64,000 bases of DNA, taken from the NCBI GenBank assembly GCA_003614675.1, contig ML002222.1, forward strand, positions 1-64,000. Reading direction: 5' to 3'. Within the stretch, counting starts at the first letter, position 1. Each line of letters starts with the position of its first letter. Source of the DNA: Dimargaris cristalligena. Its lineage: Eukaryota. The position numbers and the translations under genes were made by a program. Under the pieces are notes generated by a model. It was not told the DNA's origin. It did no database searches and saw only the letters and a list, made by a program, of their open reading frames with translations. Shown piece by piece: positions 1 to 64,000 of the stretch.

Positions 1-288
1 AGAAGGGAAAAAAAGAAAGGGAGAAAGCTATTGTTAGCTATTCTCTGAACAGGGGTGCAGTCAGGCCAGGAGCAGTGTGAATACAGGGGTATTATCTAGT
101 TAGGGGCAGGGGTACATCACAGTCAAGGGTATAAAATATAATAATAGAAAAAATACTATACTAATGAAAATGTAGGAAAAATGACCATACTCATCAGGGG
201 CAGGGGCCCATTCACTCGTCAGGGGTGTACTTCCGATAAGTGTGAAAAATGGATTAAAAAATAAAAGTAGGTAAAAAATATGGTAAGT

Positions 289-924
289 TCACCACACCAG
301 GACTTCCTTTTCTATGTCCTCCAGGCATGTCCCCAGGGTGGTGATATTAACCATGTCAGTGTCCCAGATATAGTTAGGGGCTAGTGTGAGGTGGTTACTG
401 AGCTCAGCCAGTAGTGCAGTGATAACTTCAGTGCACCACATATCAATCTCACCCAGGTGGACCACTGCTTCCTTAGCATGTGCTTTGGCCCCATGGATGT
501 CTAGCCCCTTGAATAAGATGCTGTTGTGGAGGGCTGTCGCAAAGTGCCTTGCCCAAAGCTTCTTTGGGTAGTGGGATCTCATGTACTTTTCAAATATCTC
601 ATAGTCACTGATCTGTGAACCAAATAGGGCTTTCTTGATGTCTGGGTGGAGGAGGGTGGTCAATATTTGGAAATGGGTCGGCCTTGGGCAGTGGGGCAGT
701 AGATCACTGATGAGGTTTTCTACTGTATTCATCCAGTGTCCCCAGGATGGGCCATCTGGTTTTCCATCAAAGATGGGGGCCAGATATTGGATCTCGTCAA
801 TGATATTGGAGTTCATTGGATTGTATTGCACTGTAGTGGGCTTGATGGACATTGGACCCAGGGCTGCACTGGATGTCTCCAGGTCAAGGGAGTCAGTTTG
901 GATGTTGAGGGGATTGGTATCCAT
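289..924 (-). mobile_element. Gag-like ORF of a degenerate retroelement within a CpG-depleted block (~1-1950)
   Basis: Intronless 211-aa ORF with a 'PIFDGKPDGPSWGHW' F-x-G...W pattern typical of retrotransposon capsid N-termini. Surrounding DNA is visibly CpG-poor and TG/CA-rich. No pol visible in the window. Confidence 0.5.
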
Positions 925-2850
925 AGTGCTCAGGGATGGATGGATGGTTTTAAAGAAGTTTCAATTTAAAGTTCTGTAATGGTTTGGGTTGAGTGGGACC
1001 TATGGGTTAACTGAGTTTCTGAAAGGAGTAAGGATTGACAAAATAACAAGGTGCCGAGTTGGGCAAAGAAATGCTTCTAAAGAGTTATTTATTGATTATT
1101 AAATTGAAACTTAAGGAGCTGAGATTATACTATGTCCTTTTGTTATATACTATTTAGTTGGCTGCCTTGCTGGCTTAGGCGGCTACTGCTTACTACTTGC
1201 CTGGTGGGGGTGGGTATAGGGGGAGGAATGAGCTGGATGATTTCATTGGTCACCTACTCTAATTGCTCTATAGTTGGGTGATCTGCCTCGCCCAGCAGTT
1301 GCAGTAACAATGAATGTGGATAGGGATGGATAAGGCTGGTTGAGAGGGAATGACATCTCCAGGATCAGCAAACATGATTGAAGCCAATCACGGTCCTGCT
1401 CTTGGCATGGCGGGGTGTACCCTTAAAATAGTAGAGAATTCTATACACTCCAGTAATGATGGCTTAGGTAAATTGCTCTTCCCCCATGAAGCCACTGTGA
1501 GTGTCTATTAAATGAGACACCTGCTCAACCCTTGATGTAACTTCATGTCTTACCATAACTTTAGTTTACATGTTTTTATCATGATATATGATCTTGAACC
1601 CTCCCCCTGCAGTACCCATCACAGTGCTGGGATCATAAATTGAGGGGTAAATTCAGAGTGTTCCTGTTATTATTTAAGGTATGAATAGTTCAGTAAAATA
1701 TTTGCAAATAACATTGGTAAATGCCTACAGCTGGTTTTACTGAATTAGGTAGGACACATGGCCAATATTAATTGATGTCCCTGGTATGGAGTCAATTTAA
1801 CCAAAGGTGTAAAATTGAGGAACTGGGTGATATGCATTTCTAACAATGCCTGCACCCCATTTTAATATCTGAACAGCAATTTGGTATTGTACCTTCTTAG
1901 TTAACATTACATTGGCCATGCTTGATCTATATGCTTATAAAACCTTGATCTTGGCAGTGCTACCTTAGTTGCTCTACCGAAAGTACCCCCCTTTTCAAGT
2001 CTCAACTAAATATCATTATATTCCGAACAATTATTCTACCACTGCTGCGGTATTCCTAATTCACTGGTCTAAATACGCTTGGTTATATCAATTTGGGTCC
2101 ATATCGTTCAAATGGCCCCCTCACTGTGTGGTTATAGACCATTTGCACAGTGGTCCCCCAAACCCCCAAACATGAGCCCGCGCTTATACACGGGAATGGG
2201 CAAGGATAGGTATAGAGAAAAAGGGAGGTTAGGAGCAGACGAGGGGCTTGTACTACTCTATAGGCCTGGCCGGTTAGCTTGTGCAACAGTTAGTCGTTCT
2301 TTTTTATTCTGTTTGATTCACGAGTGGGAAACTATAGATATTACACACTCCTTCAGGGTGTTTCCCCTTGTATTATATTTAGGGGAGAGTGGTGACTCCG
2401 ATAAGCATCGATGGTTGTTGGCTGCTAGGCATTGGAACGAATCCAGAGCGATGTTGAAGGTAATTGCTTGAATTTAGGGCTACAGTTAACAAAGCGCTTG
2501 GCAGAAAGTATGTCGGGGGCTATCCATTCACTCCTTTACATACCCTCTCATGTCGGATCGCTTGCTTATTGGCAGCACATGTATTTTTCGTTAGTCGCAC
2601 AATAGACAGTATGGATAGTGCTGTTTCAAACCTCCCACCCATAGCTGGTTTAGTTACACAGACATTTGGCTACCCCAGACTATCCACCCGATTAGTCTGT
2701 GTTGAATGATAAGCCACATACGATTTTTTATAGGGATTGGTGGCGATATTAGGAGGGATGCCACTGAATTTAAACTTATTTTACCTGGTTGCCGCAAAGT
2801 GGAGATATCTTAGTTTTATCTGGGTTTTTTAAAAATCGGGGTGGCTATAT

Positions 2851-2986
2851 GGGTGAAATTCGGCGCTGCTATAAATTTTTTTGAATGATATTGGAATATA
2901 AAAATAGGCGGGGGATTGTTTTTTAAACTGGAACATTTGCCTCACTCAACGGCCTTTTGGTTATACAGCCGGGTTGAACTTCACCC
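2851..2986. mobile_element. MITE copy 1 (136 bp, ~28-bp imperfect TIRs, ATAT flanks)
   Basis: GGGTGAAATTCGGCGCTGCTATAA...TTATACAGCCGGGTTGAACTTCACCC; homologous to copies at 30369, 36218, 46828 and 49298. Confidence 0.8.
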
Positions 2987-3421
2987 ATATTATGCATTAA
3001 TATACTAAGAGGACAAAGGTCGGCCGGACAGTCAATACCTACCTTAATAATTCAAAGAAAAAACCGAGAGCGCAAGATGGTAAAGGGTAACTAGTGATCA
3101 GGGTACAAAATCACCTGTGTTTCACTAGTATGATCTGGTGTATACATGGGTAAGGTTCAGGATGAAAGGGGAGTGCTGGTCCTCTACATAAAAAAAACGG
3201 CACCCAAAGCATCCGCTTATTACCATAATTGCTCTATAAATGTGCACCACCCCGGCCCCTTAGAGAGAGGGATATATCGCTTAATTGATTGATGTTTTTG
3301 CCAGCCATATACCACTTTATCCCGGCTGTCGTATTTTTCACCATTCTATAGCTCAGACGTACTCCTTCGGACCCCACTCCCACCACTCCAACCCTCCGTG
3401 CCCCAATTCCCTATAGGAATA

Positions 3422-4606
3422 ATGTATGTCGGGCAAGGTGTATTATTTGCCGGTCTAATCGGCGGTCTCGCTGGACTGTCTAGCGCCACCCAAACTGACA
3501 ATCATCACCTTACTAGCCGATCCGTCTACTTTCAGTCGAAGGGCCGTACTTCTAAAGCAACCACACCCAATACCGATAGTCTCTATATGGGAAAGTCTAA
3601 GAACCGAGTCGATACCAAAGTGCTGACCATGCGGCGCCCCGAGGAAAACCCCGCCCAGTATAATGGGCATAGTTCTCAAGCAAACTCGCATTACAACTCC
3701 CCTTGGAAGAAGAATAAGTACCTGAATAAGCACCCTTCGGTGGCACCAACTGCCCATTCGACCCCGTCGACGAAGCAGGTAACATTACTGAAGTCGAGTG
3801 GTCCCAAGGTATCCCCGTCGGAATCCGAAATGGTCGCCGCCACAGTTGTGACCGCCATGACTCTTCCCGATTTTGTGGACCAGGTGTCTCAAGACCTGGA
3901 TCAATATACTGCCCTGCTAAAGGCCATCAAGGCCAAATTCGACGAGATTGACCCTCGGATTGTTCCCGACCAGCTTTTCGTCGTATCCTTTCAAAACCCA
4001 GTCTTAAGGCCGGCGACTTTGCCCACGGCGCCCCTGCTGGAGAGCCCACTCAAGGGTATTGACATCGATCTGAATATCTTTCAGCAGCCTAGTACCCCCA
4101 AAGCCGGCGAAAAGGGCGCAAAAAGGAGAGAATCCCGGCTTCTCCGACTCTTAGCTACCCAGCCCTCTTCACACAAATCCGCCCCGAGTTGGTACTCTCG
4201 TATGCAGGGCGACAAGGAGAGCCAGCGCCAGTACTTGGGGCGCTTAGTCGAAGGCTATAATGTGCACCCCATCATCCGTGCCATTAAAGATGGGACCTAT
4301 GATGGTCCCATCCGAACCCCTGGTAGGGCCGTGGAGACCGTCAACGTCAACGCCAAGGACCAACAACAACAACAACCAATGTCTCCAGTATCGCTCTGGA
4401 GACTGTCCAATGTGTGGCGCCGTCATTTGGAACAGGAGCTCCAGCGCCTGTCTGACTCAGTCATTCGCAATCAATTACCAGTTCCGTCGGCATTGAAGCT
4501 GAAGACATCCGAGATGCTGTTCAAACAATTGGCTAGTTACCAATGTCTACTTGGATCGGTGATTGAAAGCGTAGGAAACCATGAGTTTTCGCTATTTGGA
4601 CAGTAA
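3422..4606 (+). CDS. Hypothetical secreted protein (~394 aa, intronless)
   Basis: Long ORF from ATG 3422. Hydrophobic N-terminus MYVGQGVLFAGLIGGLAGLSSA, then a short pro-region ending HHLTSR. No domain recognised. Confidence 0.7.
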   Translation: MYVGQGVLFAGLIGGLAGLSSATQTDNHHLTSRSVYFQSKGRTSKATTPNTDSLYMGKSKNRVDTKVLTMRRPEENPAQYNGHSSQANSHYNSPWKKNKYLNKHPSVAPTAHSTPSTKQVTLLKSSGPKVSPSESEMVAATVVTAMTLPDFVDQVSQDLDQYTALLKAIKAKFDEIDPRIVPDQLFVVSFQNPVLRPATLPTAPLLESPLKGIDIDLNIFQQPSTPKAGEKGAKRRESRLLRLLATQPSSHKSAPSWYSRMQGDKESQRQYLGRLVEGYNVHPIIRAIKDGTYDGPIRTPGRAVETVNVNAKDQQQQQPMSPVSLWRLSNVWRRHLEQELQRLSDSVIRNQLPVPSALKLKTSEMLFKQLASYQCLLGSVIESVGNHEFSLFGQ

Positions 4607-5031
4607 CTTACAAAGGTTGGTCTAGGCTAGATGCCGCTTAGGCAGCAATATTCACTCCCATGAAATAGTTGGTTCGCAACTGGTTAGCTTCGACGCGCTG
4701 CCTTTATTTAGTATAATGCAAGAGAATTAATAAATGCCCCCAATAGAAAAACCGGGCTCTTTACAATCATAAGTATGCAGACATGGGTAATTTAACGAGG
4801 CTTGATTAGATCAATCTAATATTAGCTAAACCTCACCTCCACAAAACGATACTCCATATCCGGTTGACAGGTGGGGAGTGTGTGATAAGGATGTCTATAG
4901 TCGCAAGCCAAGAGTTTACTGAGCTACTTAGTCTACATTTGGGAACCCCGCTCTCTCATCTTACTTTTATTCTTACCATTGGTACCATTCCTGAATCCCC
5001 TCCCATTGTTCCATTCACATTTTCCTCAACC

Positions 5032-5712
5032 ATGTCCGAGGCACGTAACCCTAACCATCTTACATCCCACCGCCTGACTTAAGTCAACCTTCGACAATAA
5101 AGCCATCGCCTGGCCTCGAGCTCCGACGATGTATGGCCTATTCAGCGCATCCCACTTTTGGTCCAATGCTCTACAACTAACTAACCTTTGCCATCCACCG
5201 TGTATGTCATGCACACCCAATTCCGGGACATTGTCACTGCATCTCTAGTCCCCTTCGTTCACCGGTGTCCCATTCGAGCCGCTTCTGGCTTTGAACCAGT
5301 TGCCTTTATTAGCCGCACTTTCCGCGGTTCTCGGTCTCGTCCAACTGGCCCTATACAGCGTGTAAGTTAGCTGGGTGTTTATATATATATATTGGTTATT
5401 TTTAAGGGAACAACATTGCTGGAATGGCCCACCGTCTTTATAGTCAATAAGCAACTATTATTAATGACCAGTCACCCATGTGCCCTGTTTCCCACATCCC
5501 CGCCGTACTCCATCCCGAATATAAACCCGGCCAACTAATTGTGGATTATGACACGATTCATTACGACGCTATTATATAATATACGTTTATTCACCAATGG
5601 CAGAACCTCCAAATCTAACCTAGTCAAGGAAGTCGGACTGGCGGCCGGTTCTAGCATTTCCCTTGCATTTGCCGTGTTGTTTACGTTCTTGTCCGCCGGT
5701 GTCTATGTTTAG
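5032..5712 (+). CDS. OST5: Oligosaccharyltransferase small subunit Ost5/TMEM258 (3 exons)
   Basis: Exons 5032-5040, 5249-5361, 5604-5712 give MSESPSFTGVPFEPLLALNQLPLLAALSAVLGLVQLALYSVTSKSNLVKEVGLAAGSSISLAFAVLFTFLSAGVYV*. Two TM helices and the C-terminal G(V/I)YV signature. Exon 1 and its GC donor are less certain. Confidence 0.85.
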
Positions 5713-6500
5713 GATGTTTTATAATCACCCATCTGGCGAGGTGTTCTTAATAAATAAAACCCCGATTAATAGCAACTATCGCATCAGATTTGAACGGCTC
5801 TAGCGCCCTGTATGTTTACTTATCATGCATTTATTGGAATATGATTTACAGTATAATGAATAAACACAGAGGCAGGAAAAATAACGATGTAGTTTAGGGA
5901 CTAGGGGGGGATCAAATTATGTACGAATCTTATCAAACAAGTAGAAATCCATAGGTGGTGGTGATTACGGGATTAGGAGTAGGTGACGACCATTGAAGTC
6001 GCAATATAAGAAAGAGCGATTGCTAACTGAACAACGCATATTATAATACACTGAATCACTACTAATAGAGTAAATGTGTGAAGATACGAAAATTGTAAAG
6101 CGCATAGCTAAATGGAATGGGGTCAATGAGACCCCGCTGTAGCAACTTTTGATAGATAAGGAAGGGGAGAAGGGTCTTTCAGGTTGGGTGATGTTGGAGA
6201 AGCGTTGTAAGAATCACGGATGGTTGAAAATTCGACTAAACACACAGTGTACGAATTCTGTTTTGACGATAGGGGGGCATTATGAATTAAATAGATCGGG
6301 GACGACAGGGACATGGGGAGGGAATAAAACCGCACAGCAGACCAATAGACAGATAGACTCATGTCAATAAATAGGATTGGATGGTAATTTACCGAGGTTA
6401 GTTCATGATATGAAAAACAAACAAACATTAAGTTATTAAAAAGCCATTAAGGAGTTAAATAGCGAAAGCCAGCACCAGGCCCCAAAGTATACTACTACCA

Positions 6501-7964
6501 TTAGCAAGTGTAATTCACCTTGACCGTGGGGAACAGCTGTTCCAGGTCTTTGGGATTAGGCTGCTTATTAAACTTAGAAAGGGTTAGGGTTTTAATGCGG
6601 CTTAACTGACATGCAACCGAGGCCAACCAATTAACATTGAAGTCGCGCAGGACGATGGTGAGGTCGAGGATATGGGTCGAGCCCAGTTTGCCGGGTAGGA
6701 ATTCGGCGGTGAGGGGAGCGGTCACGTCGCGAAGCACCAGATGGCGCAATTGGGTGCACTGTTCCAGTAGGGTGCGACTGCCCTTGTCGGTGGCCTGGCA
6801 GTCGATGATCGCCAAAGACTTGAGTCGGGGACACTGCCGCCCGATGCGGCCAAAAATGTCACCCGGCAGGATGAGGCCACCCAGCCCCAGGTGGGTCAGG
6901 TGGGGCCATTTAGCCCGGAAAATCTGGCGGTAACGGTTTTGCAACTGGGCGAGATGTTCGGTCGGGGCGGAATCCGGCAGCCGGTCGTACTTACTGCACG
7001 TCATATCGAGGTAGGTTAGGTGGGGCCACACGCCCGGATGCACGTTTTCCACCACACTGCTATCGCGCACGGGGAGGGGATAGAGGAAGAAGGAGCGCAG
7101 ATAGGGTAGGCAAGGCGGGATCTGGGCCAGCATGGGACCGCTGATTTCGTGGAAACTGAGTTGAAGGAGTTCCAGCTGGTGCGCGGCCCCCGTCAGCAAA
7201 GCTGCGGCGAAATGGTCGTCGGCCCAGCCCCGGGCCTTGAGTTTCAATAAACCGGGGTGGGCGCGGAGTACCGCGGTCCATTGGGCCTGGGACAAACGCC
7301 ACTGAGTGCCAATCAGTTCCAAACTTACTAAACGTTTGCAGGCCATTAAGCAGGCGAACAGGGCTTCTGACGGTGTCGCATCCGTAGCCGTGGCGGTGGT
7401 GGTCAGGACGGTGGGCTGGGCCGTGGCTGTCAATCGGTGGGGTGCCACTGGCCGGGTGATGGTCGATGTGCAGTCGCGGGGGCCCCCGTGGCCCATACTC
7501 AGATGGGTCAGCTGGGCGGCTAGGGGCAATATGTAGTACTGAATATCCAAGCTATAGTGATAGGGGAATCCAGTGAGGTAGAGGCGGGTCAGATTCGGGG
7601 CCAGTACCAGGGACTGGGATAGGAACCACGAAGTATTAGCCACCTGGGCCTTGGCTAAGTTATAGCGCACCTTACGGGCCCAGTGCCCCACGCGGCGCAG
7701 GGGAGCGTGGGGGTCATCAAAGATGGAATAGCAGTATTCGGCGGCCGCTGAGGCCGCCTTTACCTGGTGGAATAGGTGGGGCATAAGTAGAGCCCGAAGG
7801 CGACGGTTGGTGCACGATAAACTGATCCGGTCGTCCCAGGGGAGTTCGCGGACCACCAGACCCAGAATTTCCGTGGGTAGTTGATTAAGTACCTTCTCCA
7901 TGGTTAAAACAGGAGGAGAGGTGGGATTAGCCACCATTGCCCCAAATGAATGATGGTAGTACAT
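6501..7964 (-). CDS. F-box / leucine-rich-repeat (RNI-like) protein
   Basis: F-box 'LNQLPTEILGLVVRELPWDDRISLSCTNRRLR' followed by repeated 'PxLxxLxL' LRR units (CPRLKSLAIIDC, CTQLRHLVL). Confidence 0.85.
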   Translation of the reverse strand: MYYHHSFGAMVANPTSPPVLTMEKVLNQLPTEILGLVVRELPWDDRISLSCTNRRLRALLMPHLFHQVKAASAAAEYCYSIFDDPHAPLRRVGHWARKVRYNLAKAQVANTSWFLSQSLVLAPNLTRLYLTGFPYHYSLDIQYYILPLAAQLTHLSMGHGGPRDCTSTITRPVAPHRLTATAQPTVLTTTATATDATPSEALFACLMACKRLVSLELIGTQWRLSQAQWTAVLRAHPGLLKLKARGWADDHFAAALLTGAAHQLELLQLSFHEISGPMLAQIPPCLPYLRSFFLYPLPVRDSSVVENVHPGVWPHLTYLDMTCSKYDRLPDSAPTEHLAQLQNRYRQIFRAKWPHLTHLGLGGLILPGDIFGRIGRQCPRLKSLAIIDCQATDKGSRTLLEQCTQLRHLVLRDVTAPLTAEFLPGKLGSTHILDLTIVLRDFNVNWLASVACQLSRIKTLTLSKFNKQPNPKDLEQLFPTVKVNYTC

Positions 7965-10900
7965 GTGAGAAATATTAGGTGGGTTTTATAAAAATGTCCA
8001 AATAATTGATTGGAGCGGAAGGGGGGGAATAGTTAGTTGCGTAGGGCTTGTTTGAATATGTTCGTTAGATGGAGTGTAAATATTTATCAGGGAAAAATGA
8101 AAACAAATACAATGGTGCGGTGTTGCCAATAGAAGAAAAATAATAGAGAGTGGATCAATCATAGAGGTGAAAGGAAGGGTTATATAAACAGGGCGATTCA
8201 AACGAGCGACAGAAACCGAGCGGCGTAGGCCAGCCTTAAGTATGCCCAAATATTGTCACTGGCGATTTGACTCTAAACCCGCCTGCCCAGATTTATCAAA
8301 AATTTCCATGATCAATTTCCAACAATTGTTGGATACACCCCCCCTTCCCCCTTATTCCCCCCTTCCCTCACCTCTCATTATTCACCTAGTTCTCTCTCAC
8401 GCGAACCCTTGGTAACAGACTCCGATGTCATTTCCAGCCCACTACACCGTCCGCGGTGTATCAGTCAATCGCGGTGGTTAGCGTAAAGAATACAGCACGA
8501 GAAATACGCCTGACCTAACCACCCAGCGCTATACCCGTTTATTGTTCCCAGCCTCCTTGGATAGGTTTCCACCATCCTTTCCCATATAAAGTTGGTCTCC
8601 GTATGTACTACAACCCCCTTGGCTATAGAGGGGAGGGGGTTATACTATACGGTGTACGTTTCCGCGCACTGTTCACTATATAGTCTATATTGGAGTTTAC
8701 GGCTGGATTGTACGGGGATTGTTTCGGAGATACATCCATATACCTACTACTCCAGCATTAAGCATCGGCTTGCACTTCTCACTACTCTCCCCTTATACTT
8801 CAGACTGACCCCCGGGAGAGACCATTATCTCTTTAACCTTTCCCTGCAATGACTCGCTTGGCTAGCGATAAACATCCATACACCGGGTATTTTTGGGGGG
8901 CCTTTGTCTGCTTCTTGCATTTTTCGACATGGGCAGGGATTCCGGTTAATATGAGCGCGCGTACGTACTATTGTCGGTTTAGAGTTCATTTAAGGGCTTC
9001 TATAATGATGTTCTAAGTTTCTCAGCTAATAACCTCTACTTGCATACCTTTGAATAGGACGTTGGGTATATCCTTTGTCTTGGCACAATGGGGTTTCGAA
9101 ATATTACTTACCCTTCCTTGGCCGATGTTCTACCCCACCGCTGCATTGCTATCCGATGGAATCGGGTTATGGGAAAAATCACCGTTAGCCTCGTGACTTG
9201 GCAGTGTTCTCGGCCTTCGGGGTAATCCGGGGTAATAATAGTTCAGACTGCACGAACTGCGGGTATCGGCGTCATAGTGCCAGGTGTATGACCTTTCCCC
9301 CACCTCCAAAGTGTTTTCGCCAGTGGCTAGTATACGCGTCCCAGTGATGGCAACCCAGCTCCTCCAGGAGTTGGTCTGAACTGTTAACTATTTCCATTCA
9401 GAAACTATACACTATATCCACCCAGGTCCCCATCTCCATCCTGGCCATATTCCCAAATGGCTGACATCGATGCCATTCAGTAGGAAGGTAATCTAATCAC
9501 AGCGCCCTTGGTGGAAGTGTACCCGATACCATTCGTCGCAGTTGGCTTGGCAAAGCACATGGTGACCATATTCTGTGCGTCTTAACCATGCTGTGATTAC
9601 GACGGATGTTCATTTATCCCAGACTACGTTCCCATCGACCAGTCGAGGGGCCAGTATTTATGACAGCATCGTGTAGACTAACAGGCGTTCGAGTAAATCA
9701 GACCAGCATTTATTGCACGCATCCCACGTCCCAGCGCAAGGGGCAAGGGGGGGGTATTGGTGCAGAAGAATAAGGGCCAGCCCTAGAGGCCCATCACTGA
9801 AAAGACCGGCACTTACGATGAGACATAGCCATGCCACCTAATATGCATAGCCCCAGTGTTAAAAAAGTATTAATACAAAAATAGCGCGGGCCCTGAAACG
9901 AAACTCCGGTTATTAACGGGCGATTAAGAATAGAGTTATAGGTAATTTACGGCTCAATAAAATGCCATCTTGATACCGTTACGATGTGTTTTGCACGACT
10001 TTACAGTATCAATGGGAAGGTAAATCGAGGAATGCTTATCCTAGACTTACGTCATCCCACTTCCCACATGCTGTATAGCATAACCGCATATGTATTGTTG
10101 GACGGGCCGCAATGTTTACCTTATCTCGACCAAAGCAGCTAGGGGAGCGATGTCAATCTGGCCATCGGAGGGTTCTCTCTGTCTCCGTCTCCCCCCACTT
10201 ACAAACCTCCTACCGTAAATTGGCGTGGGCCTCTACACGCCGGTTTGAATGTTAAGCGGTCGTTTTCACACGATTCCATCGCGTGATGCAGGTTGTTGGT
10301 GTTGTACTCATGTGACTAGCGATGGACTTCTCTTGCCGTCGCCAGCATGCCACGACATCCGTCACCACGAATATATATATATTGGTTTCTAACTATAATC
10401 ACCTTTGCCTACAGGGGTATGCCAGCGAAGATGCGGGCTTTCGCGGGCGATGGTGTTTGTTTCGGAGGACGCTTTGAAGTGATTCCAAATCTTCACTGCC
10501 TTTGGACTGGGTTTCAAGGTTCGTCTTTCGCCACCCACATATCTACACTTTCGTTCTATCCTCCTGACTGCGACGAAGGCATTGGTTATCTAGGGGGACC
10601 TTCGCATAAAAGAGCTCTTGGCAATTACCCCTTACTCCCCTCGATTCAATACCGTTTATACTGTCCATAAGTGTGCACTTCTGGCCAGACTGTGTTAATA
10701 GTGCCCGGGCTTGCACCTAGCCTGGTTCATTCTACCATGCAGTCCAAGGCTCTCACTCTCTCCTGGAGGAGATGAGGGGCGGAAATCGGGCCCAATCAAA
10801 GGCCATTGTACAAAAACGGCCACCTTTGCCACCAACATGTCCCAGGTGCTCTTTCCCAATGGACTGCTGTATTGGGACTTACATAATATACCCTACTATG

Positions 10901-11115
10901 AAATTCATTGAGGATTAAAAACCTACCCCTACCCCTCCTCACAAAAAAAACCACCCATTTCTAGCAGCATGAACTATTGTAATTTTCAGAGGATTTCATC
11001 ATGGAGAGAAATCCCACAGTTGAGTGGGGCATATTTTAATAACAAAAAAAATTAGTAGGCGGTGGAAGGGGGTGTGAAAAGGGATGTCGGTTATAGTGAA
11101 GTCGTAATCTCTATA

Positions 11116-12443
11116 TTAAGATGGACCCGGATCCGCTTGCCGGGCTAGCGCGTCCATTATCATTTTGGTGGCAATTTCCTGGAGTTGTTCATCGCTGGGC
11201 ATATCGCCGGAACCCCCCACCCCATTCATGTGCTGGTTGAGGGTCTCAAGGATCGGGATTTCCACCCGCATACCTTCATCGTCATCGTCATCACCCTCCG
11301 GTTCTTCCGTGGGGGGTTCCACCTCGGGCAAATTCAGCAGACGGCGCAAGTAGTTGGCCACGTCGTAGTGCTCGTTCTCTTCCGCTGATTCGTGAGGCTG
11401 ATGGTGTAGATAATCCCATTCAATCAAAATATTAGGGCATAAGGTTGAGTAAGCATAGAGTTGCAGGCGATTTAGCCCTTAAGGTAACGCAGTGAGGGTT
11501 TAGGCCTACGCACCTCCAGCTCCGGAGGACAGTAAAGTCATACTGCAGGTTAGGTATTCTCCCAAAGCATTATCCTAACTGGGCCCCATAGCGTCTGACC
11601 TACCTTAAGACCCTCCGAGTTTTGGTGATTAATGTCGGCCCGTCGATTCACCAAAAATATGGCGCACTCGACCGTTTCGCACACGTGTAGGGGAGTATCC
11701 GAATCATTATCCGTAATATTGACATTCGCGTTATGGGCCAGTAAATACTCCACCAGGTGCAAATGGTTGTAAGATACTGCGGCATGACTATAGAGCAACC
11801 GATGTAATGGCATGGCAAAGAGATGCATAAGGAAGACATCAACAATCAGCAATTCCACGAGGTGAGTAACATCGTCTATCAATATGCACAAGTGTCCTTT
11901 GCAATAAGATACCATTGGCCTGGAGGTTGGCTGTACTGTGTTCTACCCGTTTGAATTCTTTTAATTAGACCATAAGAGGGTTTTATCTGGGGCGACATGG
12001 ATGGTTGGCTACGGTTACTTACAGGGGAGTGTAGCCATTCTCATCTTTGGCATCTACTGACACATTCTCCTTCGTAATCAGTTCCTAGTTTTAAGTTAAA
12101 TCCAGAATATCGCCCAAACGAGCAGGCCAGCGGCAATACCATACTTAATCGGTTAGTAATTGATGTATAGGGTCGGAAACATGATAATAACCCCATTCTG
12201 AAACTAGCCATGTTCCATTACGACAGTGCCTCGGGAATTTTCTCGTCGGCCAATGGGGCACCCCCTCCTTGGGCGAATGTGCTTCTTGACGAGTGGATGG
12301 GGCTATGAAATGGCCGAATGCATGGACCCGGGCTAATGGAGCCTGGAACAGGTATTTCGCTTCAATGTCCAAGTGTCTAGACTTACTTCAACTCGATCGA
12401 GCAGCCCGTCGCTTGCCGCTACCCAAATGTTCTTCGGCGCCAT
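11116..12443 (-). CDS. Ankyrin-repeat protein, yeast YCR051W-like (4 exons)
   Basis: Exons 12443-12387, 12084-12023, 11787-11604, 11397-11116 with GT-AG introns: MAPKNIWVAASDGLLDRVE-ELITKENVSVDAKDENGYTPLHAAVSYNHLHLVEYLL...DTPLHVCETVECAIFLV; acidic tail. Confidence 0.9.
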
Positions 12444-13626
12444 GTGTATGATTGTTTACGGTAACGGTGATGAAGGGTTTTCTATGTGGTCCCAAAGAAT
12501 GGCACCAGAGTATAGACACTGTCGGGCTGGATAATAGATATTTAAAAAAGAGAAATGTCAGGAAAATGGACCATTGGGTTCAACAGGCAACCGTAGAGCG
12601 GCTCGCCGAGAAATACTACCTGGCAAGAAATACGCCCATGAGCCTACCATGCCCACCTAACCTAGTCGAGCTATTTCAAGGGCCAATTATAGTGGGGGGA
12701 AAGCCCTCCCTTGTCCATTTTACTCGCTGTTGCAAGTTATACATAATATTAGCCCATCCCTTTTTATTTTGTGGAAGGGGATAAAAAGACCTAGCCAGCC
12801 ATCATATTGGGGTCACATGACTAGATAACCATGGTTATTTCCGGGATCAATTTATTGACCCGCACACCGTTGGGGCCTGTGGTGGACATCTACAGGTACT
12901 TGAACTGATGATTCTATAGAGCACTCTCAGCACCATTACCTCCCAGAAATTTCCCTCTATAACACAATGGCGTTAAACTTTGTGCACTAAGAAATATTGC
13001 GAAGGCACAGTGTTAGTGGATAGCAGCATCTTTGCCTCCGTTCGTGACATTATAAACGAAGTATACAAACCCCAGTCTAACCGCTGAATTATCCTTTACA
13101 CCATTTATACGCCATCTCCAACATCACTAAACCAAAATAAGCCTGATATTGTTTCTGAGAATGACAAGCAATAGGTCGAGTAGCGGGGTTTCGGTGCTGT
13201 GCAGCAAAATACACTTCGGGGTGCTCTTTACCACAAATTTAAATACTACCCTTTCCGCAAAAATGTGGCTAGTTGATTAGGCAACCTATTCTCTTCACTA
13301 ACGGCATCTCATACATCATACACATTCAATTGCCCTAGACAGCCCCGGCGATAACGGAAGAACAATATTTACCGGCCAGTCTTCCCGCAGTGTTGTTAAA
13401 AATAAATTTCCTGAAATCTACGGTTGTCGCTCAAAAAAATGTAATATTCTGTGCAAAATCCATGGCTATGGGGAGAAAATGGGGGGGGGAGGGTGATAAG
13501 TTAGAAATAAAGGTAGGCGCGAGTGTAGTAATTTTGGGGGAAAAATCAAACCAGGAAGAAGTGGAGAGAAAGAGAGAGGTAGGCGGGATTGGGTTCGGGT
13601 TAAATGGGAGGGGGATACCAAGAAAC

Positions 13627-14796
13627 TTAGAAGCGCTCGTTCTGCTTGGATGAGTAAGCACGGTAACCCATGAAGATAACACCGCACACAACACCGAGCA
13701 CTACCAAACGGAGCCACCAACCCAAGGCGGTCCAGGCATTTTCCTTATTGAGGAACGAATCGCCACCATGGTGCTCCATTTGTTCGGCCGTTGTCACATC
13801 CATGGACTGGGTCTTCACCGAGATCAAATCGTGATTGTCAGAAATATCGCCGGTGTGGGCGGAGAAGCCCATGTAGAGATTGTTGGGCAGGGTGACGTTA
13901 GTCGCCGTGAAGCAGTCCTCCCAGGTGTCCTTGTCTACCATCATACGCACTTGCAGGAACTTGTTCTTGAGGTAGGTGATGGACGCCTTGACGGGCTTCT
14001 CCGTACCCCGGAAGTAGGCGCTGCACCCACCGATGCTATGGGCCTCGCCGTCGTTGCTGTGGTCGTAGGGGGTACGGCCATCGCCAACCATGGCCGAGAC
14101 GCGGGGGAAGGTGTAGGGATGCTGGGCATTGGAGTAGGTATCAAAGAAGACCCCCAGGCCCTTGAAGTAATCCTTGCTTCCGAATACGGGGCCTTCGATG
14201 ATGCGATCAGTGGTGGCCCAAAAGGCAATACCGTCACCGTAGAGGTAGGAGCCCTTGCCGCTAATGCGGAATTCAAACTCCACCTTCCACGTGTCAGCGG
14301 GCAGGAAATGGGTGCTCCAGACCCAACCCTGGCGGCCGGGGTAGTCGGGGGTCAGGCGAATCTTCTTTAGCGTATCGATGACAGCATCACCACCGTAGTC
14401 CCAGTAGAGCGGGTAAAAGCCCTCATCTAGGATATGAGGTAATGTTGAGAAGTGGTGGATGGAATGGGGGGAACAGAAGCAAGGTTAGGAGTAATAGTGC
14501 AGGACTTTAGTATAAACACGGGAAACCCAACTGAAACGGACTGGCCAAATAAGCATCCAGGAATGAGCGAAAGCCAAGGTACACCAATGCCCACGTCCAA
14601 GGGAGAGAGTGGCTGTACAACGAAGAATATCCTAAAGGATTACTGCGCTTGACTTACCGACATAAGGCGGCTCTAAGGTGTGGGTCCGCAGATCCTTGAT
14701 CTCCTCCTTGGCGGAGACGGAAGGGGACGAGAGGAGGAGGCTACTCAGGCCGAAAACCCAGGCGGATGCCTTGAGTAGGTTCTTCGCAAACTTCAT
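13627..14796 (-). CDS. L-type (legume-like) lectin, VIP36/ERGIC-53/Emp47 family cargo receptor (2 exons)
   Basis: Exons 14796-14658 and 14426-13627. Signal peptide, THTLEPPYV, WDYGGDAVI, YGDGIAFW, GLGVFFDTYSN, GFSAHTGDISDNHD, C-terminal TM helix and short ...ERF tail. Confidence 0.93.
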
Positions 14797-15513
14797 CTGG
14801 GGCGGGAATTAGGGACAGTACAAGGAAAGGAGAGGAACGGTAAATAAGAGGCGGTAACTAAAAGCGAAAATGGGCTGCCGAATAAACAGGAACGGGATAA
14901 AAGGAAGTTCATGGACCAGGCAGATGAGAAGGGAGGCTGGAACTACCGGTTTGTCTTGCCAGAGAGGCCCTGGGACGAGTCGCTCGCCATTCAGAGGGCT
15001 TGGGAAGAATGTTCAAGGTCCGTTGGCTGGGCGGAGTGTAGGAGTTTCGAGCCTCAAATTGTAGAATAGTTGCTTACTAAACGGCGAATCAAATGATAGG
15101 ACAACGCTTATTTCCCCTGCTTATTTTCCAAACGTATACGGTTTGTGAGCCCTTTGCCCGATGTAGTCTTTGCTCTTAGTATATGCGCATACGGACAGTA
15201 TAGTGCTATAAAAACACCGTTAACGAACGGATGGCTTGGAATTCCCACCTTTCTTTACTAGTTAATTTGTAGCTACTCAGTAATAGTTTATTCTGCATTT
15301 GCTTTTACGGGAACCCTGTCATCCTGATCCAAATGCCTAGCCACTAGTGAGCCAAGTTGTAGGGTTAAAGTAACCGAAAAATAAGGGTAACAATTCTAAG
15401 TTTATTCACAAAAATAATAATATGGAAATCCCCTTTTTCAACTGGTAAATGGAGAAAGGCTAAAGAATATACCGGATACCAATACAATCTATAAAACCAG
15501 CATGCCCCTTACA

Positions 15514-17169
15514 CTAAAGCTTGGCCTTCATGCTCTTGCTCAGGAAATGCTGAGCCACAATGCGGCGCTGAATCTTACCCGTCGCAGTACGGGGGAAATC
15601 CTCCACTATATAGATCCGCTTGGGCACTTTAAAGGGAGCAAGGGACTTGAGACAGTAGGCCTTGACTTGCTCTTCGGTCAAACTAGACGGGCCATTAGCA
15701 CCGCCGCTGGACGCTGACTTCTTTTTCGGGACCACGGCGGCATGCACTTCCTGGCCGTAAATTTCATCAGGGACGGCAAATGACACCGCATCGGCCACGT
15801 CAGGGTGATGCAGCAGTACCGCATCGACCTCCAGGGGACTGATTTTCTCGCCACCGCGGTTGATGAGTTCCTTGATGCGACCGGTAATAACCAAATACCC
15901 CTCGGCATCGAGATGCCCCTGGTCGCCGGTCCGGAACCAACCTCCGTCGGCATGAAAAGACGTGGCATTCGCCTGGGGATTATTAAGGTAGCCCTTGGTG
16001 ACGTTGGGACCCCGCACGCATACCTCAGCGTCGGTCCCTTGGGGCACAGTCCGGCCGGCATCGTCCAGAATGGCCACATCCACGCCAAATCCCAGGCCCA
16101 CCGAGCCGGCCTTGCGGGCGCGCGGGGGCAGAGGGTTGGAGGTCATTTGGTGGGCGGCTTCGGTCATGGCATATGCCTCCAGAACGGGAACTCCGTATGA
16201 TGCTTCGAGCTGCTTATGAACCACCGGGGCCAGGGCCGACGAGCAAGACCGAATGAATCGCAGACGGTGGCTGCCGGGTGGGGGAGCCGGGTGTCGAAGC
16301 AGAATCTGGTGGATGGTGGGCACGGCCGTATACCAGGTGCACCCGGTGGCCAACACATCGGGCCAGAAATGCGACGCCGAAAATTTCCGGGGCAGCACCA
16401 CCGTACCCCCACTCAACAGGGTGGCCAAGAGTCCGGCCACCAGGCCGTGGACATGGAAGAGGGGCATAACCAGGTAGGTGCGGTCCTGGGCCGTCAATTG
16501 GTAGGTTCGCACAATATTGCGCATAGACTGAGTGATGTTCCCGTGGCTCAGGGGCACCGCTTTGGGCCGTCCGGTAGTGCCCGACGTGTGCAACAGCAGG
16601 GCCGTGTCATTGGCCTGCGGGGGCCGCAGGAAGCTCGAACCCTCAGTAACCGACCCACTACGGTTAGCGACGGTCGAACGAGTCGACTTCGTATTATCCC
16701 TACCCTCTTCCAAAGGCACCAAGGACACGCCGCCCCGGGCCGTATCCCAGTGCAGCACCCAAACGGCGCAGCGGTGGGAACATGCCCGAGCGGACTGGAC
16801 GGCCGGATGGTTGACCGTCGTCCCCTGGGGTACCAACAATAAGCGGGATTTGGAATCGTTAAGGTAAAAGTCGAATTCATCGCGGGTCAGGGCCGGGTTC
16901 ATGGGTGCGGCGGTACACCGGTAGAGGGCGGTGCCCAAGAAAGCCAGGACGCATTCTAGCGAATTGGGGAAAATGGACGATACCACGTCACCCGGTTGTA
17001 GGTCCACGGCACCCTTATCCGCCAGAATGCGCTGGAAGGTCACTAAGGCCTGTTTCAGTTGGTGGTAGGATAAGGAGCCGGCCGGATGAGAGCCGCCCGA
17101 GGGCGGGGTGGCTATGGCTTCGGCCCCGGCCTTATTGCGGGCGAAAATATCGATAAAAGTAGAGGACAT
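15514..17169 (-). CDS. PCS60: Peroxisomal acyl-CoA synthetase / oxalate-CoA ligase
   Basis: AMP-binding motif LHTSGTTGRPK, PLFHVHGL, EAYAMTEAAHQMTSNPLP, RTGDQG, RIKELINRGGEKISP, PRTATGKIQR; C-terminal PTS1 AKL. Confidence 0.92.
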   Translation of the reverse strand: MSSTFIDIFARNKAGAEAIATPPSGGSHPAGSLSYHQLKQALVTFQRILADKGAVDLQPGDVVSSIFPNSLECVLAFLGTALYRCTAAPMNPALTRDEFDFYLNDSKSRLLLVPQGTTVNHPAVQSARACSHRCAVWVLHWDTARGGVSLVPLEEGRDNTKSTRSTVANRSGSVTEGSSFLRPPQANDTALLLHTSGTTGRPKAVPLSHGNITQSMRNIVRTYQLTAQDRTYLVMPLFHVHGLVAGLLATLLSGGTVVLPRKFSASHFWPDVLATGCTWYTAVPTIHQILLRHPAPPPGSHRLRFIRSCSSALAPVVHKQLEASYGVPVLEAYAMTEAAHQMTSNPLPPRARKAGSVGLGFGVDVAILDDAGRTVPQGTDAEVCVRGPNVTKGYLNNPQANATSFHADGGWFRTGDQGHLDAEGYLVITGRIKELINRGGEKISPLEVDAVLLHHPDVADAVSFAVPDEIYGQEVHAAVVPKKKSASSGGANGPSSLTEEQVKAYCLKSLAPFKVPKRIYIVEDFPRTATGKIQRRIVAQHFLSKSMKAKL

Positions 17170-18057
17170 GGTGGGAATGGGCAATAAACGTCGAAATTCA
17201 ATACGGTTATTGGGGAAGGTAATGAATAGGATATATATATGTGGTATAGACGGAAGCTAGGAGTTACTACAGAACTGCCAATACATAGGAAAGAGAAACC
17301 AGGTGTGGTGTCCTCGTAAGCTATTCAAGAAAGAGGGGGTGGGTATAGGGCTCGTCACAGGCAAGTGAGGCTGGTCGTTTAAGCCCACTACTACTAATCC
17401 CCATATATTAAGATGGAAACGGGGGGGCTGCTACGCCCCATAACGCAGCTTGATTGGCTTCGCCAGAGGTGTGGGGAAGCAGTCATCTATCCTCTCCTCC
17501 AGAAATGCGCCCCATATGTATATCTCCTATTTGAAGGTATAGTATACGTTATCTATGGGCCTGGGCATTTCGCCTTTTAACCTGTACGTCATAGAATAGG
17601 GCCAAGCAAATGAGGTAATCCCGGCATAAGGATTGTCGTTTATTTGCAAATTGACCCACTTTTGGAGTCTTGACAAAAATGTAGGAGTGTGTTAAAAGGG
17701 ATTGGCTATTGTTATCACTCAATTACCGGAAAACCATCAAAATGATAAATAGGGCTAACCGTGAAAGTATTTTCAACTCTAAAGAGTCGATACATAAAGG
17801 ATTTAATAGGACTTTTTAATTGTGGCGTTTGAATTAAAGGCGGACATGCGGGCATCAAGTGCTAATCGAAAAAAAAGGAGGATATCTTGGTGCACATGGA
17901 AAATGATGGAGTTGAGGAGGTTATTCATGCAATTGAGGCAATATTGTGGTCCGCAAAAGAGAGTAACTAATGCCCCCCATGGGATTGGTGGTTGTAGTGG
18001 GGTTAATATAAAGACAAGACAGTACCAAGTAAATAAACTAAGTTGTAAGTATACCAT

Positions 18058-18308
18058 CTAGAGAACACCCTTGGTACTAGGTACGTCATTGCTCCCGGTG
18101 GTTTCGATGGCTTCCCGGATGGCTACAGCAAGGGCCTTGAACGCCGATTCGGCCCTAAAGTAAACGATTAAGCCACGCAGAGACACACACATGTAAATGG
18201 CAAACAAGTAGCCGTTAGTAACAGGTATTATGCTCTCGTATATCAGAAACCAATCCCGACATATAGCGGAGGTCTGCTCCAACATCTCCACTTATATTCC
18301 GATCTGAC

Positions 18309-18343
<35 letters not shown>

Positions 18344-18900
18344 AGGTTTCCCCCGAAAAATACTTACCGATGGTGGTCATTGTTGCCCTTCAGACAATCG
18401 ACGTGCAACGTAATCCCAGCCGCGGTAGCGAAACTTTCCAGCACATGGGGGATCATTTCACACGACAACTGACCGATCATTTCCCGGCGCAGGCCCAAAT
18501 CGATGGTCGCGTAACCCCGGCCGGAGATATCGACCACCGCGCGACTCAACGCTTCGTCCAAAGGTGCGAAACCCGTCCCGAACCGCCGGATACCACGCAC
18601 GGCCCCGAGGGCCTGTTTGAAAGCCTGGCCCAGGGCGATGGCCGTGTCTTCGGCGGTGTGGTGATCGTCAATGTGGATGTCGCCCGCACAGGTGAGCACC
18701 AGGGACCACCGCGCGTGTTTGGCCAGCGCATGGTACATGTGATCGAGGAAACCGATGCCCGTGGCAATGTCAATGACTTGCTCGGTGGAGGAGGTGCCGG
18801 ACTCCTGGAGACTACCCAGGCGTAGCTGGATTTTAATATCCGTCTCGTTGGTCTTGCGCTGGACTGTGGCGGTGCGGGGGCCTTCGAAAATGGACGACAT
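18058..18900 (-). CDS. HIS3: Imidazoleglycerol-phosphate dehydratase (2 exons)
   Basis: Exons 18900-18368 and 18154-18058; [53 protein letters not shown]. Confidence 0.97.
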
Positions 18901-20644
18901 GATTGGTTTCACAGGGGAGATATATATGGTAGTATGCTAGAAAACGTGGTTGCGAGTATATGAAGAGCTGTTATCGGGAAGTAGGGTGAGAGTAGAGAGA
19001 TGAGCAGGCGCTAATCGGGTAAGTATAATAAAATAGCCTTCCCAATAAAAAAAATACCGATATGGAGAATGGTTACTACTGGAGAAATAAAAGAGAGGGA
19101 GAGGGGGCTCCAAGCCTGCCTGGACTACTTAAAGAGAAAAGTCACAAGGATTGGGAGACCCCTACTGGCCCTACCCAGTGCCATGCCATATGATAGGAGG
19201 AGCAATACATCCACCAAACATCTGCAGGAAATTTTACCCTAGATGGCGAGAAAGTAGGCTCCATAGTAGCAACTAGTTAGTCATCTGTGATCCAATAGGC
19301 AGGTGCGGTAATGAGAAAACTGCGATAAAGTGGGGGGTGGGTTGTCCAAGTATTGCTGCCATGCTTTTGATGGTATCTTATATTGTAAATCGAACCCACT
19401 CTATCAATTTCATAGTTTGGTGTCGCTGTTGGACAGAATGTTACCCTGTGGACACCAGTCAACTGTAACACCCCTTTCAAAAGTAAATTACTATAGACGT
19501 TCGGGCAGTAATACAGCAATTTACGTAAAATACAATACCAAGACTGTTTCAAGGGAAATGAAAGGGATTTCTGTACTACCATGTCCACCGAAACCAGTAA
19601 AGGCACCTGTAGTATAATCCAATCTAGGGATTATGTATCGGTTTGTCGAAATATGGTATTGGTGCCCCAACGGAGGTAAAAAGAAGGTAGACCGGACGTG
19701 GAATAAGGCGGCTCGAGGTATTAGAACGCCCACTAATTAATATTTGCTGCCACCCTGTTTTGGAATTGGATTTTACTTCTCGGATTAATAAAGAAGTTAC
19801 TCGGCAGAAAGTTCGACCATAATTATCAGCTGAAGGGGGGTATACATCGCTGATTTCGCCTGTAGAATAGTGTCCCTGAAACCATGCCATTAAAGCGACT
19901 TATAATGCTCCTCCGGATAACCGAAATTAAATGAGGCATCCTGGGAATTTGGGTACAATTGTTCTAAGCCGATGATTTAGTACCTTCTTCCTCACATGCC
20001 CTTCCATTTTTAAATCCAACCTAATGCATGGTTAATAACGGGCCGTTATCCAACTATTGGCCTATTTAGCGCCTCGTTGTCTAGGAAGATGACGAAGCCA
20101 CAGCACAAGAAGGTGGGGGACTCTTACCAACTCCAGAAATCCACACGTGTTTACTAGCGATCCAAAAACGGTAGGGTTATTTTGGGGAAGCATGATGCCT
20201 GCGGCAGGGTGAATATTATTCCGGGATACCAGCATACCGTCGAATTCAAGAAGGCATGTCACGGCCATCAGTCCAACCATTTCTATGCCTATTTTCATCC
20301 CCAGTTCCCATTAATACCATAACATATTAATAATAGAACAGCGATTCAATTCACATGGCTTATCGCAATTGTAACTTAAATGGTAATCAGTAATTCCCGG
20401 ATCATCTATTGTTCCAATCCACCGCCAAATGCCAAAAGGCTTCACTCTTCCCATTAGGGACACAGCATTAGGTCGTGGCTATGCTGCGACTAGACTACGA
20501 CCATTCGATCGGGGGTTGATCAGATTCAGCAATGCTTAACTGGTGCCATTGTCGGCACATTACAATGACTGCTAAGCAGATTCATCTGCCTAAATAAGGC
20601 ATATATCGAGCTATAATGAAGGGTTTAGTTGTCAAGGCTGGTCT

Positions 20645-21635
20645 GATCATCCTTGGGTGAAAACAGGCCCGAAGGTTCAGGGTGCTTTTCTGCATTGTTA
20701 TTATGAAAGTCTTGCTATATGGAAGCCTCCTACCAAAAACTTTGATTGTAGCCCTATCCCAAGATCAGGTCATGGGGCAGGCAGTATCCTAGGCCATAAC
20801 ACCAGTTTATTGCACCTAACCATAATCCAATGGGCCTATCTTACTATAGGTTTAATTACAATAGACATTCATGAAACCGTTTGAATAGGCCACAAAGGGA
20901 AAACTGGGGCATGGTAACCATTATATGACCCATTCCTAATATGCATCGCCACTTAGGGTATAATCCCATTAAATCCTTGGAATAGACACCTGGTTGCAGT
21001 TCACTTTGAAGAGATCTTTCCTTACATTAAATTTGGTTAGTAAAATTACCTGTAGAAAATGTATAAATACCAGTAGCTTGCACCTACAGAATCCTATCAT
21101 TAACATCAAATACTGGGTACGTTTTCCTCTCACACCACTCTCCACCCATATTCTTTTCCCTGCTTTTAACACTAAACTCATATTTCTCTCACCCCACTCC
21201 CTCTCCTCCTCCTCCTCCCCCCTTACCAATGACTGCACCATGGCCTTTACCTCACTTCCTGGTGGCCAACATCATAAAAACAGCTTGGTCCTACCCTGCA
21301 GTAATGCAGAAAGAAATTAAATACAGTCCCCCCCCAACAGGGCGACTGTGGGTATCCTTCATTTGTATTGAAGGATTACCCTGTACATGACCCCCAGTCA
21401 AAGCTAACTGATGCAGACCGGGGGAAAGCTAATAATCCAGCCTCCAACTAGGCAAAAACTAGGAGGTGCCTGCCAAATTGCAGGTTAAATGAAGGGTGGT
21501 TTGCCCACCAATATTTCGGTCATATTTGCATAATAATAAATGTGCATCTATATTTCTGTAATTATATGTGTATAACTATATTTTTGTAATTATATATGTA
21601 TGTCTATATTTCTGCAATTAGCTGAGGATGGTGGT
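20645..21635. mobile_element. Probable decayed non-autonomous transposon relic
   Basis: About 1 kb with very few CpG and no credible ORF. Weak terminal inverted match CATCCTTGG / CTGAGGATG; subterminal tandem repeats at 21540-21620. Confidence 0.35.
21540..21620. repeat. Three imperfect ~28-bp tandem repeats
   Basis: ATGTG...CTATATTTYTGYAATTA repeated three times. Confidence 0.7.
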
Positions 21636-23059
21636 GTCCTTTTTATATCCCAAATCCTGTGCATTGAATAAACTGTGTTAATAGTCGGATTATTATTTTT
21701 TTGTAGAAATTAGCCTAAGATAATGGCAGGTAACAAGGTAATTGGGTTGAATTATTCCATATAGTTGATAATGCTGCTGTGGCGATATGGATAATGGAAG
21801 AGTCATGGATGAATACCTTTGTTTGTTTTGATGGAATTTTTTTTTGAAATGGTTGGTGGGAATAAGCCATACTAACATCTAAAATACGGCGTTGGACGGC
21901 GTATGCTAATCAAGGTAACATCCTAAGTTCACTTTAGGTTGGCAGTATTTTCGATTAGTCTGAATAACACCAATGCCAGTAAATATAGACACCAAACATC
22001 AATCGACTAGCATTGTCTATTCAACTTGATGAAAATATTACAACCGGTGGATGTACCTCTCGACTATCTAATTGATAATAAAAATTTCAATTAACATGCC
22101 TACTTTTTCGATTACCTCCACCAACAACTGGTGCATAATAAGGTATGTATGCTATGCTGGTTATAGCCCCACTCCCACCGGTAGCCACTTTTACCGATTC
22201 GCATGGTCTTATTGTGTTAATGGATAATGGCTCGGCGGTGGCGGCCCTTTGCCCTGCTGTATATCAAAATACCTAACCGACATTGCCCCACATATTTCAT
22301 TCTAAACCCTAGACAGTTGGAGGTAAATATATGGCCAGGAGATAAAGCTGGGCTAAGTACTGCTACGCACACAAATACGGGATTTTATAGAAGGGATGGA
22401 TTTGCCATTTGCGAGGGCCGCCATACGGTTAATTGGTGCGCTTTCCGTGATCTTGTCGAAATCTAAGCATCAAAGCCCTCCACGCTCAAGATACAAATAA
22501 GAGAGCGGGAGGTTTTCTAATCTAGCTAGATGGCTTCATAATAGGGCCCGTTGTCCAACGGTCCCAGATCAGCCTTTAAACTACATCTCCCACCTGATGA
22601 ACATGGATCAACTTGAATTATCACGACTAATACAGAGCGCGCATCTAGGCCTTTATTGCAGAGGCCTTTTCATTACACCAGACAAATTTTTATACTGTGG
22701 CATAGGATGGTGTGGGGGGGAGTGGGGGAGGGGAGTTAGAGATTTCGGAGAGAATAATGGAAGTATATTTGTTGATGACGGATTTGTGACCAAGGGAGCC
22801 AAAGCACACACACACATTGCTGTATAGAAAAGTGAAGAGTGAAAGCGAGAACAAACACCGTGGCCGAGAGAGAAAGTAGCGGATTCCAGGTAAGGATAAG
22901 TGCGATGGAAGCAGTAACCCCCACATACCACCAACATACACGCCCAGCCATATACCAGAGAAACCGCCAACACCCTCCCTCATAAAAAAACAAGTAACAC
23001 CCATCAACGCAATCAACCGTAATAAAGGGAAGAGATTGGAAGAGAAAAGAGAGGGTTGC

Positions 23060-23710
23060 TTATTTCTTGACCTTCTGGGATTCCTGGTCGGCCTTGTACT
23101 TGCGACGGGCGTCACGGATACCCTTGTGGCGCAGGTCGGAGCGGGCCATGCGCAGAGTGCGGTAAGCCTTGAAGGCCTTCTCCTCCTCGGAGACGGCGCG
23201 GACCTCAGTGGCGGCCTTGGGGTTCTGGACGGCGAACAGGGAAGTGACGGCGGCGGCATCAGCGGGCTGCTGGACGACGGCGGCGACCTCTTCAGCCGAG
23301 GCATCACCAACGATGGACTTCTTACCCTTGCGGGGGAAGACAATCAGCTTAGATTGGTAGGCCTGGAGGCGCTGGACGTTCCGCTGGAGGGACTCCTCGG
23401 ACCGGTTACGGCGACGATGGTCGACGGCGATACCGACGGTACGGGCGTACTTCTTACCCACCTTGGCGAGGGCCAGTTCCTCCAGAGTGAAACCACGGCC
23501 GGCGCGCATACGGTGGTTGTAACGCACGGTAGGGCAACGGACGGCGGGGCGGAGCAGACCATCAACGGGACGGGGGGCGATGGCGGCGGCCTTCTTGGCA
23601 CGGGTTACCTGGCGGCGGAGCTTGCGGCCGGGCTGGTTGAACCAAGTGCGGACACGGTTCTGCCAATCCTTGTGGAAATGGACATTGGGTAATTGGTTGT
23701 TGTGCTTCAT
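23060..23710 (-). CDS. RPL13: 60S ribosomal protein eL13
   Basis: MKHNNQLPNVHFHKDWQNRVRTWFNQP, LRPAVRCPTVRYN, RAGRGFTLEEL, GIAVDHRRRNRSEESLQRNVQRL; strong codon bias. Confidence 0.98.
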   Translation of the reverse strand: MKHNNQLPNVHFHKDWQNRVRTWFNQPGRKLRRQVTRAKKAAAIAPRPVDGLLRPAVRCPTVRYNHRMRAGRGFTLEELALAKVGKKYARTVGIAVDHRRRNRSEESLQRNVQRLQAYQSKLIVFPRKGKKSIVGDASAEEVAAVVQQPADAAAVTSLFAVQNPKAATEVRAVSEEEKAFKAYRTLRMARSDLRHKGIRDARRKYKADQESQKVKK

Positions 23711-23711
23711 T

Positions 23712-24377
23712 CTAAGGGGGTCGGAACGGAAGGGGTTGGGAAATACGGATAAATAGTTGGCGAGGTAAATAAGGGTTAGTGGTGGGAATCAGGAGAGTGC
23801 ACGGTTTTTAAATGGAGGACTAGAGATTCCTGCACGAAAGTTGCATCCAATCGGGAGCGCCAATGAACAATGATAAAGACAACGAGCGACGAGGACCGAG
23901 CGAGCGTCGCCTATTCACAATTGAGGCATTCGAACGAGGTCGTCAATATCATGACTACGCATGGCCTCAATATTCGTTTTTCCTATCGAACAGTCCCGCG
24001 ACGTATATAGGGTTTGACGCATCCACTGGGATGGATGGATACACCACAGGTAAGTCTTCTTAGGGGAGGACAGACCCAGCCAAGGCCTCGCATCCGTCTG
24101 TTAACTGAACCCTCGATATCCAAACCATCCTATCGGCATGCCGATACTACCAACCGAAGGAGTGTAGTCAGCAGACGTCGGTGGATACGACTGGCGATCG
24201 ACGGTCTTCTGCCGATGGGGATGGATGGATGGATGGATGGATCAGTGGCCAGGGGACTTGTTGAGTGCTCGCGGGACTGCTTCGGGCTCGATATCTCTCG
24301 CTGTCTTGGGGGTGTGTCTTTGCGGCGAGTGGATGTGGGTGGTGGAGTTTGGCGGCAAACGTAGGGGTTGAGCATAC
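23712..24377 (-). other. Putative 5'-UTR (leader) intron of RPL13
   Basis: Acceptor TTAG 1 nt before the ATG, with CTAAC branch and pyrimidine tract. Donor AAG|GTATGC at 24377. Pyrimidine tract CTCTCCCTTTTCC near 24451-24439 is a likely TSS. Confidence 0.65.
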
Positions 24378-25270
24378 CTTAATCACAGTGACCGCTGAGC
24401 CGTATACGAGCAAACTATACGTAATAATGGACTAGCACGGAAAAGGGAGAGACAGGACTTGAACTATTGACAATTTGCTATATACCTTGGATCAGGCGTT
24501 GTGTGTGGGGGGGGTCTAATTCTCTGCCCTCCTCCGCTTGGGGCTACATTTTTTATTCGCCTGAAATCGCGGTGGTATATGTTCACCAGTGGGCAGCCGA
24601 GAGAAGCTCTTCTTTTCCCCCCTTCACCATAATCTCTCTCTCTCTTGGGCCATCACCACTGCTGGATTTTCAATCACGTGAACCAAACCCGCTACACTAA
24701 CAAGTACTGGTGGGATCTGCCCCACCTCATTATACCCCTTTCGCTTGTTGCATGTGAGATGATAAGCCTTGGTCGCAATAGTTTAATGATCAATTGAGCT
24801 AACTAATATTTTACATAGAGCTCCACTGAGAATTATAGCTCCCTCTCAAACCCAGCGTTGCTCTCATATCCAACTGGCGCCTACGGGGCTTTCTAAGAAT
24901 CGCGAAGCATACCCGAATATCAATACCGAGATTCATACACATCATAGATCGAATACGCCAAGTAACATTCGCTTGAGAGACGAATTTATTGTAATAGAGC
25001 TACGAGCAATTCCACCTTGGACATGCATATCGTTGCACACCTACATAAACACATAAAGGAGGATATGGCCACCTTGAAACAAAGGATATTCATGACCCAG
25101 CTAACCTCAGGGATTAAAACAACCCAAACCACTCTGAAGCCCCCACGGCAGATCAACCTATAGTAGTATAACACGGGTAATTTTATTTCAGAAATGCATA
25201 TAAAGTGGAACAACAGATAATCATAGACCACACGGCATTATACGCGGGTCTGCTTCTTAAGTCATCTAGC

Positions 25271-26095
25271 CTATTTCTTCTTGCCCTCCTTCTTTTTGAT
25301 GGTCTCGTCGCCTACAAAAATACCCTTTTGGTTATAGGGTTCGGGCTTTCTCTTGGCCCGGATGGTAGCGGCGAAAAGTTTGAGCTGTTGCCAGTCGGCC
25401 CCTTTGAGCAAGATACGGGTAGGGTTAGGCGTCGTCACGGTGATACCCGGGGGCACGGGCATAATGATGGGATGGGAGAACCCCAATTTCATCGACAGCT
25501 GCACGGGTTCGGCGGCGGTCGTCACCGCTTGGTGGGGAGACGTAGCCACGGAAGGGACAGAACCAGCGGGCAACGGCTCCAAGGTAGCCCTAAACCCCAC
25601 TCCGACCAGACGGAGGGGTACGGTATAGCCCTCGCCGACACCAGTGATCATATTTTGAATGACGGTACGGGTCGTGCCCCACATGGCCCGCTGGGGCGTT
25701 TGGGATTCATCACGAATACCCAGGCTCACGCGGCGGCGGTTAAGGGCCTTGTCGTCCTCCGTTAAAGGGCATTCGGTGATGGTCATGAACGACGGGATAG
25801 GGTAAAGCAGTTCACCCATGGGTCCTTTGAGGCGCACTTGGGTGGTATCCCGGAACCGTACATCACCCGGGCGGTGCGGGCTGGCTTCGTGGGTAAATTC
25901 GACATCGGTGGGGATCACCAGCGGCTGGGGGCCAATGAATAGCTGCTTGGGGCCGGAACGACTGGCACTGTGGGCGGAGCGCAGGAAGGTTAGCGGTAGG
26001 CTGCGGGAAGCGAAAGGGGTAGTGCACGACTGGGTAATGGCGGGAGCGGAGAGACTGGACCGGCCGGGCAGGATCCGGCGGTAAAAGGCAGCCAT
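25271..26095 (-). CDS. MRPL6: Mitochondrial ribosomal protein uL6m
   Basis: Arg/Ser-rich presequence; RAMWGTTRTVIQNMITGV, LRLVGVGFRA, KLGFSHP, RKPEPYNQKGIF. Confidence 0.95.
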   Translation of the reverse strand: MAAFYRRILPGRSSLSAPAITQSCTTPFASRSLPLTFLRSAHSASRSGPKQLFIGPQPLVIPTDVEFTHEASPHRPGDVRFRDTTQVRLKGPMGELLYPIPSFMTITECPLTEDDKALNRRRVSLGIRDESQTPQRAMWGTTRTVIQNMITGVGEGYTVPLRLVGVGFRATLEPLPAGSVPSVATSPHQAVTTAAEPVQLSMKLGFSHPIIMPVPPGITVTTPNPTRILLKGADWQQLKLFAATIRAKRKPEPYNQKGIFVGDETIKKKEGKKK

Positions 26096-26863
26096 GGGCA
26101 AATAAAACACACGAATAGGACGGGGGAGGCTACTGGGTTGGGGGAGAGAGAGGGTGAGATTCAGGTAACGGTCCGGAAATAAATGCGATATACGCTGGGC
26201 TTGGTAATGTCAAACGGATCGACGCACTTGATCGGCGGGGAAAGAATGAGTCAAGCTAGCACAACCGGATTACCTGTCGATAGTAAGAGAAATGCCAGAA
26301 CCCAGACGAATCAGGCAAGGATAGTGAAAGGCCTCAATTAAGCTGAGCCAGTGGAGTCTCCCCGTTTGATCTTGCCAATGCGCGCAGTTAGTTAGAGTGG
26401 GGTTAGTTAGGACCAGCCAAGTTATGAACCAGAAGTTAGGGTTAGACGATGCAATTGGAATGGCTGACTATTGGATACTTGTGAAGGGGAGGAGCTCTAC
26501 CAGTGTTTCTGGAAAAAGGGCTGGGATTGACTCCAGATGAATCGGGACAACTAACCGTTTGGGAGCGGCGCCCCGGGAGACTTATTGTATGCCCCAGTGA
26601 CCGTTCCTACTTCCTTAAGGACCTAACCAACCCTTCCGAGCTTTCCTTGATACTAGCAGTCGTCGGGTAACTCATTTCCTCAACTCTTTACGAATAAATA
26701 ACTAGGCCATCTTATTTTTCCTGCCCCCGTCCTTTGGTTTGCTATATTTTACTCGCGTGTACACCACACAGTCCTCTTACCCTGACTTCAACTCCCCACC
26801 ACCCAACACCGCACGCATCACCCGCCATCTTCCACCGCTTCTCATTCTTCTCTACTCTTGACC

Positions 26864-27232
26864 ATGTGCAAGCACATCCTCAACGTCCAAGTGGCCATCC
26901 GGGCCCCCTGTTGCCGCAAATGGTTTGACTGCGCCGAATGCCATACCGACACCACTGATCACCCGCTACGCAAGACTGACGAAATGGTGTTTGCCTGCAA
27001 AAAGTGCAAAAAGGTATTCCGCAAGAACATGTCCGATTTTGACGAGTCCGACGAATACTGCCCGCACTGTGATAACCATTATATTATTGACGCCAAAACG
27101 CCGCAAATGGCCCTCGGGGTGGAGGGTGAAGATGCCCGGGTAAATAACAAATTGATTAAGGACGACCGTATTGCCAATGACCCAACCCGCTCGATCTTTA
27201 ATAGTTCCAATTTGGACCATCGTCTGGGTTAA
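26864..27232 (+). CDS. CHY-type zinc finger protein
   Basis: MCKHILNVQVAIRAPCCRKWFDCAECH...CKKCKK...YCPHCDNHY. Confidence 0.92.
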   Translation: MCKHILNVQVAIRAPCCRKWFDCAECHTDTTDHPLRKTDEMVFACKKCKKVFRKNMSDFDESDEYCPHCDNHYIIDAKTPQMALGVEGEDARVNNKLIKDDRIANDPTRSIFNSSNLDHRLG

Positions 27233-28829
27233 GCATATACATATGTATCTATTTAGGAATTATGTAGATCTGGAAGTGATTATTTTTACATTGATCGAGC
27301 TTCGGGCATTGTACACGGATATATGAACCTCCACTTGACACTGCTTTAAAGTGTTTTTTTGTTGAGGATGAGCTGTAGTCGGCCTTTAATATTATTCAGC
27401 GGCTACTTTGATTTTAGTTTGATATTATATTTTATAAAGCATGGTCCACCGACCATATTATTATTATTATTTGTCGGTTATACTATACAAGTGCTGGTGG
27501 TATGATTTATCTTTCTCCAATTCCGAAGGTCAGGTGGAGTAAGTGAATATCTCTTGATGACCGAGGACGGGCTGGGATGATGGCGGAGGGAGAGGGCCAA
27601 GCAGCATCAAGTGACTTACGGCTTATATTGAACATGGATCTTGAATCCCCCCATCCGAACCCTGTTATTCGACGCCGCCTACGTAGGCCAGCCTCGATGG
27701 GCGCTAGTTTATTGGGGGTTGGCAGTATTTTAGACGCCGGGTTGCATCCCGACCCGATGCGTTGGCTAAACGAAGGGTTCGGGGGACATATATCTAGGCG
27801 GTTGTTAATATGGCTTGATCATGGTAAATGCATGCATGCATTTCGGGTTGGGATATTTTGGCATGACACCTTCTCCATGAAGCCTTATTGTGTGAAGCGG
27901 GAGAAGGAGGAGACTAGCTGTATAATAATGGTAATAATTGAAGTCCCGCGGCGGGAGGAATGCATATGATGTATATACGTCTTTCATCTTTATATCAGGT
28001 GACGTTGCTGAAACACGCGGTGGGTAATTTGAATGGGACCGAGAGAGAAAGAGAGAGAGAGAGAGAGGAGAGAGAGTATTGTGGGGATTACATTCACTTC
28101 CCCGATAGCTTTTGCTTGGTGGTGGGTCGGGTGTATGCGGTGCGCATATAGCCATAGCCAGCACAGCACATAGCATACAGTCAGTCAGCCAGTATTTTCC
28201 CCAACAATTCCACGGCAACCAGCCCAACAGACTCACCGAGGCCAGGTGAAACGCGGGGACTCATCCCATTTGTTATGGGGGAGAGAGGGCTGTTGTTGTG
28301 GTTCGTTCCCCCCAACGTCAGCCCGCCTCCCTTTATATTCCTTTGGAATAGCGGCGCTTCGGTGTAAAAGATGAGAAAAGCCTGAAGATATGTCTCTAAA
28401 ACCCACTACTATTTACTATACTACAAGCCAAATAATCAATGAGCGAGCAGCACCTCCCTCCGCCCATGCCAAGAGCCAAACCTAACCTAACCAAGCCAAG
28501 CCAGACTAGACTAGACTACTCTCTACGGGTGCTGTGCATTATCGAAACCAGCCAACGAGACAGCAGCGCGGCTCCCAAACAGCGCCGCCCTTGTATTATG
28601 TCTCTGCCGGGTCCCCCTATATGTGGAGGGTTATCCCCCTCCCCTCTCCCCTTCCCCACCCAGCTCATCATCTCATCAGGCTCTACTACTCTCTTCCCTT
28701 GTGTTAGCTAATTCCCGTCCTTCTAAGTCGTTTTGTTGGTGCTTTATACCGCTTCCCAGCACTTTGCCTCTTTCTCCTTCTCTCTCTAATCTTGTCCCCA
28801 CCCCACCCCATCTTACTTTATCCGTCATC

Positions 28830-29420
28830 ATGGTAAGTCCGGATATATGCACTCCATACCCCTAACCTCTCCGCACTCTTAGTTAAGTCCAACCGAAGGC
28901 CCCTTTGATTCATGGTCTCATTCCTCTTACCCAACCCACCGACTCATTTACCTATCTATCTATCTATATATATCTATACACCTACCCTCCCTCCATACAG
29001 TCCAGCGGAGTCGGCGTCAACAATGCCTGCCTGGATGCCTTCCAGCAGCTCAAGGCCAAGCGTTCCCTGCGCTACGTGATCTTCAAACTCTCCGATGACA
29101 AGAAGGAAATCATCGTGGACACGAGCTCCCCGGCCGCCACCGCTTACGACGAGTTCGTGGCCGCCCTGCCCGCCCAGGACTGCCGGTACGCCGTCTACGA
29201 TTTCGAGTACGAGAAGCCCGGTGAAGGCAAGCGCAACAAGATCTGCTTCTTCGTGTGGTCGCCCGATGATGCTCCCGTCCGTTCCAAGATGCTGTACGCT
29301 TCGAGCAAGGATGCTATCCGCAGGCGCTTAGAGGGTATCGCCGCCGAAATTCAGGCCACCGACTTTTCCGAAGCCGCCTACGAAACCGTGTTGGAAAAGG
29401 CCACCCGTACTTCCCACTAA
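28830..29420 (+). CDS. COF1: Cofilin / actin-depolymerizing factor (ATG-only first exon)
   Basis: ATG|GTAAGT at 28830-28832, intron to 29000, then SSGVGVNNACLDAFQQLK...CRYAVYDFEY...WSPDDAPVRSKMLYASSKDA. Confidence 0.97.
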
Positions 29421-30368
29421 ACTTTAATCCACAAACCCACCCGGTGGGGGTACAACTTCTATTTATATGACGTGTGTGAGGAGAAGATGAAGGTCACCCG
29501 GGGAGGGAGGGAAGAAGAAGAGGAGGAGGGGGGGAGGCGCGCTACAAACAAATATTATATATATATATATATATGTAGGTGTAGAAGGTATCCAAGTATC
29601 CCTTAATATATCTATCGCTCACCCGTATAGAACTTACGGCATGGGTGCTCTCTATACTTTTTTACTACTCATCAATCTGCCGCTCTCCTTCTCATTCTCT
29701 CATTCTCTCTCTCTCTCTCTCTCACCCCTTACCTCTTTCATCGACGTCTACATATGAGTTTCCCTCTCTGGCTTATAATATATGCCCAGCACCTCGTCGT
29801 CCCCTCCCCTCCTATTAGGCCGACTCGGTGTATTAGTCCTCTCTACATCATGCCAGATTTTGTCTAGTTCCCCCCTCCCATTTTACATACAATGAGTATA
29901 TTCTCCGTAGTAGTGGAATAAAATACTTTTTCACGTTCGTCAACCCCCTTGGCCCAATGTTTAGGGCCAAAGTTTGGCTTCGCATTGATCCATGGTTTGG
30001 TTATAGTCAAGGTAGTATGATGGATTTAATCTCTGGCCGCAATCAAACACCCCATGAGGAAATAAGGGCGAGGCTTGATCAGTGGCTCCTGGTCACCGAC
30101 CCAGTCTGGTTCAATATGATCCAAAATTTCACTCCATAAACGAGGGCAGCAACCTACTAAACCAATGAAGTGATGGCGGAGGTTGCCAGTGAAGGTCTCT
30201 GCCATCGAATCAATCTGGTCTTTATCCCCCGATTTCGGGCTGTAGTGAGTCCCCTCTCACTTTGGCCAATAAATAAAACAGGGATCTGATATTGCACAGA
30301 TTATCGAGATGTATTTATTGTGGCCCGTTTTTTAAAAAACACACATATACATATATATATATATATAT

Positions 30369-30509
30369 GGGTGAACTTCAACCCAACTGTATAAGGTTTT
30401 ACACAATATATGTATGGGATGTGATAATATGTGGGAGAATAACTTTTGACCAGTAATATTTACCTCATCAAATGGATTATTCGTTATACAGCCTGGATGA
30501 ACTTCTGCC
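30369..30509. mobile_element. MITE copy 2
   Basis: GGGTGAACTTCAACCCAACTGTATAA...TTATACAGCCTGGATGAACTTCTGCC; ATAT flanks, adjacent to a (TA)n run. Confidence 0.8.
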
Positions 30510-31502
30510 ATATCATTCACTGGCCAGCATTCAAGTCGGCTGCCCGCCTAAGTTATAATTAGGAAACCCCATTTCACTTATTAAAAATGTTTCATAATAA
30601 ATAATAATAAGGCTGGTGTTATCTATTTTTTTTTAAAAAAAAAAACGATGGGAGAGACCCCCATAATCACGAAATGTATTATAATTGGTATTATTTTTAT
30701 TGTTATTAATATAGAGCAAGTAAGCCTACTTTAGGTATTTAAATATAGAAGCATATGGGGGCGAATGGTTAAGTGTCGAGGGTGTACTATGACAGGGAGT
30801 CATATGGATAGGGGTTCTCAATAAAAATAGAAATGCGAAGATAGATATGCTTTGAGCGAGCCAAATAATAATAATCGAATTAGTCAACACTAAAATAAAA
30901 CACAAATTATATAAAAACACGAATAATAAATAAATATGGAGGAAGCAAAACTACATAGTTAGAGAAGAGAGAGAGACTGTGTGTGTGGTCGCAAAACGAG
31001 AAAGATGACGCATTCAAAAGATTAAATATTTCTTTAAAGAAATATACCGACCAAACATATCCATACAATGAATAGGTCAAGCAAATATAAATTTTCTTTT
31101 TTTAAAAAAAGAACGGCAAGTATTAGGGAAGTAATGTGAGTATTATGTACAATAAACTATTGGGATAGAGTAAAAAGAAGAACGTGGACTTTGGAGCGCG
31201 AGTGTGAAAAGATAATACCGAAACCAAAGATGCGATTATATATGTATGTATAAAAATGTATATGCATGCAATCGACTTGAATAGATTAATATATATGAAT
31301 ATATATATATATATATATATAAGTAAGTGGATCAGAGAAACCGAACACCAATTGTTGGACCCACAACTACTCTCTCCAACATTAACAAGTCAGATAGAGT
31401 GTGGATGAGAACCCTCTCAAAATTGCACAATGCGCTATTATGAATAGGTAATGCAGTGTGAACAGTTGCCGATAAAACAAAATAGACGGGCGCGGCGGGT
31501 AA

Positions 31503-34157
31503 CTACATAAAGGGGGCGGCCGCCTTCCGGACTTTATCCTGCATCCGGTACTTCCGATCAATATGTGGCCGGACATCGTCGGTACCCAACAGGGATTCCA
31601 GGAACGAGTATACCGAATACAGTTCCGAGTCCCGCGGGTCGTGGTACCAGCTCACAATGGGAATCCCATTGGACAGTTGGTACCCAAATACCTGAGGGGA
31701 ATTATCAACAATCACCACTTGAGACAGGTCCCGTCCGAGCAGCGACAGGTCCTTTACGTAAATTTCTGACATTTCAATACACGAGTCTCGGAACAGCCGG
31801 TGCCGTATCAACTTCCGTTCGGGATCCAGGAGGTTAAGCAGGCGGTCGGCGTAGATCTTCTGCGACGCCGTAAATAGGACGACCTCGAAGTGTTTGGCTG
31901 CCCGTTCCAGGAATTCCTGGATTCCTGGGCGGAGGCGGCAGCGGACTTGGATAATGGTGGAGTCCAGTTCCACCGGGAACACCAGGTCCGAGTTGGGATC
32001 GGGATCGGTGGTACAATGTACTAATGTCTCGTCCAAATCCAGGACCAGGGTAATGGGCGGACTGGACCGGGTTTTACGGGGTAGGAGGAAGGGCCGACTT
32101 TTAAGCTCCACTGGGATGGGGGGCAGGGATGCGATAAATTGGTAGATATTCTGTTCCGTAATGCTGAAATCAATGACTCCCGATTCCATATCATTATCAT
32201 CGTCATCATCCTCGTCGTCGTCGTCGTCTTCATCGTCTCCTTCGGTTTCGAAACCATCCACTTCCATATTAGCATTGCCTTCGGTACCATGGGGCTGGGT
32301 GGCGATGGAAGCGGCAAATTGGCCGATGGGGTGCATGGACTGGTGGTTCAAATAGTGTTGTAGAGCGGCCATATTCCCAAGGTCAGGCACCCGGGCAAAG
32401 CCATCGGTCCCATCCGATGCCACCGGAGCGACCCCACTGGCATCCGACTGACCAAACATGTAGAAGTTGCCGTTGGTGAGGGATGATACATCCCCCCCCT
32501 GGCCATCAAGGATGGGGGGCTGGCTAAAATCAGCGGCTGCGGACTGGGTGATGGACCGGAAAAAACTGAGCATTGGCGAAAAGATGGTCTGTAGTGGCAA
32601 AAGGGTCGATGGGGCAATTGACGCAGCCTCGGTGGAATCCTGGGTCTGGGCAGCCATCCCTGTCGGGTTAGCCTCGGCCGACGGGGAGCCAACCTCTGCA
32701 GAACCATTTTCCTGGTGCGCCATGGGAGTGACGTGCCCGCCCAGCTGCACCGGGAAGGTGCTGTTGAAGTCACCCTGTCCGTAGTCGTAATACATGAAAG
32801 GGTGGTTCACATCCGGCATGGTGGTGGCGATTTCGTAGTTGGACAGTACGGTCCAGTCGGACAGTCCGGAGGGGGCAGTAGCCAGGTCAGATGCGAAGTC
32901 AGGTTGGGTCACCGCCTGTACCGGATTAGGAAAAGCCAAGGGGTTATTGGACGAGGTCAGGGATGCAGTGGCGTTGGCATTGGGCTTCATAGCCAGGGCA
33001 GTCAGCGACCGCTGTGGAGGGTCGGGTTTGGCAGGAGACATTAAACGGGACAATTCCTCGGAGGTACACTTGGTCACGTCGGTGGGAGCGGCAGTCGCGT
33101 CCTGGGTTGGCCGGTTCAGGGCCAGACTCCGAGCCAGCAAGGGGGTGGATGCTTTGGCTACCTTGGGGTCAGTAGCGTCATCCTCGGACTCCTCGGGCGC
33201 CGAGGAGGTTCCATCGGAAGTTTCGGAGGAGGGTGCAGGGGCAACAACACTGGTAAGTACCACTGCAGCTGCAGCACGCTTGGTCTTCTTTTTTCGCGCG
33301 GCCTTTAACGGGGGTGATCGGAGAAGGGTAGGGTTGGGGGCGGAAGTGATAAAACTAGGGGTGGCAAGCACGGGTCGGGCGGGGGTGGAAGAAGGCGGGG
33401 GCGTGACGAGTCCCGGGGAGGTGACAGCACGAACCATCCGAGGAGTAGATGTAGGGGCGGCAGTGAACCGAGTAGGCTCGATTGCCTTATTGCCATCCTC
33501 GAGTTTCCGGCGCTTGAATTCCGACGGGGGGTCTGAAGGAACCGTGGGAGCCGAATTAATGGCCCCCTCCTCTTTTTCCGCCGCAACTTCGGGATTGGTT
33601 GAAGTTGGTTGATTGCGGGCGGAAGAGCGCCGCTTAAGGCTAGGCCGGTCCTCGGCGGGACGCGGAGTAAGGGCGGATTTCTCCGCAGTGGACGCGGCAC
33701 GGCGCCGTTTGCGGGGGCTGAGGAGGGCAGGCGCTGTCGGTTCAGTAGAAGTTAGGTCGTCGTCGGTCTTGCGCTTGGTCCGGCGCGAAGCCGGGGGTTT
33801 GGTAGTGGTGGTGGCGGTAGTCTGGCGAGTAGCAGCCACATGAAGGGTGGTGGCTTTACGAGTAGTCCGATGGGAGCTGGTCGTGCTGGTAGTTTTAATG
33901 GCAGTCACCGTGGAAGTAATCGTGGTAGTGGTGGAGGAAGTGGCCAGCGTGGTTGATGGTCCCTTGCTGACCGAGCGAGGCCGCACGGAGTGGTCGGCCG
34001 GGGCCTTGCGGGACATGTGGGAAGCCTTTTTAATGAGCATATCTTCGGCAATATACGCACCAGTGGTGGTCTTGGCCATAGAGGCCAAGTGCAGACTCCG
34101 CGAGCGGGTCCGACGGGGACTGCAGGTGGACGTCATCGCAGGAGTCAACGACGGCAT
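31503..34157 (-). CDS. CTD small phosphatase (SCP/NIF/FCP1 family, CTDSPL2-like) with long disordered N-terminus
   Basis: C-terminal LVLDLDETLVH, RPGIQEFL, FTASQKIYAD, HRLFRDSC, YVKDLS, VDNSPQVFGYQLSNGIPI; start codon uncertain. Confidence 0.92.
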   Translation of the reverse strand: MPSLTPAMTSTCSPRRTRSRSLHLASMAKTTTGAYIAEDMLIKKASHMSRKAPADHSVRPRSVSKGPSTTLATSSTTTTITSTVTAIKTTSTTSSHRTTRKATTLHVAATRQTTATTTTKPPASRRTKRKTDDDLTSTEPTAPALLSPRKRRRAASTAEKSALTPRPAEDRPSLKRRSSARNQPTSTNPEVAAEKEEGAINSAPTVPSDPPSEFKRRKLEDGNKAIEPTRFTAAPTSTPRMVRAVTSPGLVTPPPSSTPARPVLATPSFITSAPNPTLLRSPPLKAARKKKTKRAAAAVVLTSVVAPAPSSETSDGTSSAPEESEDDATDPKVAKASTPLLARSLALNRPTQDATAAPTDVTKCTSEELSRLMSPAKPDPPQRSLTALAMKPNANATASLTSSNNPLAFPNPVQAVTQPDFASDLATAPSGLSDWTVLSNYEIATTMPDVNHPFMYYDYGQGDFNSTFPVQLGGHVTPMAHQENGSAEVGSPSAEANPTGMAAQTQDSTEAASIAPSTLLPLQTIFSPMLSFFRSITQSAAADFSQPPILDGQGGDVSSLTNGNFYMFGQSDASGVAPVASDGTDGFARVPDLGNMAALQHYLNHQSMHPIGQFAASIATQPHGTEGNANMEVDGFETEGDDEDDDDDEDDDDDNDMESGVIDFSITEQNIYQFIASLPPIPVELKSRPFLLPRKTRSSPPITLVLDLDETLVHCTTDPDPNSDLVFPVELDSTIIQVRCRLRPGIQEFLERAAKHFEVVLFTASQKIYADRLLNLLDPERKLIRHRLFRDSCIEMSEIYVKDLSLLGRDLSQVVIVDNSPQVFGYQLSNGIPIVSWYHDPRDSELYSVYSFLESLLGTDDVRPHIDRKYRMQDKVRKAAAPFM

Positions 34158-36217
34158 ACAGGCAGACAGCCGTGTTAGTCAGTACGCGGTAACGGCCAAC
34201 GAAGAGGGAGGAGTCCCACGGGGGTGGAAGGGGCCGAAAATAGGAACACAGGAAACCAGTCCCTGCGGTTAAATAGTAGCGCTTGGTGGAAACAGGGTGG
34301 GCGGAATCGTATGGGTGAGTCCAGCGGCAGGCGAAGCGAGTGGGCAGCAGATGAGATGACCGTAGATAAGTCGGGTAGGGTTAGGAGGGAGTCTACAGTC
34401 TTTTAGAAAGAAAAGGCCGGTTTGTGTGAGATATGATATGATAATCTGAGGGTTTTTAAAGAGGCTGGATAGAAGAGGTATAAATACAAGCAGACACTGT
34501 CAACCCCGTATGCGGCTTAGTGGGAGGGTTAATTAGATAGAGGGTAGAAAAGCCACAATAGTATAGCATTAAGTGTTCCGAGTGGGTGACGGGAGCCGAG
34601 AGAACGGTGAAACTAGAAGCCGAAGGAATAGAATAGAATATAATAGTAAGTAGCAGTATAAAAGGTAGAAGTAGCCCAAACAAAATATAATAAAAGGCGG
34701 TGGTATATAATCTCAAGGTCTAGGAAGGCAAGAAGGGTTGAGGGACAAATAGGCGAGGCGGCCACCTTATAGCATGGGAACCACGCGGACGGTAGCAGAA
34801 GTAGAATAGTGAGAGAGAGAGAGAGGGAGACCTGGCCGCATACAACAAGGTGCCCTGGAGGGAGGAGGCAGTGGAGATTTATAGTAGCCGGGGCTAGCCC
34901 AACCCAAAGAAACAATAGCTGTAAATATATATATATATATTCTTCACAGAGAGTAAGAGAGTGACGCTTAAGAAAGGCTCAGGGCATTTAAAGGGGCAGC
35001 AGTTCCCTAGATAATATTTAAAAGAGAGAGAGACAGCACCCAACTAGCAAAGGAAGGAGGCACACGCACAAGAAACTCACAAAACAAGTGTCAACGGAGG
35101 GAAGAGGCGAGCGGGCACCCTTAACTACCCCTCCCTGGCTTTGGCCCTTCCTCCCCTTTCCAACTCCAAGCCTGTCTAAATATCCTCCCACCCTCACAGC
35201 TCTCGGCCTAATCGGGAAATTTCCATTGGCCAGGAATCGTCCTCACGGCACGTGACCCATGCCAAAGTACCACCGTGGTACCATTTTAAATTACCAATAG
35301 GATTAGTATTACTATGGGAACCATCCATCCACACACTATTAACTATACCACATATATCATCTATATACCGAGGAGGGCCATCCATCCTGCACACACTGGG
35401 AGGCCCGTATATCAGGGTCCTCCTAGTGGGGGGTGGGTGGTTGTTACCATCAGTGGGCCCGACCTATCATCGTCACGACCCAATGGGGGAATGTAACCCA
35501 TACATAGTGATGTCTAAAATAATCCAACGGTGGGCTAATTCAGGGATTCTTGTATAGGGTCCGCCGTCGACTACACTACTGCCAACGACCGATTGCATGA
35601 GGGTAGCATCGCCCCCCGTGTATTCGATTCATTTGACGTGATTAAATCTTAATTAAACGATCTCCAAACACAACTGTATAAGTTGGTAAAAAATATTATT
35701 GGGGGTAAAAGTAGCTAGGTAATGTAATTATTATTATCTAGTAGTAGTACTGCCCCCCTCCCTGTCCCATCCAGCGAATTGTCTTGTCATACGCGTAATT
35801 CAACTTACCTAAAGGAGCTAAACCGGCAAATGCCCCTTTGCCGCAAAAGGCTAATCTCATTCACCCAGCCTCGCTAGCTATTGCACGGGCTTTATATATA
35901 TTTTTTACCTAATATGGTCCAATATCTAGTTTAGGAGATTAATAATACCTACCTCCTGATCTTCACGATTGGCCTATTTTATTTCCAGACACGTCGTCTC
36001 ATCTCACATCATCATCATTCGTTTGCTGCTTTTTTCTTTTCCCGGTAAGTTCATATAAACCGAATTAGTCTAGGACATGCTTATCGGCACTTTCATTGCA
36101 TGCGTCTCCCTGACTGTTCATTTGCAGCTTACCCTCTTTTATTCTAACATTGATATGTACTGTCCCAGGGACGATTCTAGCGTGGTATCATTAGTTTTAG
36201 ATGTGTGATATTAATAT

Positions 36218-36334
36218 GGATGGAATTCAAACCGGCTGTATAAGGGTTTATATAATACGTGTATGGGCGAATGTATGCGAGAATAGCTTTTAACCAGTAA
36301 TATTAGCCTCATCCAATGGCATTTTAAATTCACC
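36218..36334. mobile_element. MITE copy 3 (right TIR partly deleted)
   Basis: GGATGGAATTCAAACCGGCTGTATAAGGGTTTATATAATACGTGTATGGGCGAATG...AACCAGTAATATTAGCCTCATCCAATGG matches the other copies. Confidence 0.75.
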
Positions 36335-37935
36335 TACAGACACAACATACCCCAATTTAATGAATTAAAAAATTATATACAACTTCCTCGGGTTTGGTTG
36401 GTACGTGGGTTGTTGTCCCCTGACTATGCCCCCCCCCCTTATCATACCTACCCACTATGGTGAAGCCCCACTTTATAACGGTTCCCAGCGTCGAAAAGTA
36501 TAGGGGTTATATGGGCCCAAATGGGGTGCCTGGCCTTACTAGCACTCGTGATTAATATTGGAGCCTACCAATTATCTAATCCCCAATACAATTGACGAAA
36601 CCCCTGGTCTAGGATTATTTTTGATCCGTGTCTCCGAGTCTTGGCATGTTAATGATCAATTTACACCTATCCATTGCCGGTGACCGCGTGCGATTAGGCT
36701 ATACCCCAATGCCTTGTAGTATCCGGTCTTCTGGGCCATCTTCAGCTTCACTTAACTGCTAATCATATCTATTGATCTGGTGGAGTTGACCAATGGGAGG
36801 CTTGTCCGATGATGTGGTTCATCCGTATTACCGGGCCTCAGACTTGCTGCGCTTCCGGGTGCGACATAGTAGGCCAAGATTATCAGATTAATCACCTCCC
36901 ATCCATTTGGGTCATAGTTATAGGGCAAGGTGGTGTTAACTTACCCGACCACTGGTCCTCATTGGCTATGTTAATGCATTTGCACACCACCCTCTAATGG
37001 ATGGGCTCTACTCTACTTACTGGTGGGGGTTAGTGTATCAGAGTTTAAGGAACTCGGTTAGGCCAACTCGTGGTTGAAGCGGTTGGCTTTTATGATGCCC
37101 CCATGTTTACGAGTAAAAAATACCCTCCCCCCCGCGCTGTCGAATGACTGGGGGCAAATTCCCTCCTTATGTGGCACCTGTCGATTGGGGGAGGAGGTGT
37201 TTTCCCTCTCTGACTGGTAAACAAAGCCCCGATGGAACCGCCCCAATGGACGGCGCTGTTTGGGTATCAGAAGACAGCGTGGTCCTCCTCCATCCTATAA
37301 GAGACAGAGAAGGGGTTTATTAGTCAGATAGACCAGGGTATATAAGGTGGTTGGTATGGTCACCATGAACAATATCTGTTGTTCCGATATGATGCTATTG
37401 AATACATGAGCTAGTGCCCCACGCACCGCAGGCTTTATAAAATATCCTACTTGTTCGATTGATACGCACTTATTTCAGCAAAATATTGCCGCTTCCTGCC
37501 TTACGAGAAAAAGCCTTATTTGTATAGAAGAGATTGGCACCACTATTTATTATCCGCCACCTACCAATTCCGCGCCACTAAGCCACTGTCCGCTCAGTCT
37601 ATGTGGAATTGATTCAGCGCCGTTTCCATTCAATCGGCCGCAGTGCTACTGTCCGTGTCTATTCTACTCTCCTTCCCCTGGCTCTTGCTCCGTTTCATGC
37701 TGTTTTTTTTCTGACTAGCTGGTAGAAGACGTTTATATGCACACCCTCCCTACTAAACAGAGCTTTCCTCTTTTTCACCTCCCCCGTTGTTACACTGGTC
37801 CTATTTTTGTTTTTCCTTATCCTATTCTCTTCTACCCTAGACCGACTATACTGTTTTAGTCTTTCTATTGCTTATTTCCTAACCCCCCACGTACCTCGTC
37901 TCCATTCCTCTTATTCTATTCTGAACCGCCTCACC

Positions 37936-40900
37936 ATGCTCCAGGAAATCCCCGACCCTGCCGATCCAGCTGTGCCGACCAACAGTGTCGAAGAGCCCGC
38001 TACTACGCCGGACGACGCTGTCCAAAGCACCCCGGTAGAGGACGCCAAACAAAAAGCCATGGACGACTTCGATGCCCACACCAAACAGCAGCGCTTCCAG
38101 CGTCTCAATTACCTCCTGCAGAAGTCCACCGTGTACGCCAATTTTCTGGCCCAGAAGCTCGAGCAGCAACAGAAGGAGCAGCGCGAGCGGGAGCAAACCA
38201 CTGTCGCACCCGACTCCGCCACCGCCACGGCGGCTACTCCGGCCGAGACCCCCTCCGCCGAAGGCTCCCGCCGGCGTGGCCGTAAGCGGAAGGCGGGTAC
38301 CGAAACCACCTCGGGAACCAAGCCCGTCAAGGATAGCGACTATAAAATCACCGACTACATCTCAGCCTCCGACATCGCCCGCAGTAAGGCTAAACCGGCC
38401 GCTGGGGCGGGAGCCAAGGACGGCGAAGAGGTGACTCCGGCCGGGTCCGCCATGAACAATGCCAAGGCCAGTCCGTCCTCGCGCCAGCCCCGTCTAGTAA
38501 CGGGGGGTATCCTGCGGGAATACCAGCTCGCTGGCCTGGAGTGGATGGTATCGCTCTACGAAAATGGCCTCAACGGGATTCTGGCCGACGAAATGGGGCT
38601 GGGTAAAACCCTGCAGACCATCAGCTTCCTGGCCTTCTTGCGGGAGCGCCAGGTATGGGGCCCTTTTTTGATCGTGTGTCCCCTGTCCACCCTCGCCAAT
38701 TGGGTCAATGAATTCCAGCGCTTTGCGCCCGACGTGCCCGTGCTCATGTACTACGGCCTCCCCGAGGAACGTAGCCGCCTTCGCCGCAAGCACATGGCCA
38801 AGCTCAGCCCGACCTTCCCCGCCATCTGCACCACCTACGAACTCGTCATGAACGACCGCAAATACCTCTGCCGGTACCAGTGGAAATACATCATCATCGA
38901 CGAAGGCCACCGCATCAAGAACCTGGACTGCAAACTCATCCGCGAACTCAAAAACTACCATAGCGCCAACCGGATGCTGCTGACCGGCACTCCACTCCAG
39001 AACAATCTCAATGAGCTCTGGTCTCTGCTCAATTTCCTGCTCCCCGAGATCTTCGACGACCCCGACAGTTTCCAGAGCTGGTTTGATTTTACCGACATCA
39101 ATGAATCCAGTGGTCGGACCCGGATCGCTAGCGAGGAGGCCCAGCAGGGTATCGTATCTAAGCTCCACCATATCCTGCGCCCCTTCCTGTTGCGACGTCT
39201 CAAAACGGATGTGGAGAAGGATTTGCCCAAGAAGCGCGAATACGTTCTATACGCCCCGCTCACCCATCTCCAGCAGGTCTACTACCGGGTGATTCTCGAG
39301 GACAATTTACGCCAATTCCTTCAAGATAAAATGCAAACCAATGCCGTTGATATCAACGGTGAAGACGGTGATGATGACGTGACCGTGCGGGCTTCGTCCG
39401 TCGAAAAAAATGATACGGCGATAGCCGATGACAATTTGGAGGCCGAGACCCTCCCGTCAACCCCCAAGGCAAGGGGGGGCAACGCGGAAAAGGACAAGTC
39501 TAATAAAAGCCCCCCGGCTCGTTCTGAAGGCTCCGAGACGCCAACCGAAGGTGAACCCGCTTTGCGCCGGTCTAGTCGCCGTTTGCGGAGTGATCCGGGG
39601 AATATGATTATATCCGATGACGCTGACGACCACGAGTTTCTCGATTCCCTGGAGGCCCACCATGAAAGACTCGAAGCCCAACTGGCCAAATCCGCCCGAT
39701 CCAAGTTAGGCGCCAGTAATACGCCATTCTCTGGGCGACTTCGCGAATTAGGAGCCGGTGGCCTGCAAGCCCGCATGATGCAGCTCCGCAAATTATGCAA
39801 CCACCCCTACCTTTTCGACTACCCCGTCGACCCGGCCACCGGGGACATGGCCGTGAACGACCATCTCATCTTTTCGTCGGGTAAACTCATGCTCCTCGAC
39901 CGACTCCTGCCGCAACTCTTCGCCCGGGGTCACCGAGTTCTGGTGTTCTCCCAGTTTACGCGATCGTTGGACATTCTGGAGTCCTACGCCCGCGACCTGC
40001 GTGGGTGGGAATCGTGCCGTATCGACGGCAACGTCAAGCAAGAGGACCGGCGCGAGAGCATTTCCCGGTTCAACACCGATAAGTCCATTCCCCTGTTCTT
40101 CCTATCCACCCGGGCAGGGGGTTTGGGCATCAACTTGACGGCGGCTGATACTGTTATTCTGTTCGATAGTGATTGGAATCCCCAGATGGACTTGCAGGCC
40201 CAGGACCGTGTGCACCGTATTGGTCAGACAAAACCGGTTATCATTTACCGGCTGATCACGGCTAACTCGATCGAAAAGGCCATTCTTGACCGCGCCAACT
40301 CCAAACGGAAGCTGGAGAAACTGGTGATCCACAAACATAAATTCAAGGGACATGATTCCTTGGTAACCCCCTTAACCACCACCTCATTTTCGTCACCGGG
40401 GGCGACCTCGGTCAGTAAACTGGGGGCCTCCGAACTGGCCGAAATCTTAGCTGGTGACGAGCACGAAAAGGTCACCCTAAGTCCCCAGGTGTTCGATATC
40501 CTCAAACAGCTGGAACAGAAGGCCTATGCGGGGGGCAACGCCGAAATCATGGTTGGCGGGTATATGAAGGAGCTCGACACGGAGCAGACTGCCCCCGCCG
40601 AGCCGATGGCATCAGAAGAGGTCCCGGCTGATGCTACGTCCACCCGACGCAAGCGGATTAAGACTGAAGCGGATTCGACGGATACAGAGGTGGTGACTGG
40701 CCTTCCGAAGGAAATGGAAACCAAGGCCCAGATCAAGGTCGAGCCCGAGGAAGAAACTGTTGGTTTAGCAGGATCCGAAGCGACCTCCCCTACCAATGGT
40801 GAACCTACCACCACCACCACTACTCCCCTTCCCTTTGACCCAGCCACAGCATCGTCTCAGCAACTCTACGATTACTGCTTGTCCCAGATTCTGACGGATA

Positions 40901-41040
40901 CCGACCTGGCCCGTTTATTAGACCGGTCCGACGAGGCTTACGCTCGGCAAACCGAGAAGGATGTGGGCCAAGTGTTTGCTGCGGTGGACAGCGTACCCGA
41001 TACCAAAAACGATATGTTGGCGGCCCCGAAATCGGAATAG
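37936..41040 (+). CDS. HELLS: SNF2-family chromatin remodeler, HELLS/LSH/DDM1/Irc5 subfamily
   Basis: N-terminal RLNYLLQKSTVYANFL; QPRLVTGGILREYQ, NGILADEMGLGKTLQTI, IDEGHRIKN, RMLLTGTPLQNNL, QLRKLCNHPYLF, DSDWNPQMDLQAQDRVHRIGQTKPV, KRKLEKLVIHKHKFK. Confidence 0.93.
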   Translation: MLQEIPDPADPAVPTNSVEEPATTPDDAVQSTPVEDAKQKAMDDFDAHTKQQRFQRLNYLLQKSTVYANFLAQKLEQQQKEQREREQTTVAPDSATATAATPAETPSAEGSRRRGRKRKAGTETTSGTKPVKDSDYKITDYISASDIARSKAKPAAGAGAKDGEEVTPAGSAMNNAKASPSSRQPRLVTGGILREYQLAGLEWMVSLYENGLNGILADEMGLGKTLQTISFLAFLRERQVWGPFLIVCPLSTLANWVNEFQRFAPDVPVLMYYGLPEERSRLRRKHMAKLSPTFPAICTTYELVMNDRKYLCRYQWKYIIIDEGHRIKNLDCKLIRELKNYHSANRMLLTGTPLQNNLNELWSLLNFLLPEIFDDPDSFQSWFDFTDINESSGRTRIASEEAQQGIVSKLHHILRPFLLRRLKTDVEKDLPKKREYVLYAPLTHLQQVYYRVILEDNLRQFLQDKMQTNAVDINGEDGDDDVTVRASSVEKNDTAIADDNLEAETLPSTPKARGGNAEKDKSNKSPPARSEGSETPTEGEPALRRSSRRLRSDPGNMIISDDADDHEFLDSLEAHHERLEAQLAKSARSKLGASNTPFSGRLRELGAGGLQARMMQLRKLCNHPYLFDYPVDPATGDMAVNDHLIFSSGKLMLLDRLLPQLFARGHRVLVFSQFTRSLDILESYARDLRGWESCRIDGNVKQEDRRESISRFNTDKSIPLFFLSTRAGGLGINLTAADTVILFDSDWNPQMDLQAQDRVHRIGQTKPVIIYRLITANSIEKAILDRANSKRKLEKLVIHKHKFKGHDSLVTPLTTTSFSSPGATSVSKLGASELAEILAGDEHEKVTLSPQVFDILKQLEQKAYAGGNAEIMVGGYMKELDTEQTAPAEPMASEEVPADATSTRRKRIKTEADSTDTEVVTGLPKEMETKAQIKVEPEEETVGLAGSEATSPTNGEPTTTTTTPLPFDPATASSQQLYDYCLSQILTDTDLARLLDRSDEAYARQTEKDVGQVFAAVDSVPDTKNDMLAAPKSE

Positions 41041-41946
41041 CATGTGTCTGACATATATATTCGTCCAATTTACCGGGATTCTTTTACCCCCTCTCCTTAG
41101 CATATATATCATGGGTTTAGTTTCGACTGGATAAAGGATGTTGTGGCTAATGGTTTCATTATATTCACGCTTTATTAGTTTTCGGTAGTTGTTTTTCGCT
41201 TGTTACTTGATCGTGTGATGCTTCGTCCTCGATTAGGATTGTTTCCCGGGGAATGCCATTTTTCGATCAACTTAGGTGTGGTGTATGAGGGAAGGTCGTA
41301 TTTATTTATTTAGTTTGCAGTTGTTGAACCGCCCAACCTATATTTGGCATTCCCCGGGCAGCTTTAGTTCGACGAAGGGTGGCAGGCATTTTTGTTTAGA
41401 TTTAGTCAGTGGCTTTTCACAATTTGATATGATACTTGGTTATAATGGCATTTTTATTATTATTATTAAAGGAAGGAATCATTTTACATGAATTGGGCCT
41501 GACCGATGACGAAACTAGTTTTGTAGTTGATAGTTTTATATGGTTGGGGCGGGTTTGCGTTTAAAACCGAGTTGGCTGAGGTGTCACTAGGAAGGCCTAG
41601 CCTAGCTACTTCTCTCCTTCTACTATCGGGAAATTAGAGGGCTGGCTATTATCCCATTCTTATAACGAATGGTCCAAGTATTATTTTCTCCTTTTGCTGG
41701 AAAGTCCTGCATTGTGCTAATCCATAGACCCAATACTAACCCCTTGTTCTAGTCTTGTATCTTATTCAATTTGCAATTTGCTCCGCTTTACCGTCCATTC
41801 CCTAACCGAATCCGTGTTTTGGCATTGTTGTTATTATTGGTATTATTGTTTTACTTTTCCGATTGGTTACTTCGGACTTTATAATATAAGATACCCGAGC
41901 CCCTTCCTCCCTCTTCCCTTTCCTATAGTCTCTCCTTTGCACTACC

Positions 41947-42433
41947 ATGTCCTGGCAAAAAGGTCTTGCTTACAGTCTAGGTATCATTGGCGGAGGGTAC
42001 CTGTTGATGCGCTATACCACGCCCACACCGGACCAGCTTTATAATGTAAGTTGAGACAGCTACAACAGCCCTTGACTAAGAAGGCACTTCCTCCCCCCCA
42101 CCCTATCCCTTCTGTACCCCCCCCCCTCATTCTCTTCCGACGGAGTCCACACCCAACATTATGAGCATTTGAAGACCAGCCTTCCATTCCGAAATGTAGT
42201 TATCCGCATGCTGGCTATCCAATTGTGAAACAAAGTCTTGTGTCGCCCCCACCACCTAGGCTCGGGCCGTCTCTCTCTCTCTCTCTCTCTCTCTTCATTG
42301 GGCAGCATGCGGCGCTGGTCTTTGAGTATAGTACCTTGGTAACTCTCGTGCCGAACTGTACTCCCAATATTCTGCCCCAGCTGTGTCATTTAGCCATCCC
42401 TCCCTATTTTCTAACAACCCAATTTTACTTCTC

Positions 42434-42472
<39 letters not shown>

Positions 42473-42654
42473 GGCGGATTTAGGCACTGTCCCCCGAATT
42501 AAAAGAAGAAGCCGATAAACGACGAAAAGACCAGGCCCACGAACAGGCTGAGCTCATGCAGCTATTACGTCGGAATATGGCTGCCGACCAACCCGTTTGG
42601 AAAGTCCAGCCGCCCCACCCGGAATCCAAAAATGACCCACCCGCGAATAAATAA
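41947..42654 (+). CDS. CBP4: Cytochrome bc1 assembly factor Cbp4 (2 exons)
   Basis: Exons 41947-42045 and 42484-42654: MSWQKGLAYSLGIIGGGYLLMRYTTPTPDQLYNALSPELKEEADKRRK...MAADQPVWKV; matches the GG-x-L-x-x-YTTP-x-x-QL...SPELK and PxW pattern. Confidence 0.88.
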
Positions 42655-43337
42655 ATGGTCTTTCACTTGCTCCAACTCTTCCTACTTGTGCCATTATCAA
42701 TAGCCTGTGCCTTAATCCCCCCCCCTTGGCCATGACACATACACACACACACTTTCTAAGATGAAAATGCTAACATTGTTGGGCCGCGGTTTCCTGTTCA
42801 TAAAATGGTACAATAAAAGAGTATCCGCCGTAGTCCCCTTAAGCCGGTCATTTCGGTGTGGCACCGGGTTCCACTTGCGTACTTGCATGGGGGCCTTTCG
42901 TTCTCGGCAGGGCTTACACCGTGAATGCGAGTGTATTAGCGGTTGCGTATTCTTTAAGCTGACCACCAAGTTGTATAGATACTAGTATGTAGCGCTTCAG
43001 CGGCTTTGCAATTTTATTTTGTACAAATACATACAATATAATGGCTTGGTTTGGTTTATGTTTCTATGCAAACATTATGTCTATAGCCTGCAAAAAAAAC
43101 AGCGACCGGGTGAAAGAGGGGGCTGTGGTGGACGGGTGGGGGGTCCGATACTAGGAGCGAGCGTCAGTTGTCCCGAATTTTGGGGCCTGCTGCCATGTAC
43201 TATTTTTTCCCTAACTACGTGTACAGCTCTTTTGTCCTATTTTGGGAATTATACGCCAATTTTGGCTCAATTGGCCACGGCTCCTACTGCAAATGTGCAC
43301 GAACCCCCCCAAAAGAGGGACAGTGCGTGTATTGGTT

Positions 43338-43643
43338 AGTGGTGTCGCCTAAAGTGAGAATAGCCGTAGTTGGGACATTGGCTGTACTATACTAGTCCAG
43401 GTGGCTCTAGGTACCCCAAGCGAATGGACAATTAGAGAGTGGTGTCGCCTAAAGTGAGAATAACCGTAGTTGGGACATTGGCTGTACTATACTAGTCCAG
43501 GTGGCTCTAGGTACCCCAAGCGAATGGACAATTAGAGAGTGGTGTCGCCTAAAGTGAGAATAGCCGTAGTTGGGACATTGGCTGTACTATACTAGTCCAG
43601 GTGGCTCTAGGTACCCCAAGCGAATGGACAATTAGAGAGTGGT
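43338..43643. repeat. Tandem repeat, 3 x 100 bp
   Basis: GGTGTCGCCTAAAGTGAGAA... starts at 43341, 43441 and 43541; one G/A difference in copy 2. Confidence 0.95.
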
Positions 43644-44630
43644 AGGCGCGAGGGAGGGAATGCTGGAGGTGGGAGGGAGGGGGGATACTAAGCTAGCGGG
43701 AAGTGGTTTACTGCCGGCGGCGGATAAACGGTCGGGAAAGAGAAAGTTCTGAGATGTACCGGAGTGCTAAACTAATATACATGGCCAAATCGAGTCGATT
43801 AAAGACATCGATACCGCGGTGGTATACGGCTTCCGGTTGATTCGAATGGATTCGAGGCAAGAGACATTCCTCCCAACTACACCTGCAGTATTTCTCGAAT
43901 TCCCAAATAGGCACCCTAGTTTTTGCTCCATACCCTTCTGTAGTAGTTTCTGTTTTTGTTGCCTTAGTTGGTCTGTATATCGCCCTTGGGCTTACGATTC
44001 TACTACCCCCTATCCCTTGTAGAAGTACGACCAAAGCGAATGTGGTACCCCGAACCTTTTTCCTGTCCATCCGGGAATATCTTGGTGTAGCCCATAGTTG
44101 GTACGGATTAGCGCAAAAATAAATAAGTACACGAAAAGAAGCACGAGTCCGTCCATCGTCTCATTTCGGCTTTTACCCCTGCCACCGCTCTCTCTTTAGG
44201 TCGCACCGGAGTAATTCTACTATTAATTTAATTGGTGCAGTTCCCCGTTGCCTGCGTGGTCAAAGACAGTAGGAGTAGCCCCGTCCTAGGCTCCAACAAC
44301 AGCTCGCCTGCGCGATATACCTGTGAACAGATGCCAAGCCCTAATCGAAAAAAGTAGCCGAGGCTGAGTAGGCGAATGCCATTTACCCTTGGACCATCGG
44401 GTCACTAGGCAGCAACGGATGCTAAGTTCGAATGGGGGAATCCTTGCGCATTCTGGTTATCCAAAAATAGACAGGCGCATGCTACTGCCTCCGAAAGGCC
44501 CCAAGATATAATCGCTTAGATTTTAACGCGTATGGGGAAAGTGTGCTAGATGTATCCATCGCATAGTAGGCAAAATGCAAAGGTAAAATTACTTCCCTCC
44601 CCTCCCCACTCAGCCACCCCGTTCTTTTCT

Positions 44631-44638
44631 TATAAATA
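44631..44638 (+). promoter_or_regulatory. TATA box of secreted peptide gene A
   Basis: TATAAATA ~140 bp upstream of ATG 44779; the same motif occurs upstream of paralog C. Confidence 0.6.
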
Positions 44639-44778
44639 CCGAACTATTCGCCTTCCTTTCGGTTCTCATTATCCCAGCTTCACTTCCCGCTCTCTCACAC
44701 TCGCTCACTAAAGCCAGCCCAACTTGAACTCACCAACTTTCTCGCCCCCCCCTCCTCCTCCTCCTCCGGTATTTCACC

Positions 44779-45141
44779 ATGAAGCTCCTGGCCGCCCTTG
44801 CCCTTGTCCTGGCCACCATCGGCACCCTGAACGTGGCTCACGCTAACCCTGCCACCACTGAGGACCAGGCCGGCCACCAAACTCATCTGCAGAAGCGCTT
44901 CTTCCGCTCCAATGCGGCCAGATTGGGTGGTATGGTTGCCGGCGGCGTCGTGGGCTCAGTGGTTGGCCCCGTCGGTACTGTTGTCGGTGTGGGCGCTGGC
45001 CTGTATGCCACCAACAAGGCTATCAAGCATCGCCGTGAGAAGAAACAACGCAAAAAAGATGAAAAGATCGCAAAGAAGGCCGCCGAAAAGACCGCGAAGG
45101 AGGCCGAGAAGGCCGCGAAGAAGGCTGCCGAAAAAAAGTAA
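44779..45141 (+). CDS. Secreted prepropeptide A: signal + pro-region (LQKR) + glycine zipper + Lys/Ala/Glu-rich cationic tail
   Basis: MKLLAALALVLATIGTLNVAHA | NPATTEDQAGHQTHLQKR | FFRSNAARLGGMVAGGVVGSVVGPVGTVVGVGAGLYATNKAIKHRREKKQRKK...; biased codons, CACCATG start context. Confidence 0.88.
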   Translation: MKLLAALALVLATIGTLNVAHANPATTEDQAGHQTHLQKRFFRSNAARLGGMVAGGVVGSVVGPVGTVVGVGAGLYATNKAIKHRREKKQRKKDEKIAKKAAEKTAKEAEKAAKKAAEKK

Positions 45142-46827
45142 AATCCCGGTCCGGTATACCCCATAAATCAAGCTACCTACCAAATTATGCCATGGTTTCG
45201 TCCAATTGGCTATATTATTTCTTGATGCCTAGTAGTGCCATTCTATATTCCATGACATGCCTTTCTTTTGTAAAATTTTCGACTATGGATACTATTAGTG
45301 TTCCGCTCTTTTGAGCAATTCACCTCAGCACGAAGTTCAGCCCTGTATATTCCCCGATTTTCAGTTAGATTAAATAAAAATTGCGGCAGTTATTGTCGCT
45401 TTCGAAATCATTAAATATACGCCTAGCGTGTACCAATTTTATTTTGCTTGTTGAGTATAGCCAGCCTTTGATGTAGTGAACCTGGCTTGCTAAAATATAA
45501 CATATCCCTCGGAGCAAACTATCAGTACGAAGGTAGCATTGGTATAGGATGAACACAATGTGGCTGTCAGCGAATCCATTGGAGTTGTATTGTGTCGTTT
45601 GTGATTGCTGTCATATGCCCCATCCATAAGTCCGTAGCCGTATAGTCCAGAAACATAGTCAGTTCTGGCGATAATGGCCCATATTTACTGCAATTGATCG
45701 GATTTCTTGGTGGGTGCTCTTATATGTACGGTACTATTATATTCTGCACTGCTCAGCTACTCGAGGGCAGTACCAGAATCAGCTGAATAGATGCTAATAG
45801 GCATGGGATCTCCCTCTTTCAACTGTAGTTTGTTGACAATGGGGGAGAAGTGGTGCCACACGCACACATACATATATATATCTATATATTACTGCTAAGG
45901 CGCAAATTACTAACAAGATGTGGGTGAAGCAATGCAGGGATGTAGGCCAGTGGTTCCAAGAGGTAGTGTAACAGGAAATTATTAGGGACCCTGGATAACC
46001 AAACAGGGGTTGTTCGCATCACTTCAGAGACTGCCAATAATCACTAGGTAGCCCATCTAGCAATTGCCCCATCGGGAATCACATATCTACCAACATACCC
46101 AGGACTCGGGATTTATTAGTGGGGTTATGGCATGTGTCAGTATTAAACTAGAATGCCTTATTTCATGAAAAATTATGGACACTCATTGTCCCCCATCCTT
46201 TCTCACCCCCATAATATACTGTGTTTTGACTCCTTGATTACCAAAGGTCTTCTGCCCCTCTCAAATTAGTATTATTTTCAGTACTATTGTATATACATAG
46301 GTCCAACTACATCACATACCTTTATCGATATTCCTTCTCACTACCGCATATGGGCCCCAGCCGTATTTTCCGATGCTCTTGAGCACATCCAACACTTGTC
46401 GTCACTTTTGTACTCGACTCACAGCTTCCTCGTGGTCACCTACTAGTTGCTGGGTTGATATAGCTGTGACAGTGCCAAGCTTTTACTAAATGGCCCATTA
46501 TTTCTGAGCTACATCAGCCAGCTACTCTACAGCAAGTGCAACTGTAATTTACTGAACAATATTTATGCAACCACCTATTTAACGATTCTACCTCAAGTTT
46601 ACTTTTTAAACATAATTTGTTTGTAATTACTTCAATCATCCCTTATTATATATTTGCAAGTCCGCAACCTACATATAAGAGTCAATGGTTCACTTTTATG
46701 GAGCGACCTAGTTTTGGAATGGTGGACCAAGGCAAACTTTTCTAATCTTTTCATTTCCCCACTCAATAATTGATGGTCATACTGGATTTCCTTATGCCAA
46801 CCTGTTGGCAAGCCCCTATTTACATAT

Positions 46828-46963
46828 GGGTGAAATTCGGCCCAGCTATATAAGGGTTTACATTATACGTGTATGGGAAAATATATGGGAAATGTATTGT
46901 TAACTAGTAATATTGGCTGAATCTAATGGATTTTTCGTTATACAGCTTGGATGAACTTCTCCC
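46828..46963. mobile_element. MITE copy 4 (136 bp)
   Basis: GGGTGAAATTCGGCCCAGCTATATAA...TTATACAGCTTGGATGAACTTCTCCC; ATAT flanks. Confidence 0.82.
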
Positions 46964-48000
46964 ATATTAACTTCTCACTCAATAGGATCAATTCTAGAAT
47001 AGATCCTGGGTGGGTGGTGGCCATCCTAACTACATGCTCCTTTACCTCGTAAGTACAGCACCGACAATAGACCTGGTATTTTATCTTGAATATAAAATAC
47101 ATGCTACATTTTTTGTTGTATGGCTATCTGCCTAGATTCTAGAATATCCACTGCACCACTTTTATAGAGCCATTTTCAAGAGCCCTAGGTTACTAGGGTA
47201 ACCACTTCCCCTTATGCTATACTATGTTTGGTGATTTTTCCTTAGATCACCGATTTTACCCACATTGTGTCAACACCTAAAGTATAGCAGTCGGTTCCAC
47301 AAGGTAGCCTCATTATACAAAATTTCTAATGGTTAATATTTTTCGACTAAGGGCAAAATAAGCTATATTCAATCTTGTGGGTATTATTATTTACCTGCTG
47401 GTAGGTCACTGGGAATCTAATGCTTGGGCCATTCACGCTACACCCTGGCATACCCTTTATGAACTTTTCCTCCTGGTTATATATCTAGTTTTGTGCTTTC
47501 ATAGCTAACAAAAGAGAAAACAGATTAAACTGCTTATGCCTGGGCTAACATTTACTCTATTGTCAATGATATGATCTAACAATTGACCTATGTATTCGAA
47601 TGCTCATGTAAAAGGTGTCCCATTTGGACCCATTCTGGGACATCACAATTCTCGAATAGAATATCTAATGTACTAGTTTAGAAATCCAGCCCAAATTTTA
47701 TAGTGTTTTAGGTATACAAATCAAATAATACATCTTCCGACATTGTACTGCGAAGCATGAACCATAGATAATAACTAGCCAGGAGGAGCGATTATTTAAC
47801 CAAGGCGGCCTTATATATATGTATATATAAATATGTATGAAATCAACCAATCTAATATTTACAAAGAGTGCCAACAGGGAAACGGGGGTATTGCTGCTAA
47901 CTGAAGACGACAACGGGGCTATTCGGGAATAAATAGTGGCGATTGTTAACCAAGCGAAGTGAATGTACCGTACAGTGATCCCACCTCTGTCGGCCAAGCC

Positions 48001-48254
48001 TTAATAATAACGGTGTTTGAACTTGCTAATCGTAGGGAGACGACTGGGTTTGAAGGCATCACCCCGGCCGCCGAAGTTTAAATATTTAAAGGGATTTAAA
48101 GAAAACGGACGGGGTCTGGGCGAGCGCTTCTGCAGATGGGGTTGCTGGCCGGCTCGGTCTTCGGTGGTGGTAGGGCTAGCGTGGACCATGGTCACGGTGC
48201 CGAGGGTGGCCAGGACGAGGGTGAGAGGGCTTGGGAGGAGAATGGTAGCTTCAT
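48001..48254 (-). pseudogene. Secreted prepropeptide B, frameshifted in the signal peptide
   Basis: CACCATGAAG at 48254 is out of frame with LTLVLATLGTVTMVHASPTTTEDRAGQQPHLQKR|SPRPRPFSLNPFKYLNFGGRGDAFKPSRLPTISKFKHRYY*; homologous to A and C. Confidence 0.7.
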
Positions 48255-49297
48255 GGTGGGGCGGACGAGGAAGGTCACGGGAAGGGAGGACGAGTAACGT
48301 ACGGGCTATTCGGCCAGTTAGGGTATATAATACAAGTTTCAAAGAACCATAAAGCTACGGCGAATGGTGGGATAAAGCGGGAAGGTAGGGACGGCTTGGG
48401 TCAGAGAGGGGGGCAAAATGAGGGATATTTAAAGGGAAAAGGGACGCCATATTAGATGAATCTGGGCAACGAAAGAGGGTCACATGGCCATCTTTCTGGT
48501 CCAATGCTCGCTTCTTCCGCCCAACCTATAGACTCCCACACACCCTTTGTTCAAACAGATAGTTTACCTGCCACCCATTCCAAGGGTTATAGAGTCTTCG
48601 AAACTATCCAACCTATGGTAAACAATGTGGTCTTTAGAGTCGGGATATAAAGCCTTTTCGGATACCAAAGGTTCCTTGTATTCATGAAGTCCTTTCGAAC
48701 ATTCGATTAACACGAGAATGATTTGGTATCATTTCAAGGGAGTCGGGATGGTAAATCCTTAGCAAAGACCCTGCGCTTTAAAATGCGGGTATCGAGGCCA
48801 TGGTCTGCTTTGGGAAGGACCTGACATGACAAAGAATGCGAGGTTCCTCGGCCCTCGTGTCTCCCATCCGTACGCCGGTTCAAAGAGAGAAAATGGAAGA
48901 ATTTTTAAAAAAAAGTCGTAGAGGAAGGGGGGGGATTGGGACTCTTACCCCGTAGAACAAAGGGGGGAGGGAGTTGTCCGATTTGTTCGTTTACCAAGGA
49001 GTGTCCAATTGGGCAAGTAATTATTTATGGTTGTATCCTCTCTTCCCCACTTGCTTTTGTGTATCCATTATTTCAACGGACTAAATGTGAGAAAAACTAG
49101 GTCTGTAGGAGATACTCCGATACAGGGCAATGCCCCCCCTCCCGCACTCTTAAAAATCCTTTTTGAATGAAGTATAGAGTCACATTTCAAGTCTATCCTG
49201 GTCGCCCATACTCGTTGTCGGCGGATGCTCTAGGCTATAACCGCGTTGGACCGCCTTTAAACCGACTTTCATACCACTGTAGATCTTCTATTTATAT

Positions 49298-49433
49298 GGA
49301 TGAAATTCAAACCAGCTGTATAAGGTTTTACATAATACGTGTATGGGCGAATATATGTGAGAAAAGCTTTTAACCAGTAATATTGGCCTCACCCAATGGA
49401 TTTTTCATTATACAGCCTGAATGAACATCTCCC
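49298..49433. mobile_element. MITE copy 5 (136 bp)
   Basis: GGATGAAATTCAAACCAGCTGTATAA...TTATACAGCCTGAATGAACATCTCCC; ATAT flanks. Confidence 0.82.

Positions 49434-64000: not shown

Follow-up and report, generated by a model that had tools for sequence, protein, structure and literature searches.

The small genes A and C of Dimargaris cristalligena raise the question of what a glycine zipper would be doing behind a secretory signal peptide. D. cristalligena is a haustorial mycoparasite of the Zoopagomycota, with Mucorales as hosts. An initial annotation of the window, by which we mean the whole 64,000-nucleotide stretch of contig ML002222.1 that was analysed, had described two bacteriocin-like mature peptides with GxxxG repeats around a central GP turn, followed by a charged tail, and had proposed that they form helical hairpins that permeabilise membranes, possibly as a two-peptide pair. 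The repeats are present as quoted, five overlapping GxxxG in each of A and C, together with a central proline and a K/R-rich tail. The glycine zipper is genuine and conserved, it has basic flanks, and it lies behind a signal peptide, in A also behind a Kex2-type pro-piece. The combination of a conserved zipper with basic flanks would fit a membrane-inserting, self-associating module.

Genes A and C and the out-of-frame copy B

The features of A, C and a third related copy, B, are collected in Table 1. The stretch described in the initial annotation starts at 44899, which is the first codon past the LQKR of A, and its last position, 45141, is the end of the stop codon. The three copies have in common a TATA box (TATAAATA in A and C, TTTAAATA in B), 5'UTR blocks, the context of the ATG and the signal peptide, of which the hydrophobic core in A, LLAALALVLATIG, is kept across the family. 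The first 12 or so residues of the A tail (NK.IK.(Y)R..K) are also conserved in the family, and the remainder is variable in length. Residues 39-54 of C (50694-50741) form a tandem octapeptide, SKPPATSQ / SKPPATNQ, which A and B do not have.

Table 1. Positions of the features of copies A, B and C in the window
Feature	Position	Strand	Remarks
TATA box TATAAATA upstream of A	44631..44638	+	part of a promoter/5'UTR block that aligns with its counterparts in B and C
ORF A	44779-45141	+	120 aa, intact ATG to stop
A signal peptide, residues 1-22	44779..44844	+	ends AHA before N; putative cleavage site by the small-x-small rule
A pro-piece, residues 23-40	44845..44898	+	terminates in Kex2-type LQKR
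A LQKR site, residues 37-40	44887-44898	+	canonical Kex2-type
A glycine zipper, L49-A77	44923..45009	+	G51-55-59-63, P64 (44968-44970), G66-70-74
A polycationic tail, residues 78-120 and stop	45010..45141	+	19 K/R, 7 D/E, net +12
Copy B	48001..48254	-	ATG at 48254 one base out of frame with the conserved signal/pro/LQKR frame
TTTAAATA box of B	48426..48433	-	homologous to the TATA boxes of A and C
TATA box TATAAATA upstream of C	50398..50405	+	homologous to the boxes of A and B
ORF C	50580-50972	+	130 aa, intact ATG to stop
C signal peptide, residues 1-24	50580..50651	+	ends VHA before G; putative cleavage site
C pro-like region, residues 25-68	50652..50783	+	Pro-rich; no KR at the family position, RR at 67-68
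C glycine zipper, A74-A99	50799..50876	+	continuous ladder G76-80-84-88-92-96, P85
C basic tail, residues 100-130 and stop	50877..50972	+	net +8

At the nucleotide level, copy B can be matched to C along 305 nt (77%) and to A along 99 nt (84%). It keeps the promoter, the signal peptide and the LQKR of the family, and these are followed by a 40-residue Pro/Arg-rich basic peptide without a zipper. The spacing from the ATG to GTCCTGGCC is 38 nt in B, as compared to 27 in A and 33 in C, so that the ATG of B does not share the reading frame of the signal, pro-piece and LQKR that follow it. A contig from a different study's run (X5) aligns to the window without gaps at 46941-49318, the one substitution being at 47216, and the state of the B frame is thus not an assembly slip peculiar to the ML002222.1 record. 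B is probably a pseudogene; alternatively, if translation began at another start, the shared pre-pro scaffold would carry a mature peptide of another kind. The protein P0001, 75% identical to A, is a paralog of A and not an allele; paralogous contigs with 14-26 differences occur alongside exact copies within the same runs. The contigs of the four runs compared leave 49776-51100, and with it C, uncovered.

The codon usage of A is coding-like, with a GC3 of 0.69 and a mean ln RSCU of 0.189, inside the range of 0.137-0.346 spanned by six housekeeping genes of the window, and the antisense ORF has -0.179. The corresponding value for C is -0.044, as compared to -0.358 for its antisense ORF, and C is coding-like only weakly. 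The ESM Atlas contains A as a predicted protein, letter for letter. A gene model from another assembly, P0002, shows a single difference to the first 112 residues of C, I90T, within the zipper; instead of the stop of C it uses a 2135-nt GT..AG intron (50916-53050). An ORF of about 89 residues at 53054-53323 (+) has its own ATG at 53054 and a signal-like N-terminus, MHQQPQQQPRWRLLTWGLALLACVQLAQS, and it is 100% identical to residues 112-202 of P0002. This ORF is probably a separate gene for a small secreted protein, and P0002 is probably a chimera of C and the downstream ORF. The unspliced tail of C can still be aligned with the basic tails of the family. Judging from the reading frames, the coding-like composition, the common promoter and pre-pro region and the existence of a family, A and C are most probably real genes.

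The window also contains intron-bearing housekeeping genes (acyl-CoA ligase, SNF2 helicase, ribosomal proteins, P-type ATPase), and named proteins that are nearly identical to its products assign it to D. cristalligena. Long ORFs are absent from about 41.1 to 53.0 kb, where the three small related ORFs and repeats make up the content. A, B and C are set in a gene-poor stretch of roughly 12 kb with repeats and one pseudogenised copy. Such a setting, combined with a conserved pre-pro part and a divergent mature part, would be typical of peptides used in attack or defence. One of the repeats is an element of about 145 bp, present in two copies (46824-46968 and 49294-49438) in direct orientation and 81% alike, which bracket a 2.5-kb segment with B. 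The summed contig depth at both copies reaches 10^5, as compared to about 200 in the flanks, and the element must therefore be extremely abundant in the genome. Upstream of A, at 43331-43643, a unit of about 100 nt is found in three tandem copies that are 96-97% identical.

The family in Dimargaris cristalligena and its Kex2-type sites

A profile of A, P0001 and C, searched against 1.84 billion representative sequences at E<=0.001, gave 26 proteins. The pre-pro region is present in five of them (P0001, P0002, P0003, P0004 and P0022), all five named D. cristalligena, and 21 of the 26 matches cover the zipper and the tail only. The zipper-peptide family thus appears, among the sequences searched, to be restricted to D. 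cristalligena, where it has at least six loci. The members sit on different contigs, and the closest paralog of A, P0001, as well as three more are found outside the contig of A and C. For three loci both annotated assemblies have a copy, and each of these pairs differs by a single amino acid. A and C themselves are related at a BLASTP E value of 1e-8 (33% identity over 114 columns), and their genes are 5.8 kb apart.

The family has a signal peptide that ends in (A/V)HA, a pro-piece that ends in (P)HLQKR, and then [FWY]FRS, followed by the zipper G..VG..V.P..GTV.G...G, the motif K.I(K/E).YR and a basic tail of 17 to 43 residues. The zipper of P0022 is shortened. Between P0001 and A, 32 of 38 residues are identical in the signal peptide and pro-piece, 30 of 37 in the N-flank and zipper, and 15 of 27 in the tail, and the single altered ladder glycine is a Gly-to-Ala change.

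It could be argued that A and C are decaying or untranslated relics of a duplicated family, in which the zipper no longer serves a function. The shifted frame of B, the weak codon adaptation of C and the failure of the exact A and C proteins to turn up in a search of a 5.8-billion-protein collection would all agree with decay. However, neither gene is interrupted between ATG and stop, the promoter elements are conserved, and the codon usage of A is that of a housekeeping gene. The presence of the exact A in the ESM Atlas, the single difference to P0002 in 112 residues of C, and the zipper glycines kept between A and P0001 also speak against relics. We consider this reading improbable as a whole, more clearly so for A than for C.

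The Kex2 motif is described in the accessible part of PMC8528282 as having an invariant Arg at P1, a basic residue at P2 and preferably Leu at P4. LxxR is found directly before the zipper in A, P0001 and P0022, and B has LxxR at the aligned site. P0003 and P0027 have LQKH at the site, without the invariant P1 Arg, and C has K-E at the aligned position, its sole basic pair being the RR at 67-68, so cleavage is not universal in the family. The arrangement of Kex2-processed pro-domain (K2PP) secreted proteins, in which the signal peptide precedes an N-terminal pro-piece with KR/RR or LxxR at its end, was observed in A, P0001, B, P0022 and P0004; P0003 falls outside it, and C has nothing but its RR. 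The "mature peptides" of the initial annotation are best regarded as putative in both genes; A has a canonical LQKR, and C has no such site.

P0004, a D. cristalligena paralog outside the window, has four 18-residue pro-units ending in LRRR, LKRR, LRMR and LKKR. Its pro-region has the layout of a Kex2-processed repeat protein ahead of a single zipper peptide. The Dimargaris proteins resemble K2PP effectors and Kex2-processed repeat proteins, as far as these are described in the accessible part of PMC8528282, in their signal peptide and short disordered pro-piece ending in LxxR/KR. The known K2PP effectors, in contrast, are folded, mostly cysteine-rich and from plant pathogens, whereas the Dimargaris ones consist of a cysteine-free zipper and tail and belong to a mycoparasite of an early-diverging lineage.

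One source automatically names P0004 "Glycine zipper domain-containing protein" and P0027 "Transmembrane protein". The zipper motif of the family has thus been flagged by automatic naming, without a dedicated study in the literature that was searched. No paper joining "glycine zipper" and "Kex2" was found in the literature search, the accessible parts of the papers on zipper antimicrobials and on D. cristalligena do not treat a fungal zipper peptide family, and the accessible part of PMC9866270 does not mention one.

The glycine zipper and its likeness to known families

The GxxxG motifs start at residues 51, 55, 59, 66 and 70 in A, forming two ladders that flank P64, and at residues 76, 80, 84, 88 and 92 in C, forming one ladder of six glycines, G76 to G96, through G84-P85. 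A glycine zipper is defined (Kim et al. 2005, as quoted in the accessible part of PMC4470416) as (G,A,S)xxxGxxxG or GxxxGxxx(G,S,T) in a hydrophobic stretch, and this transmembrane motif is found in both A and C. A six-frame scan of the 64-kb window gave five stop-free 30-residue stretches with at least five GxxxG, A and C included, and the remaining three, at 33195, 43109 and 60817, are non-hydrophobic and rich in Gly and Arg. A zipper-like off-frame string near 43.1 kb was considered as a fourth copy and rejected (tblastn E 5.1, no blastn match).

G55, G59, P64, G66 and G70 are at least 90% conserved in 21 aligned sequences of the family and its relatives. G63 of the proposed GP turn is variable, being Leu in P0003 and P0004, and the ladder of C is unbroken through G84-P85. 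Two AlphaFold2 runs of A gave a single continuous helix over residues 35-119 with the basic tail on one side. The hairpin was absent from both models, at a confidence in the zipper that is too low for a decision. The mean pLDDT was 61.7 with a 3-row alignment and 71.9 with a 21-row alignment; confidence is high in the tail (74-97, and 83-97 in the 21-row run) and low in the zipper (51-66). An oligomer model of four copies of A41-100, run without an alignment and without controls, scored 0.01 as compared to a mark of 0.32. A bacterial Gly-zipper_YMGG cluster was found as a structural neighbour in the ESM Atlas at TM 0.52, which is under the bar of the tool and makes it a lead only, and the feature search of the same resource gave no usable match for A or C. 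A profile search of the PDB gave no credible solved relative, the best match, at E 0.02, being to a Gly-rich part of a phage tape-measure protein.

That A and C belong to the bacteriocins or to a known Gly-zipper family, which had been put forward for a HMMER check, is not supported by the profile searches, as none of the families was reached at threshold. A and C do not match the Pfam family Bacteriocin_IIc (PF10439) even at E<=10, and with 17.5 bits for P0003 and 16.3 bits for P0004 the paralogs stay below the gathering cut-off of 27.1. At E<=10 they do not match Gly-zipper_Omp (PF13488, cut-off 25 bits), Gly-zipper_YMGG (PF13441, 28.9), Rick_17kDa_Anti (PF05433, 24.2) or Gly-zipper_OmpA (PF13436, for which no cut-off is given) either. 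The sole match of the family to these is P0004 on PF13488, 15.5 bits and thus under the cut-off. The leader is also eukaryotic, and not of the double-glycine type.

There are nevertheless likenesses to bacterial systems. Class IIb bacteriocins such as lactococcin G are, like A and C, small peptides with GxxxG helix-packing motifs. The alpha peptide of lactococcin G has a strikingly cationic C-terminal end, proposed in the accessible part of PMC2850506 to be pulled through the membrane by the membrane potential. The class IIb peptides differ in being bacterial, with a double-glycine leader, export by an ABC transporter, genes in operon pairs and an immunity protein, whereas the Dimargaris proteins have a eukaryotic signal peptide ending in AHA/VHA, a Kex2-type site, dispersed paralogs and separate TATA promoters. 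CdzC and CdzD are small proteins in which an extended GxxxGxxxG with small hydrophobic residues is needed for killing (PMC5380434, accessible part), and Tse4, TelE and the C-terminus of EsxX are glycine-zipper membrane toxins of T6SS/T7SS whose zipper, in the partial sources at hand, is needed for killing or depolarisation. Compared by their descriptions in these sources, the Cdz, Tse4, TelE and EsxX proteins differ from the Dimargaris family in that they are bacterial, use type I, VI or VII secretion and are described without a long polycationic tail.

The bacterial pairs bear on the proposal that A and C are complementary halves of a two-peptide toxin, inactive singly and forming a hetero-helix bundle through their GxxxG faces. 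The two zippers are similar in length and lie in the same 6-kb neighbourhood, and the class IIb and CdzC/CdzD pairs, which are jointly required according to the accessible parts of PMC2850506 and PMC5380434, could serve as analogies. However, class IIb pairs are encoded by adjacent genes in one operon and made in equal amounts (PMC2850506, accessible part), whereas A and C are paralogs with their own TATA promoters, 5.8 kb apart with the frameshifted B between them, and P0001 and three further members are on other contigs. There is no sign of co-regulation or complementarity between A and C, and we find such a pair very improbable.

Another likeness was found outside the family. From the profile matches, 11 sequences with a C-terminal module of the type "basic run - zipper - basic run" were picked by eye, leaving out P0006-P0009, P0013, P0017, P0018 and P0020-P0023. 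The named members are from the diatoms Epithemia clementina, Entomoneis paludosa and Fragilariopsis cylindrus, and none of the 11 has a signal peptide. Aligned by hhalign, the Dimargaris profile and this diatom-type set match at 97.8% (E 1.1e-12, 64 columns), and the aligned columns include GP.G.VVG, YATNK and the tail K..ERK.QRK. Reversed sequences gave 39.9% and 24.2% and ten column shuffles at most 0.9%, which shows that the likeness depends on the order of the residues and not merely on composition. It may reflect either common descent or convergence of a short module. Like the Dimargaris proteins, the diatom modules have a basic flank, G..VGG.VG...(L/G)P.G.VVG...G, (Y)ATNK and K..E(R/K)K.QRK. 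Unlike them, they have no signal peptide or pro-piece and form the end of long low-complexity proteins, followed by ...H-S-G-A-F-V, whereas in Dimargaris the module comes straight after the secretory pre-pro region.

The diatom proteins P0005, P0010-P0012, P0014-P0016, P0019, P0024-P0026 and P0033 form a coherent and apparently undescribed family of their own, with a long low-complexity N-terminus, HP..KMKKRRKR, a glycine zipper, K..ERKKQRK and the ...HSGAFV end, marginal to the C19orf12-like proteins. Of the 11-sequence set, eight matched the C19orf12-like family PF20721 below threshold and one, P0015, at 30.2 bits as compared to the cut-off of 30. A, C, P0003, P0004 and P0022 gave no match to PF20721 at all, and any C19orf12-like link of the Dimargaris family would run through the diatom-type set, which is itself only marginal to PF20721.

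Secreted peptides or resident membrane proteins

The hydrophobicity of the zippers can be read in two ways. Averaged over 19 residues, the Kyte-Doolittle value is 1.79 in A and 1.58 in C, which reaches the classical transmembrane range. The translocon-scale sums of the best 19-23-residue windows are +4.6 to +6.2 kcal/mol (position-independent, with the scale values of Hessa et al. 2005), by which a stable stop-transfer anchor is disfavoured. The arms on either side of the conserved proline are about 12-14 residues each, and together with the basic flanks they would fit a kinked helix or a short hairpin, which may occupy one leaflet or span the membrane by oligomerisation. A mitochondrial presequence, which would be an amphipathic basic helix, was rejected on account of the hydrophobic signal at the N-terminus, and so was a GPI anchor, the C-terminus being charged.

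We consider that there is about an even chance that A and C are secreted, Kex2-processed, membrane-active cationic peptides, where secretion, cleavage, insertion, oligomerisation and target are all predicted. The signal peptide would bring the precursor into the ER, and a Kex2-type protease would cut A after LQKR and release an 80-residue product. This product would begin with FFRSNAAR as a short basic N-flank, followed by a Gly/Val-rich zipper of 29 residues with a kink at the proline, a Tyr/Lys/Arg motif at the interface and a long tail that is helical and polycationic. With so much glycine, the zipper would not be retained efficiently by the translocon, and the peptide would exit the cell. 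It is conceivable that the basic flanks then bind to anionic membranes, either those of the Mucorales host or those of microbial competitors, and that the zipper inserts, packs via its glycine faces and perturbs or permeabilises the membrane. The bacterial GxxxG peptides, as known from the accessible parts of PMC2850506 and PMC5380434, may be taken as working precedents, by analogy, for the membrane action. The preference for secreted peptides comes from the pre-pro design, the repeated LxxR units, the weak hydrophobicity on the translocon scale, and the species-restricted birth-and-death pattern in a repeat-rich stretch. As judged from the sequences, the best reading of the family is a species-restricted set of small secretory pre-pro-peptides under birth-and-death.

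The main alternative, possible but less likely, is that A and C are resident small membrane proteins, which do not attack other cells, with the zipper as an anchor and a tail that is cytosolic or lipid-binding. They would then have a single kinked type I span, or a monotopic hairpin as has been proposed for C19orf12-like proteins, and would regulate or organise some membrane process. The positive charge is concentrated C-terminal of the hydrophobic stretch, as would be expected for such an anchor, and yeast Pmp1/Pmp2 are small single-span proteolipids with a basic cytosolic tail. The predicted single helix over residues 35-119 would also fit a type I anchor, the Kyte-Doolittle values of 1.6-1.8 and the automatic name of P0027 point in the same direction, and P0003 has no cleavable Arg and C no KR. 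It can be added that the zipper must be an intracellular anchor in the diatom-type relatives, which match the family at 97.8% in hhalign and have no signal peptide. These relatives border on PF20721, and C19orf12 is a membrane-associated glycine-zipper protein according to the accessible part of PMC4470416; the Dimargaris members themselves, however, have no PF20721 match. A translocon sum of about +5 to +6 kcal/mol would also make a poor stop-transfer sequence, and arms of 12-14 residues are too short for a true two-span hairpin. The four LxxR-ended pro-units of P0004 would be awkward as the stub of an ectodomain, and a species-restricted family with fast turnover and a pseudogene, in a repeat-rich stretch, is atypical of housekeeping membrane proteins.

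To our knowledge, glycine-zipper killing peptides have so far been a bacterial theme, represented by class IIb bacteriocins, Cdz and the T6SS/T7SS membrane toxins. The C19orf12 zipper is the one mutated in MPAN, a human disease. Going one step further than secreted peptides, a speculative and rather unlikely scenario is that A and C are the first eukaryotic glycine-zipper toxins. An ancient intracellular, reversibly inserting module of the C19orf12 kind, retained in diatom proteins as an anchor at the C-terminus, would have acquired a signal peptide and a Kex2 pro-piece in front of it and grown into a fast-evolving secreted arsenal that permeabilises the membranes of the Mucorales host or of competitors, with the polycationic tail as a targeting or voltage-driven element.

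Zipper modules themselves are known, and what appears to be new here is a glycine-zipper membrane module in a eukaryotic secretory context. Should A and C prove to be resident in the membranes of the fungus, what is left is a lineage-specific family of small proteins. The likeness to the diatom C19orf12-like modules offers in any case a minimal zipper of about 45 residues, which could be used to distinguish between a hairpin, a single span and reversible insertion. If they are eukaryotic zipper toxins, the peptides would be short, cysteine-free and chemically synthesisable antifungal or antibacterial leads, and the zipper mechanism would be extended, through a haustorial mycoparasite, to warfare of eukaryote against eukaryote.
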